A DNA stretch of 64,000 bases from Gemmatimonadota bacterium (GCA_039586795.1 JBDHJS010000002.1:32001-96000); one strand, 5' to 3'; counted from the first letter of the stretch, positions 1 through 64,000 are shown. Notes: a model not told the origin generated them from the sequence alone. Program-made: numbers and translations.

Positions 1-337
1 CACCCCAGCTGTATCCGAGCAAAGTCATCTCGTCGAGACGCCACAGGTTGCGCAGCGCTTCTAGATCGGACACGTGATCGCGCCAGCCGACCCGCGACGG
101 GTGCGCCACGCGCGACCGCCCTCCCCCGCGCTGGTCGTAGAAGATCAGGCGACGCCCGCCGGCAAGTGGAGCGAAGTGGGGCAGCAAGTAGTCGTGGTGC
201 GCGCCGGGGCCGCCGTGCAGCACAACAAGGGGGGCTCCTTCACCCACTTCCCGCACGAATAACTGGCCGTCAGGCCCCTCAGCCAGGTAATGCTTCTCGT
301 TAGGCCACTGCGCTCCGCCAATATCCGTCCTCATCAT
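1..337 (-). CDS. Alpha/beta hydrolase (proline iminopeptidase-like), 5' part; runs off the window edge
   Basis: Manual minus-strand translation from ATG 337: MMRTDIG...LVVLHGGPGAHHDYL...LIFYDQRGGGRS...LLGYSWG. Contains HGGPG, YDQRG and the start of a GxSxG nucleophile motif. Not in the ORF track because it is truncated. Confidence 0.85.
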   Translation of the reverse strand, partial: MMRTDIGGAQWPNEKHYLAEGPDGQLFVREVGEGAPLVVLHGGPGAHHDYLLPHFAPLAGGRRLIFYDQRGGGRSRVAHPSRVGWRDHVSDLEALRNLWRLDEMTLLGYSWG

Positions 338-409
338 CCGCTTGCGCTCGCTCGATCCTTATCTTCCGACGTTGAATTCCACCGGCGCTCCTAATAGACT
401 TGGGGCGCT

Positions 410-2158
410 ATGAACATCTCAATCGATACAGTTGCGCGCGACCCGCGCAACCGGGAGCGACCTTTCCGCGCCCGGGCGGCCCACTGGCTCGCCCTGGCTG
501 CGATGTGCGTCCTCGCCGCGCCGACAGCGGCGCTTTCTCAGTCCATCGAGCCAAATGCGCTGCTGGACCACGTGAAATACCTGGCCAGCGACGAATTGGC
601 CGGCCGCGAATCGGGTGAGCCAGGCGCCGATAGGGCCGCCGGCTACATCTCCGGGCTGTTCAAGTCGTACGGCCTGGAATCGCTGGGCAACGAACTCTAT
701 CAGCAGCCGTTCGAGATCACGACGACGATCAGCGTGGCGCCCGACAGCCGACTCGTCCTCGAGACGCCGAGCGGAAAGCGCGAGCTGAAGCTCGGAGAGG
801 AGTGGATGCCGTTCAACTTCTCCGGCGCCGGTTCCGCGAGCGGCGGCGTCTTCCGTGCCGGCCACGGCCTCAGCGATGACGACTACGAGGGCGTGGAGTC
901 GCCGGGCATCGTCGTGCTCCTCGGCGGCACGCCGGAAGACTTCAGCCCTCACGGTTCCGGCATCGACCCGTCGCCCCGTCGTAAAGCCACGACGGCGCGC
1001 GAGAAGGGCGCCGAGGCCGTGTTGGTCCTTCGGCAGCGCCTGGACATGCCGCAAGCCGGAGACCCGCCCCACGCGGTGGGCATCCCGGCCATCCAGATCC
1101 TGGAGACAGATGAGCTCTCCGAATTGCTTGATGATGCCGACCTGAGGATCACACTGGAAGCGAATGTCGAGCCGCTGCGCGTCACGGCCTACAACATCGT
1201 TGGCAAGCTGGCGGGCTCGGACCCTGCCCGCGCCGACGAGATCCTCGTCATCGGCGCCCACTACGACCACCTGGGCATGGGCGGCCCCGGCTCGATGGCG
1301 CCAGAAGAGCGCGTTCCCCACAACGGAGCCGATGACAACGCGTCCGGCACCGCGGTGCTGCTGGGATTGGCGGAGTACTACGCCAAGAACCCTGACGCGC
1401 GCCCGGCCCGCAGCATGGTGTTCGCCGCGTTCGCCGCCGAAGAGATGGGACTGCTCGGCTCCGACTACTTAGTCAACAACCCGCCCTTCTCACTCGATCA
1501 GGTGACGGCCATGTTGAACTTCGACATGGTCGGCCGTTTGAACGAGGGCAGGATGCAGGTGTTCGGAACGGAGTCGGCGGAAGAGTTCGAGACACTGCTC
1601 GATACGCTCGATGCCAACAACGATGACGTCACGCTGAGCTATGTTGGCGACGGTTACGGCCCCAGCGATCAGACGTCCTTCTACGCCAAGAAGATCCCGG
1701 TCCTGCACATGTTCACGGGTACGCATTCTCAGTACCACCGGCCTGATGACGACTGGGAGTTGATCAACGCCGAAGGGATGGCGGCGGTCGCCGAATTCTC
1801 CATCGCGCTGATCGACGAGCTGGCGAACTGGCCCGGCGACCTGACGCTGATCGAGCGGCAGCGGCCACAAGCACAGGGCGGCGGCGGCTACGGACCCTAT
1901 CTCGGTACGATCCCCGACTTCGGCGAGGTCGAAGGCGGCGGCCTGCGCCTGTCAGGCGTACGCGCTGGAAGCCCAGCTGAAGCCGCCGGCCTGCAGGGTG
2001 GTGACGTGGTCATCGAATTCGCCGGCAACGAGATCATGAACATCTACGACTACACCTACGCGCTACGCGATCACGCGCCCGGCGACACAGTTCAGATCAA
2101 AGTCCGACGCGAAGGCGAGGTCGTAGAGCTAACCGCGGTGCTAGGCAGCCGTCAGTAG
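410..2158 (+). CDS. M28 family aminopeptidase with PA and C-terminal PDZ domain, secreted
   Basis: Signal peptide; GAHYDHLG, NGADDNASG, AEEMGLLGS, NFDMVGR and YHRPDD M28 motifs; YLGTIPD...GSPAEAAGLQGGDVV PDZ domain. Confidence 0.92.
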   Translation: MNISIDTVARDPRNRERPFRARAAHWLALAAMCVLAAPTAALSQSIEPNALLDHVKYLASDELAGRESGEPGADRAAGYISGLFKSYGLESLGNELYQQPFEITTTISVAPDSRLVLETPSGKRELKLGEEWMPFNFSGAGSASGGVFRAGHGLSDDDYEGVESPGIVVLLGGTPEDFSPHGSGIDPSPRRKATTAREKGAEAVLVLRQRLDMPQAGDPPHAVGIPAIQILETDELSELLDDADLRITLEANVEPLRVTAYNIVGKLAGSDPARADEILVIGAHYDHLGMGGPGSMAPEERVPHNGADDNASGTAVLLGLAEYYAKNPDARPARSMVFAAFAAEEMGLLGSDYLVNNPPFSLDQVTAMLNFDMVGRLNEGRMQVFGTESAEEFETLLDTLDANNDDVTLSYVGDGYGPSDQTSFYAKKIPVLHMFTGTHSQYHRPDDDWELINAEGMAAVAEFSIALIDELANWPGDLTLIERQRPQAQGGGGYGPYLGTIPDFGEVEGGGLRLSGVRAGSPAEAAGLQGGDVVIEFAGNEIMNIYDYTYALRDHAPGDTVQIKVRREGEVVELTAVLGSRQ

Positions 2159-2180
2159 CTCTAACGCCGACCAGCATAGA

Positions 2181-2212
2181 AATCGGGGGGTCGCCAAATC
2201 GACCCCCCGATT
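2181..2212. terminator. Hairpin/terminator between convergent genes
   Basis: AATCGGGGGGTCG-ccaaat-CGACCCCCCGATT perfect inverted repeat. Confidence 0.65.
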
Positions 2213-2244
2213 CTCGTAATCCCCGAATCCCCGAATCGCAGATT

Positions 2245-2727
2245 CTACAGCGGCTCGTCAGCGCCCAACTGGCGACGACCTCTCAGCTCCGGGAAGTAGT
2301 AGACCACGACGCCGCTCTCCGGCTCGTTACCAACATCCACATAGCCGCTCCGGCACATCTCCCGCAGTAGCTCTTCTGCTTCAGCGAACGTATACCCGGT
2401 GATCATCGCCGCCTGAGTGACGGTCAGCTTGCCATCCTGCTTCACGGCTGCGCGGAGCAGCATCTGCTCCGGCGTCGGCTTGGTGTGCCCTCCGCTGGAG
2501 CGCAGGGAGCGCGCCTCTTCCAGCAGGTTGGCTTCGTCTACTTGACGGCGAAGAGTGATCAGATCGATGATCTGACCCACCCCCATCAGCCCCCACGTGA
2601 AGAGCCATAGGAAGCCGGTGCCCCATTTGCCCAGGTACAGGCGATGGAGACCGGCAAACCCGAATAGCCAGCCCGCCCACAAGCCGTAGGCTATGCCTTC
2701 CTTAAACTTCTTTTCGCCTTGTTCCAT
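2245..2727 (-). CDS. TM2 domain membrane protein
   Basis: GFAGLHRLYLGKWGTGFLWLFTWGLMGVGQIIDLI is a TM2 signature. Start placed at ATG 2727 (MEQGEKK). Confidence 0.85.
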   Translation of the reverse strand: MEQGEKKFKEGIAYGLWAGWLFGFAGLHRLYLGKWGTGFLWLFTWGLMGVGQIIDLITLRRQVDEANLLEEARSLRSSGGHTKPTPEQMLLRAAVKQDGKLTVTQAAMITGYTFAEAEELLREMCRSGYVDVGNEPESGVVVYYFPELRGRRQLGADEPL

Positions 2728-2993
2728 TCCGGCCCGCCGTCTGTTTCGCGCAATCCCGCAGCGCGGCCCGCTCCTATCATCAATGACGTGGTACCAGTGT
2801 GCCCGGGTTTCAACAGGCTGGGGTGCAAGGAACCTAAATCGCACCCCCGCCTGCCTCAAGGTGCCGGCGCCGATTCACAGGCCCGGCACTTCCCTGTCGG
2901 CCTCAGCGGTTCCCGGACGGACTTGATGACCCCACTTCAGAACGACAGAATGTTTGGAGGCCAAACAGGTTACCACTTGCTTGGGGTCTATCT

Positions 2994-4460
2994 ATGAATA
3001 CCCGAATCAGACGCCGCCTATTCGCTCCGGTCATTCTGACCTATGCCCTCGCCCTCGTCGGCTGTCCCGTTAACCCGGCCACGGGAGAGCGGCAGCTGAT
3101 CATCTACAGCGAGCGGCAAGAGATCGAGATGGGGCTGGCGGGGGCCCAGCAGGTCGAGCAGATCTACGGCCTCTACGACGACCAGGCCCTCCAGGACTAC
3201 GTCGACGGGATCGGCCAGGAGTTGGCCGCGGCCTCCGAAAAGCCAGGATTACCGTGGCACTTCAAGGTCGTCGACGACCCCATCGTCAACGCGTTCGCCC
3301 TGCCCGGCGGCCAGATCTTCATGACCCGAGGGATCCTCAGCTACTTCACGTCCGAGGCGGAGATGGCTGCGGTCCTCGGCCACGAGATCGGCCACGTCAC
3401 GGCACGGCATTCCGCAGAACAGATGAGTCGGGCCACGGTCGCCGGTTTGGGGGTCGGCGTCGGCGCCGTCCTCTCCTCCGACATCGCCAGGTACCAGGGG
3501 GTTTTGAGCGCCGGCCTCGGACTCATGTTTCTGAAGTTCGGACGCGACGATGAACGGCAATCCGATGACCTGGGCTTCCGCTACATGAGTACCGTCGGCT
3601 ACAACCCCAGAGAAGCCGCCGACGTCTTTACCATGCTCGGCCGAGTCACCCAGGCGGCGGGCGGCAGCTCGCTACCCGGGTGGCTGTCGACGCACCCGGA
3701 TCCCGGCGAACGGGTGCAGCGGATCAACCAGGCGCTCGATTCACTGGAACGGGCCGGTGTGCAGGTAACCGGCGAAGTAGGCCGCGATCGCTACTTGCGG
3801 CAGATCGATGGGATCGTCTTCGGCGAGAACCCCCGGGAAGGCTATTTCGAGGGACAGCTGTTCCTGCACCCCGACCTGGCGTTCAAGCTCCAGTTCCCCG
3901 ACGAGTGGCAGACTCAGAACACGAAGATGGCCGTTGCGGCGGTGAGCTCAGAAGGTGATGCCATCATCCAGCTGACGTTGGCCGATGCCGCAAACGCGCG
4001 TCAGGGACTCCAGGCCTTCGTCGCCGATTCAGCCATCCAGCAGCGGGGATCATCGTCAAGCTCTACGCTGAACGGCATGCCGGCCGCTTCGACTTACTTC
4101 TACGCCTCCACTCCGGAGGTCCAGCTGGCCGGCCTCGGCGTGTGGGTGGAGTACAATGGCGTCGTCTTCGAGCTTCTCGGCTACACGCTGGCGAGCAAGC
4201 TGCAACAATACGACGGGACCTTCCAAAGCTCCCTCGGTAGCTTCGATCGTGTGACCGACTCGGAGGTCCTCAACGTCCAGCCACGGCGCATCGAGCTGGT
4301 GACGACGGACCGAAATATGACAATCGAGCAGTTCGCTCAACGGCATCCCTCAACCGTGTCGCTCACCACGCTGGCGATCATCAACGGCGTAGAGACTGGC
4401 GCGATGATCTCCGCCGGGACGACGCTCAAGCGCGTGGTGGGAGGACCTGAGGGACGGTAG
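2994..4460 (+). CDS. M48 family metalloprotease lipoprotein (BepA/YfgC-like) with C-terminal LysM-like region
   Basis: Lipobox LVGC; VNAFALPGG; HEIGH zinc motif; STHP motif. Confidence 0.9.
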   Translation: MNTRIRRRLFAPVILTYALALVGCPVNPATGERQLIIYSERQEIEMGLAGAQQVEQIYGLYDDQALQDYVDGIGQELAAASEKPGLPWHFKVVDDPIVNAFALPGGQIFMTRGILSYFTSEAEMAAVLGHEIGHVTARHSAEQMSRATVAGLGVGVGAVLSSDIARYQGVLSAGLGLMFLKFGRDDERQSDDLGFRYMSTVGYNPREAADVFTMLGRVTQAAGGSSLPGWLSTHPDPGERVQRINQALDSLERAGVQVTGEVGRDRYLRQIDGIVFGENPREGYFEGQLFLHPDLAFKLQFPDEWQTQNTKMAVAAVSSEGDAIIQLTLADAANARQGLQAFVADSAIQQRGSSSSSTLNGMPAASTYFYASTPEVQLAGLGVWVEYNGVVFELLGYTLASKLQQYDGTFQSSLGSFDRVTDSEVLNVQPRRIELVTTDRNMTIEQFAQRHPSTVSLTTLAIINGVETGAMISAGTTLKRVVGGPEGR

Positions 4461-4488
4461 ACGGTGGGTGGTGGGTGGTAGGTGGTAG

Positions 4489-5604
4489 CTATCGGACCTT
4501 GCCGCGGGCGGCGATCGGCCAGACGTCCACTACGTCGTTGCCGTCCAGGATGCAGAGCTCGTCGTGTAGATTGACGGCTGGGCACACGTGGTTCGGGATG
4601 ATCTCAACGACTCCGCCAACAGCTGGGAAGTCCTCGCCCTCCGGTATAGCAACAACCCCGTGCTCTTCGCTCAAACTCACGATTCGCGCTTGGGGCGCTT
4701 GCCTTATGTAACCGTAGCCATCGTAGCCCTCCAGCGCGAAGGCGGTCCGCGCTCGCTCGGCGAAGAGTGATTTGCTACCCGCATCCAGGACTGCACGATC
4801 GGGCTGCGGTCGGCTGATCACCGTGGCCAAGACGCTCAGCGCACACTCTCTCGCCGTCGCCTGCCCAAGCGCCATCTCGTTCACATCGTTGAAGACGTAG
4901 GTGCCCGGGCGCATCTCCGTGATCCCCTCCACCGACGCCGTGTAAGGCGCTGCCGGCGTCGAGCCAACACTCACTTCCTCCACCGCCTGACCCCGCTCGC
5001 GAAGCGCGATTGCTACTTCCATGATCCGTTCGCCGGCGGCGACGGCCCGCTCTTTCATCTGGTCAGCGCTGGTAGCGCCCTCCGGCACATGTCCTTCGTG
5101 TGTCTCAACGCCGCGCAGACGCAGGTGTCCGGCGCGGGCGACTTCATCCGCCAACGCGAGGATCTGTTCCGTCTCGGATAGCCCGCACCGACCCTTCCCC
5201 GTATCCACTTCGATCAGCACATCCAGCTGCTGGCCGGCCGCACCGAACGCCCGTTCGAGGATTCCTACTCCCTCAGAGCTGTCAACGAGAACCGCCACGC
5301 GCACTCGCTCCGCCAGCGCTATGAGTCGGCGGATCTTCTCGCCGCCGATCACCTGGTTGGCGATGAGAATGTCCTCCACGCCTCCATCCGCCATCACCTC
5401 GGCTTCCCCGACCTTGGCGACCGTGACCCCGCTCGCCCCGGCCTCCAGCTGGCGTCGGGCGACATGCGGCGACTTGTGGGTCTTGGTATGCGGGCGCAGG
5501 CGTACTCCGAACTGGTTGGCAACCTTCTGCATCCACTCGATGTTGTGGCGCAGCGCGCCCGAGTCCACCACAAGGGCGGGAGTATCGAGGTCGGACTTCC
5601 TCAT
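4489..5604 (-). CDS. PLP-dependent D-threonine aldolase / D-serine dehydratase (alanine racemase fold) family
   Basis: DTPAL, LRPHTKTHK (PLP lysine), EMRPGTYVF, LSEEHG and PNHVCPAVN motifs. Confidence 0.88.
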   Translation of the reverse strand: MRKSDLDTPALVVDSGALRHNIEWMQKVANQFGVRLRPHTKTHKSPHVARRQLEAGASGVTVAKVGEAEVMADGGVEDILIANQVIGGEKIRRLIALAERVRVAVLVDSSEGVGILERAFGAAGQQLDVLIEVDTGKGRCGLSETEQILALADEVARAGHLRLRGVETHEGHVPEGATSADQMKERAVAAGERIMEVAIALRERGQAVEEVSVGSTPAAPYTASVEGITEMRPGTYVFNDVNEMALGQATARECALSVLATVISRPQPDRAVLDAGSKSLFAERARTAFALEGYDGYGYIRQAPQARIVSLSEEHGVVAIPEGEDFPAVGGVVEIIPNHVCPAVNLHDELCILDGNDVVDVWPIAARGKVR

Positions 5605-5732
5605 ACCGGCTCTCCAGAAACCGTTAGTTGAGTTCAGTACGTCGCGTCAGTATAGCGGCTCTTCGCCGGAATGTGCTAGCTTTTCCGCCCGACCATCACG
5701 TCAATCAATTCCAGCAGCCAGAGGAATTCGTC

Positions 5733-8700
5733 ATGCGTCGCTTTCTAGGACTCGCTCTCGTTTTCGCGGCTCTCACCGCCACGGCTCGGGCACAAGAAGC
5801 CCCCTTCTGGATGCGCTATCCGGCAATCTCGCCCGACGGTAGCACCATCGTGTTCAGCTACAAGGGCGATCTCTACCGGGTGCCAAGCTCCGGCGGCGAA
5901 GCGCGCCCGCTAACCCTCTACGGCGGCCACGACTACATGCCCGTCTGGTCTCCCGACGGCACGTCGATCGCCTTCGCGTCCGATCGGTTCGGAAACTTCG
6001 ACATCTATCTTATGCCCGCTACGGGCGGCTCGGCGACGCGACTCACATTCCACTCCGCGTCCGATTATCCGTCTGATTTCAGTCCCGACGGACAGAATGT
6101 GATCTTTACGTCGAGCCGTCTGGACGACGTGCTAAATCCAGCCTTCCCGACGGGCGCCCTCTCCGAGTTGTACTCAGTACCCGTAATCGGGGGCCGTGTC
6201 ACCCAGGTCCTGACGGTCCCTGCCGAGCTGGCCCGTTACGATCGTGCCGGTACACGGCTCATCTACCAGGACCGCAAGGGCTACGAAGATGACTGGCGAA
6301 AGCACCATGAGTCTTCCGTGACGAGAGACATCTGGCTCCATGACCTTGGGGACGGGACGTTCCGGCGGATCTCGACCTACCCGGGCGAAGACCTCAACCC
6401 GGTCTTCACGCCGGACGAAGCCGGCGCGTACTACCTCAGCGCCGAAAATGGCACCATCAATGTGCACCAAACGTCGTTCGCCGACCCCGGGACATCGCAG
6501 CAGATCACTTCCTTCGAGAATCACCCGGTCAGGTTCCTCTCGAGCTCGACGGATGGCACGCTCTGCTACAGCTACAACGGCGAGATCTACACGCAGAGCC
6601 CCGGCGCCCAGCCTGCTCGAGTGAGCATCACCGTGGCGACGGACGCCCAGCATCGGTCTGAGGAGATCGTGTCTGTGACTTCGGGGGCGACCGAGATGGC
6701 TGTGTCCCCGAGCGGCAAAGAGGTCGCCTTTGTGTACCGCGGCGAAGTCTTCGTCACCTCCCTCGAAACCAGCGTCACCAAGCAGATCACGCAGACGCCC
6801 GAGCAGGAACGTTCGATCAGTTTCAGTCCGGATGGCAAATCGATCCTCTACGCCGGCGAGCGAGGCGGTAGCTGGAACATCTACCGCACGTCCATCGCCC
6901 GGGAGGAAGAACGGTACTTCTTCAACGCCACGATCCTCGATGAAGAACCCGTGCTGGTGTCGGACGCCGAGACCTTTCAGCCGGCCTACTCGCCGGACGG
7001 CAAAGAGGTCGCGTACCTGGAAGACAGGACCACGCTGAAAGTCATCAGCCTCGAGTCTGGAGACACGCGCACCATTCTGGAAGGTCATAGGAACTTCTCC
7101 TATGCGGACGGCGACCAGCATTACCAGTGGTCTCCCGACGGCAAATGGTTTCTCGTGGAGTTCCTGCTGCCCAGTTACTGGATGAGCGAAGTGGGTCTGG
7201 TGCCGTCCGACGGTGCCGGAGAAGTCGTAAACCTGACCCGCAGCGGCTACCCGGACTTTCGCCCCAAGTGGATGATGGGCGGCAAGATGCTGCTCTGGTT
7301 CTCGAGCCGCGATGGACTGAAGAGCCAGGCGAACACGGGATCCACCCAGGCCGACGCCTACGCCATGTTCTTCACGCAGGACGCCTACGAGCGGTTCAGC
7401 TTGACGAAGGAAGAGTACGAGCTGCTTCAGGAGAGCGAGGAAGACGAAGAAAAGGACGAGGAGGATGACAACGGCGACGAAGACGAAGACGCGCTCGAGC
7501 CCATCGAGATCGAGCTCGACGGCATCGAGGACAGAAAGGTGCGACTCACCATCCACTCTTCCCGGCTTTCCGATGCGGTCGTGACGCCCGACGGCGAGAA
7601 GTTGATCTACCTATCTCGTTTCGAGAGAGGGTACGACCTGTGGGTGACGGAGCTCCGGACCCGCGAGACCAAGATTCTGGCCAAGCTTGGGGGCGGTGGC
7701 GGCCAGCTGGAGCTCGACGAGGATGGCAAGAACGTCTTCCTGTTGTCGGGTGGCAGGATCTCCAAGTTCGGCGTGAGCGATGGCAAGCGCACCAACATCT
7801 CGTTCAGCGGCGAGATGGTACTGAACGCGGCAGCCGAGCGCGAGTATCTGTTCGAGCACGTGTGGCGTCAGGTGAGAGAGAAGTTCTACGACCCGAACCT
7901 GCACGGTGTCGACTGGGACTTCATGAAGACGGAATACGCTCGTTTCCTGCCCTACATCAACAACAACTACGATTTCGCCGAGCTGCTGAGTGAGTTGCTG
8001 GGTGAGCTGAACGCGTCACACACCGGCGCCGGCTACCGAGCGCGCAGCGAGAACGCAGACGCTACGGCCTCCCTGGGAGCGTTCTACGATCAGGCGTACG
8101 CGGGTCCCGGGCTCAGGATCGCCGAGGTAATGGCGAAGGGACCGCTGGTGCAGTCAGGCACCCGGATCACGGCCGGCGTCGTCATCGAGCAGATCGACGG
8201 TCAGGCGATCACGCCCACGACCAACTACTATCGGCTTCTGAATCGAAAAGCGGGAAAGAAGATCCGGCTCTCGCTGTTCGACCCCGATTCCGACGACAGG
8301 TGGGAAGAGACGGTCAAGCCGATCTCTTTAGGCAGGGAATCGCAGTTGCGCTATGAGCGTTGGGTCGAGACTCGTCGCGATCTGACGCATGAGCTTTCCG
8401 GCGGACGACTGGGGTACGTGCACGTCCGCAGCATGAGCGACTTCAGCTATCGCACCGTTCACGAGGAAGTGCTCGGCGAGCAGGTGACCAGCGAAGGCCT
8501 CGTCGTGGACACGCGGTTCAACGGCGGTGGCGATCTGGTGAACGATCTCTCCGCCTTCCTCAGCGGAGTGCGCTACATGGACTTCGTGACTCGAACCGGT
8601 CAGGTGATTGGATTCGAGCCGCAGCGTGATTGGACGAAGCCGTCGATCGTCATCGCCAGCGAGGGCAACTACTCCGACGCCCACTGCTTCCCCTACGCGT

Positions 8701-8960
8701 ATCAGGCGCTGGGGATTGGACTGGTTGTCGGGACTCCCGTGGCCGGCACCTGCACCTTTGTGTGGTGGGAGACGCTGCAGGACCGGAGCCTCTATTTCGG
8801 CATCCCGAACATGGCCGTGAACGCCGAGGGCGCTCCGCTCGAGAACCGACAGCTCGAGCCTGACATCCGAGTGGAGAACGAGCCGGCGGCGCTGATCGCC
8901 GGGCGCGACCAGCAGCTGGAGCGGGCCGTCCAAGAGCTGCTGAACATCATCGGCGGCTGA
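5733..8960 (+). CDS. Tricorn-like S41 family peptidase with PD40 beta-propellers and PDZ
   Basis: RBS GAGGA then ATG 5733 and a signal peptide; WMRYPAISPDG and repeated SPDG; GELNASH; DTRFNGGG; NYSDAH; DQQLERAV. Confidence 0.92.
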   Translation: MRRFLGLALVFAALTATARAQEAPFWMRYPAISPDGSTIVFSYKGDLYRVPSSGGEARPLTLYGGHDYMPVWSPDGTSIAFASDRFGNFDIYLMPATGGSATRLTFHSASDYPSDFSPDGQNVIFTSSRLDDVLNPAFPTGALSELYSVPVIGGRVTQVLTVPAELARYDRAGTRLIYQDRKGYEDDWRKHHESSVTRDIWLHDLGDGTFRRISTYPGEDLNPVFTPDEAGAYYLSAENGTINVHQTSFADPGTSQQITSFENHPVRFLSSSTDGTLCYSYNGEIYTQSPGAQPARVSITVATDAQHRSEEIVSVTSGATEMAVSPSGKEVAFVYRGEVFVTSLETSVTKQITQTPEQERSISFSPDGKSILYAGERGGSWNIYRTSIAREEERYFFNATILDEEPVLVSDAETFQPAYSPDGKEVAYLEDRTTLKVISLESGDTRTILEGHRNFSYADGDQHYQWSPDGKWFLVEFLLPSYWMSEVGLVPSDGAGEVVNLTRSGYPDFRPKWMMGGKMLLWFSSRDGLKSQANTGSTQADAYAMFFTQDAYERFSLTKEEYELLQESEEDEEKDEEDDNGDEDEDALEPIEIELDGIEDRKVRLTIHSSRLSDAVVTPDGEKLIYLSRFERGYDLWVTELRTRETKILAKLGGGGGQLELDEDGKNVFLLSGGRISKFGVSDGKRTNISFSGEMVLNAAAEREYLFEHVWRQVREKFYDPNLHGVDWDFMKTEYARFLPYINNNYDFAELLSELLGELNASHTGAGYRARSENADATASLGAFYDQAYAGPGLRIAEVMAKGPLVQSGTRITAGVVIEQIDGQAITPTTNYYRLLNRKAGKKIRLSLFDPDSDDRWEETVKPISLGRESQLRYERWVETRRDLTHELSGGRLGYVHVRSMSDFSYRTVHEEVLGEQVTSEGLVVDTRFNGGGDLVNDLSAFLSGVRYMDFVTRTGQVIGFEPQRDWTKPSIVIASEGNYSDAHCFPYAYQALGIGLVVGTPVAGTCTFVWWETLQDRSLYFGIPNMAVNAEGAPLENRQLEPDIRVENEPAALIAGRDQQLERAVQELLNIIGG

Positions 8961-9001
8961 CCATCGCGCCGTCACACACTCTTAGAGCGCGGGGATAACT
9001 C

Positions 9002-9868
9002 ATGATCAGAGCCGCAAAAGATCCCTACCTGGTGCCGTTCGATGGGAGCTTCCGAGTGAAGAAGGCGCCAACTGCGCCACCGAAGAAGGAGATCAACAAG
9101 AAGGCCAACAAGAAGAAGCTCGCAAAGCTGCACGATGAGCTGGACGATCTTCAGCGCAAACTGTACGCGGACGATCGTTACGCCGTGCTCATCGTCTTCC
9201 AGGCGATGGACGCGGCGGGCAAGGACGGTACAATCCGCGCCGTGTTCTCCGGCGTGAACCCGGCCGGCGTGCAGGTCTTCTCGTTCAAGCAGCCTTCCGC
9301 CGAGGAGCTCGATCACGACTTCCTATGGCGGACGGCGCGGCGGCTCCCGGAGCGCGGCCGGATCGGCGTCTTCAACCGCAGCTACTATGAGGAGGTACTG
9401 GTCGTTCGCGTCCACCCGGAAATCCTGGAGAACCAACGCCTTCCCGGCCGATTGAGCCCGAAGCGATTCTGGAATGCGCGCTTCGAGTCGATCGCCGAGG
9501 AAGAGGAGCATCTGGCCCGCAACGGCGTCGTGATTCTGAAGTTCTGGCTAAACGTCTCCAAAGATGAGCAGCGAAGTCGTTTCCTGGCACGAATCGACGA
9601 GCCGCAGAAGAACTGGAAGTTCTCCAGAGCCGACGTGGAGGAACGGAAGCACTGGGACGACTACATGAAGGCATATCAAGACGCCCTCAACGCCACGTCA
9701 GAGTCGTGGGCGCCGTGGTACGCGATACCGGCTGACGACAAGCCGTTTATGCGCTTGAAGGTCGCGGAGATCATCGTCAATAACCTGAAGCGTCTGAACC
9801 TGGCTTACCCGGAGGTGAGCGCGGAAACGCGGCGGCGTTTACTGGAGATGCGGAAGTTGTTGAAGTGA
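9002..9868 (+). CDS. ppk2: Polyphosphate kinase 2 family (PPK2)
   Basis: [14 protein letters not shown]alker [34 protein letters not shown]. Confidence 0.93.
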
Positions 9869-9911
9869 GTTATCCGCAGCGGGGGTTGGGGCGGGAACGG
9901 TGGATCGCTCG

Positions 9912-10430
9912 TTAGCCAACCTCCAAGAGGGTTCGCTCGATCTGGCGCATATGGATGCGGTCGTGTCCCGCCAGTAAGCGGACCGATAGATCGACGCTCT
10001 CGGCGCCGCGTTCCGAGTGGAGACCGTAGCGCTCCCACGCCGGTCCGCGAGTTCGAAGGTAGAGATCGACGCTCAGTCCCCGGAGTCGGCGTAGCTCTTC
10101 CAGCAGCATCGAGAGCGGCCTGTTGTTGTGATCCATCCCCGCGACCATCAGGTCCTGGTCGTATCCCGCGATTTCCGGCTTGTCATGGCTGAGCATCAAG
10201 CGCATCCGATATCCGTATATCCATTCCGAGTCGCCCAAGTGGCCCAACACTTCCTTGACCGACCAGGCGCCTTCCCGCGGGCGTCGTTCCAGCATCGCTT
10301 CGTCGAGATCGGATAGTCGCTCCTCGATTAGGCCGGGGGTGTGGGCCAGAACATCGATGGGGTCATCGTCGCCGAGGAGGGCGAGAAGCTCGTCGCGGTA
10401 GGCCTCGAATTCGGTGATCGGGTCCGCCAT
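9912..10430 (-). CDS. DinB family protein
   Basis: WSVKEVLGHLGDSE and AGHDRIH metal-binding His pattern. Confidence 0.85.
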   Translation of the reverse strand: MADPITEFEAYRDELLALLGDDDPIDVLAHTPGLIEERLSDLDEAMLERRPREGAWSVKEVLGHLGDSEWIYGYRMRLMLSHDKPEIAGYDQDLMVAGMDHNNRPLSMLLEELRRLRGLSVDLYLRTRGPAWERYGLHSERGAESVDLSVRLLAGHDRIHMRQIERTLLEVG

Positions 10431-10448
10431 GGTCAGTCTCCATTGCTT

Positions 10449-10543
10449 CGAGCACGAGCAGGAGCACGATTAAGAACAGGAGCAATGAGCAAGAGGGCTC
10501 CCGGTCTGAGTCGTGCTGCTGCTCGTGCTTGTGCTCGTAATCG
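10449..10543. repeat. Hexamer-unit (GAGCAC/GAGCAG) intergenic inverted repeat
   Basis: CGAGCACGAGCAGGAGCACGATT ... AGTCGTGCTGCTGCTCGTGCTTGTGCTCG; shares CGAGCAGGAGCACGAT with 55847-55862. Confidence 0.7.
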
Positions 10544-10548
10544 GACTT

Positions 10549-12885
10549 CTAGTTCAGATTCTCCTCGAACAGCTTCAAGATCCGACGGTACTCATCCGTC
10601 CAGGCCCAATCGTGCTCGAATCCGTGCTGCTCCTTGGGATAGATCGCCACCTCCCAGTTCTCCTTGCCAAGCTCCATCAAGCGCTCGGCCAGGCGGACCG
10701 TGTCCTGGAAATGGACATTCTGGTCGATCATGCCGTGGCAGATCAGCAGCGCCCCTTCCAACCCCTCCGCATGATAGATGGGCGAGCTGAGACGGTACGC
10801 CTCCGCATCGTCCTGCGGCAGCCCGAGAATGCGCGACGTGTACCAGTGATTGTAGTAGGCCCAATCGGTCACCGGACGCAAAGCGGCTCCCGCGGCAAAT
10901 GTCTCAGGCTCCAGGAACATCGCCATCAACGTGATGAAGCCGCCGTAGCTACCACCATAGAGCCCGATCCGACCCGGCTCGATCCCCAATGAGTCGATGA
11001 GGAACGCCGCACCATCGACCTGATCCGCGAGGTCCTTTCCGCCCATGTGCTTGTGAATCGCCGTCCGCCAGTCACGCCCATACCCGGCCGAGCCCCGATA
11101 GTCGATATCGAGCACCGTGTAGCCCCGCTGGGCGAGCAGGTTGTGGAACATGTATTCCCGGTAGTAGCTGCTCCACCAACTGTGGACGTTCTGCAGGTAG
11201 CCCGCGCCGTGGACGAAGATCACGGCCGCGCCGTTCGGGTTCTCCGGCCGATAAAGGCGGGCAGGGACCTCGAGACCGTCGCGTGCCGGGAAGTACACGA
11301 TCTCTGGAACCATCCAGTCACGAGCTTCGAACTCGGGCGTCGTCGACTCGGTGATCTGTCGCGCCCGGGCGCCTTCCTTGTTGTCCTGCAGGAAAAGTTC
11401 CGGCGGGTGGTTCATCCAGGCGTAAAGCACTCCCAACCGGCGGCCATCCGGCGACACGGCAACCGAGCTCGATCCGCCCTGCATCGTCCCGTGCCCGGTG
11501 ACCAGGCGCCGATCCCTGCCATCCAGGTTCATGCGGTAGAACCCGCGCTCGTGGGGGCTCGCTTCACTCGTGATCAGGAAGAACTCCTTCTCGTCGGGCG
11601 ACAGCCAGGCGTTCAACACTTCCCACGGGCCTGTGGTTAGCGGGAGCGGCTCCCCGCCGCCCACGGCGATTGTGTAGAGATGCGCGAAGCCGGACGCCTC
11701 CGACATGTACCAGACGTGGTCGCCGTCGGGCATCCAGCCGGCGCTGGCCCATCCCGGGCCACCGATCCATGCATCATCGTGCAGCTGATCGACGATGCGT
11801 GACTCACCGGTCTCGGGATCAACGATGAAGACCCAGCGGTCCTTCATGTCGTCGGCGAGTCCCATGATCAGCAGCCGCTGTGAGTTCTTGGACCACCCGC
11901 GGAACATCAGTCGGACTTCACGATCCTCCTGGCCGTGGTCGACCCAGATCACCTCACCCGTCGTCAGGTCCATGATGCCGAGTTTGGAACTGCTCTGTGC
12001 ATCGCCGACGTTGGTCCGCTTGCGAGGTGCCTGCCGCGTGTACCCGTCCTCCGTCACGTAGTCCGGGACCCAGGCGAGGCGCGGATTCTGCGCTTCCATG
12101 GAGAGGCTGAACACCATCTGCGAGCCGTCCGGCGATATCCAGTATCCGCCGAACCTCTCGCCGTTCTTCACGAAGAACGTCTTTGGCGTGTCGACCTGCT
12201 CCGGGTCCGTGGGCGGCGGCCAGCGGGTTGCCCGCTGAATTGAGTCCTCACGAAAGACGCGCAGCAGTTCGGCCTGCTCCTCCTCCAGGAATAGGCGCTG
12301 TCCCTCCGCTTCCCGTTCCTCGCGTGGCTCGTTGCCGCGTCGGATGTCGGTGAGCTGGGTGATCGTCCCGCTGCTCACATCGACGCGAAAGAGGTTGTTG
12401 CTGACCACGTAGTAGACGGCGCTGCCGTCGGGCGCGATCCGAATCGACGACAGTCGCCCGGGAGTCGACAGCAGCAGGCGTTCCTCGCCGCTCCTCACGT
12501 CGAGCAAGTAAAGATCGCCGCCGTCAGTGAACGCAGCCCAGCGTCTGTCATCGCTGTACGTGGCCGACAGACGCGGTTGCAGGTGCCGCGCCTCGTCGTC
12601 ATCGACGACTTCCGGGTCGCCGCCACCCCGGTCCACACGATAGACCCGCTGTCGCTCCTCCCCCGGCGGCTTCCAAACGAAGTACAGAGTCCGGCCGTCC
12701 GGCGACCAGCTGAGCCGGGAAGGTGAGGTCCCCACCAGCGCGGGGCCTTGCATGATGTAAGGGACGGTAAGTTCCGACTGGGCCTGAACGGTGGGCGCTT
12801 GCGGCGCCTGTGTGCTGGCTACGTTTACATGTGAAGCGACTAGAACCAACGCGATGAGGAAAACGCTGAGATAGTTGACCCGCAT
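10549..12885 (-). CDS. S9 family (prolyl oligopeptidase / dipeptidyl peptidase IV-like) peptidase, secreted
   Basis: Signal peptide; beta-propeller; VHGAGY, DYRGSAGYGRDW, GGSYGG nucleophile, D (DQNV) and H (QHGF). Confidence 0.93.
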   Translation of the reverse strand: MRVNYLSVFLIALVLVASHVNVASTQAPQAPTVQAQSELTVPYIMQGPALVGTSPSRLSWSPDGRTLYFVWKPPGEERQRVYRVDRGGGDPEVVDDDEARHLQPRLSATYSDDRRWAAFTDGGDLYLLDVRSGEERLLLSTPGRLSSIRIAPDGSAVYYVVSNNLFRVDVSSGTITQLTDIRRGNEPREEREAEGQRLFLEEEQAELLRVFREDSIQRATRWPPPTDPEQVDTPKTFFVKNGERFGGYWISPDGSQMVFSLSMEAQNPRLAWVPDYVTEDGYTRQAPRKRTNVGDAQSSSKLGIMDLTTGEVIWVDHGQEDREVRLMFRGWSKNSQRLLIMGLADDMKDRWVFIVDPETGESRIVDQLHDDAWIGGPGWASAGWMPDGDHVWYMSEASGFAHLYTIAVGGGEPLPLTTGPWEVLNAWLSPDEKEFFLITSEASPHERGFYRMNLDGRDRRLVTGHGTMQGGSSSVAVSPDGRRLGVLYAWMNHPPELFLQDNKEGARARQITESTTPEFEARDWMVPEIVYFPARDGLEVPARLYRPENPNGAAVIFVHGAGYLQNVHSWWSSYYREYMFHNLLAQRGYTVLDIDYRGSAGYGRDWRTAIHKHMGGKDLADQVDGAAFLIDSLGIEPGRIGLYGGSYGGFITLMAMFLEPETFAAGAALRPVTDWAYYNHWYTSRILGLPQDDAEAYRLSSPIYHAEGLEGALLICHGMIDQNVHFQDTVRLAERLMELGKENWEVAIYPKEQHGFEHDWAWTDEYRRILKLFEENLN

Positions 12886-14199
12886 TTATGCTTCCTCCGG
12901 AAAGTCCTCCAGAACTTCCTTCACCTTGGCCATGAAGAAGTCGCCCATGGCGCCATCCACGACCCGGTGATCGAACGTGAGGCCGAAGTACGAGCGTGAC
13001 CGTATCGCGATCATGTCGTCGATGACGACCGGTCGCTTCTCGATCGCGCCGATACCGAGGATTCCGACCTGTGGCTGGTTGATGATCGGCGTGCCAAATA
13101 GAGAGCCGAACACGCCGGGATTCGTGATCGTGAACGTGCCGCCCTGGACGTCGTCAGGATCGAGCTGCCGCGTGCGCGCTCGCTCGCCGATGTCCTGCAG
13201 ACGCCGTGCGATTCCCAGCAGGCTGAGCTCGTCGACGTCCTTCAACACGGGAACGATGAGCCCGCTGCCCTCATCCATGGCCACGGCGATGCCGATGTTG
13301 TAGTTGCTGTGGTAGACGACCTTGCGGCCAACGACCGACGAGTTGAGCACCGGGTAGGCCTTCAGACCCTCGAGCACCGCCTTGATGATGAACGACAAGA
13401 ACGTGAGCTTGACGCCATCCTGTTCGAAGCGCGGCTTGAGTTTCTTGCGAATGGCGGCCACGCGATCGAAGTCGATCTCGAACACCGAGCTGACATGCGC
13501 GCTAATTCGGCGGCTCATGAGCATGTGCTCCATGATCCGCTGCCGCATGATGTTCATTTCCTCGACGCGATCGTTCTCTCGGATGATCACGTCCGGGATC
13601 TTGATCTCCAGCGTGTCACCGTGAATCGGGACGTAGAGCACGCCGGGCGCGCCGACCGGCATCCCGGCCGCGGCACCGCCACTCTCGATGAACGCCAGGA
13701 TATCCTTCTTCGTCACGCGTCCCGCGACGCCGCTGCCGGAGAGCCGCGCGATATCCACGCCATGCTCAGCTGCGATGCGCCGCACCAGCGGCGTCGAACG
13801 AGTCCGCAGCCGCTGCTCTTTGGTTCCGGGCCCGTCGCCGTCGATCTTGGCCGCGAGGGGCGCGGCCGCTGGGGCGGGCGCGGGCTTTGCCGCGGGCTTC
13901 TCGGCTGGTTTTGCCGCCGGTGTTTCCTCTGCTTCGGCCGGCGCTTCGGCCGCATCGGCTTCCGTCTCGATGCGAGCGATCACCGAGCCGACCTCCACGG
14001 TTGTCCCTTCCTCGACCAGGATCTCGGCCAGCGTGCCCGAGACGGGTGATGGGATATCGGCATCCACTTTGTCGGTGGAAATCTCGAGGATCGACTGATC
14101 CCGCTTCACCTCGTCGCCGATGTTCACCATCCACCGAGTGATCGTCCCCTCGGCGATCGATTCTCCCATCTGCGGCATTATGACATCGACTCTTGCCAT
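12886..14199 (-). CDS. 2-oxoacid dehydrogenase E2 (dihydrolipoamide acyltransferase)
   Basis: Lipoyl domain EISTDKVDA; E3-binding GSGVAGRVTKKDI; catalytic TFDHRVVDG. Confidence 0.95.
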   Translation of the reverse strand: MARVDVIMPQMGESIAEGTITRWMVNIGDEVKRDQSILEISTDKVDADIPSPVSGTLAEILVEEGTTVEVGSVIARIETEADAAEAPAEAEETPAAKPAEKPAAKPAPAPAAAPLAAKIDGDGPGTKEQRLRTRSTPLVRRIAAEHGVDIARLSGSGVAGRVTKKDILAFIESGGAAAGMPVGAPGVLYVPIHGDTLEIKIPDVIIRENDRVEEMNIMRQRIMEHMLMSRRISAHVSSVFEIDFDRVAAIRKKLKPRFEQDGVKLTFLSFIIKAVLEGLKAYPVLNSSVVGRKVVYHSNYNIGIAVAMDEGSGLIVPVLKDVDELSLLGIARRLQDIGERARTRQLDPDDVQGGTFTITNPGVFGSLFGTPIINQPQVGILGIGAIEKRPVVIDDMIAIRSRSYFGLTFDHRVVDGAMGDFFMAKVKEVLEDFPEEA

Positions 14200-14226
14200 G
14201 GCTTCGGCCTCAGGTCTTTGGTTCTG

Positions 14227-15234
14227 CTAGTACGCGAGCATCCAACGCGCAGCTCTCGCTATTTGATCCGCCTGCACAAGATACTCGTCCTCGAGCGGCG
14301 GACTAAAGGGAACGGGTGTGTCGGGGCCGGTCACGCGGCGCACCGGTGCGTCCAGCCACTCGAAACAGTTCTCGTTGACGCGAGCGACGATCTCTCCGGC
14401 GATCCCACCGGTGCGTGGCGCTTCATGAACTACCAAGCATCGATTCGTCTTCTTCACCGAATCGACTATCGCCGCATCGTCAATTGGGTTCAGGGAGCGC
14501 AAGTCGATAACCTCGATCTGCGCGCCGTCTTCGTCCGCCAACAATTCAGCCGCTTCCACCGAACGCTGAACCATCGCACCGAAGGTGAGCACGCTCAGCG
14601 CATCTCCCTCTCGGGCGCAACGCGCCTTGCCGATCGGCACCACGAAATCGTCTTCGGGAAGCGCTTCTCTGACGCGTCGATAGAGATACTTGTGCTCAAA
14701 GTAGAGGACCGGGTCCGGGTCCCTGATGGCCGCTTTCAACAAGCCTTTAGCATCATACGGCGTAGAAGGCGCCACCATCTTCAGACCCGCGACGTTCAGA
14801 AAGTACGACTCCACATTCTGCGAATGAAAAGGCCCTCCCCTTCCACCACCACCGCACGGTCCGCGCACGACGATCGACGCGTTCTCCCCCGTTCGGTATC
14901 GCAGTTTCGCCGCGAAGTTGACCAGCATGTCGAACGCCGGCGCGATGAAGTCGATGAACTGCATTTCAACGACCGGCTTCAGGCCCAGCTGGCTGGCTCC
15001 GATCGCCGCACCGACAATCGCCGCTTCGCTGATCGGCGTGTCGATGACCCGGTCGGCGCCGAATCGCTCCCTGAAGCCCTCGGTCAGCTTGAACGCGCCG
15101 CCGTAGCGGCCGATATCCTCGCCAAGGAGAAAGACCGACTCGTCGCTCTCCATCTCTTCGCGGAGTCCGTCCCGAATCGCCTCGAGGTACGTTACCGTCT
15201 GACGATCATCTGTCGCGACGTCCGTCTTGGTCAT
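14227..15234 (-). CDS. 2-oxoacid (pyruvate/branched-chain) dehydrogenase E1 beta subunit
   Basis: GEDIGRYGGAF, DTPISEAAIVG, EMQFIDF, HSQNVE and IDLRSL motifs. Confidence 0.95.
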   Translation of the reverse strand: MTKTDVATDDRQTVTYLEAIRDGLREEMESDESVFLLGEDIGRYGGAFKLTEGFRERFGADRVIDTPISEAAIVGAAIGASQLGLKPVVEMQFIDFIAPAFDMLVNFAAKLRYRTGENASIVVRGPCGGGGRGGPFHSQNVESYFLNVAGLKMVAPSTPYDAKGLLKAAIRDPDPVLYFEHKYLYRRVREALPEDDFVVPIGKARCAREGDALSVLTFGAMVQRSVEAAELLADEDGAQIEVIDLRSLNPIDDAAIVDSVKKTNRCLVVHEAPRTGGIAGEIVARVNENCFEWLDAPVRRVTGPDTPVPFSPPLEDEYLVQADQIARAARWMLAY

Positions 15235-15301
15235 AAGCAGTGGTTGAGGTCAGAACCGGCGAAACCGTAGCGGCAAAATCTAACCCGGGCTAAAGGCGAC
15301 T

Positions 15302-16339
15302 TCAAACAGCGGGCCGTCGGAGGGGCAGCTCGAGGATCCGCGCATCGCCTGACACGCCGCCCTCGGACCAGCGGACGCTGGCCGGCGGCTCGACTTCTCG
15401 TCTGACGTAACCCAAGCCGATGGGCCCCAAATCTGGCGAGTTCGCCACCGATGTGACCTGGCCAATGTCCTTGCCCGCCAGGGATAGCGCCGATCCCGGC
15501 ACCGCACCGTCCGCGTCGAATTCCAGTCCCCGGAGCCGACGATTCACATGACCACGAAAATGGACCCGGGCCACCACTTCCTGGCCCAGGTAGCAACCTT
15601 TGTCGTAAGAGATCGCTTCCCCCTCCAGCCCGGTTTCCTGGGCGAGGTTGTCATCGCTGATGTCCACCCCATACAACGCCAAACCCGACTCTATCCGGAC
15701 AACCTCCAGCGCCCGCGCCCCAACGGGTCTCCCGCCGGCCGCGCCCACCGCCTTCGACAGATGCTCCGCCAGCGCCCTCGCCGCATCGGCAGGCGCGATG
15801 AACTCCAAGCCGTCCGAGCCCAACCATCGGTTCCGGATCACAAGGACCTGGCGACCGTCCAGGTCGTGCCCGCTTGTCGCCAGGTGCTCTGTTGGAGGCT
15901 CCAGCCCCAGAGCATCCTGGACCGCGGTAGCCGCCTCGGGACCGTACACCGCCAGCTGGGTCACTGCCTCGCTGACGTCTTCGAACGTCGCGTAGATCGG
16001 CGGCAGGTACTTCTTGAAGGTGGCGAGAAGGTTCGGAAGCCCACTCCGCGGAACATCGAGGAGGGTATCGCCGGCCCGGGGGAAGACTCGCAGGTCCGTC
16101 AGGACTCGCCCTTTAGCGGTGAGCAGGAACGCGTGTCGCCCCACATCCGACAGACCCGCTACCTGGTTGCTTACCAGTCCGTTGAGCATCTCGTCGCGAC
16201 GGTCACCGGATACGACCACGCAGCCCCGGTCGGAGCGCGCCGCCAGCCCACAAGTATCTACCAGGGCACGATACTCGGCCTCAAAGTCGCCCAGCTCAGA
16301 AGCTGCCGTCAGGTTTTCTAGATCCACTTTCAGTATCAC
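15302..16339 (-). CDS. ygfZ: YgfZ/GcvT family folate-binding protein
   Basis: KGCYLGQEVVAR signature. GTG start at 16339 chosen because it lies downstream of the terminator. Confidence 0.85.
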   Translation of the reverse strand: MILKVDLENLTAASELGDFEAEYRALVDTCGLAARSDRGCVVVSGDRRDEMLNGLVSNQVAGLSDVGRHAFLLTAKGRVLTDLRVFPRAGDTLLDVPRSGLPNLLATFKKYLPPIYATFEDVSEAVTQLAVYGPEAATAVQDALGLEPPTEHLATSGHDLDGRQVLVIRNRWLGSDGLEFIAPADAARALAEHLSKAVGAAGGRPVGARALEVVRIESGLALYGVDISDDNLAQETGLEGEAISYDKGCYLGQEVVARVHFRGHVNRRLRGLEFDADGAVPGSALSLAGKDIGQVTSVANSPDLGPIGLGYVRREVEPPASVRWSEGGVSGDARILELPLRRPAV

Positions 16340-16344
16340 ACCAA

Positions 16345-16385
16345 AAGACGAAGCGCCCCCGGCCCGTCGGGCCGCGGGGCGCTTC
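16345..16385 (-). terminator. Rho-independent terminator after the OmpA-family gene
   Basis: GAAGCGCCCC...GGGGCGCTTC stem followed by GTCTTTT on the minus strand. Confidence 0.7.
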
Positions 16386-16405
16386 GAATGCAAAGCAGCG
16401 CTGAG

Positions 16406-17044
16406 CTACATGCCCGCACCGCGGACCGAGCCGCCGTAATCGATCGCCAGAACGACGCGGCGGTTCTCGATACCGGTGACACCGGGGCCACGGGCCCCTG
16501 GAACCACCTGACGGTCCGGTGACTCACCGTAGCTGACCGAACGGACCTGATCGCCGGGCATCCCGCCCGCTGTGGTCAGGTACCGCTTGACGGCGTCCGC
16601 ACGACGCTTGCCGAGCGAGATGTTATACGCCTCGCTGCCAGCAGGATCGGCGAAGCCCTCGACCGTGATCAGGGCGTCGGCGTAGAACTCCTTGACTACC
16701 TCCGCAAAGCGATCCAGCACCGGCCTGTCGAGGTCACGGATGTCGGCCTTGTCATAGTCGAAGTGCACAGGAACGTTGAACTTCAGCATCCCCTGGGCCT
16801 TCTCCATAGTGACATTGAAGTCCCTCCGCAGTGCCTGCATCTCGGACTCGAGGCTCGAAACGCGGCTCTCGAGCTGGTCGACCCGGCCCGACAGCTGCTG
16901 ATCGCCGGCCGCCATCTCCTGACGCACCTGCGCGAGCTCGGCATCGAGTTCCTCTGGCTTGACGCCGGCCTGGCAGCTGACCAACCCCAGGGCGAGAATG
17001 CCGAACACCGCGGTGGTCGCCAACCGCACGTGTCGTCTGACCAT
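16406..17044 (-). CDS. OmpA/Pal-family peptidoglycan-binding lipoprotein with coiled coil
   Basis: RBS GAAGGAGG; lipobox LVSC; VHFDYDK, VEGFADPAGSEAYNISLGKRRA and NRRV OmpA motifs. Confidence 0.9.
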   Translation of the reverse strand: MVRRHVRLATTAVFGILALGLVSCQAGVKPEELDAELAQVRQEMAAGDQQLSGRVDQLESRVSSLESEMQALRRDFNVTMEKAQGMLKFNVPVHFDYDKADIRDLDRPVLDRFAEVVKEFYADALITVEGFADPAGSEAYNISLGKRRADAVKRYLTTAGGMPGDQVRSVSYGESPDRQVVPGARGPGVTGIENRRVVLAIDYGGSVRGAGM

Positions 17045-17363
17045 CGCTCCTCCTTCTGGTATTGCGTGTGACGGAGCCATAGGCCCCACAAACCTAACGT
17101 CGGGCCTTGGCGATTACCAACCTCCGCCGGCAAGCCAGCGGTTGACCTCGACGATCCGTGATCTCGGTGCCGTCCCAAACCCCGTAAACCCGGCACACGC
17201 CTATCCTTACGCCAGACAGGGATTGCTCGGGAGCGACGTTATTAAGCGGGCTAGGGCCTGGGGAGTAACAATATGTAGCGGGTGAGGCGCATTGGCAACG
17301 GTGGACCGAGCCTGCCGCAACACCAAAATTGACTCCGGGCGGGTCGGGCACAAGATTGGGGTT

Positions 17364-18350
17364 ATGAACAACTCAACTCAGACTCCGGCACCAGCCAGCC
17401 GAGTCAAGCTAACGGATATCTCCTCCCGGTCCTGGGAGCACCCAGCCGACCGGGCAGCCCTCCGCAGCCTCAACACCATCCCCGGCTTCTCCGATGTCGT
17501 TCGCAAGATCGTCGGTCTATTCGGAGAGCGCGGACTGAGGCTGTTCTTCCAGGCGCAAGCGGTTCGTGTGACCCCAAACCAGTACGGGTGGATTCACGAT
17601 CTGCACCTGCGGTCCATCGATACCCTCGATCTCGGTTGGGAACCGGAGCTCTACATCTCGCAGACTCCGGTGGTCAACGCGGGCGCCCTAGGTGTCGAAG
17701 AGCCCTTCGTGTTGATCAACAGCGCCGCGATCGACCTGCTCAGTCCAGAGGAGCTAGAGACCGTCCTCGCCCATGAGATCGGGCACATCGCCAGCGACCA
17801 CGTCCTGTATCGAACGGTCTTCACCCTGCTGCTCCTGCTCGCCCAGCGGCAGCTTCCCATAGCCGGGATCGCGATCGGAGCAGTCATCCTGGCGATGGCC
17901 GAGTGGAACCGCAAAAGCGAGCTGTCCTGCGACCGTGCGGCGCTGCTCGGGACACAGGATCCCGACGCCGTGATGGGCGCCTTCATGAAGCTGGCAGGCG
18001 GCACCGATCACCACAGCGACGCTCTCAATCTGGGCGAGTTCATTCAGCAGTCCGACGAGTACGAAGAGGACGAGAGCCTGGGCGACGCGGTGTTCAAAGT
18101 CATGAACCTGCTCGGTTCCACCCACCCGTTCCACGTCCTACGAGTCGGCGAGCTGCGACGCTGGATTCGAGAGGGTCACTACGACCGGATCATCCGCGGC
18201 GAGTACGTGCGGCGAAGCGAGTCCCAGCGTGCCTACAAGGAGGATGCCAAGGAAGCGGCGTCCTACTACAGCAACGCGGTGAAGAAAGGGATCAGCAAGC
18301 TGAGCGCTTTTCTGGATGACGCCCTAAAGGGCGGGCCGGTGGATTTATAG
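17364..18350 (+). CDS. M48 family metallopeptidase (HtpX-like)
   Basis: WEHPADRAAL, HEIGH, ELSCDRA and STHP motifs. Confidence 0.9.
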   Translation: MNNSTQTPAPASRVKLTDISSRSWEHPADRAALRSLNTIPGFSDVVRKIVGLFGERGLRLFFQAQAVRVTPNQYGWIHDLHLRSIDTLDLGWEPELYISQTPVVNAGALGVEEPFVLINSAAIDLLSPEELETVLAHEIGHIASDHVLYRTVFTLLLLLAQRQLPIAGIAIGAVILAMAEWNRKSELSCDRAALLGTQDPDAVMGAFMKLAGGTDHHSDALNLGEFIQQSDEYEEDESLGDAVFKVMNLLGSTHPFHVLRVGELRRWIREGHYDRIIRGEYVRRSESQRAYKEDAKEAASYYSNAVKKGISKLSAFLDDALKGGPVDL

Positions 18351-18366
18351 GATCGTTCCGAACATG

Positions 18367-18602
18367 TCGACAGCCGACAGCGGACAGCCGTCGCTCGACG
18401 GCCGAGGACTATTCGGCGATCGACGTACTACGCCCGATTTTCTTCAGTCGACGCCCTAACCGCCGGTCTTCCTAGTCAAACCACATCCACTCCCCGCCAG
18501 CCAGGGAACGTCGAATGACGACCGCAGGTCGTCGGTCGTCGGGCGTCGAATAGTCCTCGAACGTCGAGCGGCGAATTTCGGCTGTCGGCTGTCGGCTGTC
18601 GA
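18367..18602. repeat. About 60-bp imperfect inverted repeat built on GACAGCC heptamers, enclosing a spacer of about 110 bp
   Basis: Left arm TCGACAGCCGACAGCGGACAGCCG..TCGCTCGACGGCCGAGGACTATTCG pairs with right arm CGAATAGTCCTCGAACGTCGAGCGGCGAATTTCGGCTGTCGGCTGTCGGCTGTCGA. Confidence 0.8.
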
Positions 18603-18667
18603 AATAGACCGACCGCCGGCCGCCGCCATCGATGAATGTAGGACGTCGAACGTCGAAATGACCCCAC

Positions 18668-18700
18668 AAAAAAAGGGGCACCCAAAGGCGCCCCTTTTTA
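18668..18700. terminator. Bidirectional Rho-independent terminator
   Basis: AAAAAAAGGGGCACC-caaa-GGCGCCCCTTTTT. Confidence 0.8.
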
Positions 18701-19037
18701 CTGAGTCGAGCATTGTCGTTCAAGTACTGAATCGGTGCGCTGCCTAGCCGCTTGGCGGCTGAAGAGAAGAGGAAATGTCATAGACCCGATCAGCAGCGAT
18801 ACACCGGGTGCCAGCACTCTGGTAGCCAAAATCGAACTACTACGCTCTACTCAAGATCTATACCTTCACACCTGCTCCGAGAAGAAGGAACCCACGGTCC
18901 TCCTCTACCCACCCTCACAGGAGGAAATGCCGGATTACCATGTTCTCCCGGCTCTCACTAGTTTAGATGCTGCCTGAGCCAGAATCGTTGCATCCTGCAG
19001 GTCAAGGCCGAATCCCGGCTCCATAGGAAAGACACCG

Positions 19038-20072
19038 GTGAAGCCAAAAACGTTAAACGTGCCGCCCCACTTCGATCCCCCGTCGGTAGGTAAGGTCTGG
19101 CGCGTCCGGTACGCCCAGCGGGCCGACGAGGCTGCCCTCTGGTCCCATCGCAACGATATTCGCGCCGCGGCGGAAGACTCGGCAACGATCTGCCTGGTCC
19201 TCGTCGACTGTCAAAACACCTTCTGCGTTCCCGATTTCGAACTCTTCGTCGGCGGTCGCTCAGGTCGCGGGGCGGTCGAGGACAACGTTCGGCTCTGCGA
19301 GTTCATTTACCGCAACCTCGGCGCCATCACGCTCATCGCGCCGACGATGGATACGCACACCGCGATCCAGATCTTTCACCCCGTGTTTTGGGTCGACGAA
19401 GCCGGGAATCACCCGCTCGGTGGTCAGACCGTGATCACGCAGGCGGATGTGGAGGAGGGTAAGTGGAGGGTGAACCCGGGGGTCGCGGCTGACGCCGCCG
19501 ACGGCGACCAGGAGTTCTTGAGCCGCTACGCGCTGCACTACGTCCGCACGCTCACCGAGGGCGGCAAGTACCCGCTCCTCGTTTGGCCCTATCATGCCAT
19601 GCTCGGCGGCATCGGTCACGCCCTTGTTTCCGCCGTGGAAGAAGCCGTCTTCTTTCACAGCATCGCTCGAAGAACCCAGCCCCGGTTCGAGCTCAAGGGA
19701 AGCATTCCGCTGACCGAGCACTACTCGGTGCTCCACCCTGAGGTAATGGAGACCCATGACGGCGTCTCGATTGGCGCCGTGAACACGAGCCTGATCGACA
19801 AGCTGCTCGAGTTCGATGCGGTGCTCATTTCCGGCCAGGCGAAGAGCCACTGCGTCGCCTGGACGGTTCACGATCTCTTGAGTGAAATTTACGACCGAGA
19901 CCCGGCGCTGGCCGAGAAGGTCTACCTGCTGGAGGATTGTACCTCACCCGTTGTCGTGCCGGGAATCATCGACTTCACGGAGCAAGCCGACCGCGCTTTT
20001 GAGGTCTTCAGGGATGCCGGAATGCATATCGTGCGTTCGACTGACCCGCTGGAGAATTGGCTGCGCGTGTAG
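19038..20072 (+). CDS. Isochorismatase/nicotinamidase-like cysteine hydrolase
   Basis: VDCQNTFC, TMDTH, WPYHAMLG, GQAKSHCV and LEDCTSPV motifs. Confidence 0.85.
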   Translation: MKPKTLNVPPHFDPPSVGKVWRVRYAQRADEAALWSHRNDIRAAAEDSATICLVLVDCQNTFCVPDFELFVGGRSGRGAVEDNVRLCEFIYRNLGAITLIAPTMDTHTAIQIFHPVFWVDEAGNHPLGGQTVITQADVEEGKWRVNPGVAADAADGDQEFLSRYALHYVRTLTEGGKYPLLVWPYHAMLGGIGHALVSAVEEAVFFHSIARRTQPRFELKGSIPLTEHYSVLHPEVMETHDGVSIGAVNTSLIDKLLEFDAVLISGQAKSHCVAWTVHDLLSEIYDRDPALAEKVYLLEDCTSPVVVPGIIDFTEQADRAFEVFRDAGMHIVRSTDPLENWLRV

Positions 20073-20078
20073 TGCGAA

Positions 20079-20780
20079 TCAACTGATCGTGACGGGAATC
20101 GGTTCGGTGATGGCTGCTTCTTCCAGCGTAACCTCACATCGATAACCCAAGAGTTGCACGCCGGAATCGGCGGCGAGCGAGAGCGCATCGGCGAACTTCG
20201 GATCTATCGAACGGGCGGCGGTCACGCTAACCGCATCGCGCCGCTGGACGACGAACAGCACGGCGGCCCAGTACCCGCGGGTCATGGCGCTGGCCAGCTC
20301 TTTGACGTGGCGTGCGCCCCTGGCCGTAACGGCGTCGGGAAAGAGGGCGCGGCTCCCCTCGACCAGGGTCACCGACTTCACCTCGAGCAGCAGTCGCTCG
20401 TCACCGCGAGCCAGCAGGAAGTCGAACCGACTTCGACCCCACGCGTGCTCCCTCTTCATCATCTCCCACTCGGCGAGCTCAGACAGACCGCCAGTTGCGA
20501 GTGCCTCGGCGACGAGCTCGTTCGGCAGGGTCGTTACGAGGGATACGAGTTCGCTCGAAGGAGCACGCACCAGAGCGAGGGTGAACCGAGTCTTTCGATG
20601 CGGACCCGACTCGGGTCTCACCCAGACTTGCGCCCCCGGTAGTAGGAGCTCCGTCAAGCGTCCAGGATCGGGCAGATGCGCCTCGACGTGCCGACCCTCG
20701 AGCTCGACGATAGTCAGAAACCGATTCGGCCTGGAGTGGAAGCTCGCCTGGAGAAGTGGTCCGGGGATTCGCACCTGCAC
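20079..20780 (-). CDS. sfsA: DNA/RNA nuclease SfsA
   Basis: RPNRF, AHLPDPGRL, SRFDFLL, EVKSVTL and FPDAVTARGARH motifs. Confidence 0.93.
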   Translation of the reverse strand: MQVRIPGPLLQASFHSRPNRFLTIVELEGRHVEAHLPDPGRLTELLLPGAQVWVRPESGPHRKTRFTLALVRAPSSELVSLVTTLPNELVAEALATGGLSELAEWEMMKREHAWGRSRFDFLLARGDERLLLEVKSVTLVEGSRALFPDAVTARGARHVKELASAMTRGYWAAVLFVVQRRDAVSVTAARSIDPKFADALSLAADSGVQLLGYRCEVTLEEAAITEPIPVTIS

Positions 20781-20798
20781 GCGCGGAGGGTAGGACGA

Positions 20799-21917
20799 CT
20801 AGCCGCTCGATCGCGCCCGTTGATACTCCGCTTCTAGCGTCGAGACGAGCGCTTCGCGCTGATCGTAGAGGCGACGGTGCGGGCGCGGCGCATGCCGGCT
20901 CAGTGTGTACGCGGCCAGCATCGGCAGCCCGATACTGACATCCAGATAGCACACCACCGTGTCGGGCAGCGCTTCCGGATCGACCTTCCCCCAACTGACC
21001 GCCTCTGAAGGCGTGGCTCCAGAAAGGCCGCCCGTATCGGGGCGCGCATCGGTGACCTGGATGAAGTAGTCGTGACCTTCCTCCTCAATGCCCAGGACCT
21101 CCTGAATCTGCGGCTCGGTCTGCAACAGGAAGTTCTTGGGACTACCGCCGCCCATGATCACCACCGCGCTCTTACCACCTGATCGTTTAGCGCCGAGGAC
21201 GACCGCCGCCGTCTCGTTGACGTCTATCGCCGAATCGATGCGCAGCTCACCGCCGGTCAGCGCCATAGCCGCAACGTTCATCCCGATGCTCGAGTCGCCC
21301 GGGGAAGAGGTGTAGACGGGTACCCCGGCCTCGTAGCACGCGGCAAGCACTGACTTCCGCCCGAGCCCAAGCGCCTTCTCGCGCTCCAGCACGTACTTTC
21401 CGCACAGGTGATGAAACTCAGCCGTGCCCATCGTCCGCTGAAACTCCTCTGCCTCGAAGACTTGACGGAAGAAAGCGTCGGTGGAGAGGAGCACATCGTA
21501 GTCGAAGAAGACGTCGTAGATGCGGACAACGCCTTCCTCGCGCAGCTGCACATCGCTCACGTTCGGTCGGCCGCGGCGCATCTCCAGTCCTAGCCCGAAA
21601 TGGGCATCGTGGTAGAGGATCGCGCCCGTCGATACGATCCAATCCACGAAGCCCGCTTCGATCAGCGGGATCAGCGTCGACATCCCCAGCCCTGCCGGCG
21701 TGAGCGCGCCGCTCAAACTCATACCGACCGTTACATCGTCCGCGAGAATCCTGGTCGCGTAGAGCTGGCAGGCCTCCCGCAGCCGGCCGGCGTTGTAGGC
21801 GAGGAAGGCGCCATCGATCAGCTCGGCGATGTTCTCCGCACCGTTGATCGGCGCCGGGTCGATAGGGGCGCCGCTGAGATGGGGGCTTCGGCCAGGACTG
21901 TCGGGCATCGTTCTCAA
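20799..21917 (-). CDS. Deoxyhypusine synthase family (possibly SpeY/homospermidine pathway)
   Basis: [45 protein letters not shown] (catalytic Lys). Confidence 0.9.
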
Positions 21918-22762
21918 GCGCTCTCGTTCATGCGATCGCGGTGCGCGTCGATGATGATTTGAGCCGCGACCTCGGGGGTGTCCGCGTATTGGATGATCTC
22001 CAGGTCTTCCGGCGCGATCTTGCCACCGTCCAGCATCGTTGCTTTCAGCCAGCGAATCAGACTCTTGTGGTAGCGCGTGTTGTAGATGACCAGGGGGAAG
22101 TTGTGAACCTTCCCAGTCTGGATCAGAGTCAGGGCTTCGAACAGTTCGTCCATCGTCCCATAGCCACCGGGGAATATGACAAACCCCTCCGAGTAGCGGA
22201 CGAACATGGTTTTGCGCACGAAGAAGTACCGGAAGGTCAAAGGCAAATCGACGTAACGGTTCATCGACTGCTCGAACGGAAGCTCGATGTTGAGTCCGAT
22301 CGAAAGCCCCTTCCCCTGCCGCGCGCCCTTGTTTCCCGCTTCCATGATCCCGGGACCCGCACCCGTCATCACCGCGAAGCCCGCCTCCGCCAAGAGGCGA
22401 CAGGTTCGCGTCGCCGCGATATAGTCGGGATTTGATTTCGGTGTCCGCGCCGACCCGAATATCGAGACCGCTGGCCCGACACGCGCCAGCGCGTCGAATC
22501 CATCCACGAACTCACCCATGATCCGAAACACACGCCACGGATCTTTCAGCGTGTCGTCCGGTAGTCGATCGAACGCCTCTGCCAGGCGCTCGGCTTCCGG
22601 TCGCTCGGCTCGTTCCGCGAGCTCTGGCTTGCCTATCGTCCGCGTGAATAGCCGTTCATCTTCCGTGTACTCGGCAGTCTTCCGCCGATCGATGTGCCGC
22701 CGCTCGGCGGGTTTCTTTCGACGCTTTCCCCGGACTCCCGTCCTCCGCTTCTCCATCGTCAA
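21914..22762 (-). CDS. LOG family (TIGR00730-type) Rossmann-fold nucleotide monophosphate nucleosidase
   Basis: [29 protein letters not shown] and PGGYGTMDE motifs. Confidence 0.92.
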
Positions 22763-22805
22763 CTGCTCCCTTCACACCACGGCGTTTCTCGATGCGGGCC
22801 TTCCT

Positions 22806-22933
22806 CACTCCACAACTTTTCACCGGAGCCGGGTCCGCGCCAGTGTGCCAAAGCGGCAGGTCACTGCGCCTGCGATCGCCTGGCCCGGAAGGTGGAAACA
22901 TTTGTGGAAAAGCCCGTAACACATTGTGAATAA
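22806..22933. promoter_or_regulatory. Cluster of DnaA-box-like 9-mers
   Basis: TGTGGAAAA (22903-22911), TGTGAATAA (22925-22933), GGTGGAAAC (22891), CACTCCACA (22806). Confidence 0.5.
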
Positions 22934-22967
22934 ATGGGATAGGGCGGGGAGAAAAAGTAGTGCAAGA

Positions 22968-22999
22968 AGAAGGGCGGCGCTGGTCCGCACCGCCCTTCC
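22968..22999 (-). terminator. Terminator after the parA-parB-M23-bactofilin run
   Basis: GAAGGGCGG...CCGCCCTTC stem followed by TTCTT on the minus strand. Confidence 0.6.
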
Positions 23000-23028
23000 C
23001 TGTGACTCGACTCGCCGGATCGGACCGT

Positions 23029-23499
23029 TCAGTTCCCCGGCGCCGGCTTCACGACGTGGGGCTTCGCTACATCGGCGGGCGTGTCGGGCGCTTTCACCGT
23101 TCGCGCGCCGGGCTCCTCCATGTGGACCTGGCCGTTGAAGCGGGCACCCTCGTCGAGCTGAACGCGACGACTGCGGATCTCGCCCTGAATATCACAAGTG
23201 GACTGAAGCTCGAGACGGCTTTCCGCGGAGATGTTGCCGTTTACGCGACCGCTGATCACCGCGTCTTGAGTGATCACGTCGCCGACGACTTCGCCGCTAC
23301 GACCCACGACGACGGACTTGCCGGCGCGGATGGTGCCTTCGACTCGGCCCTCCACACGAACGGTGCCTTCGGTCTCGCAGTCGCCCACGATATTCATACC
23401 GGGCGCGATCAGAGAGATCGCAGAATCATCGGGCTGCGTAATCGGTTTGCTCATGGGTGCTTGGTTCTCCTCCGGTGGTTTCTTGCCTCTTCCAATCAT
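23029..23499 (-). CDS. Bactofilin (polymer-forming cytoskeletal protein)
   Basis: SLIAPGMNIVGD, VRVEGRVEGTI, ISGRVNGNI and GARFNGQVHM beta-helix repeats. Confidence 0.93.
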   Translation of the reverse strand: MIGRGKKPPEENQAPMSKPITQPDDSAISLIAPGMNIVGDCETEGTVRVEGRVEGTIRAGKSVVVGRSGEVVGDVITQDAVISGRVNGNISAESRLELQSTCDIQGEIRSRRVQLDEGARFNGQVHMEEPGARTVKAPDTPADVAKPHVVKPAPGN

Positions 23500-23508
23500 C
23501 TGCCTAGC

Positions 23509-24294
23509 TCAAGATCCAGATCTCTGCTGGACCAATGTAAAAGGATCGATGGGCATCATATCCTGCAGGATCTCAAAGTGCAGGTGTGGAGCCGTAGAGC
23601 GCCCGGTGTTCCCCGAAAGCGCGATGACTTCGTTTTGCAGAACCTCGTCTCCCGGTTCAACGAAGAGGCGCGACGCATGTCCATACATCGTTTGATAGCC
23701 AGAGTTCCCGTGCTCGATCAGAACGTAGAGCCCATACACCGAGTCAGCGCCAGCCTCCAACACGACACCGGCGCCGCTGGCACGTATGTACGAGCCCTGG
23801 GCAACGGCTATGTCGATGCCCGGGTGAGTTCCGTCCTGGGCCTGCTCTAGGACCTGGGTCACGAAGCCACCCGTCGCCAGCGGCCAGATGGTCGGGATTT
23901 CTGGCGACAGCCCTGACGGCGCCGTTTCGTCCTCTGCCGCGGGCTCGTCCCCGGGAAGCATCTCCGGCGCCGCGGCCTGCGCGAGGATATCGGCGCCCAG
24001 CATACTGCGGATCTTCTGATATTCGGTCTGCAGCAAGTCGACTGTCTGGGCCAGCTCCGTGACCCGAGCGTTGTCGGCCTCGAGCTCGGCGATCTGCTGC
24101 TCAAGACCCGGCACTCGCGCCGTCTGCGCGGCAAAGAACCACCAACTCCCGAGCAGCAGCGCCAGGCCCAGCGACCCAGCCGCAGCAAGTGCGCCACCAA
24201 TGCGCAACAACCGACTCGTCAGCTTCAGACTGCGCGTCCGCTGCGTGTCGCTGGGTACGAGGACGACTGTGTAGTTGGCTTCGTTGTCGCTCAT
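23509..24294 (-). CDS. Membrane-anchored M23 family peptidoglycan endopeptidase
   Basis: N-terminal cytoplasmic peptide, TM helix and coiled coil; HPGID, YGH and GNTGRSTAPHLHFE motifs. Confidence 0.92.
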   Translation of the reverse strand: MSDNEANYTVVLVPSDTQRTRSLKLTSRLLRIGGALAAAGSLGLALLLGSWWFFAAQTARVPGLEQQIAELEADNARVTELAQTVDLLQTEYQKIRSMLGADILAQAAAPEMLPGDEPAAEDETAPSGLSPEIPTIWPLATGGFVTQVLEQAQDGTHPGIDIAVAQGSYIRASGAGVVLEAGADSVYGLYVLIEHGNSGYQTMYGHASRLFVEPGDEVLQNEVIALSGNTGRSTAPHLHFEILQDMMPIDPFTLVQQRSGS

Positions 24295-24301
24295 ACTCGA
24301 A

Positions 24302-25201
24302 CTAGATGATGCCGCCGACGCCGACTATGGCCTCGACGACGCGCTCGAAATCCTGAGTATCACGGAACGGAATCTCGATTCGGCCCCTCTCGCCACCATC
24401 GAGGCGGACCCTGACGCTGGTGCCCAGGGCCCGAGAGAGCGCCTGCTCGGCCTTTGCCACGTAAGCCGCCGACTTCTGCTGAGGCTGCTTCTTCTTCGAC
24501 GCCGCGTCCTTCTTGGAAGCCCTTCGCTCTCTGACCCGCTCCTCTACCTGGCGAACGCTCAGCCCTTTGTCGGCTGCGGCCGTCGCCAACTGGACCACCC
24601 GCTTCTCGTCGCTGAGCCCGAGCAGCGCCCGAGCGTGCCCCGCCGAGATCCGGCCCCGAGCCAACAACTCCCTGACGGCCTCAGGGAGAGCCAGCAGCCG
24701 GATCGTGTTGGTCACCGTGGATCGGTCCCGACCCACCCGCTCGGCAACCTGCGCTTGCGTCAAGCCGAACTCGTTGACCAACCGGCTGTAGGCATGCGCC
24801 TCGTCCAGCGGGCTCAGGTCCTCGCGCTGTAGGTTCTCGATGAGGGCCAAGACCAGCATCGTGCGATCGTCGACGTCGCGAACGACCACGGGAACGTGCG
24901 TCCAACCCAGCTCCTGCACCGCTCGATAGCGCCGTTCCCCGGCGACTACCTGCCAGGACCCATCTTCCGTGCCGCGCACCACGACGGGTTGGAGTAGGCC
25001 GTTCTCCTTGATGGACGCGGCCAACTCCTCGAGGTTCTCCTCGTCCATAGCCTGGCGCGGCTGGAACGGGTTCGGTTTCAGCTCCGACAGGGCGAGCTGA
25101 TCCGCTTCACCGACGGCGACCTTCTCCTCCGAGACGTAGTCGCCGAGAAGGGCGCTGAGCCCTTTACCGAGTCGCTTCTGCTGTTTTTTGGCCACGTCCA
25201 T
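24302..25201 (-). CDS. parB: Chromosome partitioning protein ParB
   Basis: RLGKGLSALL, NPFQPR, VAGERRYRA and ENLQREDL motifs; HTH. Confidence 0.97.
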   Translation of the reverse strand: MDVAKKQQKRLGKGLSALLGDYVSEEKVAVGEADQLALSELKPNPFQPRQAMDEENLEELAASIKENGLLQPVVVRGTEDGSWQVVAGERRYRAVQELGWTHVPVVVRDVDDRTMLVLALIENLQREDLSPLDEAHAYSRLVNEFGLTQAQVAERVGRDRSTVTNTIRLLALPEAVRELLARGRISAGHARALLGLSDEKRVVQLATAAADKGLSVRQVEERVRERRASKKDAASKKKQPQQKSAAYVAKAEQALSRALGTSVRVRLDGGERGRIEIPFRDTQDFERVVEAIVGVGGII

Positions 25202-25961
25202 TCCTGCTCATAAGTTCTTGTGCCAACGCAAGATAGCTCGATGCGCCCGAAGATGTCACATCGTAGACGACGATCGGCACGCCAAAGCTGGGGGCTTCTG
25301 CCAGCCGGATATTCCTCGGGATGAACGTTTGGAAGACCTTGGGCCCGAAGTAGTCCCGGGCTTCGCCCGCAACCTGCCGCGAAAGGTTCAGCCGCTCATC
25401 AAACATCGTTAGGAGGACGCCCTCGATCTGCAGACCCGGGTTCAGACTGCGCTGAACCAACCGCACGGTGTTCAACAACTGGGTGAGCCCCTCCAGGGCG
25501 TAGTACTCGCATTGGATCGGGATTAGCACGGTGTCCGCGGCCGCCAGCGTGTTGACGGTGAGCAGCCCCAGAGAAGGAGGCGAGTCGATGATGATGTAGT
25601 CGTACCGATCCTTCACATAACGGAGCGCCTCTCGCAGCAGCGTCTCCCGCCCCTCCCGGTTCGTCATCGCCACTTCCGCGCCTAAGAGGTCACGGCTCGA
25701 GGGCAGCAGATCGAGTTGCGGGAAGTGGACGTTATGCAGGATGACGTGATCCGCCCGCTTCTCCTCCAGCAAGGTATCGTAGATAGAAGCCGGCAGCTCA
25801 TCGCGGTCGATTCCCAGGCCGCTCGTCGCGTTCCCCTGGGGATCAGCATCGATGACGAGGGTCGGCCGCTCCGCCACGGCGAGGCAGGCACCGAGGTTGA
25901 TGGCGGTCGTAGTCTTCCCGACGCCGCCCTTCTGATTGGCAATAGCTATGATCTTCGACAT
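25164..25961 (-). CDS. parA: Chromosome partitioning ATPase ParA/Soj
   Basis: NQKGGVGKTTT deviant Walker A; DPQGNAT; RLAEAPS. Confidence 0.97.
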   Translation of the reverse strand: MSKIIAIANQKGGVGKTTTAINLGACLAVAERPTLVIDADPQGNATSGLGIDRDELPASIYDTLLEEKRADHVILHNVHFPQLDLLPSSRDLLGAEVAMTNREGRETLLREALRYVKDRYDYIIIDSPPSLGLLTVNTLAAADTVLIPIQCEYYALEGLTQLLNTVRLVQRSLNPGLQIEGVLLTMFDERLNLSRQVAGEARDYFGPKVFQTFIPRNIRLAEAPSFGVPIVVYDVTSSGASSYLALAQELMSRNGRGQKTAEATR

Positions 25962-26055
25962 AAGAACGTGGGCCCGAACAGGAGCGGTGGTGACGGGGGT
26001 GGGCTCAGTTCTGGCGAATAATACCCGGGTTGGGCGTCAAGAGAAAGGGTTGGGA

Positions 26056-26071
26056 TGTTTCACGTGAAACA
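26056..26071. promoter_or_regulatory. parS centromere site (perfect consensus)
   Basis: TGTTTCACGTGAAACA upstream of parA. Confidence 0.95.
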
Positions 26072-26150
26072 TCTGTTCCCGAAGCTCCCCTTCTAGCGCG
26101 CACGCTTTTTCCATCAAAGCGAGGCCTACTATCAAGAAAGGCGTGGCATT

Positions 26151-26250
26151 CAGGGGTTCGGTGGTTACGAGATTCGGCAGTTGACGACACTCAATCGCCA
26201 AAGCCCCGACTCTCGTAATTCCCGAACCACCGAATCTTGTACCCAACCCC
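26151..26250. repeat. Octamer-based REP-like palindrome (GATTACGAGATTCGG family)
   Basis: GGTTCGGTGGTTACGAGATTCGG ... CCGACTCTCGTAATTCCCGAACC; related copies at 2206, 34011, 36679 and 62726. Confidence 0.65.
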
Positions 26251-26260
26251 AAGCCACACA

Positions 26261-28162
26261 CTACGGGTTGCGCGTTTCACGTGAAACGTCCGACCCGCGC
26301 CGGGCCTTACGGACCTCCATCATCAGGTTCTGGAGATCGCTCGGCGCCACGCCCGGTATGCGCGCCGCCTGCGCCAGCGTCGCCGGACGGATCCGTTCCA
26401 GCTTCTGGCGCGCTTCCTTCGACAGGCTACTGAACTCACCGTAGGCCAGATCCGGGGCCAAACGAAACTCCGCCTGGCGATGCAGTCGCTCCGCGTCTCG
26501 TCGCTCCTTGGCGATGTAGCCCGCGTACTTGAGCTCCATCTCCACCGCCGCCAGGTCGTCCGGCACCGGTGCCTCCATCGCCGATCCATCGCACAGCTTC
26601 ACCAGGTCGAGGAGATTCACTTCCGATCGTCGACCCAGGACCGCCAGCGCGGTGTCTTCGACGATCTTCGAGGTGCCTCGCGACTCCAGATAGTCGTTCA
26701 CTTGATCCGGCGTTGCCAACGTCCTCCGCGTCCACGTCCGAGCCGCCTCCCGCTCGCCGAGCTTCATCTCCAGAGTACGCTTCTGCTCTTCGCTCAGTAG
26801 ACCGACGTCGGCGGCGAACGGACCCAAGCGGCGCAGAGCGTTGTCCTGGCGAAGCAGCAGCCGGTACTCGGCTCGGGAGGTGAAGAGCCGATATGGCTCG
26901 TCCACACCCCGGGTCACGAGGTCGTCGAGGAGCACGCCGATATACGACTCGTCTCGCGCCGGGATCCAGGGCGTCCGTTCCAGCACGGAGAGCGCCGCGT
27001 TAACCCCGGCCGCGATCCCCTGCGCCGCTGCCTCCTCATAACCGGTGGTGCCGTTTACCTGGCCCGCGAAGAAGAGGCCCGGGATCGCCTTCGACTCCAG
27101 GGTCGGTGTCAACTGGTGCGGGGGAAAATAGTCGTACTCAATGGCGTAGCCAGGCTGGGTCATCCGCACGCTTTCGAGCCCAGGCACGGCGGCCAGGAAC
27201 TCCCGCTGCACGTCGGGCGGCATCGACGTGGATACGCCGTTGACATAGAACTCTGTCGTCTCGAGGCCTTCCGGCTCGAGGAAGATCTGGTGCCGTCGCG
27301 CGTGAGGGAAGCGGACGATCTTGTCCTCGATCGATGGGCAGTAGCGGGGGCCCTGCGCAGAGATCTCGCCGCCGTAGAGCGCCGAGCGCTCCAGGTTGAG
27401 CTCAATGATCTCTTTCACCTCATCGCCGGCCCAGGTGATCCAGCAGGGAAGTTGCGGTAGCCTGTCGGTCGCCTCCCAGTGAGAGAAGCGGAAATCATCC
27501 GGATCGCCATCCTGCCGCTCGGTCTTTGCGAAATCGATCGTGCGGCCGTCGACCCTGGGAGGCGTCCCGGTCTTGAATCGAGTGACCTCCAGGCCCAGGG
27601 CTTCGAGCTGCTCGGATAGCTCCACAGATGGAGCGTCGCCAGCTCTTCCTGCCGCCTCACGGATGCCGCCGCCGATATGGATTCCGCCCCGCAGGAACGT
27701 GCCGGCGGTCAGCACCACGCGCCGGGCGCGGAAGCTTGACCCATCCCGGCATACCACACCCGCCACCCGCTCGCCGTCGAGGAGAAGAGATCCGACGTTG
27801 GACTGGAAGAGATCCAGCCCCGGAATCGCTTCCAGAAGGCCTCGCATGGTCCGGGAATAGAGCCCCCGATCGCACTGCGAGCGCGGAGCCCATACGGCAG
27901 GACCCTTACGCCTATTGAGCATTCGGAATTGAATGGACGTTCGATCGGTACAAACACCCATCAGACCGCCCAGCGCGTCTACCTCCCGGACCACCGTGCC
28001 CTTCGCCACACCACCTATCGCCGGGTTGCAGCTCAGCTGCGCCACCCGCGCCAGGTACGATGTGACCAACAGCGTTCGCCCGCCCATGCGACCGGCCGCA
28101 GCCGCCGCCTCGCAGCCGGCGTGGCCGCCGCCAATGACTATGACATCGTATTCTTCGATCAT
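26261..28162 (-). CDS. mnmG: tRNA uridine-5-carboxymethylaminomethyl modification enzyme MnmG (GidA)
   Basis: VIGGGHAGCEAA, SCNPAIGG, KTGTPPR, GPRYCPSIEDK and GTTGYEEAAAQG motifs. Confidence 0.98.
   Translation of the reverse strand: MIEEYDVIVIGGGHAGCEAAAAAGRMGGRTLLVTSYLARVAQLSCNPAIGGVAKGTVVREVDALGGLMGVCTDRTSIQFRMLNRRKGPAVWAPRSQCDRGLYSRTMRGLLEAIPGLDLFQSNVGSLLLDGERVAGVVCRDGSSFRARRVVLTAGTFLRGGIHIGGGIREAAGRAGDAPSVELSEQLEALGLEVTRFKTGTPPRVDGRTIDFAKTERQDGDPDDFRFSHWEATDRLPQLPCWITWAGDEVKEIIELNLERSALYGGEISAQGPRYCPSIEDKIVRFPHARRHQIFLEPEGLETTEFYVNGVSTSMPPDVQREFLAAVPGLESVRMTQPGYAIEYDYFPPHQLTPTLESKAIPGLFFAGQVNGTTGYEEAAAQGIAAGVNAALSVLERTPWIPARDESYIGVLLDDLVTRGVDEPYRLFTSRAEYRLLLRQDNALRRLGPFAADVGLLSEEQKRTLEMKLGEREAARTWTRRTLATPDQVNDYLESRGTSKIVEDTALAVLGRRSEVNLLDLVKLCDGSAMEAPVPDDLAAVEMELKYAGYIAKERRDAERLHRQAEFRLAPDLAYGEFSSLSKEARQKLERIRPATLAQAARIPGVAPSDLQNLMMEVRKARRGSDVSRETRNP
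26273..26288. promoter_or_regulatory. Second parS site, inside the mnmG 3' end
   Basis: Perfect palindrome CGTTTCACGTGAAACG. Confidence 0.85.
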
Positions 28163-28284
28163 CCGTTACCTGAATTGACGTCCATCACATGCCGCCTGCT
28201 GGCCGCACGCTGATGCGCGATTCATATTAGCCACGAGTGATCAAAACTAGCAGCGCAACACACGCCCGCAAAACTCACGGCGCC

Positions 28285-28569
28285 ATGACCGACGACAATC
28301 ACATCTGCAAAGCCTTCAAGGTGCACGGCCGCGTTCAGGGAGTCGGCTTTCGATGGTGGGCTCTCCACCAGGCACGCGCCCTCGGTCTCTCCGGCTACGT
28401 TCGAAACAACGCCGATGGAACGGTCGAGATCGCCGTCGCCGGAACCGCCGCTGCCGTGAACGAGATGTGCGCCCGCCTGGCGAGCGGTCCGTCCATGGCG
28501 CGAGTCGATCGACTGGAGGAGCTCGCGACACCCGACCGACTGACGGGCGATTTTCGCATCGACATCTGA
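28285..28569 (+). CDS. acyP: Acylphosphatase
   Basis: VHGRVQGVGFR and GYVRNNADGTVE motifs. Confidence 0.93.
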   Translation: MTDDNHICKAFKVHGRVQGVGFRWWALHQARALGLSGYVRNNADGTVEIAVAGTAAAVNEMCARLASGPSMARVDRLEELATPDRLTGDFRIDI

Positions 28570-30872
28570 TGCTATCTATCTCATTGTATAATAATGGTTT
28601 ACAGAACTCGCCACCCGCGGGTTTCCGGCTTGCGATCGCACTGAAAAGCATCGCCCTCGTCTTCATCATCGGCGCCGTCATGTCGTCTTCGTCTGCGACG
28701 CTGTTCGCCCAGACGTCATCGAGCGTTACCACGAATCCAAAGATCGGGCTCGTCCTGAGCGGGGGCTCCGCACGCGGCTTCGCTCACATCGGCGTCATCC
28801 GCGCGTTGGAAGAAGCGGGCATCGAAGTGCATGTCGTCACGGGCACGAGCATGGGGAGCATCGTCGGAGGCATGTACGCCATCGGCTACACGCCGGACGA
28901 GATGCTCGAGGTGGCGGGCGGCGCCAACTGGGATCTTCTATTCAACGATGCGCCGTCCCGCCGGAACCTCCCGTTAGCTCGCAAAGCCGAATCGGATCGC
29001 TCGGTACTAACACTCCCCATCCGCGACGGGCGACCGGGACTACCGGGCGGCTTCATCGCCGGCCAGCGCATCAGTCAGTTTCTCGGGACGCTGACTTGGC
29101 GATTCCACCCGGTGACCAACTTCCGCGAGCTGCCGATCTCATACGCCGCCGTGGCTGCGGAAGCGGCCAGCGGCAAGGCGATCCGCCTGGACCGCGGCTA
29201 CTTGCCGGAAGCGATTCACGCCAGCATGGCCATCCCCAGCGTCTTCGCTCCCGTAGAGGTCGATGGCGTGCTCCTCATCGATGGCGGTGTGGCCCGCAAT
29301 CTTCCCGCCGAGGATGCCATCGCTCTCGGAGCCGACGTTTTGATCTGCTCGGATGTATCGAAGCCGCTTGTCCCGGCCGACAGCCTGACCGACTTGCTCG
29401 CCGTGCTCGACCAAACGATAGGGTACCGAGGCTGGTATTCGACACTGGAGCAGCGCGCGCTGTGCGACGTTTTGATCCTGCCGGAGATCAACCAGCTGAG
29501 CAGCACGGCATTTGATAAGGCGGCGGAGTGGGCGGAGTACGGTGAGCTCGCGGCGCGAGAGAAGTTGGCCGAGTTGAACGAGCTCGGCCTGACCGCCAAC
29601 CAGCGTCGGCGATGGCCGGCGCGAACCGCAGCTCTGGCAACGGCCGATCCATTTGCCGATTCCGTATTCGTCTCTCGCATCGAGTTAAAAGGTCTCGTAA
29701 GAGCGACTCACCGTTTCACGCGTGACAAACTGAAGCTGCTCGTTCCTGGCTGGGTCGTGCTGTCCGACCTCGATGAGGGGATCGCGCGCCTTTACGACAG
29801 TGGTCGTTTCCGAACGGTCAAGTACAGACTCGATGAAGATCGCGACGCGAGTGGTGGTCCGAATGTGGACGGCGCCCGCGTTCTGCAGGTTAGCGTCGAC
29901 GAGCAGAGTCTTGCTCAGTTGGGCTTCGGCTATCGATACGACAGTAGGTACAAGGCTTCGATATACGGCTACGTAGAATTGGCCGACCCGCTCGTCTATG
30001 GCTCGCGGCTCAACGTGGATGTACGCCTGGGAGAGCAGGGTCTGGCCATCGGTCACTGGCTGGCGACCTTTGGCAGGCGACCGGAGTTCATCGCCGGCGC
30101 CGAGGCCGGCTACCGACGGATGCCTTTCGACATCTACGAAGGCGACCTTCGCATCGCTTCGCCCCGTGCCTTCGTGACGGACTTCAGCGTGCTGGGTGGT
30201 CTGTTGTTGGGCAACGGTGCGACCGTGGCCGGGCGAGTGAAAGGGGAGTACGCCGACCTGGATGAGTTCGCGGCGGCCGGCCCGCCGTTCGCCGGCGAAG
30301 ATCAAACGTACTACACGCTTGCCGGCCTCTTCATCCTGGACACCTACGATCGAGCCGTCTTTCCGCGCAGCGGGGCAGGGGGCCTGGTCAAGGCGGAGTG
30401 GGCGGACGTCTTCTCGAGTGGCGGGAGCACTTTTTCGCACTTCGTTCTCGACCTGCACGCAGCAGCCCGCGTCTATGAAGGCCTATCCCTGCTGGGCCGA
30501 GTCATCGCAGGAAGCAGCACCGGCACGCTGCCGGACAACTACTACTTCTTCCTCGGCGGAACGAACAGCTACTTCATCTTCCCCGATCGCCATTTCCCGT
30601 TCGCCGGCCTGAAGACGATGCAACTCTTCGGGCAGCACGTGCAGGCTCTGCAATTGGGGATGCAGTACGAGTTCTCCCGCTACCTCATCGGGCGGCTGCG
30701 ATGGAATGGCGGCGCGACGATGGCCGAGTGGGATCTCGACACCGATCTGTGGACCTACGGGATGGACATCACGGTGGCAGCGGTGACCCGCTTCGGTCAC
30801 GGGGCCGTGTCAGCAGCCTGGGACCTCGACTCCGGGTTGCGACTCGTGATCGACGTCGGCTACCCGTTCTAG
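28569..30872 (+). CDS. Patatin-like phospholipase with POTRA and Omp85-type barrel (PlpD/type Vd-like); start uncertain
   Basis: LSGGSARGFAHIG, GTSMG and DGG patatin motifs; POTRA-like segment; beta-strand-rich C-terminus ending GYPF. Confidence 0.85.
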   Translation: MLSISLYNNGLQNSPPAGFRLAIALKSIALVFIIGAVMSSSSATLFAQTSSSVTTNPKIGLVLSGGSARGFAHIGVIRALEEAGIEVHVVTGTSMGSIVGGMYAIGYTPDEMLEVAGGANWDLLFNDAPSRRNLPLARKAESDRSVLTLPIRDGRPGLPGGFIAGQRISQFLGTLTWRFHPVTNFRELPISYAAVAAEAASGKAIRLDRGYLPEAIHASMAIPSVFAPVEVDGVLLIDGGVARNLPAEDAIALGADVLICSDVSKPLVPADSLTDLLAVLDQTIGYRGWYSTLEQRALCDVLILPEINQLSSTAFDKAAEWAEYGELAAREKLAELNELGLTANQRRRWPARTAALATADPFADSVFVSRIELKGLVRATHRFTRDKLKLLVPGWVVLSDLDEGIARLYDSGRFRTVKYRLDEDRDASGGPNVDGARVLQVSVDEQSLAQLGFGYRYDSRYKASIYGYVELADPLVYGSRLNVDVRLGEQGLAIGHWLATFGRRPEFIAGAEAGYRRMPFDIYEGDLRIASPRAFVTDFSVLGGLLLGNGATVAGRVKGEYADLDEFAAAGPPFAGEDQTYYTLAGLFILDTYDRAVFPRSGAGGLVKAEWADVFSSGGSTFSHFVLDLHAAARVYEGLSLLGRVIAGSSTGTLPDNYYFFLGGTNSYFIFPDRHFPFAGLKTMQLFGQHVQALQLGMQYEFSRYLIGRLRWNGGATMAEWDLDTDLWTYGMDITVAAVTRFGHGAVSAAWDLDSGLRLVIDVGYPF

Positions 30873-30876
30873 CGAT

Positions 30877-32568
30877 CTACCATTCGTGCGCGGTGCGCCC
30901 CCGACGAACCGCTCGACCGGGGGTGGCGCCGGTGTGTTCGCCGTCTGTGAGGACCGCCACGCCGTTCACGAGCACGTGCAGCATCCCTGTCGCATACTGG
31001 TGCGGCGCGTCGAACGTGGCGTGATCGATGATCTCATCCGGATTGAAGACCACGATATCCGCGAAGTAGCCGGCCTCGATCGACCCGCGCCCGTCGAGAC
31101 CCAGGTTCGTGGCCGGCAAACGGGTCAGCCGCCGCACTGCCTCCGCCAGCGTGATCACCCGTTCCTCACGGACGTACTTGCCCAGCAGTCGGGAGAACGT
31201 TCCATAGGCGCGGGGGTGTGGGTTCGACTTGATGAACACTCCTTCCGGCGCCAACGAGCCGGCGTCCGACCCGAAGCTCACCCACGGCTGGGCCACCTTC
31301 TTGGCGACGTTCTCCTCCGACATGGTGAAGTAGACGCAACCGACCCGGCTGTCGTCTTCGATCACCAGGTCCATCGCGGTCTCCTCCGGCGACGTGCCGC
31401 GCATCTCCGCGACTTCGGCCAGCGTCTTCCCGGTCAGGTGCTTCAGATCATCGTTCTTGAAGCTCACCAGCAAGACCTTGTCAGCCGAACCTGCGGCCAA
31501 GTACGTGTTCGACCACTCGTCGGACAGCGTGACCATCTCACGCTTCACGCGTTCCCTAATCTCCGGGTCCTTCAGTCGCTCGACCCACGCATCGTGCCCA
31601 CCTTCCTGCACCCACGGCGGCATCGACGCGTCGAGACCCGTGGAGCTCGCCGGGTAGGTGTACATGTCGGCGGTGATCCTCAGCCCTTCCGCTCGCGCCG
31701 CTTCGACGCGCGCGAACACCTCATCCAGCTTGTCCCAATTGTCTCTACCCGATGCCTTGAGGTGATAGATCTCGGCCGGGATGTTCGCCTCGCGGGCAAC
31801 TCTGAAAAGCTCGTCCATCGCTGGGAAGATCGTGTAACTCTCGTTCCGCATGTGAGTGATGTAGATACCACCGTACTCGGCGGCGACCTTCGCAAGCTCG
31901 ATCAGCTCCTCGGTCTCGGCGTAGAAGGCGGGCGCGTAAATGAGCGACGACCCGAGACCCAGCGCGCCGTCTCCCATCGCCTGCCGCACCAGGCTACGCA
32001 TCTCATCCAATTCCTCGGGCGTCGGTGCTCGGTCCTCGTATCCGAGCACGTGGATACGCACGGTCGTCGCCCCGACGAATGACGCGACGTTCGTCGAGAT
32101 GCCCCGGTTCTCCAGGTATTCGAGATATTCGTCGAGTGTGGTCCACTCGATCTCGAACTTGATGTCGCCCTGGCTGGCCTCTTCCTCGGCCTTCATCTCT
32201 TCGTTGAGTGGGCCCATCGACCACCCCTCGCCGAATACCTCGAGCGTCACGCCCTGACGTATGTCGCTCTGCGAGCGGCCGTCCTCGATCAGCGACTCGG
32301 TGGCCCAACTCAACATGTTGATGAAGCCTGGCGCTACGGCCAGCCCGCTGGCATCGATCTCGGTCGCGCCGCGTACCTCCCGCAGATCACCCACCGCGGC
32401 GATCTTGTCCCCGTCGATCGCCACGTCGGCGACGTACCCCGGCTCTCCGCTTCCGTCGTATACCGCGCCGCCCCGGATCACGACATCGTAGTCAGGCGCG
32501 CCAGCGCACGCCCCCAATACACACAGCAAGGCGCTCAGCCAGATTCGCGCGCCAAGGCCGACTCGCAT
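30877..32568 (-). CDS. N-acyl-D-amino-acid deacylase (D-aminoacylase) family lipoprotein
   Basis: Lipobox (GAC); VAPGFI, THMRNE, YHLK, GSDAG and HPRAYGTF motifs. Confidence 0.92.
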   Translation of the reverse strand: MRVGLGARIWLSALLCVLGACAGAPDYDVVIRGGAVYDGSGEPGYVADVAIDGDKIAAVGDLREVRGATEIDASGLAVAPGFINMLSWATESLIEDGRSQSDIRQGVTLEVFGEGWSMGPLNEEMKAEEEASQGDIKFEIEWTTLDEYLEYLENRGISTNVASFVGATTVRIHVLGYEDRAPTPEELDEMRSLVRQAMGDGALGLGSSLIYAPAFYAETEELIELAKVAAEYGGIYITHMRNESYTIFPAMDELFRVAREANIPAEIYHLKASGRDNWDKLDEVFARVEAARAEGLRITADMYTYPASSTGLDASMPPWVQEGGHDAWVERLKDPEIRERVKREMVTLSDEWSNTYLAAGSADKVLLVSFKNDDLKHLTGKTLAEVAEMRGTSPEETAMDLVIEDDSRVGCVYFTMSEENVAKKVAQPWVSFGSDAGSLAPEGVFIKSNPHPRAYGTFSRLLGKYVREERVITLAEAVRRLTRLPATNLGLDGRGSIEAGYFADIVVFNPDEIIDHATFDAPHQYATGMLHVLVNGVAVLTDGEHTGATPGRAVRRGRTAHEW

Positions 32569-32652
32569 GATTTCCTCCAGGATGGTCTGTGGGCGATGAT
32601 GCTCCCGGTCGAGACTAATTACTTCGCGCGGCGGGCCCCCGCAACACGCGGG

Positions 32653-34005
32653 TCACTTACCGATGCAGAAGCGGGAGAATACGTGGGCCAGCAGCTCGTC
32701 GGGGGCGATGACGCCGAGCAGCTCCTCGAGGGACCGCGCCGCCGAACGCAGGTGAGTCGCCGCTACTTCAGGCGCCAGCTTCGCCGACCGCGCATCGCAG
32801 AACTCCTGAATCTCATCCCGGGCTCGACGTAGGTCCCGGGCGTGGCGCTCCCGGGTCACGAGCGGGGAATCAGCGTCTCGTGCCAGCGCTCGCGAAAACA
32901 CCGCCTCTACCAAGAGCTCGCGCAGCGCACCCAACCCGGAACCCGTCTCGGCCGACACAGAAACTTCCGGCGCCGCGAGCTCCGCCCCCTCCGGCGCGAC
33001 CGCGTCGGCTATGAGATCATTCTTGGTGCGAACCAAGACGACCACATCGGCCTCGACTTCGTCCAGGAACCGATGCTCCTCATCCGATAGCGCTCTGCCT
33101 TCCTCGACGCAGAACAGCACGACGTCGGCCCCTTCCAGGTAGCGCCGCGCCACCTCGATTCCCTTTCGCTCAACCTTGCCCGGCGCCTCTCTCAGACCCG
33201 CCGTGTCCACCAGGCGGAACGGATAGCCTTCGAGAGAGACGACCGCCTCGACGGCGTCTCGGGTCGTGCCCGGCTCATCGGTGACGATCACACGCTCGGT
33301 GCCACAAAGGGCGTTGAACAGGCTCGACTTCCCGGCGTTGGGCCGGCCGGCGATCACCGTTAGCGCGCCCTCACGGACCAGCTCGCCGTCCGTTGCGGTC
33401 TCGAGCAGCCGATCGATGCGCGCCGCTACTTCTCGCGCTGCGGTGTCGATCTCCTCCGCGGCCACCGGCCCTTCGTCTTCCTCGGGGAAATCGATCTCGT
33501 ACACCAGCAGCGCTTCGCATTGGATCACCGCTTCCCGCAGCTCCTCTATGCGACGCGACAGCCCCCGGTCCAGCTGGTGGAGCGCCGCCCGATGACCAGC
33601 CGCCGAGCGGCCATCCACCAGATCCAGAATCGCTTCCGCCTGGAGCAAATCGAGCTTTCCATTCAGGTACGCCCGACGGGTGAACTCCCCGGGCTCGGCC
33701 GGCCGCGCGCCAGCGGCAAGAATCGCATCCAGCGTGAGCTGCGGCGCCAAAGCGCCCCCGTGACAACTCAACTCGAGCATGTCTTCGCCGGTGTAGCTGC
33801 GAGGGGTAGGGAAGTAGGTGGCGAGGACCTGATCGGCACGCGCGCCTGTCTCCGGATGGATCAACCAGCGAAGCGATGGCTCACGCTCGGGAAGCTCCTC
33901 ATCGAAGCAGCGATCCATCACGCCGAGAACGTCTGGCCCAGAAACACGAACCACCGCGATGGCCGAGCGGCCGGGGGCGGTGGAGATTGCTGCAATCGTG
34001 TTCAT
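32653..34005 (-). CDS. mnmE: tRNA modification GTPase MnmE (TrmE)
   Basis: TIAAIST, SYTGED, GRPNAGKSS, GTTRD, DTAG and C-terminal FCIGK. Confidence 0.98.
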   Translation of the reverse strand: MNTIAAISTAPGRSAIAVVRVSGPDVLGVMDRCFDEELPEREPSLRWLIHPETGARADQVLATYFPTPRSYTGEDMLELSCHGGALAPQLTLDAILAAGARPAEPGEFTRRAYLNGKLDLLQAEAILDLVDGRSAAGHRAALHQLDRGLSRRIEELREAVIQCEALLVYEIDFPEEDEGPVAAEEIDTAAREVAARIDRLLETATDGELVREGALTVIAGRPNAGKSSLFNALCGTERVIVTDEPGTTRDAVEAVVSLEGYPFRLVDTAGLREAPGKVERKGIEVARRYLEGADVVLFCVEEGRALSDEEHRFLDEVEADVVVLVRTKNDLIADAVAPEGAELAAPEVSVSAETGSGLGALRELLVEAVFSRALARDADSPLVTRERHARDLRRARDEIQEFCDARSAKLAPEVAATHLRSAARSLEELLGVIAPDELLAHVFSRFCIGK

Positions 34006-34010
34006 TGCCT

Positions 34011-34103
34011 TGGGATTCTGTGGTTAGGGGATTACGAGATTCGGGGATTCCGGGATTGGAGACGATCAATCCCAGAATCTCGTAATCCCCGAATCCCCGA
34101 ATC
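34011..34103. repeat. Octamer-based REP-like palindrome
   Basis: GGGGATTACGAGATTCGGGGATT ... AATCCCAGAATCTCGTAATCCCCGAATCCCCGAATC. Confidence 0.8.
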
Positions 34104-35830
34104 TACGTCTTAGCCTTCGCCGTCTTGCCCGGCGGCGGCTGGTTCGCCGCCGCGCGCCGCTCCTTCGCCAGATAGAGTTGCTGGGGGAGCGAGGCCAGGT
34201 TCATCGTCGCGTAGTAGAGATTGAGGCCCGATGCAAAGCGCAGGAACAGCACGACCATCATGATCGGCATGATCCACATCATCATCTTCATCTGCGGATT
34301 GCTCTGCGGCATGCTCTTGTGCGTGATCCACTGTAGCAACCAGATGGACGCACCCATCAGCACCGGGATGATGTAGAGCGGGTCCGGTTGCGACAGGTCG
34401 GGCAGCCAGAGGAACGGCACGCCGCGGAACTCGATCGTGTCCCTAAAGACGAAGAACAGAGCGATCAGTATCGGGAAGGGAAGCAGCATCGGGAGGCAAC
34501 CGCCCAGCGGGTTCACCTTGTGCTCCCGGTAGAGCTTCATCATTTCCTGTTGCAGCTTCTGCGGGTCGTTCTTGTACTTCTCCTGGATCTCCTTCATCAA
34601 CGGCTGCACGCGCATCGTCGCCATCTGCGAGCGCATGCTCTTCTGGTACAACGGGAAGAGCACGACCCTGATGCCGATGCCGAAGATGATGAGGATCCAA
34701 CCGTAGCCCAGCCCCAGGAAGCGGTGCATCCAGACCAGCAACGTCGTGATCGCTCCGGCCAGCGGACGAAGCACCGGTTGCAGCCACTTGTAACCGTACG
34801 GCGTGACCTGCTCGAGGTCGTAGCCCACCGCCTTCAGGCGCCCGTAGTCCTGGGGACCCAGGTAGATGGTGTACGCGAACCGCCCGTCCCGCGGCACTGA
34901 GAAGCTGGCAAAGCCGTTCGCGCGAAACGGATTCGGTTGTCCATCAATCACCACGCCACCGAACCGCCGATCCTCCGTCGCACCCGGCGGCAAGACCAGC
35001 GCGTTCACGAAGTACTTCGTGCGCACGGCCGTCCAATCAAAGGGGCCGTCGATGATCACTCGCGAACCGTCTACGACATCGACGACCTTCTCTGAACTCA
35101 CTCCCTCCGGGCCTTTGCCGCTGAACGCGAGGTTCGCGTCGTAATCGTTCTCCGGGTCCCACTCGTTGCTCTGCAGGCCCGGGCCCAAACCCATGGCCCA
35201 CCAGCCCGTCGGCTGGACACCGCCCAGTTCGCCCTCCAGATCGATCACGTAGCTGTCCGGCCGGAAGGTGTAGCGGATCTCGAGTTGGAACGGGACCCCT
35301 TCAGGACGATACGAGAGGGTGAGCGTTCGAGGCTGACCGCCCTCCGCCAGCCTCAGCCCGTTCCTCGGGCTTATCTCGAACGGAACGCGGGCGAAATCGA
35401 GCGTGTCGTTTCCGACCAGCCACTTGTGCGTGAAGAACGTCTCGGCGAATGCCGGAACCAGTTCCACGACCTCGCCCTTCGTGTTCGGTGCGAGCGACTC
35501 GAACTGCAGCATCTCCGCCGAGACCACGCGCCCACCGTGCTGACCGAAGCCGATCCGGTAGAGCGGGCCGGTGACCCAGACGGTGTCTTCCGCCTCCGGC
35601 TCGTCCGCCGCCGTGATACCCGGCAGCTGCTCCTCGGCCTGTTCGGTAGCGATCGGCTGTCGCCCCGGGGCGAGGGTCTCGGCCACCGCATCCGCCACAT
35701 CTTCCGGAACCGTGACGGAGTCCTCGACCACCACCGGTCGCTCCGGTGGCGGGGGTGGAGGGAACATGACGTTCACTATGAAGACGGTCGCGATCATCAA
35801 GACCACGGCCAGTATCAGTCGCTTCTCCAT
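34103..35830 (-). CDS. yidC: Membrane protein insertase YidC
   Basis: MEKRLILA N-terminus; YLGP; NPLGGCLPML; FLWLPDLSQPDP; GLNLYY. Confidence 0.97.
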   Translation of the reverse strand: MEKRLILAVVLMIATVFIVNVMFPPPPPPERPVVVEDSVTVPEDVADAVAETLAPGRQPIATEQAEEQLPGITAADEPEAEDTVWVTGPLYRIGFGQHGGRVVSAEMLQFESLAPNTKGEVVELVPAFAETFFTHKWLVGNDTLDFARVPFEISPRNGLRLAEGGQPRTLTLSYRPEGVPFQLEIRYTFRPDSYVIDLEGELGGVQPTGWWAMGLGPGLQSNEWDPENDYDANLAFSGKGPEGVSSEKVVDVVDGSRVIIDGPFDWTAVRTKYFVNALVLPPGATEDRRFGGVVIDGQPNPFRANGFASFSVPRDGRFAYTIYLGPQDYGRLKAVGYDLEQVTPYGYKWLQPVLRPLAGAITTLLVWMHRFLGLGYGWILIIFGIGIRVVLFPLYQKSMRSQMATMRVQPLMKEIQEKYKNDPQKLQQEMMKLYREHKVNPLGGCLPMLLPFPILIALFFVFRDTIEFRGVPFLWLPDLSQPDPLYIIPVLMGASIWLLQWITHKSMPQSNPQMKMMMWIMPIMMVVLFLRFASGLNLYYATMNLASLPQQLYLAKERRAAANQPPPGKTAKAKT

Positions 35831-35838
35831 ATCGAGTC

Positions 35839-36051
35839 CTACGGCACCGGGTCGTATCCGCCCCGACGGAACGGATGGCAACGGCCGATGCGTCGCAGAG
35901 CGAGCCAGCTACCCTTGAGTGCGCCGTGGCGTCCCAACGCTTCGATCGCATACTGAGAGCAACTGGGCGTATATCGACACGCGGGTGGCAGCAGCGGCGA
36001 AATCGCCAGCTGATATCCGCGTACCATCATCATCAGGAACCGGGCGAGCAT
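35839..36051 (-). CDS. yidD: Membrane protein insertion efficiency factor YidD
   Basis: [29 protein letters not shown]. Confidence 0.96.
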
Positions 36052-36602
36052 AGCTGTTCCGCTAGATCGACGATCTCTTCCTTCAATTGCTCGAACGCGA
36101 CTTCGTAAGCCGCGGGTCGGGCGCGAATCAAGATGTCCAACGCGACGCCCCGTTCCAAGCAGCGTGGCAGCAGGTGTTGCCGTGCCGCTTCCCTGAGCCT
36201 GCGTTTGACGCGATTGCGGGCAACAATCTTATGCCCATGCTTCGGAACCACCAGCGCCAGGCGCGGACGCAACGCGGGGGAGTCGGCGACGTACACGTCG
36301 AGATGACCCGTGCGCCTCCGCTCCCCCCGGCGAAATAATGCCTCGATGTCCGACTTCAGCCGGATACGCGCGCTACGCGGAAACCGGTAGCTGCCGCCCT
36401 TCCCGACCTCTACTTCTTCGGGACCGTCGCGGCGATTCGTTTCCGGCCCTTCCGACGCCGCCGGTTCACTGTGGCCCGGCCCGCCTTGGTCTTCATCCGG
36501 GCCCGGAACCCGTGCTTGCGCAGACGCCTCCGGTTCCGGGGACGGTATGTTGGTTTCATGGGGTCGACCCCTAGATATCGTTGCCAACCAAAGACTTCTC
36601 AT
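36033..36602 (-). CDS. rnpA: Ribonuclease P protein component; conserved core about 36033-36390; nearest ATG upstream of the core is 36602, upstream of rpmH
   Basis: FPRSARIR...[24 protein letters not shown] motif. No ATG/GTG/TTG in frame between 36584 and the conserved core. Confidence 0.85.
36410..36559 (-). CDS. rpmH: 50S ribosomal protein L34
   Basis: Manual translation [49 protein letters not shown] (49 aa, below the ORF-track cutoff). Confidence 0.97.
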
Positions 36603-36621
36603 GCTTTTGACGAGGGCCCCA

Positions 36622-36650
36622 ATTATATCCGGCCACGGGTGTCCAATCAA
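36622..36650 (-). promoter_or_regulatory. Sigma70-type promoter for the rpmH-rnpA operon
   Basis: TTGATT-N17-TATAAT on the minus strand. Confidence 0.75.
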
Positions 36651-36678
36651 GGCGGATTGCGGCTTTCCGGTGTTCATT

Positions 36679-36748
36679 AGGGGATTACGAGATTCGGGGG
36701 TTCGGGGATTCGGTGGTGGTTCTAAATCCGGAAATCCCTAGATCCCCA
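36679..36748. repeat. Octamer-based REP-like element
   Basis: GGGGATTACGAGATTCGGGGGTTCGGGGATTCGG. Confidence 0.7.
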
Positions 36749-37940
36749 ACGCTCTCCACAGCGACCGCAGGCCCAACAGGGCCGCCACCAGGACCATCGT
36801 CGCCCCCAGCAGGTTGCTCGCCAGGCCGTTGGCCCGCTGGCCCAGGAGCGCCCGATCGTTCGCCACCCAGAGCAAGAATCCGGCGATGATCGGCAGCAGC
36901 AGCCCATTGGCTGCCTGGGCGAAGATGATGGCTGGCACCGGCCGTACGGCGAGCAAGGAGAAGGCGACGCCAACCAAGAGGACGGGAACCCAGGTCCACC
37001 GCGCCCTAGCCGATCGCAGGTCCGCATCCCAACCCATGACACCGCACGTCGCGTACGCCGCCGCCAGTGGAGCAGTGATCGCCGAGGACAGCCCGGCCGC
37101 CAACAAACCGAACGCGAAGAAAGCTCCCGCCCAACGTCCCAGGAGCGGCTCCAGCGCCTTTGCCATGTCACCGGCGTTAGTCACCTGGGTCAACGCCGGC
37201 AGGCTGGCAGCCGTCACGAGAACGGCAATCGAAATCAGGCCGCCGAAGCTGACCGAAATGGCGGTGTCCGCTCGGGCGAGGGGAAGATCATCAGCCGTCT
37301 TCCAGCGCTCGTGCGCGGCCGACGCGTGCAAGAACAGGTTGTACGGAACCACCGTCGTCCCGACGAGCCCCAGGGCGACAACCAAAACTGCCGGGTCTGC
37401 GAAACCGCTGGGGATCGCGCCACGGAGCAGAGCACCCAAATCGGGTTTGACCGCGATCGCCGTCGTCAGAAAGACCAGACCCATGACGGTGACCAGTCCG
37501 ACCAGCGCCTTCTCGACCCACCGGTACCGACCGCTCCAGAGCAGAGCGAACGCGCCCAGCCCCAGAGCCGGTCCCCAGAACCTCCCGCTTCCACCCAACA
37601 GCTCCTGCAAACCGAGTGCACCGCCCAGGAGATTGCCTGTCTCGTACGCGGCGTTCCCGATGAGAATCGCGCCGATGACCAGGGCGGCGGAGAGAACGCG
37701 GGGCAAACCGCCTTGAAATCGCCGACGCATCGCTTCCCCCAGGCCCATGCCACCGACGACGCCCAATCGCGCGGACATCTCCTGAAGGACGAGCGCCGCC
37801 ATTACGGCGAACACCAGAGCCCAGACCAGCACGTAGCCGTAACGAGCACCCGCTACCGTCGCCGTGGTCACCGTACCGGGCCCGATGAATGCCGCTGCTA
37901 CCACCGCGCCGGGTCCGATCCTGAGATCGCGAAACTTCAT
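36738..37940 (-). CDS. NRAMP-family (YcsG-like) divalent metal transporter
   Basis: GPGAVVAAAFIGPGTVTT, LQEMSARLG and GTTVVPYNLFLHA; about 11 TM helices; RBS GGAGG. Confidence 0.88.
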   Translation of the reverse strand: MKFRDLRIGPGAVVAAAFIGPGTVTTATVAGARYGYVLVWALVFAVMAALVLQEMSARLGVVGGMGLGEAMRRRFQGGLPRVLSAALVIGAILIGNAAYETGNLLGGALGLQELLGGSGRFWGPALGLGAFALLWSGRYRWVEKALVGLVTVMGLVFLTTAIAVKPDLGALLRGAIPSGFADPAVLVVALGLVGTTVVPYNLFLHASAAHERWKTADDLPLARADTAISVSFGGLISIAVLVTAASLPALTQVTNAGDMAKALEPLLGRWAGAFFAFGLLAAGLSSAITAPLAAAYATCGVMGWDADLRSARARWTWVPVLLVGVAFSLLAVRPVPAIIFAQAANGLLLPIIAGFLLWVANDRALLGQRANGLASNLLGATMVLVAALLGLRSLWRALGI

Positions 37941-37991
37941 CTGCGCCTCCCTGCTCCCACTCGATCGCAAAAACCTCTCGCTCGCCATCGC

Positions 37992-38020
37992 TTGACGAAA
38001 CCAGGTGACTCGTCTAAGAT
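37992..38020 (+). promoter_or_regulatory. Sigma70-type promoter of dnaA
   Basis: TTGACG-N17-TAAGAT. Confidence 0.7.
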
Positions 38021-38097
38021 GGCGCGCGGCTTTCCTTCCAGCCGCAAACTCAGAAAAAAGATTAGAGCCTCAACTTCCCTACTGCGCGCCCGAATCG

Positions 38098-39471
38098 ATG
38101 GAGCTGACTGCCCAGGAAGCCTGGTCGAAAATCCTGGATAGCGCCAGAGCGAAGCTCGCTGAGCAGAGCTTTCGCACGTGGCTCGAACCCACTTCGGCTA
38201 TCGCCTTGTCCGCCGACCACCTCATTGTGGCCGTGACAAGCGATTTTGCTGTCGAGTGGATCGAGGACAAGTACGGCGAGCTCCTGAATGCCGAGGCGCG
38301 CGCCCTATTCGGGTCCTCCTTCTCTGTCAGCTTCGAGGTCCGTTCGGGCACGGATAAACAGACGCCCGTCATTCCGCCGATGCCGGTGGTTGGGCTAGAA
38401 GAATTACAAGACAGTGAAGCCACGGACCCACCGAGCGAGGTGCCGAGCGAGCCGGTAGTCGGCACGCTAAACGCGCGCTATACGCTCAGCAACTTCGTCG
38501 TCGGCAGCCATAACGAATTGGCGGCGGCGGCGTGCCAAGCGGTTGCTGACGCACCAGGGCGAGCGTACAACCCGCTCTTCATCTACGGTGGTGTGGGGCT
38601 CGGAAAGACCCACCTGATGCAGGCTATCGGGAACACGGTGCTTGCGAAATTCCCCGGAAGCCGCGTGGGCTACGTCCCGACCGAGCAATTCACCAACGAA
38701 CTCATCGCGGCTATCCAGGCACGTCAGACTTCTCAATTCCACACGCGCTACCGTCGCATCGATCTGCTCCTCGTCGACGACGCTCACTTCTTGGCCGGCA
38801 AAGAGGGGACCCAGGAAGAGTTTTTCCACACGTTCAATGCCCTTCACGACGCGCAGAAGCAGATCGTACTGACCAGTGACCGGCCACCGAAGGAGATCCC
38901 CGGACTCCAGGAGCGGCTCGTCTCTCGCTTTGAGTGGGGCCTGGTCACCGACATCAAGCCGCCGGACTTCGAGACCCGCGTTGCCATCCTGCGCTTCAAG
39001 GCCGAGCAAGATGGTCTGGCCTTAGACCAGGACGTTCTGACATTCATCGCCCAGCGTTGCCGATCATCGGTGCGTGAACTCGAGGGTGCGGTCATCAAGC
39101 TTCTTGCCTACGGGTCGCTAACCCGCAGGGAAATATCGCCGGAGCTGGCAGCGGAAGTGCTGGGTGGCGCGATGGGACCACTGGCTGATCTCAGCCCGGA
39201 GACAATCGAGGTTGCCGTGGCGGAGGCCTTTGGCGTCTCCACTGCAGACCTCTACTCAAAGAAACGCCAGCGTCGCGTGACCGACCCGCGTCAGGTCGCT
39301 ATGTACCTGGAGAAGGCCCTCTTGGACATGCCTTACACGAAGATCGGCGCTCGCTTTGGTGGACGGGATCACTCCACGGTCATCCACTCGATTCAAAAAG
39401 TCGAGCAGCAACTCGCGGACGACCCAGAATTCCGTCGACGCGTTGAAGACCTACGCAAGCGTTTCACGTGA
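38098..39471 (+). CDS. dnaA: Chromosomal replication initiator DnaA
   Basis: YNPLFIYGGVGLGKTHL, QEEFFHTFN, RLVSRF, RELEGA and GGRDHSTVIH motifs. Confidence 0.99.
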   Translation: MELTAQEAWSKILDSARAKLAEQSFRTWLEPTSAIALSADHLIVAVTSDFAVEWIEDKYGELLNAEARALFGSSFSVSFEVRSGTDKQTPVIPPMPVVGLEELQDSEATDPPSEVPSEPVVGTLNARYTLSNFVVGSHNELAAAACQAVADAPGRAYNPLFIYGGVGLGKTHLMQAIGNTVLAKFPGSRVGYVPTEQFTNELIAAIQARQTSQFHTRYRRIDLLLVDDAHFLAGKEGTQEEFFHTFNALHDAQKQIVLTSDRPPKEIPGLQERLVSRFEWGLVTDIKPPDFETRVAILRFKAEQDGLALDQDVLTFIAQRCRSSVRELEGAVIKLLAYGSLTRREISPELAAEVLGGAMGPLADLSPETIEVAVAEAFGVSTADLYSKKRQRRVTDPRQVAMYLEKALLDMPYTKIGARFGGRDHSTVIHSIQKVEQQLADDPEFRRRVEDLRKRFT

Positions 39472-39751
39472 CCGTTGAAGGCAATACCCATTTCCTGTGG
39501 AGAGGAATCCGACGTTGGGGATAACCAGAAACAAACCCACAGTCCTCCCAGCTCGGAGCGCCACATCCCCAATCTCATTTCCACATCCGTCATGTACTCT
39601 GCACCGGCACAAACGACGAACTTCTGCAGCTCAGATGGGCACTTGCCCACGAATCCACGCCCCTGCTACTACTACTGTTTAAATAGACCTAGATAGTTTT
39701 AGTATACTTAGTCCGGGGAAAACTGAAGCCCTCTCACGCTGGAGCCGAAGA
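39472..39751. other. oriC (dnaA-dnaN intergenic): DnaA boxes, DnaA-trios, AT-rich unwinding element
   Basis: TGGGGATAA 39516 and ATTTCCACA 39577; tandem TTGCCCACG/AATCCACG at about 39643-39659; CTACTACTACT 39666-39676; then AT-rich TTTAAATAG..TAGTTTTAGTATACTTAG. Confidence 0.85.
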
Positions 39752-40855
39752 ATGAAGGTCACGATCACTCGGGAGAACTTCCAGAAAGGCCTCTCTGCAG
39801 TGGCCGCAACGATCCCAACACGTACAACGCTGCCTGTTCTGTCGAACATCCTGGTTGAGACGGTTGAAGGCGGGCTGCGAGTCCGTGGGACGGACCTGGA
39901 TATCTCGGTTAGCGTACAGACCCCTGCCGAAGTCGAGCGGGAAGGAGCCATGACCGTTCCGGCTAAGAAGGTGGCGGAGATAGCACGCGAGCTTCCTGAT
40001 GCACCGGTGGAGCTCCAGTCGGACGGGGGCCGGGTCTCTTTGGTTTGTGGAAAGGCCCGCTTTAAGCTAAACAGCCTTCCTAGCGATGAGTATCCGTCGT
40101 TCCCCGAAGTACCGTTTAAGGAAGGATGGCGCCTCAGAAGTGGAGATCTGCAGCGTCTCAGTGGGCATACGAGCTTTGCCGTCTCTACAGAAGAGACGCG
40201 CCCGGTGCTGAACGGTGTTTTGTGGCAGCTGCGTGGCCCTGAAATGCTCATGGTGGCGACCAATGGTCACCGCTTGGCCAAGATGGGCGTGAAACTGGAG
40301 ACCGCTCCTTCGGGTGAAGATGATCTGATCGTCCCACCCAAAGCTCTCCAGCAAGTCGAAAAGCTGTTCGATGCGGCAGACGAGTTGGAGATCGCTCGTT
40401 CCGAGAGTCACCTCGGCTTCCGGACCGAGAGGGTGGAAGTCTTCACACGCCTCATCGAGGGCCCGTACCCGAACTACGAGCAGGTGCTGCCTCAAGACAA
40501 CGACAAGGAGTGCAATGCGGACCTGGCTGAGCTGACGGCTGTCTTGCGGCGCGTAGCCACCGTGGCCTCGGACCAAACGCACCGTGTGCGTCTGAAATTC
40601 ATGCCCGAGAGGCTGGGCATGACGGTTCAGACTCCGGACTTGGGCGAGGCTGAAGACGAGCTGCCGGTCGAGTATGCTGGACCGGAGGTCGAGATCGGGT
40701 TCAACGCGACGTATCTACTGGAAGTTTTGAGATACATTACGGGCGAGCAAGTGAAGATCACTCTATCTGCCCCGGAGCGCCCAGCGACGTTCGAGCCAGT
40801 GGACAGCGAGGACGACTACCTTTGTTTGGTGATGCCCCTGCGCCTGATGGAGTAG
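39752..40855 (+). CDS. dnaN: DNA polymerase III beta sliding clamp
   Basis: LPVLSNIL, VATNGHRL, RLIEGPYPNY, IGFNATYL and VMPLR motifs. Confidence 0.98.
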   Translation: MKVTITRENFQKGLSAVAATIPTRTTLPVLSNILVETVEGGLRVRGTDLDISVSVQTPAEVEREGAMTVPAKKVAEIARELPDAPVELQSDGGRVSLVCGKARFKLNSLPSDEYPSFPEVPFKEGWRLRSGDLQRLSGHTSFAVSTEETRPVLNGVLWQLRGPEMLMVATNGHRLAKMGVKLETAPSGEDDLIVPPKALQQVEKLFDAADELEIARSESHLGFRTERVEVFTRLIEGPYPNYEQVLPQDNDKECNADLAELTAVLRRVATVASDQTHRVRLKFMPERLGMTVQTPDLGEAEDELPVEYAGPEVEIGFNATYLLEVLRYITGEQVKITLSAPERPATFEPVDSEDDYLCLVMPLRLME

Positions 40856-40884
40856 GCGGGTTCGCCGTCTAGAGCAGGAAGAAA

Positions 40885-40916
40885 GAAGGCGGGGTCCGAG
40901 TTAGGGCCCCGCCTTC
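40885..40916. terminator. Hairpin/terminator between convergent dnaN and permease genes
   Basis: GAAGGCGGGG...CCCCGCCTTC stem. Confidence 0.65.
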
Positions 40917-40947
40917 ATCATAGCGAGCGTCAGACTCCGCTGGTGAA

Positions 40948-42153
40948 TTACTCGTAACGAAGTGCGACTATAGGGTCGAGCCGCGCCGCCCTCCTGGCAG
41001 GATAGATCCCGAAGAACAACCCGACTGCAGCCGAGAAACCAAAAGCGAGGACAATCGCCTGAGGAGCGACCGCCGTATTCCAGTTCGCGAAGTGGGTTAA
41101 GGCGATAGCCGACCCGGCGCCCACACCAAGCCCCAAGAACCCACCGAGCAGGCAAAGCGACAGCGCCTCGATGAGGAATTGGAAAAGGATGTTCCTGCGC
41201 GTCGCACCCATCGCCTTGCGGACTCCGATCTCACGCGTTCGCTCGGTCACCGAGACCAACATGATGTTCATGATCCCGATGCCACCCACCAAGAGGCTGA
41301 CTAAGGCAATGCCGGTCAGCAGCAAGGTGAAGGTCTGGGTCGTCTCTTGGAAGGTGCTCATCAGGTCCGCCCGGTTGCGGATCATGAAGTCGTTGTCTTC
41401 CCCAGGGCGCAGCTTGTGCTCGCGGCGGAGAATGCGCTCGGCCTCGACCATCGCCGCATCGATCTGCTCGGCTGAAGTTGCCACGATGGTGATGTTGTTC
41501 AGGCGGTCGCTTCCGCTCATGCGATAGCGGGCCGTGGTAAGCGGTATGACAGCGCGATCGTCGACGCTGTTGTGGCCGCTCAGCCCCGATGGCTCCAGCA
41601 CACCGATGACCTTGAAAGGTATCCCGCGGATTCGGATCGTCTGGCCGACGATATCCAAAGCCGTTCTTCCAAGCACCGCCGGCAGCTCCGATCCAAGCAC
41701 GGCGACGGTCCTGCGCGCGACTACGTCCGCGTGACTGAAGAAGCGGCCGGCATCGAGTTGGGCGTTCTGGACATCGAAATACTCGGGGACGGTGCCGGTG
41801 ATCTCGGCGGAGGCGTTCCGGTTCAGCAACTCGACCTGCAGGTCGATCTCCGATTCGGGGACGACGGCCGAGAGCGTCGTGGCGTCACGCTCCAGGGCCT
41901 CGTAGTCCTCGATCCCGATGAAGTTGCCGCCCATGCCAACGCCCCGGTGGTGACCCCAGCCGGAGGAGATCGTGAGTTGGTTGGAGCCCAGCTGCTCGAT
42001 CTGAGCCTGCACGGCACGCTGCGCGCCTTCGCCCATGGCGACTACTGTTATGACGGCGCCGACGCCGATGATGATGCCCAGCATCGTCAGGAGCGAGCGC
42101 AGCTTGTGTACGTGCAGCGCGGCGAGTGCGACCTTGAACGTTTCCCATAGCAT
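40948..42153 (-). CDS. MacB/FtsX-family ABC transporter permease
   Basis: RSLLTMLGIIIGV, GGIGIMNIMLVSVTERTREIGVRKAMGA and PARRAARLDPIVALRYE. Confidence 0.95.
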   Translation of the reverse strand: MLWETFKVALAALHVHKLRSLLTMLGIIIGVGAVITVVAMGEGAQRAVQAQIEQLGSNQLTISSGWGHHRGVGMGGNFIGIEDYEALERDATTLSAVVPESEIDLQVELLNRNASAEITGTVPEYFDVQNAQLDAGRFFSHADVVARRTVAVLGSELPAVLGRTALDIVGQTIRIRGIPFKVIGVLEPSGLSGHNSVDDRAVIPLTTARYRMSGSDRLNNITIVATSAEQIDAAMVEAERILRREHKLRPGEDNDFMIRNRADLMSTFQETTQTFTLLLTGIALVSLLVGGIGIMNIMLVSVTERTREIGVRKAMGATRRNILFQFLIEALSLCLLGGFLGLGVGAGSAIALTHFANWNTAVAPQAIVLAFGFSAAVGLFFGIYPARRAARLDPIVALRYE

Positions 42154-42180
42154 CGGTCGGTCTCCGCTTTTGGGGTCGCC

Positions 42181-43389
42181 CTACTCGTAGCGTAGGGCGA
42201 CGATCGGATCCAACGACGCGGCGCGCCGCGCCGGGTAGATCCCGAAGAAGAGTCCCACGCCAGCCGAGAAGCCCACCGCCAGCCCGATCGCTGCCGGCGC
42301 CACGGCGGTATTCCAGTTGGCGAAGTGGGACAGAGCCATGGCGGCGCCGGCACCGGCCAGCAGGCCGAACAGGCCACCGATCATGCACAGCGTTAGCGCT
42401 TCGATCAGGAACTGGAAGAGGATGTTACGCCGCGTGGCGCCCATCGCCTTGCGCACGCCGATCTCCCGCGTCCGCTCGGTTACCGAGACCAACATGATGT
42501 TCATGATCCCGATGCCGCCCACCATCAGGCTGACCAGGGCGATGCCGGCCAGCAGGATTGAAAAGGTCCGGGTCGTTTCCTCGAAGGTCGAGAGCAAATC
42601 CGTCCGATTGCGGATCGAGAAATCGTTATCCTGGCCGGGCCGCAGCTGGTGTTCGCGACGCACGATGCGCTCGATCTCGACCAGTGCGGCGTCCATGTGC
42701 TCTGTCCCCGCGACCTCGACGGTGATCGAGTTCAGCCGGTCGCTGCCACTGATACGGTACTGCGCAGTGGAAATAGGGATAATCAGTCGGTCGTCAACGC
42801 TGTAAAACCCTTGTTGCCCGGAAGGCTTGAGCACGCCGACTACCTCGAAGGGGATGGCGCGGATGCGAATGGTCTGTCCGACGAGCAGGTCCGCTGTCGT
42901 GCCGAGGCGTACCGGAAGCTCGGAGCCGACGACGGCGACGGTCTTGCGTGCGATCATGTCCGAATTGTTGAGGAAACGGCCGTAGTCGATGTCCATCTTC
43001 CGAACGTCAATGAACTCGGGTGTGGTGCCCACGACCTGGGAGTTGACGTTGTTGTTCCGGAGCTCGACTTGGAGCCGGCTCGACATCTCGGGGACCACGG
43101 CCGTGGCGAATGTCGCTTCCGCACTTAGAGCCTCATAGTCATCGGTTCCAATGAACGTGCTCCCCGCCGCACCGACCCCGCGCCACCAGCGGTAGCCCGA
43201 CTGGACCGTCAACTGGTTCGTGCCAAGCTGTTCGATCTGGGCCTTCACGGCGCGTTGCGCGCCCTCGCCCATGGCGACGACAGTGATCACCGCGCCGACG
43301 CCGATGATGATCCCCAGCATGGTGAGGAACGAGCGCATCTTGTTGGCGCGCAGCGCTTGTACAGCGACTTTGATCGTCTCCCACATCAT
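42181..43389 (-). CDS. MacB/FtsX-family ABC transporter permease (tandem paralog)
   Basis: Same motifs as the adjacent permease. Confidence 0.95.
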   Translation of the reverse strand: MMWETIKVAVQALRANKMRSFLTMLGIIIGVGAVITVVAMGEGAQRAVKAQIEQLGTNQLTVQSGYRWWRGVGAAGSTFIGTDDYEALSAEATFATAVVPEMSSRLQVELRNNNVNSQVVGTTPEFIDVRKMDIDYGRFLNNSDMIARKTVAVVGSELPVRLGTTADLLVGQTIRIRAIPFEVVGVLKPSGQQGFYSVDDRLIIPISTAQYRISGSDRLNSITVEVAGTEHMDAALVEIERIVRREHQLRPGQDNDFSIRNRTDLLSTFEETTRTFSILLAGIALVSLMVGGIGIMNIMLVSVTERTREIGVRKAMGATRRNILFQFLIEALTLCMIGGLFGLLAGAGAAMALSHFANWNTAVAPAAIGLAVGFSAGVGLFFGIYPARRAASLDPIVALRYE

Positions 43390-43394
43390 AGGGC

Positions 43395-44807
43395 TTAGTT
43401 ACTCCTCATTCCGGGTACGCCGCTGCCGCGGAAGCGCTGGTAGCGCTCGAGCAGCTGGACTTGGTCACGCAACAAGGAGGCGGTGGGCAGAAGCGCCACC
43501 GAGTCACCGGGCTGCAGACCTGAGACCACGTGGATGTCTTCCCAGTCCGTCACACCTACGCGGACCGGAACCGGCACGAGCTGACCGTCGCGCATGACGA
43601 ATACCACACCGGGCATCGGTGCACCCGCTCGCTGCTGCTGCTCACGCTGCTCTCGCATTCTCTGGAACTGCTCGCGCATCTGCTGCATTTCTTGCGGCGT
43701 CATCTGGCCGCTCTGGAAGCGCTCGCGGATCGAGTCGCGCTGCGCCTGCGTCATGCGGCCCATGCCGCCGCCCATCCCATCGCCGGTCGTCGCGGGACCA
43801 TCGCCGTTAGAGCCGGCCTCTTGCGGCGTATTCTCCTCCAGCAGGCGCTGGAAAACCTCGGCGTCGATGCCCAGCGCCAGCTCCGCGACTTCCTGTGCGT
43901 CGTCTGAGGGATGCACGGCTTGGGTCGGTACGGTGGTCGCGTTCTCGGCCCGTGCAACCTGGATGGTCACCTCAGCGCTCATCCCAGGCTTTAGCAACCC
44001 TTCGCGGTTGTCGATCCGGATGATCACCGGGAACATCGTGACATTCTGCGTGACGGTGGCTTGCGGCTCGATCTTCAGCACCCGACCCTGGAAGCTGCGG
44101 TCCCGAAACGCCTCAACGGCGATCTCGGCCGGCAGCTCGGGCTCGACGCGGCCGATGTCGGTCTCATCCACCAACGTCCGGACCTGCACCTCGGCCAGGT
44201 CCGCCATGTTCATGAGGACCGTGCCGCCACCGACCACTTGCGTGGCGGACGAAATCACCTGGCCTGGCTCGACCAGACGCTGGATGATGATACCGTTGAT
44301 CGGCGCGCGGATCGTCGTCTCTGACATCCGCTCGCGCGCGATCTCGAGGCTGGCCTCGGCGCGGACCAGCTGAGCCTTTGCGTTGGCGTGCTCCAGCTCC
44401 GCCTGCTCGAAGTCCTGCTCGGAGATGATCTCCGACTCCATCATCGTGTTAGCGCGCTCGAGCTGTGACTCGGCGATCTTGAGTCGCGCCCGGGCCACCT
44501 CGAGATCGGCTTCGGCCTGGTTTAGCGTCTGACGTGCGTCTTTCTGCTCGACCTGAACCAGCAGGTCGCCTTGCTCGACGTAGTCACCGCTCTCCACGGG
44601 GATCGAGAGGATTTCCCCGGACGCTTTCGATTTGACCTCTACCGTGGTGACGGGCTCGACGACGCCCGCGGCTTCGGCTGAAATGGCGAGCGTCTTCTGC
44701 TGTGCGGCCACGACCTGGAACGGGCGACCCTCTTCCTGCTCCGCACAGGCGGCGGTCAGCAACACCGCCAGCAACCCGCTCAGCGCGACGTAGTTCCTTG
44801 CACTCAT
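43395..44807 (-). CDS. MacA-like periplasmic adaptor (membrane fusion) lipoprotein
   Basis: Lipobox TAAC; VEVKSKASG, IRAPING, VDETDIG and LKPGMSA motifs. Confidence 0.93.
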   Translation of the reverse strand: MSARNYVALSGLLAVLLTAACAEQEEGRPFQVVAAQQKTLAISAEAAGVVEPVTTVEVKSKASGEILSIPVESGDYVEQGDLLVQVEQKDARQTLNQAEADLEVARARLKIAESQLERANTMMESEIISEQDFEQAELEHANAKAQLVRAEASLEIARERMSETTIRAPINGIIIQRLVEPGQVISSATQVVGGGTVLMNMADLAEVQVRTLVDETDIGRVEPELPAEIAVEAFRDRSFQGRVLKIEPQATVTQNVTMFPVIIRIDNREGLLKPGMSAEVTIQVARAENATTVPTQAVHPSDDAQEVAELALGIDAEVFQRLLEENTPQEAGSNGDGPATTGDGMGGGMGRMTQAQRDSIRERFQSGQMTPQEMQQMREQFQRMREQREQQQRAGAPMPGVVFVMRDGQLVPVPVRVGVTDWEDIHVVSGLQPGDSVALLPTASLLRDQVQLLERYQRFRGSGVPGMRSN

Positions 44808-44813
44808 GATCTA

Positions 44814-45218
44814 TTATCTTCCTCTTCTGCCGTGACGGCGCTCGGCTTCCTCCGCCAGCAGCGCCTCGTACACCTCGAGCTGCTCGTCCGAAAGGACCGC
44901 GCGGATATCAGCTCGCAGTTGCGTTTTGAACTCCTCGAACCGGGGGCGCATCTCCTTCCACTGGTCCGACACCCGTTCCCGGTAGCGTTCGACCAGCACC
45001 TCTATTTCTGACCGCTGTCCCTCGGTCAGTGTCAGTTCTTCCGCGAGCCAGTCGATGTAGCTGCGCCGCTGGTCTCGATCGCCGTCTCGTCGGTCTCGGT
45101 TCTCTACGGTCCCGCGATTGCTGACGAACATTCGGTCGATCGCCGCACCCGCTACGCCGCCCATCAGCAGCACGACGAGCAACAGGGTCAGCGCCCACGC
45201 TTTAGACTTCCCAATCAT
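44814..45218 (-). CDS. Membrane-anchored periplasmic Spy/CpxP-like helical protein
   Basis: N-terminal TM; LTLTEGQR and VLSDEQ (LTxxQ-like) motifs. Confidence 0.65.
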   Translation of the reverse strand: MIGKSKAWALTLLLVVLLMGGVAGAAIDRMFVSNRGTVENRDRRDGDRDQRRSYIDWLAEELTLTEGQRSEIEVLVERYRERVSDQWKEMRPRFEEFKTQLRADIRAVLSDEQLEVYEALLAEEAERRHGRRGR

Positions 45219-45640
45219 TGTCCTTCACCTGAATCGTCGGGAACGCGTCCACCGTTCCCATTCTGGAGAAGAGCCGCCGCCATCACCGCATCGGTGTCCG
45301 GCTCGTTAATAGCTACCAACAAAGCAGGAACATCACCCGCCTCACCGGAGGCGAGCACGTCCTCGAGAGTGACCGGCTGAATCTCCGACGACCGGTCGGG
45401 TCCGAATTGAAGCGCCGCCGCGAACACGAGTAGCGCGACGCTCGCCGCCACGAGACCCGGTCGGGCCCACGCCGCCAGAATCTCGAATGACGTCGCCGGG
45501 CGAGCACGTCGTTCCAGCAACGGCTCGGCCGCCGCCAGGATGCGCGCCTGCGCCGCCTGGCGCTGTGCTTCCGAGCGGTTCGGCGCCCTCAGCGCATCGA
45601 GCCCTTCGATCGGCTGGTTTTCGTGTTCTGGGGCCATCAT
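45215..45640 (-). CDS. Putative single-TM anti-sigma factor
   Basis: Directly follows the ECF sigma gene; one TM helix. Confidence 0.55.
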   Translation of the reverse strand: MMAPEHENQPIEGLDALRAPNRSEAQRQAAQARILAAAEPLLERRARPATSFEILAAWARPGLVAASVALLVFAAALQFGPDRSSEIQPVTLEDVLASGEAGDVPALLVAINEPDTDAVMAAALLQNGNGGRVPDDSGEGQ

Positions 45641-45653
45641 TTCACCTCTTCGA

Positions 45654-46217
45654 TTACCGTTGGTACTCCTTCAGCGCCTCTCTCAGCATCCGGCGGGCGC
45701 GGGAGAGGTGTGACCGGCACGTCCCCTCCGGGATGCCGAGCACTTTTGCGATCTCGGGGTGCGTGAAACCCTCCAGGTCATGGAGGACCACCACCGTCTC
45801 GAGATCATCGGGCAGCGAGCTCACCGCTGCGGCCAAACGGCCGCGCAACTCCGCCCGCTCCGTATCGACCGCCGGGCTGTCAGGCCCTGAGGCCGACGCC
45901 GGCACGTCCTCGGTGCGCCGGCGGGCCAGGTACTTCCGTCGGTTGAGCGCCGCGTTCACCAGTAGCCGGTAGAACCACGGCCCGAAGTTGCTGCCCCGAC
46001 CCAGCTTGTCGATCCGCTCCAGCGCCCGGATGAACGCATCCTGGACCAGGTCCTCGGAGTCCTCGGCGTGCTGGAGAAACCCATAGGCGACGGCGAAAGC
46101 CTGCTCGGAATAGCGATCCACGAGGATGCCAAAGGCCTCCCGGTCACCCCGGCGCACGCGCTCGACGAGCAGCGGCTCGTCGATGACCGGAGTCTGGCCC
46201 TCACCCGTGGCGTCCAT
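45654..46217 (-). CDS. ECF RNA polymerase sigma factor
   Basis: GDREAFGILVDRY, EDLVQDAF, FGPWFYR; region 4 EIAKVLGIPEGTCRSHLSRAR. ATG start at 46217. Confidence 0.95.
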   Translation of the reverse strand: MDATGEGQTPVIDEPLLVERVRRGDREAFGILVDRYSEQAFAVAYGFLQHAEDSEDLVQDAFIRALERIDKLGRGSNFGPWFYRLLVNAALNRRKYLARRRTEDVPASASGPDSPAVDTERAELRGRLAAAVSSLPDDLETVVVLHDLEGFTHPEIAKVLGIPEGTCRSHLSRARRMLREALKEYQR

Positions 46218-46316
46218 CGCCCTCGCAGTGCTAACACTTGAGCGGCTGGGAGCGTTGGCCCGTTCCGGGCCGCCACTCCGGTTGCCTGGTTTGACGAAAA
46301 GTCTAGCTTGAAGGAT

Positions 46317-46598
46317 ATGGCAACGCAGCCTACAGGCCACCCCCGGGCCCGGGATGACGTGATGTTTCGTCAGGTGGACGATGAGTGGGTTGTGTTCGAT
46401 CCAGCTGCGAACGACCTCCACGTCCTCAACCTCTCCGCGGCCCTGATCTGGAGCCACCTGACCGGCGACTGTTCGGAGGCAGACATCGCTGCCGCCGTTC
46501 AGGAGGCCTTTGGCATCGAGCCGCAGCAGGCGGAATCCGACGTTCGGGAGGCGCTAGGGCGGTTCCGAAGCGCCGGGCTGTTGGCCGGCGACGCCTGA
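46317..46598 (+). CDS. PqqD family RiPP-recognition element (peptide chaperone)
   Basis: FRQVDDEWVVFD..LHVLNLSAALIWSHL..IAAAVQEAFGIE..DVREALGRFRSAGLL is a typical PqqD beta3-alpha3 pattern. Confidence 0.9.
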   Translation: MATQPTGHPRARDDVMFRQVDDEWVVFDPAANDLHVLNLSAALIWSHLTGDCSEADIAAAVQEAFGIEPQQAESDVREALGRFRSAGLLAGDA

Positions 46599-46619
46599 GA
46601 CCGTCCGCCGAACCGGGCG

Positions 46620-47792
46620 ATGAGCACCCACGATTATCGCGATTTCTTGTCCGACGCCCCCCGCGTCGATGCTTACCGGCGTGCGATACAGTCCACCGTG
46701 AAGCCGGGCGACGTCGTGCTCGACGTGGGAACGGGGATCGGGACGTACGCGATGTTCGCGGCACGGGCGGGCGCCAGGGTCCTGGCCGTCGAGATGGATC
46801 CGGTGATCGATACCGCCCGGGAGCTTGCGGCGGAGAACGGCCTCGACGACCGCATCGTCTTCCTGCGAGGTCGCGTCGAGGAGCTCGAGCCACCGGAGCC
46901 GGCCGACGTTCTGATCTTCGAGGACTTCTCCCCCTTTCTCTATCACTCGGATACGTCGCGCCTGCTCGATCGGGTGGCCAGCCGTTGGCTCAAGTCGTCG
47001 GCGACGTCGATTCCCCGATCGCTGAGGGCGATCACAGCGCCGGTCAGCTGCCCGACCGCGTACGGCGCAATCGCGCCATGGGGAGACGGAAAGGCGTTCG
47101 GGCTCGATGTCGGCCGGTTTTCGCGACAACTCTTCAACGAGTTACATCCGGTTGTATTCGACCCCAAGGTCATCCTGGCTGACCCTCTGGAAGCGGGCCG
47201 CGTCGAGCTGCCGTCCGCCGATCCGTTCGGCCTGGACGTGTCGGTCGGCTGGCAGGCGGATCGGGAGGCGGAGCTGCACGGTCTCGGGCTTTGGATCGAT
47301 CTCGAGCTGGCAGAAGGTGTGACATTCTCCAACGCCCCGAGGGGCCTTTCCACCGGCTGGGATCAGCGCCTACTGCCTCTGGCTGAGCCGATTGAAGTCC
47401 TGGCCGGCGATGCTATCGAGGCGCAGGTTCGGACGATGGGCCCCGCTCCTCGGGAACCGGAGTGGTGGAGTTGGCGGGTATCGGCCGGTGGCCGGACGCA
47501 AGAGATGAACACGTTCAAAGGCCTACCGTTGTCGAAGGCACAACTGCGACAGGCTGGAGTAGATCGACGGCCGAACCTCGGCGCCCGCGGCAAGATCCGA
47601 CTCGCGGTTCTGGAACTCATGGATGGGCGCCATTCAGTCGCCCAGATCGCTGGGGAGCTGAGGGAACGTTTTCCGGATCTGCTGAGTACCGATGCAGAGG
47701 CCTTGCGCGCGGTTGCGCGGGAGATAAGGCTCAACGAGGATCCCGCCTCCACCCAGGCGCGCGACACGCCAGGAACGAGCACGGAAAGATGA
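46620..47792 (+). CDS. PRMT-fold class I SAM methyltransferase with C-terminal winged-helix/RRE-like domain
   Basis: D..R..AY helix; VLDVGTGIG; LAVE; DVLIFE; GLGLWIDLEL..FSNAP..TGWDQ beta-barrel (THW-loop analogue); C-terminal LELMDGRHSVAQIAGEL. Confidence 0.85.
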   Translation: MSTHDYRDFLSDAPRVDAYRRAIQSTVKPGDVVLDVGTGIGTYAMFAARAGARVLAVEMDPVIDTARELAAENGLDDRIVFLRGRVEELEPPEPADVLIFEDFSPFLYHSDTSRLLDRVASRWLKSSATSIPRSLRAITAPVSCPTAYGAIAPWGDGKAFGLDVGRFSRQLFNELHPVVFDPKVILADPLEAGRVELPSADPFGLDVSVGWQADREAELHGLGLWIDLELAEGVTFSNAPRGLSTGWDQRLLPLAEPIEVLAGDAIEAQVRTMGPAPREPEWWSWRVSAGGRTQEMNTFKGLPLSKAQLRQAGVDRRPNLGARGKIRLAVLELMDGRHSVAQIAGELRERFPDLLSTDAEALRAVAREIRLNEDPASTQARDTPGTSTER

Positions 47793-48040
47793 ACCACGAA
47801 GATCCGACACGCCGGGAGTTTCTTCTCAAGATCGCCCGTGGCGCGGTCTATAGCGCGCCGCTGATCGCGACGTTTGCCGTGGCTCCGGATCTGCTGGCAC
47901 AGGCAGGCTCGGCGCCCGGCCACCATCACATGCACGCGGCCCCATCGGCGCCCCAGCAGACCACGACTCCGTCCGACGCGCCCGGCGCTTCGCCGACGGA
48001 GAAGCATCCGCCGCCGAGCAGGAAAGGCGAGGGCGGCTAG
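47789..48040 (+). CDS. 83-aa putative precursor peptide with twin-Arg/YxxP leader
   Basis: ATGA overlap with the methyltransferase stop; MNHEDPTRREFLLKIARGAVYSAPLIATFAVAPDLLA-QAGSAPGHHHMH...SRKGEGG. Confidence 0.75.
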   Translation: MNHEDPTRREFLLKIARGAVYSAPLIATFAVAPDLLAQAGSAPGHHHMHAAPSAPQQTTTPSDAPGASPTEKHPPPSRKGEGG

Positions 48041-48052
48041 GCGCCGCGTTCG

Positions 48053-48865
48053 GTGTCCGACCCGGCGACTCTCCTCTATCGCTTTCCCGGCGCCGAGCGG
48101 ATCGTCTCCGCCCGCGTCGCGCCGACCGAGTTCATTCCCCTCATAGACGATTTCTATGCTGCCTATCGCTGTCGCTTATCTGACAGCGAGCTGCCGGTCG
48201 ATCAGGTGATCGAGCTGGAGTACGATGGCGGTGTGTACCGGGTAACGGTCCCCAGTGGCGATTGGGAAGCGGAGTCCGAGGGAGACGCCGTCCTGTTCTA
48301 CGAATACGAGCTGACCGATGCGCTGCTAACAGGCGCCGACGAGTTCGTTAATCTGCATGGTACCGCAGTCGTTCGTGAGTCGCGCTCGATGCTGCTGTTG
48401 GGTCCGTCAGGCACCGGGAAATCGACACTCGCCCTGGCCCTATCGCTGGCGGGTTGGCAAACGATCGCCGATGACGCGCTGCTGATCGACCCGGGGACGG
48501 GTGAGGTCCAACCGTTCGACCGGTCAATCCGCGTCCACGAGTCTAGCTTGCGGGCGCTAGATGTTGATCACGCCACCATCGAAGGGGCCCGATTCTGTGA
48601 ACCGTACCTGTGGCTGAAGGTGCCCGAATCCGGCGCACCCGGTTTGCTCAACCCGGATGCCCTGGTGTTTCTGCGGTCCGGAGCGGCGACCTCGATAGAG
48701 CGGCTGGACGTCACAAACACCCTGAGGGAACTGTTGATCGCGCGCCTGAGCGACCAGAGCGAGCGCGACTTCGATTGTCTGGCGCGTCTTGCAGCAGAGG
48801 TGCCGGGCTATCTACTGAGCTTCGAGGGCTTCCCGGAAGCGCTGGCGGAGCTAGAGTCGCTCTGA
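48053..48865 (+). CDS. HPr kinase-related P-loop kinase
   Basis: LHGTAV, GPSGTGKSTLA (Walker A) and IADDALLID; resembles HprK-related and lasso-peptide kinases. Confidence 0.82.
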   Translation: MSDPATLLYRFPGAERIVSARVAPTEFIPLIDDFYAAYRCRLSDSELPVDQVIELEYDGGVYRVTVPSGDWEAESEGDAVLFYEYELTDALLTGADEFVNLHGTAVVRESRSMLLLGPSGTGKSTLALALSLAGWQTIADDALLIDPGTGEVQPFDRSIRVHESSLRALDVDHATIEGARFCEPYLWLKVPESGAPGLLNPDALVFLRSGAATSIERLDVTNTLRELLIARLSDQSERDFDCLARLAAEVPGYLLSFEGFPEALAELESL

Positions 48866-49273
48866 CCCGTAAGCATCGGACCAGAGGTCAGCGTTCTCCA
48901 TCACCCGCACCCTGTAGACGCTCACGCCTTCGGGCAACCGCGCCTCGACCTTTTCAAGGATGAAGGCCGCCAGGTTCTCTGTGGTCGGCATCCGACCGCC
49001 AGGGCCGAACTCGGGGATCTCGGAGTTGATGTCCCGGCCATGGAGTGGGATGACTTCGGCCCCTAGGATCTTGTCGAGCGCCCCGAGGTCGATGACCATC
49101 CCGCTCTTCTCATCGATCGCGCCCTGGACGGTAACCTCGCAGCGATAGTCGTGGGCGTGGGTCTCCGCCAAAGCGCCGAAGCGCCGGCGGTTCTCCTCTT
49201 CGCTCCAGTCAGAACGATGGTAGTGATGCGACGCGGTGAAACGGACCGCTCGCGTAAGAAAGCCCAATGGCAT
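48851..49273 (-). CDS. 6-pyruvoyl-tetrahydropterin synthase/QueD (T-fold) family protein
   Basis: FTASH, EENRRRFG, HAHDY, GMVIDL and PTTENLA motifs. Confidence 0.88.
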   Translation of the reverse strand: MPLGFLTRAVRFTASHHYHRSDWSEEENRRRFGALAETHAHDYRCEVTVQGAIDEKSGMVIDLGALDKILGAEVIPLHGRDINSEIPEFGPGGRMPTTENLAAFILEKVEARLPEGVSVYRVRVMENADLWSDAYGSERL

Positions 49274-49341
49274 GGTTCCCAATCCCTGAATCCCTCTGAA
49301 AGCCTCGATATCTTTGACTGGGCCCGGTAAGTTAGGCACTC

Positions 49342-50256
49342 ATGAAAGAGCCAGCCACCGCCGGGAAGCTGCCGAGACAAGCTAAGTTCGTCGATCTCAG
49401 CGACTACGCCCGTCCGCTCGCCGCGTGGATCGCCCGGCGTCTGCGCGATACGAGGATCACCGCTCCCCATGTAACTCTGGTCTGGGTCGTGCTCGGATTG
49501 GGCGCCGCTGCGTGTTACGGCTTGGGTGGCTTCGGCCTGGCTCTAACCGGCGCGGTGCTCATGCAGGTGAAGAACATCCTTGATGCCGTGGATGGGTCCC
49601 TCGCCAGGCTCCAGGCCAGGCCATCGCGAATCGGGCGCTTCCTCGACTCGATCGGCGACGCGTTCATCGCGGCGGCCATCGCCGCGGCGCTCGGCGTGGC
49701 TGTCGCTCGTGGACGGCCGCTGGCGCTCGCTGTCTCGCTGGCCGTGGCGGCACTGGTGTTCGGACTGCTGCAGGGCTCCGTCTTCAACTACTACTACGTT
49801 TGCTACCGGGTGCGTCAGGGCGGCGATACGACCAGCCGGGTCAAAGAAGCGCTGACCGAGAGCGATGCGATGCACTACGACGGTCGACCGGGGGCGCTCG
49901 CGCTGCTACGCGTGCTGATCGCCGCGTACAACTGGATCTATGGCTGGCAGGATTTGGTCGTTCACCGCATCGACGAATGGGCTGTCCGACCGCTCACCTC
50001 AGAAGGCCGCGGCGAGGAAGCGGATGCGCTGCGGGACGATCGGCGATTCCTCACGGCCGTCAGTTTGCTTGGCCCGGGCGTCCAAATTCTACTGCTCAAT
50101 CTGCTTACCGTTGCGGGCTACTGGAACCTGGGGGCGATGCTGGAGCTGTTTCTCTGGATCGTAGCGGCCGGCGGCACGTCTTACGCCGCGGCCCTCATGC
50201 TGCTGCTCAGAATCAGAACTAAGCGCGCGGCCCGATTACCGGCCGCAACCGTTTGA
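49342..50256 (+). CDS. CDP-alcohol phosphatidyltransferase family protein
   Basis: LDAVDGSLARL...GRFLDSIGD signature. Confidence 0.88.
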   Translation: MKEPATAGKLPRQAKFVDLSDYARPLAAWIARRLRDTRITAPHVTLVWVVLGLGAAACYGLGGFGLALTGAVLMQVKNILDAVDGSLARLQARPSRIGRFLDSIGDAFIAAAIAAALGVAVARGRPLALAVSLAVAALVFGLLQGSVFNYYYVCYRVRQGGDTTSRVKEALTESDAMHYDGRPGALALLRVLIAAYNWIYGWQDLVVHRIDEWAVRPLTSEGRGEEADALRDDRRFLTAVSLLGPGVQILLLNLLTVAGYWNLGAMLELFLWIVAAGGTSYAAALMLLLRIRTKRAARLPAATV

Positions 50257-50270
50257 GTTAGATTCCGCCC

Positions 50271-52415
50271 ATGCCAAATACAAATCTCGAGTCGCTGCGA
50301 TCGATTTTCGAGCCACGCTCAATCGCGGTAGTCGGCGCCAGCCGACGTCATCAGACCATAGGATACGTTATTCTCGACAGCCTGCTTCGCGACGGTTTCA
50401 CAGGTGCGGTCTACCCCGTGAACCCGAAGAGCGAAGTCGTGCATTCGATGCGGGCCTATCCTTCGATCGCCGAGGTACCGGAGAAGGTGGATCTCGCCGT
50501 GATCGTCGTGCCGAAGGAGCTGGTGCTGGCGGTAGCCGAGGAGTGCGGCGCGGCGGGTGTGAAGGGGCTGGTGGTCATTTCGGCGGGCTTCCGGGAGATC
50601 GGCGGCGAGGGTGTGGGGCGCGAGAAGGCGTTGACGGACGTCGCCCGCAAGTACGGGATGCGCTTGGTGGGACCCAACTGCATGGGCGTGCTGAACACCG
50701 ACCCGGCCATCGCGATGAACGCCACGTTTGCTCCCACGGCGCCGCCGACGGGGAACGTCGCGTTCCTCAGTCAGTCGGGCGCGATTGGTGTCACGATCCT
50801 CGACTACGCCCGGGAATACGGTATCGGCGTCAGCAAGTTCATCAGCCTGGGTAACAAGGCCGATATCTCCGGCAACGACGTCCTCGAGTACTTAAAAGAT
50901 GACGACAGTACTTCCGTCATCCTGATGTATCTGGAGAGCTTCGGTAACCCTCGGCATTTCACCCGCATCGCGCGAGAGGTGACGCAGGTGAAGCCGGTTG
51001 TCGCGGTCAAGGCCGCGCGCACTGTTGCCGGCGCCCGGGCGGCGAGCAGCCACACCGGTGCAATGGCCGGACTCGACGTGGCCACCGATGCCCTGTTCTC
51101 CCAGTGCGGCGTGATCCGCGTCGATACCGTCGAGGGTCTGTTCGACATGGGGATGGGTTTCGGCAATGCCGCTCTACCGAAGGGTAACCGGGTCGCCGTG
51201 GTTACGAACGCCGGCGGCCCCGGGATCATCATCGCCGATGCGATAGAGTCGCAAAATCTGCAGGTGGCGGAGTTCACCGATCACACGAAAGACCGGCTGC
51301 GGCAATCTCTGCCCGAGGAAGCCTCGATCAACAACCCGGTCGACATGATCGCCAGCGCCGACGCCGACAGCTACCGAGCCGTGCTGGAAGCGGTGCTCGA
51401 CGACCCCGGTGTCGACGGCGTGATCGCTTCCTTCGTACCACCGCTGGGCGTGCAGTCCGTCGACGTTGCCCGGGCGATCACCGACACGGCGGCGGGACGC
51501 GAGCAGCCCACGTTCGCAGTGCTCATGGGTCGACAGGGGCTGAGGGAGAGCCGGGCGTTGCTGAGCGCCGCCAGCGTGCCGGCGTACATCTTCCCCGAAT
51601 CGGCGGTGCGGGCCCTGACCGGCATGGACCGCTACCGACGCTGGTTGGAGCGCCCGGGCGGAATGGTTCATCGCTATGAGGATGTCGACCGGCGTGCGGT
51701 CCGGCAGATCCTGGAGGGGGCGGCACGCGAGGGCCGGTCACGTCTGTCGGAGGGAGACGCCCTATCGATCCTCGAAGCGTACGGAATTCCGACGGTTCCC
51801 TGGCGCGTGGCGGCGACGGCCGATGAGGCCATCGCCGCGGCAGAAGCCGTGGGCTTCCCAGTCGTGCTCAAGGTCATGGCACCGGAGGTCTCCCATAAGT
51901 CGGATGTTGGGGGCGTGATCGTCGGTCTCGATTCGGACCGCGAAGTCCGCGGTGCTTACTACGAGATGATGGATCGCCTGGAGAAGAACGGCGTGGTTGG
52001 TGATGCGATCGAGGGTGTGCTGGTTCAGAAGATGGTCACCGGCGGACGCGAGACGATCATCGGCACAGCGTTCGACCCAAGCTTCGGCCCGTTGATCATG
52101 TTCGGATTAGGCGGCATCTATGTAGAGGCGCTCGGCGATGTCGTGTTCCGCATCCACCCCGTAAGCGACATCGACGCGGCAGAGATGGTGCGTCAGCTCA
52201 AGGGCTTCAAGCTCCTTCAGGGCGTGCGGGGCGAGAAAGGAGTCGATCTGAACGCCATTCAAGAGGTCATACAACGCATCAGTCAGCTAGTCGGCGACTT
52301 CCCCCGGATCGCCGAGCTCGACATCAATCCGTTCGTCGCTTTCGAGCCCGGCACCAATTCGATGGCTCTCGATGCGCGCTTGCTGATCTCGGACGAACCG
52401 GAGTCCCGTCGATGA
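50271..52415 (+). CDS. Acetate--CoA ligase (ADP-forming) family, fused alpha/beta
   Basis: IAVVGAS, GPNCMG, SQSGA, SSHTG (phospho-His), HKSDVGGV and ELDINP motifs. Confidence 0.94.
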   Translation: MPNTNLESLRSIFEPRSIAVVGASRRHQTIGYVILDSLLRDGFTGAVYPVNPKSEVVHSMRAYPSIAEVPEKVDLAVIVVPKELVLAVAEECGAAGVKGLVVISAGFREIGGEGVGREKALTDVARKYGMRLVGPNCMGVLNTDPAIAMNATFAPTAPPTGNVAFLSQSGAIGVTILDYAREYGIGVSKFISLGNKADISGNDVLEYLKDDDSTSVILMYLESFGNPRHFTRIAREVTQVKPVVAVKAARTVAGARAASSHTGAMAGLDVATDALFSQCGVIRVDTVEGLFDMGMGFGNAALPKGNRVAVVTNAGGPGIIIADAIESQNLQVAEFTDHTKDRLRQSLPEEASINNPVDMIASADADSYRAVLEAVLDDPGVDGVIASFVPPLGVQSVDVARAITDTAAGREQPTFAVLMGRQGLRESRALLSAASVPAYIFPESAVRALTGMDRYRRWLERPGGMVHRYEDVDRRAVRQILEGAAREGRSRLSEGDALSILEAYGIPTVPWRVAATADEAIAAAEAVGFPVVLKVMAPEVSHKSDVGGVIVGLDSDREVRGAYYEMMDRLEKNGVVGDAIEGVLVQKMVTGGRETIIGTAFDPSFGPLIMFGLGGIYVEALGDVVFRIHPVSDIDAAEMVRQLKGFKLLQGVRGEKGVDLNAIQEVIQRISQLVGDFPRIAELDINPFVAFEPGTNSMALDARLLISDEPESRR

Positions 52416-53260
52416 GTTCGGACAGAGGGTTCTGCCCTAGGTGCGGAGCACCGGTTACCGAAAGCGACCGAATGTGTTTCGCGTGTGGGCAGGTGCTGGG
52501 CGGGCCAGAACAAGCCGCTCCTGGCTTCGACGGTTTGCCGTCACCGGATCCGAGGTTCGATCCGCCGCCGGCAGGCGTCATGGCACAGGCGCGACCGTTG
52601 CAGGACGATCCCAACCGTTTGTGGGACGTGGGGACGGAGCGTCCGCCGTGGGAGGAGCGCCGTCGCCATGGGTTCTTCGCCGCGCTGTGGCTCACTTGGC
52701 GCGACAGCGTCTTCAAACCCATTCCCTTCTTCCGAACGCTGCCGCCACGTAGTGGCCTCGGCCCTGCGATCGGGTACGCCCTGCTCATGTTCGCCCTGGC
52801 CCTGACGTTCAACATCTACTGGGACGTGTTGCGGACGGCGCTGTTGGGAGGCGGTGAGGAAGGGTTGGCGGTGACCATTCTGAGTGGCTTGATCGCTTTG
52901 TTCATCAACGTCTTGTTACTCGTAGTGTACCTCGTTCTGCTCTTCCTCTTTGTCGCGCTCCTCCACATCGGGTTGTTGATGACCGGGTCCGGGCGAATGG
53001 GCTACGAGGGGACGTTCCGCTCCGTCGCATACTCCTCCGGCCCGGCCGCGTTCGCCATCTTTCCGTTCTTCGGGTTGATACTGAGTCTCGTGTGGGGCAC
53101 GGTCATCGTGTTCATCGCCGTACGGGAAGTACAGCGCACCACGAACGGGCGCGTCGCTATCGCGTTTCTGGTGCCGCTCGTCGCCTCGATCGTCTTTTTC
53201 TTCATCATCGGCATCCTCGCCATGATCATGCTCGATACGGCGGACCTGATGACGATCTAG
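52412..53260 (+). CDS. Zinc-ribbon / YIP1-family membrane protein
   Basis: FCPRCG..CFACG; PPWE; about 5 TM helices. Confidence 0.75.
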   Translation: MSSDRGFCPRCGAPVTESDRMCFACGQVLGGPEQAAPGFDGLPSPDPRFDPPPAGVMAQARPLQDDPNRLWDVGTERPPWEERRRHGFFAALWLTWRDSVFKPIPFFRTLPPRSGLGPAIGYALLMFALALTFNIYWDVLRTALLGGGEEGLAVTILSGLIALFINVLLLVVYLVLLFLFVALLHIGLLMTGSGRMGYEGTFRSVAYSSGPAAFAIFPFFGLILSLVWGTVIVFIAVREVQRTTNGRVAIAFLVPLVASIVFFFIIGILAMIMLDTADLMTI

Positions 53261-53362
53261 CCTCCCTTCGCCCACGCCTCTGTGGGGAACCTCTCGAAAA
53301 ACAAGTCTGTTACAGGAACGTGGAAGTGCAGTGCAGCCCGCGGGATGGGGGAGCCTAACTGT

Positions 53363-53743
53363 ATGCGCAGCAAAACGTTCGGAGTGTCGGCCCTTCTGGC
53401 CGTTGTGGCGGCCTCCGCCGTCTTGACCCGAGAGATCTCCGGAACGCAGGACCGACTTTCCTCTGCGTCCGTGATCGACATCGAGATCAAGACATTCCAA
53501 TTCAACGAGGACACGATTCGGGTGCAGCCGGGCACGTCTGTCCGCTGGACCAACCGTGACCAGGTCGGTCATACGAGCACAGCGGAGAACGGCGAGTGGG
53601 AATCGCCGCTGCTGGGACCGGGCGAGTCGTTCGAGTTTCTCTTCGAGGAAGAGGGCGAATTCCCGTATACCTGCACGCCACACCCATTCATGCGTGGAAT
53701 GATCATCGTTGCGTCCGATGCGGATGCGCGAGAGCGCTCATGA
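53363..53743 (+). CDS. Secreted cupredoxin (plastocyanin/amicyanin-like)
   Basis: Signal peptide; WTNRDQVGHT and YTCTPHPFMRG supply type-1 Cu ligands H/C/H/M. Confidence 0.9.
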   Translation: MRSKTFGVSALLAVVAASAVLTREISGTQDRLSSASVIDIEIKTFQFNEDTIRVQPGTSVRWTNRDQVGHTSTAENGEWESPLLGPGESFEFLFEEEGEFPYTCTPHPFMRGMIIVASDADARERS

Positions 53744-53789
53744 GGCGTCTGTCGAAGTGTACATACATGACCTGCATCAAGGAGGGAGT

Positions 53790-54794
53790 ATGAAGAAGCC
53801 GAGGTTTGCGTTCGCGTCGACCGTTGCCGTCCTCGCCGTCGGCGCGCTGGCGTGGTCCGCCTGCTCCGACTCGACGGAGCCGAATGGGAACGGCAATGGC
53901 AACGGCAACGTCGGTCCCCCGGCCAACGTCGCTATCGCCTCCGGTGATAACCAGCGCGTGATGATTCAGATCGCATTCTTCGATGCGCTCGTCGTGCTGG
54001 TGACCGACGCCGATGGTGACGCCGTATCCGGTGCGACAGTAGACTGGGCCATCACCCAGGGCGGTGGCTCGCTGTCCGCGGCCAGTTCGACGACGAACGC
54101 CAACGGGCGGGCGAGCGTGACGCTCACGGCCGGCATGGACGAAGAGACCATCCAGGTCACGGCCAGCGTGGACGGAGTGGCCAGCGCCCCGGTCTTCAGC
54201 GAAGTGGCCGTGGAGCCGAGCTCGATAGCGGCGACCGACGGCGACAACCAGATGGCCCGGATCGATCAGCCGCTGGCGAACCCGCTTGAAGTCACGGTGC
54301 GGGCCAGTGACAACGGTCCGGTGCCCGGCGCCACGGTGGACTGGCAGGTGACGGCAAACGACGGGACGCTGTCCACGGCTAGCTCTACAACGGACGCGAA
54401 CGGCGAGGCGACGACGATGCTGACCCTCGGTTCGACCCTGGGCGGGAACACCGTTCAGGCGTCGGCTGGTACGGGAATCGATACGAACCTGAACGCCAAC
54501 GGTACGCAGCCCGTTTCGGTCACGGTGGACATGCAGAACATCGCGTTCAACGCGCCGGGGGGCGGGGACGATGTGACGATCATGCTCGGCGATACCGTGA
54601 CCTGGAACAACCTGGATGCGGTGAACCACACGGCCACGTCGAACAGCGTGCCCACGGGCGGCAGCGGCTTCGACAGCGGTACGATGGGGAACGGCGCTAC
54701 GTTCTCGTTCGTGCCTAACACCCGGGGCGAGTGGATCTACTTATGCGAGTTCCATCCGGTTGCCATGGCGGACGCCCGCATCGTCGTGCAGTGA
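53790..54794 (+). CDS. Lipoprotein with two Ig-like (Big_1/invasin-type) domains and C-terminal cupredoxin
   Basis: RBS GGAGG; lipobox WSAC; two SGDNQ/DGDNQ...TNANG/TDANG repeats; NHTAT..YLCEFHPVAM. Confidence 0.82.
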   Translation: MKKPRFAFASTVAVLAVGALAWSACSDSTEPNGNGNGNGNVGPPANVAIASGDNQRVMIQIAFFDALVVLVTDADGDAVSGATVDWAITQGGGSLSAASSTTNANGRASVTLTAGMDEETIQVTASVDGVASAPVFSEVAVEPSSIAATDGDNQMARIDQPLANPLEVTVRASDNGPVPGATVDWQVTANDGTLSTASSTTDANGEATTMLTLGSTLGGNTVQASAGTGIDTNLNANGTQPVSVTVDMQNIAFNAPGGGDDVTIMLGDTVTWNNLDAVNHTATSNSVPTGGSGFDSGTMGNGATFSFVPNTRGEWIYLCEFHPVAMADARIVVQ

Positions 54795-54822
54795 ATCGGG
54801 ACCTCTGAGGGCCATCCCGGCG

Positions 54823-54894
54823 TTTTCCACATATATATAGGAGAGTGGAAAAGGCTGAACCCCGGTTTTCCACGCACCCGTGGAAAACCGGGGT
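54823..54894. promoter_or_regulatory. Two inverted pairs of TTTTCCAC(A/G) boxes upstream of ku
   Basis: TTTTCCACA 54823 / AGTGGAAAA 54844; 16-bp perfect stem ACCCCGGTTTTCCACG-cacc-CGTGGAAAACCGGGGT. Confidence 0.55.
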
Positions 54895-54966
54895 GGACCC
54901 CGACCGCCGACCGCTACATCTTGTAATCCCTCACAGCCCAACGACTTCTCGACGGAGGCCTCAACC

Positions 54967-55761
54967 ATGGGCACCATCTGGAAAGGCGCTATCAGCTTCG
55001 GCTTGGTGAATATCCCCGTGCGTGTGGAAAGCGCTACACGGGATACGGGGCCCAAGTTCAAGATGCTCCACGGCAAGGACAACACGCCGGTCAAGATGCT
55101 CCGCATTCGGCAGACGGACGAGGAGCCGGTGGAGTTCAAGGAGCTGGTGAAGGGCTATGAATACGAGCCGGGCCATTACGTGATTCTCGACGAGGACGAC
55201 TTCAAGCAGGTCGCCCTCGCGGTCACGCGGACCATCGACATCATGGACTTCGTCGATGAGTCGGAGATCGATTCCCGCTACTTCGAGAAGCCGTACTACC
55301 TTGCGGTCCAGCCGGGCGGCGAGAAGCCCTATGCGCTGCTGCGCAAAGCGATGCGCGATACCGGCAAAGTCGCGGTGGCCAAGACCGTGTTCCGCAATCG
55401 CGAGCACCTTGCGGCGGTGAAGGTCGTGGGCGACGCGCTGGTCCTCGACATCATGCGGTTCCACGACGAGTTGATTCCATTGGAGGCGGTGCAGACGCCC
55501 AAGGAAGCAGAGTTGAGCGACAAAGAGATCGACATGGCGCATCAGCTCATCGAGCAACTGACTTCCGGGTTCGACCCCGAGACCTATCGTGACGAGTACA
55601 ACGACAAGTTGATGGAGCGAATTCAGGCGAAGATCGACGGCCGGGAAATCGCCCGGATCGAAGTCGACGAGGCCGTCGAGACCGAGGTCGTCGATCTCGT
55701 AGCCCGTCTCAAAGAGAGCCTCGAGCGGGCCGAAGAGGACCGGAAAGCCGCAGAAGGCTAA
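54967..55761 (+). CDS. ku: Non-homologous end joining protein Ku
   Basis: IWKGAISFGLVNIPV, VKGYEY, YFEKPYYL and YRDEY motifs. Confidence 0.96.
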   Translation: MGTIWKGAISFGLVNIPVRVESATRDTGPKFKMLHGKDNTPVKMLRIRQTDEEPVEFKELVKGYEYEPGHYVILDEDDFKQVALAVTRTIDIMDFVDESEIDSRYFEKPYYLAVQPGGEKPYALLRKAMRDTGKVAVAKTVFRNREHLAAVKVVGDALVLDIMRFHDELIPLEAVQTPKEAELSDKEIDMAHQLIEQLTSGFDPETYRDEYNDKLMERIQAKIDGREIARIEVDEAVETEVVDLVARLKESLERAEEDRKAAEG

Positions 55762-55800
55762 CAGCAACTTTTTGTCGCCAACTACGTGCCCCTCAAATGG

Positions 55801-55876
55801 TGCTCTTGCTCGTGCTCGCTTATCGTGCTCGTGATCGCAATCGATACGAGCAGGAGCACGATAACGAGCACGAGCC
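55801..55876. repeat. Hexamer-unit inverted repeat between ku and ligD
   Basis: GCTCGTGCTCGCTTATCGTGCTC ... GAGCACGATAACGAGCACGAGC. Confidence 0.75.
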
Positions 55877-55879
55877 GGA

Positions 55880-58453
55880 GTGAGCGTGGCGGAGCTCGGG
55901 AAATACAAAGAGAAACGGGATTTCAGTAAGACCTCCGAACCGGAAGGGGGGGAGGGAAGTCCTCGTTCCGGTCGCAGCTTCGTCGTGCAGAAGCACGCGG
56001 CGCGCCGCACCCACTTCGATCTTCGTCTCGAGATCGGCGGCGCCCTCGTCAGCTGGGCCGTACCCAAGGGCCCTTCCGCCGACCCCGCCACCAAGCGCCT
56101 TGCCGTCCACGTCGAAGACCATCCCCTGGAATACGGCGGCTTCGAAGGCCTGATCCCCAAAGGCGAGTACGGCGCCGGCGCCGTGATCATCTGGGACCGC
56201 GGGCACTTCGAGCCCACGGGCGATACAGAGGATTCTGAGGAAGCCCTCATCCACGGGGTCGAGATCGGCAAACTCGACTTCAATCTCTTCGGCGAACGGT
56301 TGCATGGACGATGGTCGCTGGTCCGCATGAGGGGGACGGAGGGCGAAAACAACTGGCTGCTACTCAAAAAGAAGGACGTTCACGCAGAACCCGGTGAACC
56401 CGAAGGCCTGGTCGAACGGTATCTGGATTCTGTCGTCAGCGGGCGCGCCCTCGATGACCCGTCGTTGGGCGAAGAATCTCCGGATGTACATCCAGGGGCC
56501 CCTCCACCGGTGGATAATCGCCCCATGCTCGCGCAGGCGGGCGAAACCCTCCCCCAGGGTGAGGCCTGGTGCTTCGAGCTCAAGCTGGACGGAATTCGCG
56601 CCATCGGTTGGGCGCAAAGCTCGGGCGATGTGCAAGTCTACTCGCGCCGCGGGGGAGCCCTGGAGGACAAGTTTCCCGAGATCGCCGAAGCGCTGGAGCT
56701 CCTTACCCGGCGTACCGGCCGGCAGTTCGTGATCGACGGCGAGATCGTAGCCGCGGCCCCCGAGGGGACGCCCAGCTTCGCGGACCTGCAGCCACGTTTC
56801 AACCTGCGGGGTACCGCCGATATCGCTCGCGAAACTCGTGCGCGCCCGGCGGAGATGCACGTCTTCGATTGCCTGTGGCTCGACGGCGAAGACCTGCGAG
56901 ACCGACCGCTATCGGAGCGCAAGGAACAGCTCCGGCAGTTGATGAAAGAGGCCAGCCACCGACTCCACTACGTCGGGCACGACGTAGCCGACGGTAGCGC
57001 GATGAAGGAACGAGCGCGTCGCGAAGGTTGGGAGGGTTTGGTCGCTAAGCGGTTGAAGAGTCGTTATCGCTCGGGAGAGCGCAGTCAGGATTGGCTCAAG
57101 GTGAAGGAGCTACGGCGCCAGGAGTTCGTCGTCGGGGGTTGGACGGATCCGCAGGGCGGCCGCCAGGGTTTCGGCGCTCTGGTGGTCGGCTACTACGACG
57201 GCGACGAGTTGCGCTGCGCTGGCCGGGTGGGCAGCGGGTTCAGCAGCCACGAGCTTCAAAAGATCTCGTCGCAGCTAGCCGAGCTGGCGGAGGATGACCC
57301 GCCGTTCGTCGATATCCCGGAGATCGTCAACGACGCGCATTGGGTGCGGCCGGAGCTAGTCGCCGAGGTTAAGTTCCTGGAATGGACCCGGGAAGGCCAG
57401 CTGCGGCAGCCCGTCTTCCTTGGACTCAGAACGGATAAGGACCCGAAGTTGATCGGGCGCGAGCCCGGTGTGGGAGAATTTGTTAAGGGTCCCGAGGTCG
57501 CTTTGAGCACGGAGTTGGAGACGCTCATCCGGGTGCTCGATGGACTCGAGAAGTCCGGCGAGGACGGCGACGTTGCTGTCGACGATCAGCGTCTGAAGGT
57601 GACCAACCTCAGCAAGATCTTCTGGCCGGACATCGGAGCGACCAAAGGCGACCTGCTCCGTTACTACGTTTCCGTGGCACCCGCCATCCTTCCGGTCGTC
57701 GTCGATCGGCCTCAGACGCTCGAGCGATATCCCAACGGTATCACCGCCGACATGTTCTACCAGCAGCGCATGCCCGGACCGATCCCAGATGCGGTTCGAA
57801 CCGTTACGCTCGATGTCGACGGCGAACCGGCGGAGCGCGTGGTCGGCGGCGATCTCTACACGCTGCTCTACACGGCTCAGCTGGCGGCCATCTCGCAACA
57901 CGTCTGGCCCTCGCGGCTCGGTTCGCTCGAGGACATGGACTACTCGATGCTCGATCTCGATCCCGGCGAAGGGGTTCCCTTCACCGCCGTTCGTAAAACG
58001 GCGCTCGCTGTGCATGAACAGCTGCAACGGCTCGGCCTCCGAGGTTATCCGAAGACGTCCGGCGCCAGCGGAATCCACATCGTCATTCCGTTGCAGGCGG
58101 GGACGAGCTACGAAACGGGCCGGCTGCTTGCCGAGTTGGTGGCGAACCTGGTGGCGAAGGCGCGTCCCGACCTGGCCACCGTGCAACGAGTTGTTTCAAA
58201 ACGTGGCGCACGGGTCTACGTGGACTTCCTGCAGAACCGTCGCGGCGCGACCGTGGCGTCGGCCTACTCGGTTCGGCCGCGACCTGGCGCGACAGTTTCC
58301 GCTCCACTCGCGTGGCACGAACTTCACGAAGAACTTCAACCGGAAGACTTTAGCGTGCGATCGATGAGCGATCGATTGAGTGACGTGGGAGACCTTTGGG
58401 CCGCGTGTCGCGCCGATGCGAACGACGTGCGCGAAGTTTTGGAGCTTCTTTGA
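55880..58453 (+). CDS. ligD: DNA ligase D (phosphoesterase-ligase-polymerase)
   Basis: PE domain VQKHAARRTHFDLRLE; ligase ELKLDGIR and EGLVAKR; polymerase DLDP, KTSGASGIH and YVDFLQN. Confidence 0.96.
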   Translation: MSVAELGKYKEKRDFSKTSEPEGGEGSPRSGRSFVVQKHAARRTHFDLRLEIGGALVSWAVPKGPSADPATKRLAVHVEDHPLEYGGFEGLIPKGEYGAGAVIIWDRGHFEPTGDTEDSEEALIHGVEIGKLDFNLFGERLHGRWSLVRMRGTEGENNWLLLKKKDVHAEPGEPEGLVERYLDSVVSGRALDDPSLGEESPDVHPGAPPPVDNRPMLAQAGETLPQGEAWCFELKLDGIRAIGWAQSSGDVQVYSRRGGALEDKFPEIAEALELLTRRTGRQFVIDGEIVAAAPEGTPSFADLQPRFNLRGTADIARETRARPAEMHVFDCLWLDGEDLRDRPLSERKEQLRQLMKEASHRLHYVGHDVADGSAMKERARREGWEGLVAKRLKSRYRSGERSQDWLKVKELRRQEFVVGGWTDPQGGRQGFGALVVGYYDGDELRCAGRVGSGFSSHELQKISSQLAELAEDDPPFVDIPEIVNDAHWVRPELVAEVKFLEWTREGQLRQPVFLGLRTDKDPKLIGREPGVGEFVKGPEVALSTELETLIRVLDGLEKSGEDGDVAVDDQRLKVTNLSKIFWPDIGATKGDLLRYYVSVAPAILPVVVDRPQTLERYPNGITADMFYQQRMPGPIPDAVRTVTLDVDGEPAERVVGGDLYTLLYTAQLAAISQHVWPSRLGSLEDMDYSMLDLDPGEGVPFTAVRKTALAVHEQLQRLGLRGYPKTSGASGIHIVIPLQAGTSYETGRLLAELVANLVAKARPDLATVQRVVSKRGARVYVDFLQNRRGATVASAYSVRPRPGATVSAPLAWHELHEELQPEDFSVRSMSDRLSDVGDLWAACRADANDVREVLELL

Positions 58454-58692
58454 TGGGATTCGCCGCATCGCATCAATTCACTCGGAATTGAACCGAGGTA
58501 AGCGCGCGCTTCTCGCATTCTCGTTCGTCTATGTTACGCAGAAAATGCATTTGCGTGACAGCTTCAAGCAGTTTCTAGATTCAGAAGTTTGCGCAAAATC
58601 CGCGGCGCTCTCCACTTTGTCCCATCGATGCAACGCCTTGATATGCAGCAAGTTATGAGATCGACGCCGAACGCTCGTTCGGTGAATCAAGC

Positions 58693-58721
58693 TTGCGTGC
58701 GCCTTTTTGCTCGTGTATAAT
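58693..58721 (+). promoter_or_regulatory. Sigma70-type promoter
   Basis: TTGCGT-N17-TATAAT. Confidence 0.7.
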
Positions 58722-58864
58722 GGCTCCGCTTCGATAAGCACGTAGCTGCTCACGAGATTTCATTCAGGGTCATCTACGGGGCAGCCCTTTCCGATAAATT
58801 TGGGAAACCCGCCGCCGCAAGGCAGTGGTATACGTACGCCCACGAACCTGAAGGACGACAAAGG

Positions 58865-59092
58865 ATGCCCGAAACGCGTTCAGTCAACCTCGTCGTCAAC
58901 TTGCCAGTCGATCTGGCCGACGAAGTCGAGCGTGTGCAACAGGACGACCCGGAATTTTTCGAAAAGGTACTTGCGTATGGTCTAGTCCGGCGAGCTGTGT
59001 TCGCTCGCCTGCAGGGCGTGACTGCCCTGCACAGGCCGTCTACGTCATCTTGGGAGTCGACTTTCGAAGAGTCGTCTGTCGATTTGATGTAG
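58865..59092 (+). CDS. Small hypothetical protein (possible ribbon-helix-helix-like N-terminus)
   Basis: RBS AAGGA then ATG; VNLVVNLPVDLADEVERV; downstream of a consensus promoter. Confidence 0.55.
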   Translation: MPETRSVNLVVNLPVDLADEVERVQQDDPEFFEKVLAYGLVRRAVFARLQGVTALHRPSTSSWESTFEESSVDLM

Positions 59093-59242
59093 ACGGTCGC
59101 CCTCCCCCTCGCCGAACGTAGTTCGCTACGCTTGTTCCCCCGCCAACGAGCAGCGATTCTTGACCCGCCGACGTCCGGCTTGTAGCATGGGCGCAAGTGG
59201 TCGTCTGTTTTCTGTGGCCGCTCTTGTGGGAGGAGGGGTGGA

Positions 59243-59605
59243 ATGGTGCGGAAGAGTGATAAGGGCGAGCCGCAGGAGCCGCGCAAGCAAGTCGTGGACT
59301 CCGAAGAAGTACTCCGGGCGAAATACCTGGACTACTGCTCGGCACGCGTTTGCGACGTCTTCATGGAGCTGGAGGAAGAGCGAGTCTTCGAGCTCGCTCG
59401 TGCGGTCGAAGATAAGATCGGCCTGACCCAGGGCCGGCTCACGTTCCGCGACCTCGCAGCTCTACTCGTCGAAAAACTTCTTGGCGACATGGCACTCCCC
59501 GAGTTCGAAGCTTGGGCGGAGGAGTATAAGGCGAGTCCGGAGAAGTACGATCCGTACTTGCTGGGGTTGTGGAAGAGTGGGGTGCCGGTTGATAGTAATC
59601 AGTAA
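59243..59605 (+). CDS. Hypothetical protein
   Basis: Strong RBS GGAGG; globular acidic helical sequence with host-like codon usage. Confidence 0.75.
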   Translation: MVRKSDKGEPQEPRKQVVDSEEVLRAKYLDYCSARVCDVFMELEEERVFELARAVEDKIGLTQGRLTFRDLAALLVEKLLGDMALPEFEAWAEEYKASPEKYDPYLLGLWKSGVPVDSNQ

Positions 59606-59839
59606 GAAGTAAACGAGTGGACAGGTAGGCAGTACTAGGTCAGTCTTCAGAACACCGCCAGCCAAACTCCGACCTTAGTAGGTCGTCCAGAGAGAGTTGC
59701 GACAGTTAATCGGCCATGCGGGTTTTCATCTCCGGTGCATCTCCTTTGCGGCGCGAATCGGGTGCCTAGCTCGACCACCGTTTGGGGTGGCGAGGACGTC
59801 AGCTAGAGAAACGCCAAACGGACCCGGTTGGATATCTGC

Positions 59840-60101
59840 AGGGAACTTCGCCCGGACTGCCGCGGCGTCGGTCGGCGGGATCATGGTCGTGGCCGCCCTG
59901 ATGGTGCACCTGCCGAACGGGTTCTTCATGAACTGGTCGGGGGCGCAGGCCGGGGAGGGATTCGAGTTTCATATCCTGGCGGCGTCGCTGGCGCTGGTCG
60001 TGGCCATCGGTGGGGCCGGTGCCCTGTCGTTCGATCGCGTGCTGGTGGCCGCCAAACCGCGCCAGGAGGGCTCGCCGGCCCGTGACCGGTCGGAGGGCTG
60101 A
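59840..60101 (+). pseudogene. 5'-truncated DoxX family membrane protein remnant
   Basis: MVVAALMVHLPNGFFMNWSG..GEGFEFHIL..GAGALSFDR matches the DoxX C-terminal half; no N-terminal DoxX helices upstream. Confidence 0.65.
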
Positions 60102-60147
60102 GAGGCGCGAGACGGTGGGGTCGGGGGTGTGAGATCGCCGCGCGGCT

Positions 60148-60198
60148 ATCATGCGAGCGATCATGTAAGAATCATGTTCTATCATGTGGCTATCATGT
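60148..60198. repeat. Five direct ATCATG(T) repeats at 10-12 bp spacing
   Basis: ATCATG at 60148, 60160, 60171, 60181 and 60192. Confidence 0.8.
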
Positions 60199-60290
60199 AG
60201 CCGTGGACAGACGCAGTCGAGGCGTGTCCTGGCCGCGCCGGCGGCCAGGACACAATGTCCAAAATATTGTCCTTAGGTAACTTACGTACC

Positions 60291-61049
60291 CTACGGCGAG
60301 AAGACGGACTCTTCGATTTCGGGGTTGATCTGGACGTCGGTGATGATCAGCTGCTTACGGGTCACGCCCCGCTCGTCGTAAAAGGTCCGGGTCCCCACGT
60401 AGGTGATGGGGCCCGCCTGGCCGAAGTCGGACCAGCGGGTCCGGTTGACGTTGGTGCGGCCTTCCTCGATGTAGTGGACCTCGATGGGGAAGGCCGAGCC
60501 CTCCTCGAAGTAGTAGTACCAGCGGTCGCCGGAATGGAGCCCGATGTTCTCGCCGAAGGTGACGGTGAACCCCGCGTGGCCGGTGGAATCGGCTGATATG
60601 TAGTGGAGGTTGACCCCAGGGTCCCGGAGCTTGTAGGGGAGCCCGATCCAGTAGATCACATCGCCGCTGATGTAGAGGACCTCGCGAACGGCCTTGGTGG
60701 TGTCGTCCATTGCGACGTCGTCCAGAGTGGCCCAGATCGTCCCGCGGCCGTCGTGGGCCTGGACGTAGTGGCCCTCCGCCTCGTCGCGCTCGATCCTCAC
60801 GCGGTGGGGATTCTTCTTGGCCCAGACGAAACGTGGCCGCCGGCGCACCTCTGTGCCGGTAGAGTCGAACCAAACGGTCGTGACCGTATAGCGCAGACTC
60901 TCGACGTCTTTCCAGGCACCGAGGCCGCCGGCGGCCTCGACCCACGCGTCGACCAGCTGATCGGCGGGTCCGGCGGGCTGACTCTGGCAGGCCAGCGAAG
61001 CGAAACTGGAGATCAGGGTGACGGCTAGGGCGTTCGCGATGACTCTCAT
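60291..61049 (-). CDS. Hypothetical lipoprotein (outer-membrane lipoprotein-sorting-like beta fold)
   Basis: Lipobox SLAC; EAAGG..W; GLPYKLRDPGV; beta-rich. Start at ATG 61049. Confidence 0.7.
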   Translation of the reverse strand: MRVIANALAVTLISSFASLACQSQPAGPADQLVDAWVEAAGGLGAWKDVESLRYTVTTVWFDSTGTEVRRRPRFVWAKKNPHRVRIERDEAEGHYVQAHDGRGTIWATLDDVAMDDTTKAVREVLYISGDVIYWIGLPYKLRDPGVNLHYISADSTGHAGFTVTFGENIGLHSGDRWYYYFEEGSAFPIEVHYIEEGRTNVNRTRWSDFGQAGPITYVGTRTFYDERGVTRKQLIITDVQINPEIEESVFSP

Positions 61050-61229
61050 CAGGGCTCCCGGTCGAGGTCCCGTGTGCCTGGAATAACATCCGCACCTGTC
61101 GGGTAGGTTCCCGGCCAATCTAGCGCCCGTTGGTGAGCGCGACAGGGCGGTATCCCTCTTTCAGGAACCCGGGCCTCGGGGTATCATTCTGGCCGTCTAT
61201 CGCCGAGCGATTCACCGAGGGAGACGCGG

Positions 61230-61889
61230 ATGACGACGGGGCACACCAAGAAGCCGAGAATGGCGGACACGATCAGGATCGGCCGCTGGGATGTGGAGAA
61301 GCGGCTAGCGACGGCTCGCGTGGAGGGACGCGGTCCGAAGGCGGTGAGCGACGAATGTGCCGGCCACTGCTGTCACCACGGCGTCTATGCCTCGCTGCCC
61401 GAGCGCGATCGGATCCTCGAGTACGCCGACCGGGTCCAGGCGATGATGGATGAGACGCAATCGACGGACACGAGCGTCTGGTTCGAGGATGATGTCGAGG
61501 AGGACGAGGATTACCCGGGTGGTCTTTGCATCGGCACCAACGTCGTCAATGACAAATGCGCGTTCCTCGACGCCGAGGGCCTGTGCGTACTACAGAAGCT
61601 CGAGCGGGAGCTGAATCTGCCGCAGGGCGAGAGCCTGAAGCCGTTCTACTGCTATCTCTTTCCGCTGGTCACGTTCAAGAGCCGGGTCGAGTTCGACGAT
61701 CTTTGTGACGGAGTCCGTCCTTGTTGCACGTTGGCGGCGGACGGCCCGACGAAGGCAGTCGACGCCTTCGCTTTCGAGTTCACCCATATCCTGGGTGAGG
61801 AGGGCTACGAGGAATTCCGCCGGGCCGCGGAAGAGGCGGAACTGGAGCGCGCCGCGGAGCTCGAACGCGAAAAGCAGAGCCGCGAGTAG
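61230..61889 (+). CDS. DUF3109/YkgJ-like cysteine-cluster protein
   Basis: CAGHCCHHG, KCAFL..GLC and KPFYCYLFP motifs. Confidence 0.75.
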   Translation: MTTGHTKKPRMADTIRIGRWDVEKRLATARVEGRGPKAVSDECAGHCCHHGVYASLPERDRILEYADRVQAMMDETQSTDTSVWFEDDVEEDEDYPGGLCIGTNVVNDKCAFLDAEGLCVLQKLERELNLPQGESLKPFYCYLFPLVTFKSRVEFDDLCDGVRPCCTLAADGPTKAVDAFAFEFTHILGEEGYEEFRRAAEEAELERAAELEREKQSRE

Positions 61890-61905
61890 CCTCTCCCGCC
61901 GAGTT

Positions 61906-62304
61906 TTATGGGATAGGGACGACCTGGATTCCGACGCGTCTTGTTCGCGGACCGTCGAATTCGCAGAGGAAGACGGATTGCCAGGTTCCGAGGGCGATCT
62001 CGCCTTCGGAGACCAGCAGTGCGGCGCCGGGGTTCATCAGGCTGGTCTTCACGTGGGAGTCGGAGTTCCCCTCGGCGTGATGATAACCCTCGTCCCGGGG
62101 GACCAGCTGTCCCAGCTTCCAATCGATATCGCGAGCAACATCAGGGTCGGCGCCTTCGTTGACGGTCAGGCCGCAGGTGGTGTGGAAGGACCAGAGGTGG
62201 GCGACACCCTCCTCGACGCCGGTGCGGCGAACCGCCTCGCGGACCTGGCCTGTGATGTCGATCAGCTCCGACCTACGCGACGTCTTTACCTTTAGTATCT
62301 CCAT
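61906..62304 (-). CDS. yjbQ: YjbQ family secondary thiamine-phosphate synthase
   Basis: HTTCGLTVNEGADPDV, HAEGNSDSHVK and LGTWQSVFLCEFDGPR. Confidence 0.92.
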   Translation of the reverse strand: MEILKVKTSRRSELIDITGQVREAVRRTGVEEGVAHLWSFHTTCGLTVNEGADPDVARDIDWKLGQLVPRDEGYHHAEGNSDSHVKTSLMNPGAALLVSEGEIALGTWQSVFLCEFDGPRTRRVGIQVVPIP

Positions 62305-62725
62305 CCTCGGCGTCCGCTTCCTTGGCAGTCGTGTCCGAGTCATCGGCCGGTGGACCCGGCGAATCAGTGGCCGACGGGTCTTCCGCCTGCGGCGCCGATG
62401 ATGCGGCCGGCGCCCGTGGCGTCATGGCGATCTCCGCCTCGCTGGTGACTTCCGGTTCGGAATCCTCGGGGATCTCCGCCGTCGAGGCCGGCTCGTCGGA
62501 CAGCGGCGACGGCGGAAGGATGCTCTTCATATAGGATTTGGCGTCGGTGGCCTGCTGGTCGGCCTGGGCGACCTCCCGCTTCACCTCGTTCAGCGCCTTC
62601 TGGAACTCCCGCATCGTCTTACCGATGGACTGGGCAATACCGGGCAAGCGGCGCGGCCCGAAGAAGATTAGGGCGAACGCCAGGATGACGAGGAATTCGG
62701 TCCAGCCGATATTGCCAATGCCCAT
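62273..62725 (-). CDS. Twin-arginine translocase TatA/TatB family subunit
   Basis: IGWTEFLVILAFALIFFGPRRLPGIAQSIGKTMREFQKA. Confidence 0.9.
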   Translation of the reverse strand: MGIGNIGWTEFLVILAFALIFFGPRRLPGIAQSIGKTMREFQKALNEVKREVAQADQQATDAKSYMKSILPPSPLSDEPASTAEIPEDSEPEVTSEAEIAMTPRAPAASSAPQAEDPSATDSPGPPADDSDTTAKEADAEDGDTKGKDVA

Positions 62726-62763
62726 GGGATTCTGGGATTCGGTGATTACGAGATTCGGGGGTT
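62726..62763. repeat. Octamer-based REP-like half element
   Basis: GGGATTCTGGGATTCGGTGATTACGAGATTCGGGG. Confidence 0.65.
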
Positions 62764-62862
62764 GGACAGCCGCGCGGGCGCCAACCACCACTTCAATATA
62801 GCGCCCTGCTGGCAGGCGTCAGTAGCCGTGGGAATCGGGGGGGTCCGGTCGTAACCCCAGAA

Positions 62863-63969
62863 TCACCGATTCCCCTCAGGCTCGTAGGCGCAGAACGGGT
62901 CCGACTCCATCGCGTCACCGGTCATGCCGTAGGCGCGGGCCCGGGAGCCGCCGCACATCCAGCGGAACTCGCAGCGACCGCACTTCCCCTTCAGGCTGTC
63001 CATGTCGCGTAGCTCGGCCAGGTGCGGTGAGTCGCGGTAGATGGAGGGGAGTGGTTCGTCGTGTACGTTGCCCAGCAGCGGGTGGGGCAAGAAGCCGGCG
63101 GGGTACACCTCGCCTTTGTGGGAGACGAAGATCACGCCGTTGCCGTCGCGGACGCCGAAGCCCATCCGCATCGCCATCTTGTTGACCTCGTCCAGCGTCA
63201 TCCCCTCTTCCAGCTTCCGCTGCAGCCAGTAGCGTCTGTAATGAGGCGCTTCCACCGTACCCAGGTGGAACGGCGCGTCGCCGGCGATGCCGTACACCCA
63301 GGCGCAGAGCTCCTCGATATCGTCCGCGGATGGAATTCCCAACTCCTGGCCGCGGCCCACCGGGACCAGCAGGAAGAGGCTCCAGCGGCGCACCGGTGGC
63401 GCGAACTCCTTGCTCAGCAGCCGGTACATCTCGTCAAGGTGCGGCAACGTCTCACTGGTCACGGTCGTGTTGATCTGAACCGGGATGCCAAACTCCCGCG
63501 CCCAACTCAGCGCGTTCATCGAGTTGTCGAAGGTGCCGGGGACGCGGCGGAAATTGTCGTGGACTTCGGCGTTGGGTCCGTCCAGGCTGGTCCCCATGGC
63601 CGAGACGCCCAGCTGCTTGAACTTCTCCACGACCTCACGAGTGAGGGTCGGCGTGGTGCTCGGCGTGATACTGACAGGCAGGCCGATCTCTCGACCGTAG
63701 GCGATCAGGTCGAAGAGGTCGGGCCGCTTCATCGGATCGCCGCCCGTCAGGATGATCATGCTGCCCATCTCTTTCACATCCCGCATCAGCGCCTGGGCCT
63801 GCTCGGTGGTCAGTTCCAGAGGGTCGCGGTGCGGGATGGCGGACGCCCGACAGTGCACGCAGTCGAGGTCACAGGCGATGGTCATCTCCCAGTAGACGTT
63901 ACGTGGCGCCTGTCGGAAGACGTAGCCCGGATATTGTGTAGTTGTAACGAGTTCTGCCTGTAGACCCAT
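62863..63969 (-). CDS. Radical SAM/SPASM protein (AhbD/NirJ-related, TIGR04053-like)
   Basis: YWEMTIACDLDCVHCRA (CxxxCxxC), TGGDP, SLDG, HDNFR and KGKCGRCEFRWMCGGSRARAY..DPFC. Confidence 0.88.
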   Translation of the reverse strand: MGLQAELVTTTQYPGYVFRQAPRNVYWEMTIACDLDCVHCRASAIPHRDPLELTTEQAQALMRDVKEMGSMIILTGGDPMKRPDLFDLIAYGREIGLPVSITPSTTPTLTREVVEKFKQLGVSAMGTSLDGPNAEVHDNFRRVPGTFDNSMNALSWAREFGIPVQINTTVTSETLPHLDEMYRLLSKEFAPPVRRWSLFLLVPVGRGQELGIPSADDIEELCAWVYGIAGDAPFHLGTVEAPHYRRYWLQRKLEEGMTLDEVNKMAMRMGFGVRDGNGVIFVSHKGEVYPAGFLPHPLLGNVHDEPLPSIYRDSPHLAELRDMDSLKGKCGRCEFRWMCGGSRARAYGMTGDAMESDPFCAYEPEGNR

Positions 63970-64000
63970 CAATGCCTCTCGATTTCAGGGAGTTTGGATG

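Follow-up and report, generated by a model that had tools for sequence, protein, structure and literature searches.

A candidate peptide cassette of Gemmatimonadota combining a twin-arginine-type leader with an RRE, an HprK-type kinase and a PRMT-fold methyltransferase

The linear polyphosphorylated peptides (LPP) of Bacillota are encoded by lppA-K-B-S-D-N clusters (Popov et al. 2026, PMC13381572), and the Bsf lasso cluster of Bradymonas sediminis (BsfA/B1/B2/C/D/K/N, PMC10368454) has an RRE-assisted kinase. LppK and BsfK are both described as acting on Ser 3 of the core (PMC13381572, PMC10368454). In the bufferins and other signal-peptide RiPPs, the export signal is the leader and the housekeeping signal peptidase is the leader peptidase; these systems rely on Sec or lipoprotein signals, their MNIO enzymes act on Cys, and the modifying complex has been proposed to mask the signal (PMC12452194, PMC13056109). 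The words 'Tat' and 'twin-arginine' are absent from the main texts of these two reports. Our searches, which covered the main texts of papers lying mostly outside subscription journals, turned up neither a natural Tat-leader RRE precursor nor a PRMT-fold RiPP enzyme.

Here we analyze a ~2.5 kb operon within the window, that is, the whole 64,000-nucleotide stretch of Gemmatimonadota DNA under study. It encodes, in order, an RRE, a methyltransferase, a short peptide and an HprK-type kinase, with gaps of 21, -4 and 12 bases between the genes (Table 1). The RRE gene is absent from the preliminary description of this DNA and was found by gene calling; a stand-alone PqqD gene at this position strengthens the idea, put forward there, that the leader of the peptide is recognized by an RRE.

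Table 1. Features of the cassette, in window coordinates
Feature	Position	Strand	Evidence
Stand-alone PqqD/RRE peptide chaperone, 93 aa	46317..46598	+	PF05402 2.7e-15; TIGR04353 48.7 bits, cut-off 35
PRMT-fold SAM methyltransferase, 390 aa, three-helix C-terminal tail	46620..47792	+	PRMT6 E 5e-26, residues 6-281
Precursor peptide gene, 83 aa, with a predicted leader of 37 and core of 46 residues	47789..48040	+	
Twin-arginine-type motif, residues 7-14	47807..47830	+	RR in 174/180 non-redundant homologues (inflated, as the profile was built from leaders having both RR and YxxP)
YSAPLI, YxxPx[LIV]-type candidate RRE-binding motif	47849..47866	+	[YWF]xxP in 178/180 (inflated for the same reason)
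Predicted signal peptidase I site, LLA/Q	47891..47902	+	[AG]Q in 31/40 methyltransferase-linked peptides
Ser 41 (core +4), predicted phosphorylation site	47909..47911	+	Early Ser/Thr conserved
HHHMH, representing here a patch rich in His, Met or Lys; possible methyl acceptor or metal ligand	47921..47935	+	
Pro-rich C-terminal motif P[ST][DE]x[HYN]PP (PW..PPP in distant kin)	47993..48019	+	57/59 close homologues
HprK-type peptide kinase, 270 aa	48053..48865	+	TIGR04352 1e-16, below cut-off

From the sequence comparisons described below, we propose a route to which, taken as a whole, we assign a probability of roughly 55%. The RRE would bind the YxxP motif of the leader in the cytoplasm, the kinase would phosphorylate Ser 41, and the methyltransferase would methylate the His/Met patch adjoining this serine (or the phosphate itself). 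The same leader would then send the product through Tat, and signal peptidase I would cut at LLA/Q to free the core, for which the calculated monoisotopic mass in unmodified form is 4556.14 Da. Tat would suit this logic, because binding of the RRE would mask the middle part of the signal until modification is complete. The likeliest role of the product would be that of a modified periplasmic or surface peptide.

The 83-residue ORF is a real and conserved gene. Its translation is identical to the peptide originally described, its ATG overlaps the stop codon of the methyltransferase gene as ATGA (47789-47792), and the 192-residue ORF said to bury it is indeed spurious, being the same frame extended upstream over the methyltransferase gene from 47462. 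A hexamer coding model trained on the host's own genome scores the peptide at +10, the upstream extension of the 192-residue ORF at -48, and a 214-residue ORF on the opposite strand at -74. In comparison with six relatives, 106 of the codon changes in codons 5-44 are synonymous and 33 are non-synonymous; codon positions 1, 2 and 3 account for 36, 22 and 115 differences, respectively. Contigs from RNA libraries (three runs, two studies) match the peptide gene near-perfectly (X3, 47815-48031, no differences; X2, 47938-48177; X6, 47627-47825; a further contig, X1, covers parts of the methyltransferase gene only), with shares of 0.05-0.10 that are to be read with possible DNA in the libraries and no silent control. 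The peptide has no cysteine, no family model in Pfam or NCBIfam covers the precursor, and there is no second copy in the host genome.

As judged from its genes, the cassette would operate much as the phosphopeptide systems LPP and Bsf do, yet it is not an LPP member. It has in common with the LPP clusters a discrete RRE, a YxxP leader, an HprK-type kinase with the catalytic motif, a conserved N terminus with a variable C terminus, and the lack of a cyclase; an NTP transferase is also shared, here in distant kin only, as are an early serine in a ~45-residue core that starts near Ala-Gln and signal-peptidase-type cleavage, here predicted. In contrast, the LPP clusters of Bacillota possess a SipW-like/archaeal-type peptidase, LppS, of which we found none in the window between 38 and 64 kb or among 36 scanned flank proteins, together with an MsbA-like exporter and an NTP transferase, neither of which is present in the window cassette. 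The host here is Gram-negative, the window peptide departs from the LPP consensus YxxPxVLxHQxIxFETxxS, and the words 'twin-arginine', 'Tat' and 'methyltransferase' are absent from the main text of the LPP report (PMC13381572).

The register of the leader is closer to that of Bsf. Counted from the predicted cut, YSAPLI places Tyr at -17, Pro at -14 and Ile at -12, the same register as BsfA (Tyr -17, Pro -14, Leu -12; PMC10368454), and LppA (Tyr -16, Ser 3; PMC13381572) is close to the register of the linked peptides. The spacing from Tyr to Ser is 20 residues here, 18 in LppA and 19 in BsfA. The Bsf cluster, however, contains a lasso cyclase, a B2 peptidase and an ABC exporter, none of which is found here, while its gene list (PMC10368454) includes neither the RR motif nor a methyltransferase. 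More generally, the peptide does not look like a lasso precursor: no macrolactam cyclase or B2 peptidase lies beside the cassette, the Thr at -2 typical of lasso peptides is lacking, and core positions 7-9, where a lasso ring has Asp or Glu, are Gly-His-His. Nor does it resemble an MNIO metallophore, with no Cys to modify and no MNIO gene in the cassette. In terms of the HPr-rel-A models, the RRE passes the cut-off of TIGR04353, whereas the kinase is related to TIGR04352 but falls below its cut-off (60.9 bits against 200).

Full-length methyltransferases occur in 9 of 40 related genomes, all of the host's own family (9/24), and the peptide follows directly in all nine; homologous peptides therefore do stand beside homologous enzymes, a check that the preliminary description had called for. 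The peptide lies directly 3′ of the methyltransferase gene in 10 of 10 close loci. A profile of the whole peptide yielded 74 database proteins and, among 401 genomes of the phylum, 17 genuine matches, a further 10 of the 27 matched genomes having been dropped as chance matches on inspection. A profile of the leader alone matched 262 sequence clusters (50% identity), 150 of them listed. Scanning a species collection returned 72 methyltransferase loci, mostly in named Gemmatimonadota, with others in KSB1, Poribacteria, Nitrospinota, Nitrospiraceae, Marinimicrobia and Desulfobacter. The RRE is present in 68 of these loci, the kinase in 67 and the leader in 62. Five of the ten loci that lack the leader end at or just past the methyltransferase gene, and the leader was not detectable nearby in five enzyme-bearing loci outside Gemmatimonadota (L141, L142, L147, L158 and L177). 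Where the kinase is not adjacent, an orthologue is encoded elsewhere in the genome in three of three cases checked (E ~1e-69).

Gene order varies between lineages and the parts of the cassette stay together. The 14 closest loci have the order seen in the window, and none of them carries the NTP_transf_5 nucleotidyltransferase that is found in 44 of the 72 loci (46 with two Pfam hits); distant kin are mostly ordered kinase, nucleotidyltransferase, RRE, methyltransferase, peptide. The host genome does contain an NTP_transf_5 gene, a distant one that belongs to a sugar-nucleotide locus outside the cassette. Because the lineage of the window has lost the nucleotidyltransferase, modification there would end with a phosphorylated and methylated peptide. 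Flanking genes (310 proteins in 99 clusters, the largest of 13) are mostly unrelated housekeeping genes. No peptidase is conserved beside the cassette in the flanks of relatives, in agreement with the missing protease of the preliminary description, and neither is an exporter. Among the 36 flank proteins (of the 99 clusters) scanned by Pfam, there were no S26, lasso B2 or cyclase families, and an ABC exporter occurred in one scanned flank only.

The peptide is very probably the substrate of the cassette. The RRE is the only PF05402 match in the whole genome. A predicted complex of the RRE with the leader scored 0.55 against 0.00 for the best of three controls, with contacts that agree at 96% or more between runs and a partner pLDDT of at least 67. 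Complex scores of up to 0.60 were accepted for 18 of 157 solved pairs and for 2 of 215 mismatched ones. The model lends weak support to binding, and its score may reflect similar complexes that have already been solved. In the kinase, His 102, Gly 117, Gly 120, Gly 122, Lys 123, Ser 124, Asp 140 and Asp 141 are spaced as in the catalytic motif of BsfK. A second, distant HprK-like kinase is encoded elsewhere in the genome (G000:C19:5531-6490, locus L228) with no RRE or leader nearby.

Phosphorylation of a core serine is quite likely. Of 40 methyltransferase-linked peptides, 38 have Ser or Thr within core residues 1-8, the first of them at +3 to +5 in 34, and only two lack it. Immediately after this position the cores are rich in Lys, His and Met, which make up 39% of core residues 5-14 compared with 8% later. 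At least two such residues occur in the patch of 39/40 linked peptides versus 3/10 unlinked Tat-YxxP peptides, a comparison that is not a statistical test because it sets kin groups with different leader subtypes against each other. No single methyl-acceptor residue is universal among the 40 linked cores: 7 lack Lys, 16 lack His, 11 lack Met and 11 lack Arg.

The methyltransferase was modeled with a pLDDT of 85.7, and the top Foldseek matches of the model are to PRMT6. Like the type I PRMTs (PRMT6, PRMT3, CARM1 and PRMT1), it displays a Rossmann and β-barrel fold, the SAM motifs, the Trp of the THW loop and, in the double-E loop, the first Glu. Unlike them, it has neither the second Glu nor the His of THW, it carries an extra tail of three helices, and its partner cores are often devoid of Arg. 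Across the family, the second Glu is present in 4/60 members and a His before the Trp in 0/56; an acidic residue lies one place past the second-Glu position in 7 of 18 aligned sequences, and the acidic pair E101-D102 is invariant. Arginine is an unlikely target, since both of these PRMT residues are lost and over a quarter of the cores (11/40) have no Arg to offer. Arg 78 of the window peptide was considered as a methyl target and rejected for the latter reason and because it is kept in only 17/59 close homologues. We also considered the C-terminal tail of the enzyme as a full RRE, which was rejected since the model has the three helices with no preceding sheet.

Among possible methyl acceptors, the His/Met/Lys patch stands a little short of an even chance, the phosphate is rather unlikely and any other group is unlikely. 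Substitution of His, Met and Lys for one another within the patch, and the way that the patch tracks with the methyltransferase, fit a methyl-acceptor patch at least as well as they fit a metal site. There is a precedent for this triad of residues in an enzyme of another fold, as SETD3 methylates H73M and H73K peptides (PMC8537074).

The same cassette and export route could instead have the methyltransferase cap the phosphoserine phosphate as a methyl phosphodiester, much as WbdD phosphorylates O-antigen and then methylates the phosphate (PMC3482155). This would account for the loss of the arginine-binding residues, for a kinase that is adjacent in nearly all loci or encoded elsewhere in the checked exceptions, and for the early Ser/Thr being the only near-universal side chain of the core; the nucleotidyltransferase, the other possible source of a cap, is moreover missing from the 14 closest loci. 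In the 44 loci where that enzyme stands beside the methyltransferase, however, two caps would compete. Capping also leaves the association of the patch with the methyltransferase unexplained, and the E101-D102 pair would seem a poorer match for a phosphate than for an acceptor that is neutral or cationic. We regard a phosphate cap as doubtful compared with methylation of the patch.

A metal-binding peptide, with His and Met of the patch as ligands for Cu, Ni or Ag, is compatible with the proposed pathway and, as an account of the peptide, similarly improbable. At least two His/Met occur in core residues 5-14 of 31/40 linked peptides, and the swapping of His and Met seen between lineages is typical of soft-metal sites. 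The window also contains, 5 kb downstream, a gene for a small cupredoxin, and copper-binding signal-peptide RiPPs exist in the form of the bufferins (PMC12452194). However, Lys replaces His/Met in 9/40, His and Met together number one at most in the first 16 core residues of 9/40, no conserved copper-homeostasis genes flank the cassette, and methylation of His would reduce binding. The HHHMH cluster, proposed previously as a Cu or Ni site, does not hold up as a defined motif: it is found in 6/59 close homologues and in 1/174 wider ones, and metal binding is accordingly treated here as secondary. An enzymatic pyroglutamate cap at the N-terminal Gln of the core was another candidate, set aside as the host genome (97.8% complete) has no glutaminyl cyclase of PF05096.

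Turning to the leader, we find the elements named in the preliminary description (YSAPLI, LLA/Q, HHHMH, the SP/TP/SAP sites and the single core Arg) all in place, and comparison of homologues bears out its expectation of a constant leader with a variable core. Its further expectation, that RR and YxxP be conserved, is likewise borne out (Table 1). The set behind these counts comprises 180 non-redundant peptides (<70% identity), from which the long repeat proteins P0180 and P0205 were excluded and in which P0134 was trimmed to its C-terminal part. The assignment of TRREFLLK to the Tat consensus (S/T)RRxFLK needs some qualification, as six of seven places match and the Lys comes one place late. 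An RR-like string by itself is common, a loose RRxFL-like pattern matching dozens of short spurious ORFs in the host genome. It is the pairing with YxxP that exceeds chance: of 21 Tat-like N termini among called genes, only this peptide contains [YWF]xxP[LIVA].

Several features of the leader are those of an export signal. An uncharged run of at least 13 residues, the criterion used by TatFind, follows within 22 residues of RR in 34/40 linked peptides and is lacking in 6/40. The predicted cut has Ala or Gly at -1; [AG]Q is missing in 9/40 peptides, and where present it is located 17 residues past the Tyr in 28/31. A Pro near -5/-6 is kept. Less in keeping with an export signal are an Arg within the early hydrophobic region and Leu at -3 in 24/31. 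Ala-Gln is 4-fold enriched at the ends of signal peptides in the host genome (0.115 versus 0.029). The host encodes TatA as well as TatC, the latter on another contig, and Tat tolerates short, hydrophilic, unstructured cargo. The TatA/B gene reported at 62273 is real (62273-62791, PF02416, 1.5e-15), but the linkage implied by its mention is not, since it is outside the cassette, 14 kb off and on the other strand; its proximity was rejected as evidence. Taken together, Tat export followed by signal peptidase cleavage is reasonably likely.

The RR helix might, on the other hand, be an element for docking the enzymes rather than a Tat signal, in which case the peptide would stay in the cytoplasm or be exported otherwise, for example by the MacB/HlyD proteins encoded divergently from the cassette in the window and its close relatives. 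The leader is conserved far beyond the needs of export, so that contact with the enzymes could be what preserves RR, and the match of the leader to Tat models is weak: the window peptide matches neither PF10518 nor TIGR01409, no Pfam model matches the leader at E<=1, and TIGR01409 is matched weakly by 6 of 20 leaders (best E 0.015). Yet five of the homologues without RR carry RK or KR, substitutions that Tat tolerates, and the uncharged run, the Pro and the Ala/Gly-Gln cut site are retained. The distance from RR to YxxP, 13 residues in some homologues and 8-9 in others, is also easier to reconcile with a signal than with a rigid surface for docking, and MacB and HlyD genes occur in only 6 and 9 flanks. 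A further point against docking is the homologue P0073, in which a related leader precedes an 89-residue protein with a hydrophobic and basic C-terminal tail; this resembles a sorting signal, albeit with weak matches (IPTL-CTERM, E 0.05; midcut-by-XrtH, E 5e-4), and suggests a surface-anchored member of the family. On this evidence docking without export is improbable, and a Tat signal remains the preferred reading of the leader. We found no long secreted protein with this leader, all 66 matches being 73-111 residues long in a search that is weak for long proteins.

That the peptide is an ordinary small Tat-exported protein left unmodified by the neighboring enzymes, as its Pro-rich unstructured tail might suggest, is very improbable given that YxxP is missing from the 20 other Tat-like signals of the genome, that the genome's sole RRE sits in this operon, and that linkage to the RRE and kinase persists across rearranged gene orders in KSB1, Poribacteria and other lineages.

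The proposed route gives a substrate to orphan RRE/HprK-kinase cassettes, with or without the nucleotidyltransferase, of Gram-negative bacteria. If it is right, Tat would join the Sec and lipoprotein export routes that double as RiPP leaders, and it would become clear what reaction is carried out by a bacterial family of PRMT-fold methyltransferases that has lost the arginine-binding residues. Peptide engineering would also benefit from a leader under which highly variable cores are both modified and exported. A bolder version, tentative and on balance unlikely, has the leader as both RRE handle and working Tat signal and the PRMT-fold enzyme as a promiscuous His/Lys/Met methyltransferase acting beside phosphoserine. 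It would imply methyl-sulfonium groups on Met-rich cores and a secreted bacterial peptide with histone-like phospho and methyl marks, produced without a peptidase or exporter of its own.

Related arrangements were also seen. Short-spaced Tat-[WY]xxP peptides stand beside an RRE and kinase with no methyltransferase, most of them with a nucleotidyltransferase, in L189, L194, L091, L092 and L089; the cores in L189 and L194, next to the kinase and unlinked to a methyltransferase, carry Tyr at +2 and lack an early Ser/Thr. In L191:6484-7239 and L195:6461-6769, Cys-rich cores come after Tat-WxxP leaders, and an RRE and a kinase of another subtype are encoded alongside. Two tandem precursors, one with a long Met-Gly repeat and the other with a Cys/aromatic segment, occupy L088:7283-7813 (also L149). 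Lasso-type precursors lie beside a related methyltransferase and kinase in L200:4229-5618, L210:7180-9099 and 11455-11841, and L227. The three copies in L210 have Gly/Met-rich tails like the Met-rich cores that follow Tat leaders, and in L200 and L210, both lasso clusters that share the cassette's type of methyltransferase, the tails are likewise Met/Gly/Lys-rich. In L076:5049-6736, HTTM/SdpB-like membrane genes stand between a Tat-leader peptide and its RRE-kinase pair.

Surroundings of the cassette differ by lineage. Six loci (L074, L075, L079, L080, L082 and L084) share a conserved block 3′ of the cassette that encodes a pyridine nucleotide-disulphide oxidoreductase, VTT, DUF547, GT2 and DUF2064 proteins. 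Outside Gemmatimonadota, the cassettes of L122, L130, L158, L168 and L176 seem, by eye, to lie amid polysaccharide-synthesis genes, as LPP clusters do. In the window, an operon for an ECF sigma factor, a probable anti-sigma factor, a Spy/CpxP-like protein, an HlyD adaptor and two MacB permeases (40948-46217, minus strand; MacB and HlyD genes at 40948-44807) is divergent from the cassette with ~100 bases between, an arrangement kept in close relatives only; a promoter region shared with this operon, or envelope-stress control, is possible. On the other side, a QueD/PTPS-like gene (48851-49339, minus strand) converges with the kinase gene and is followed by genes for a CDP-alcohol phosphatidyltransferase and an acyl-CoA ligase (49342-52415, plus strand); these are syntenic in close relatives and absent beside distant cassettes. 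Further downstream, the small cupredoxin, which is amicyanin-like, is encoded together with a lipoprotein that combines Big_1 and cupredoxin domains (53282-54794, plus strand).
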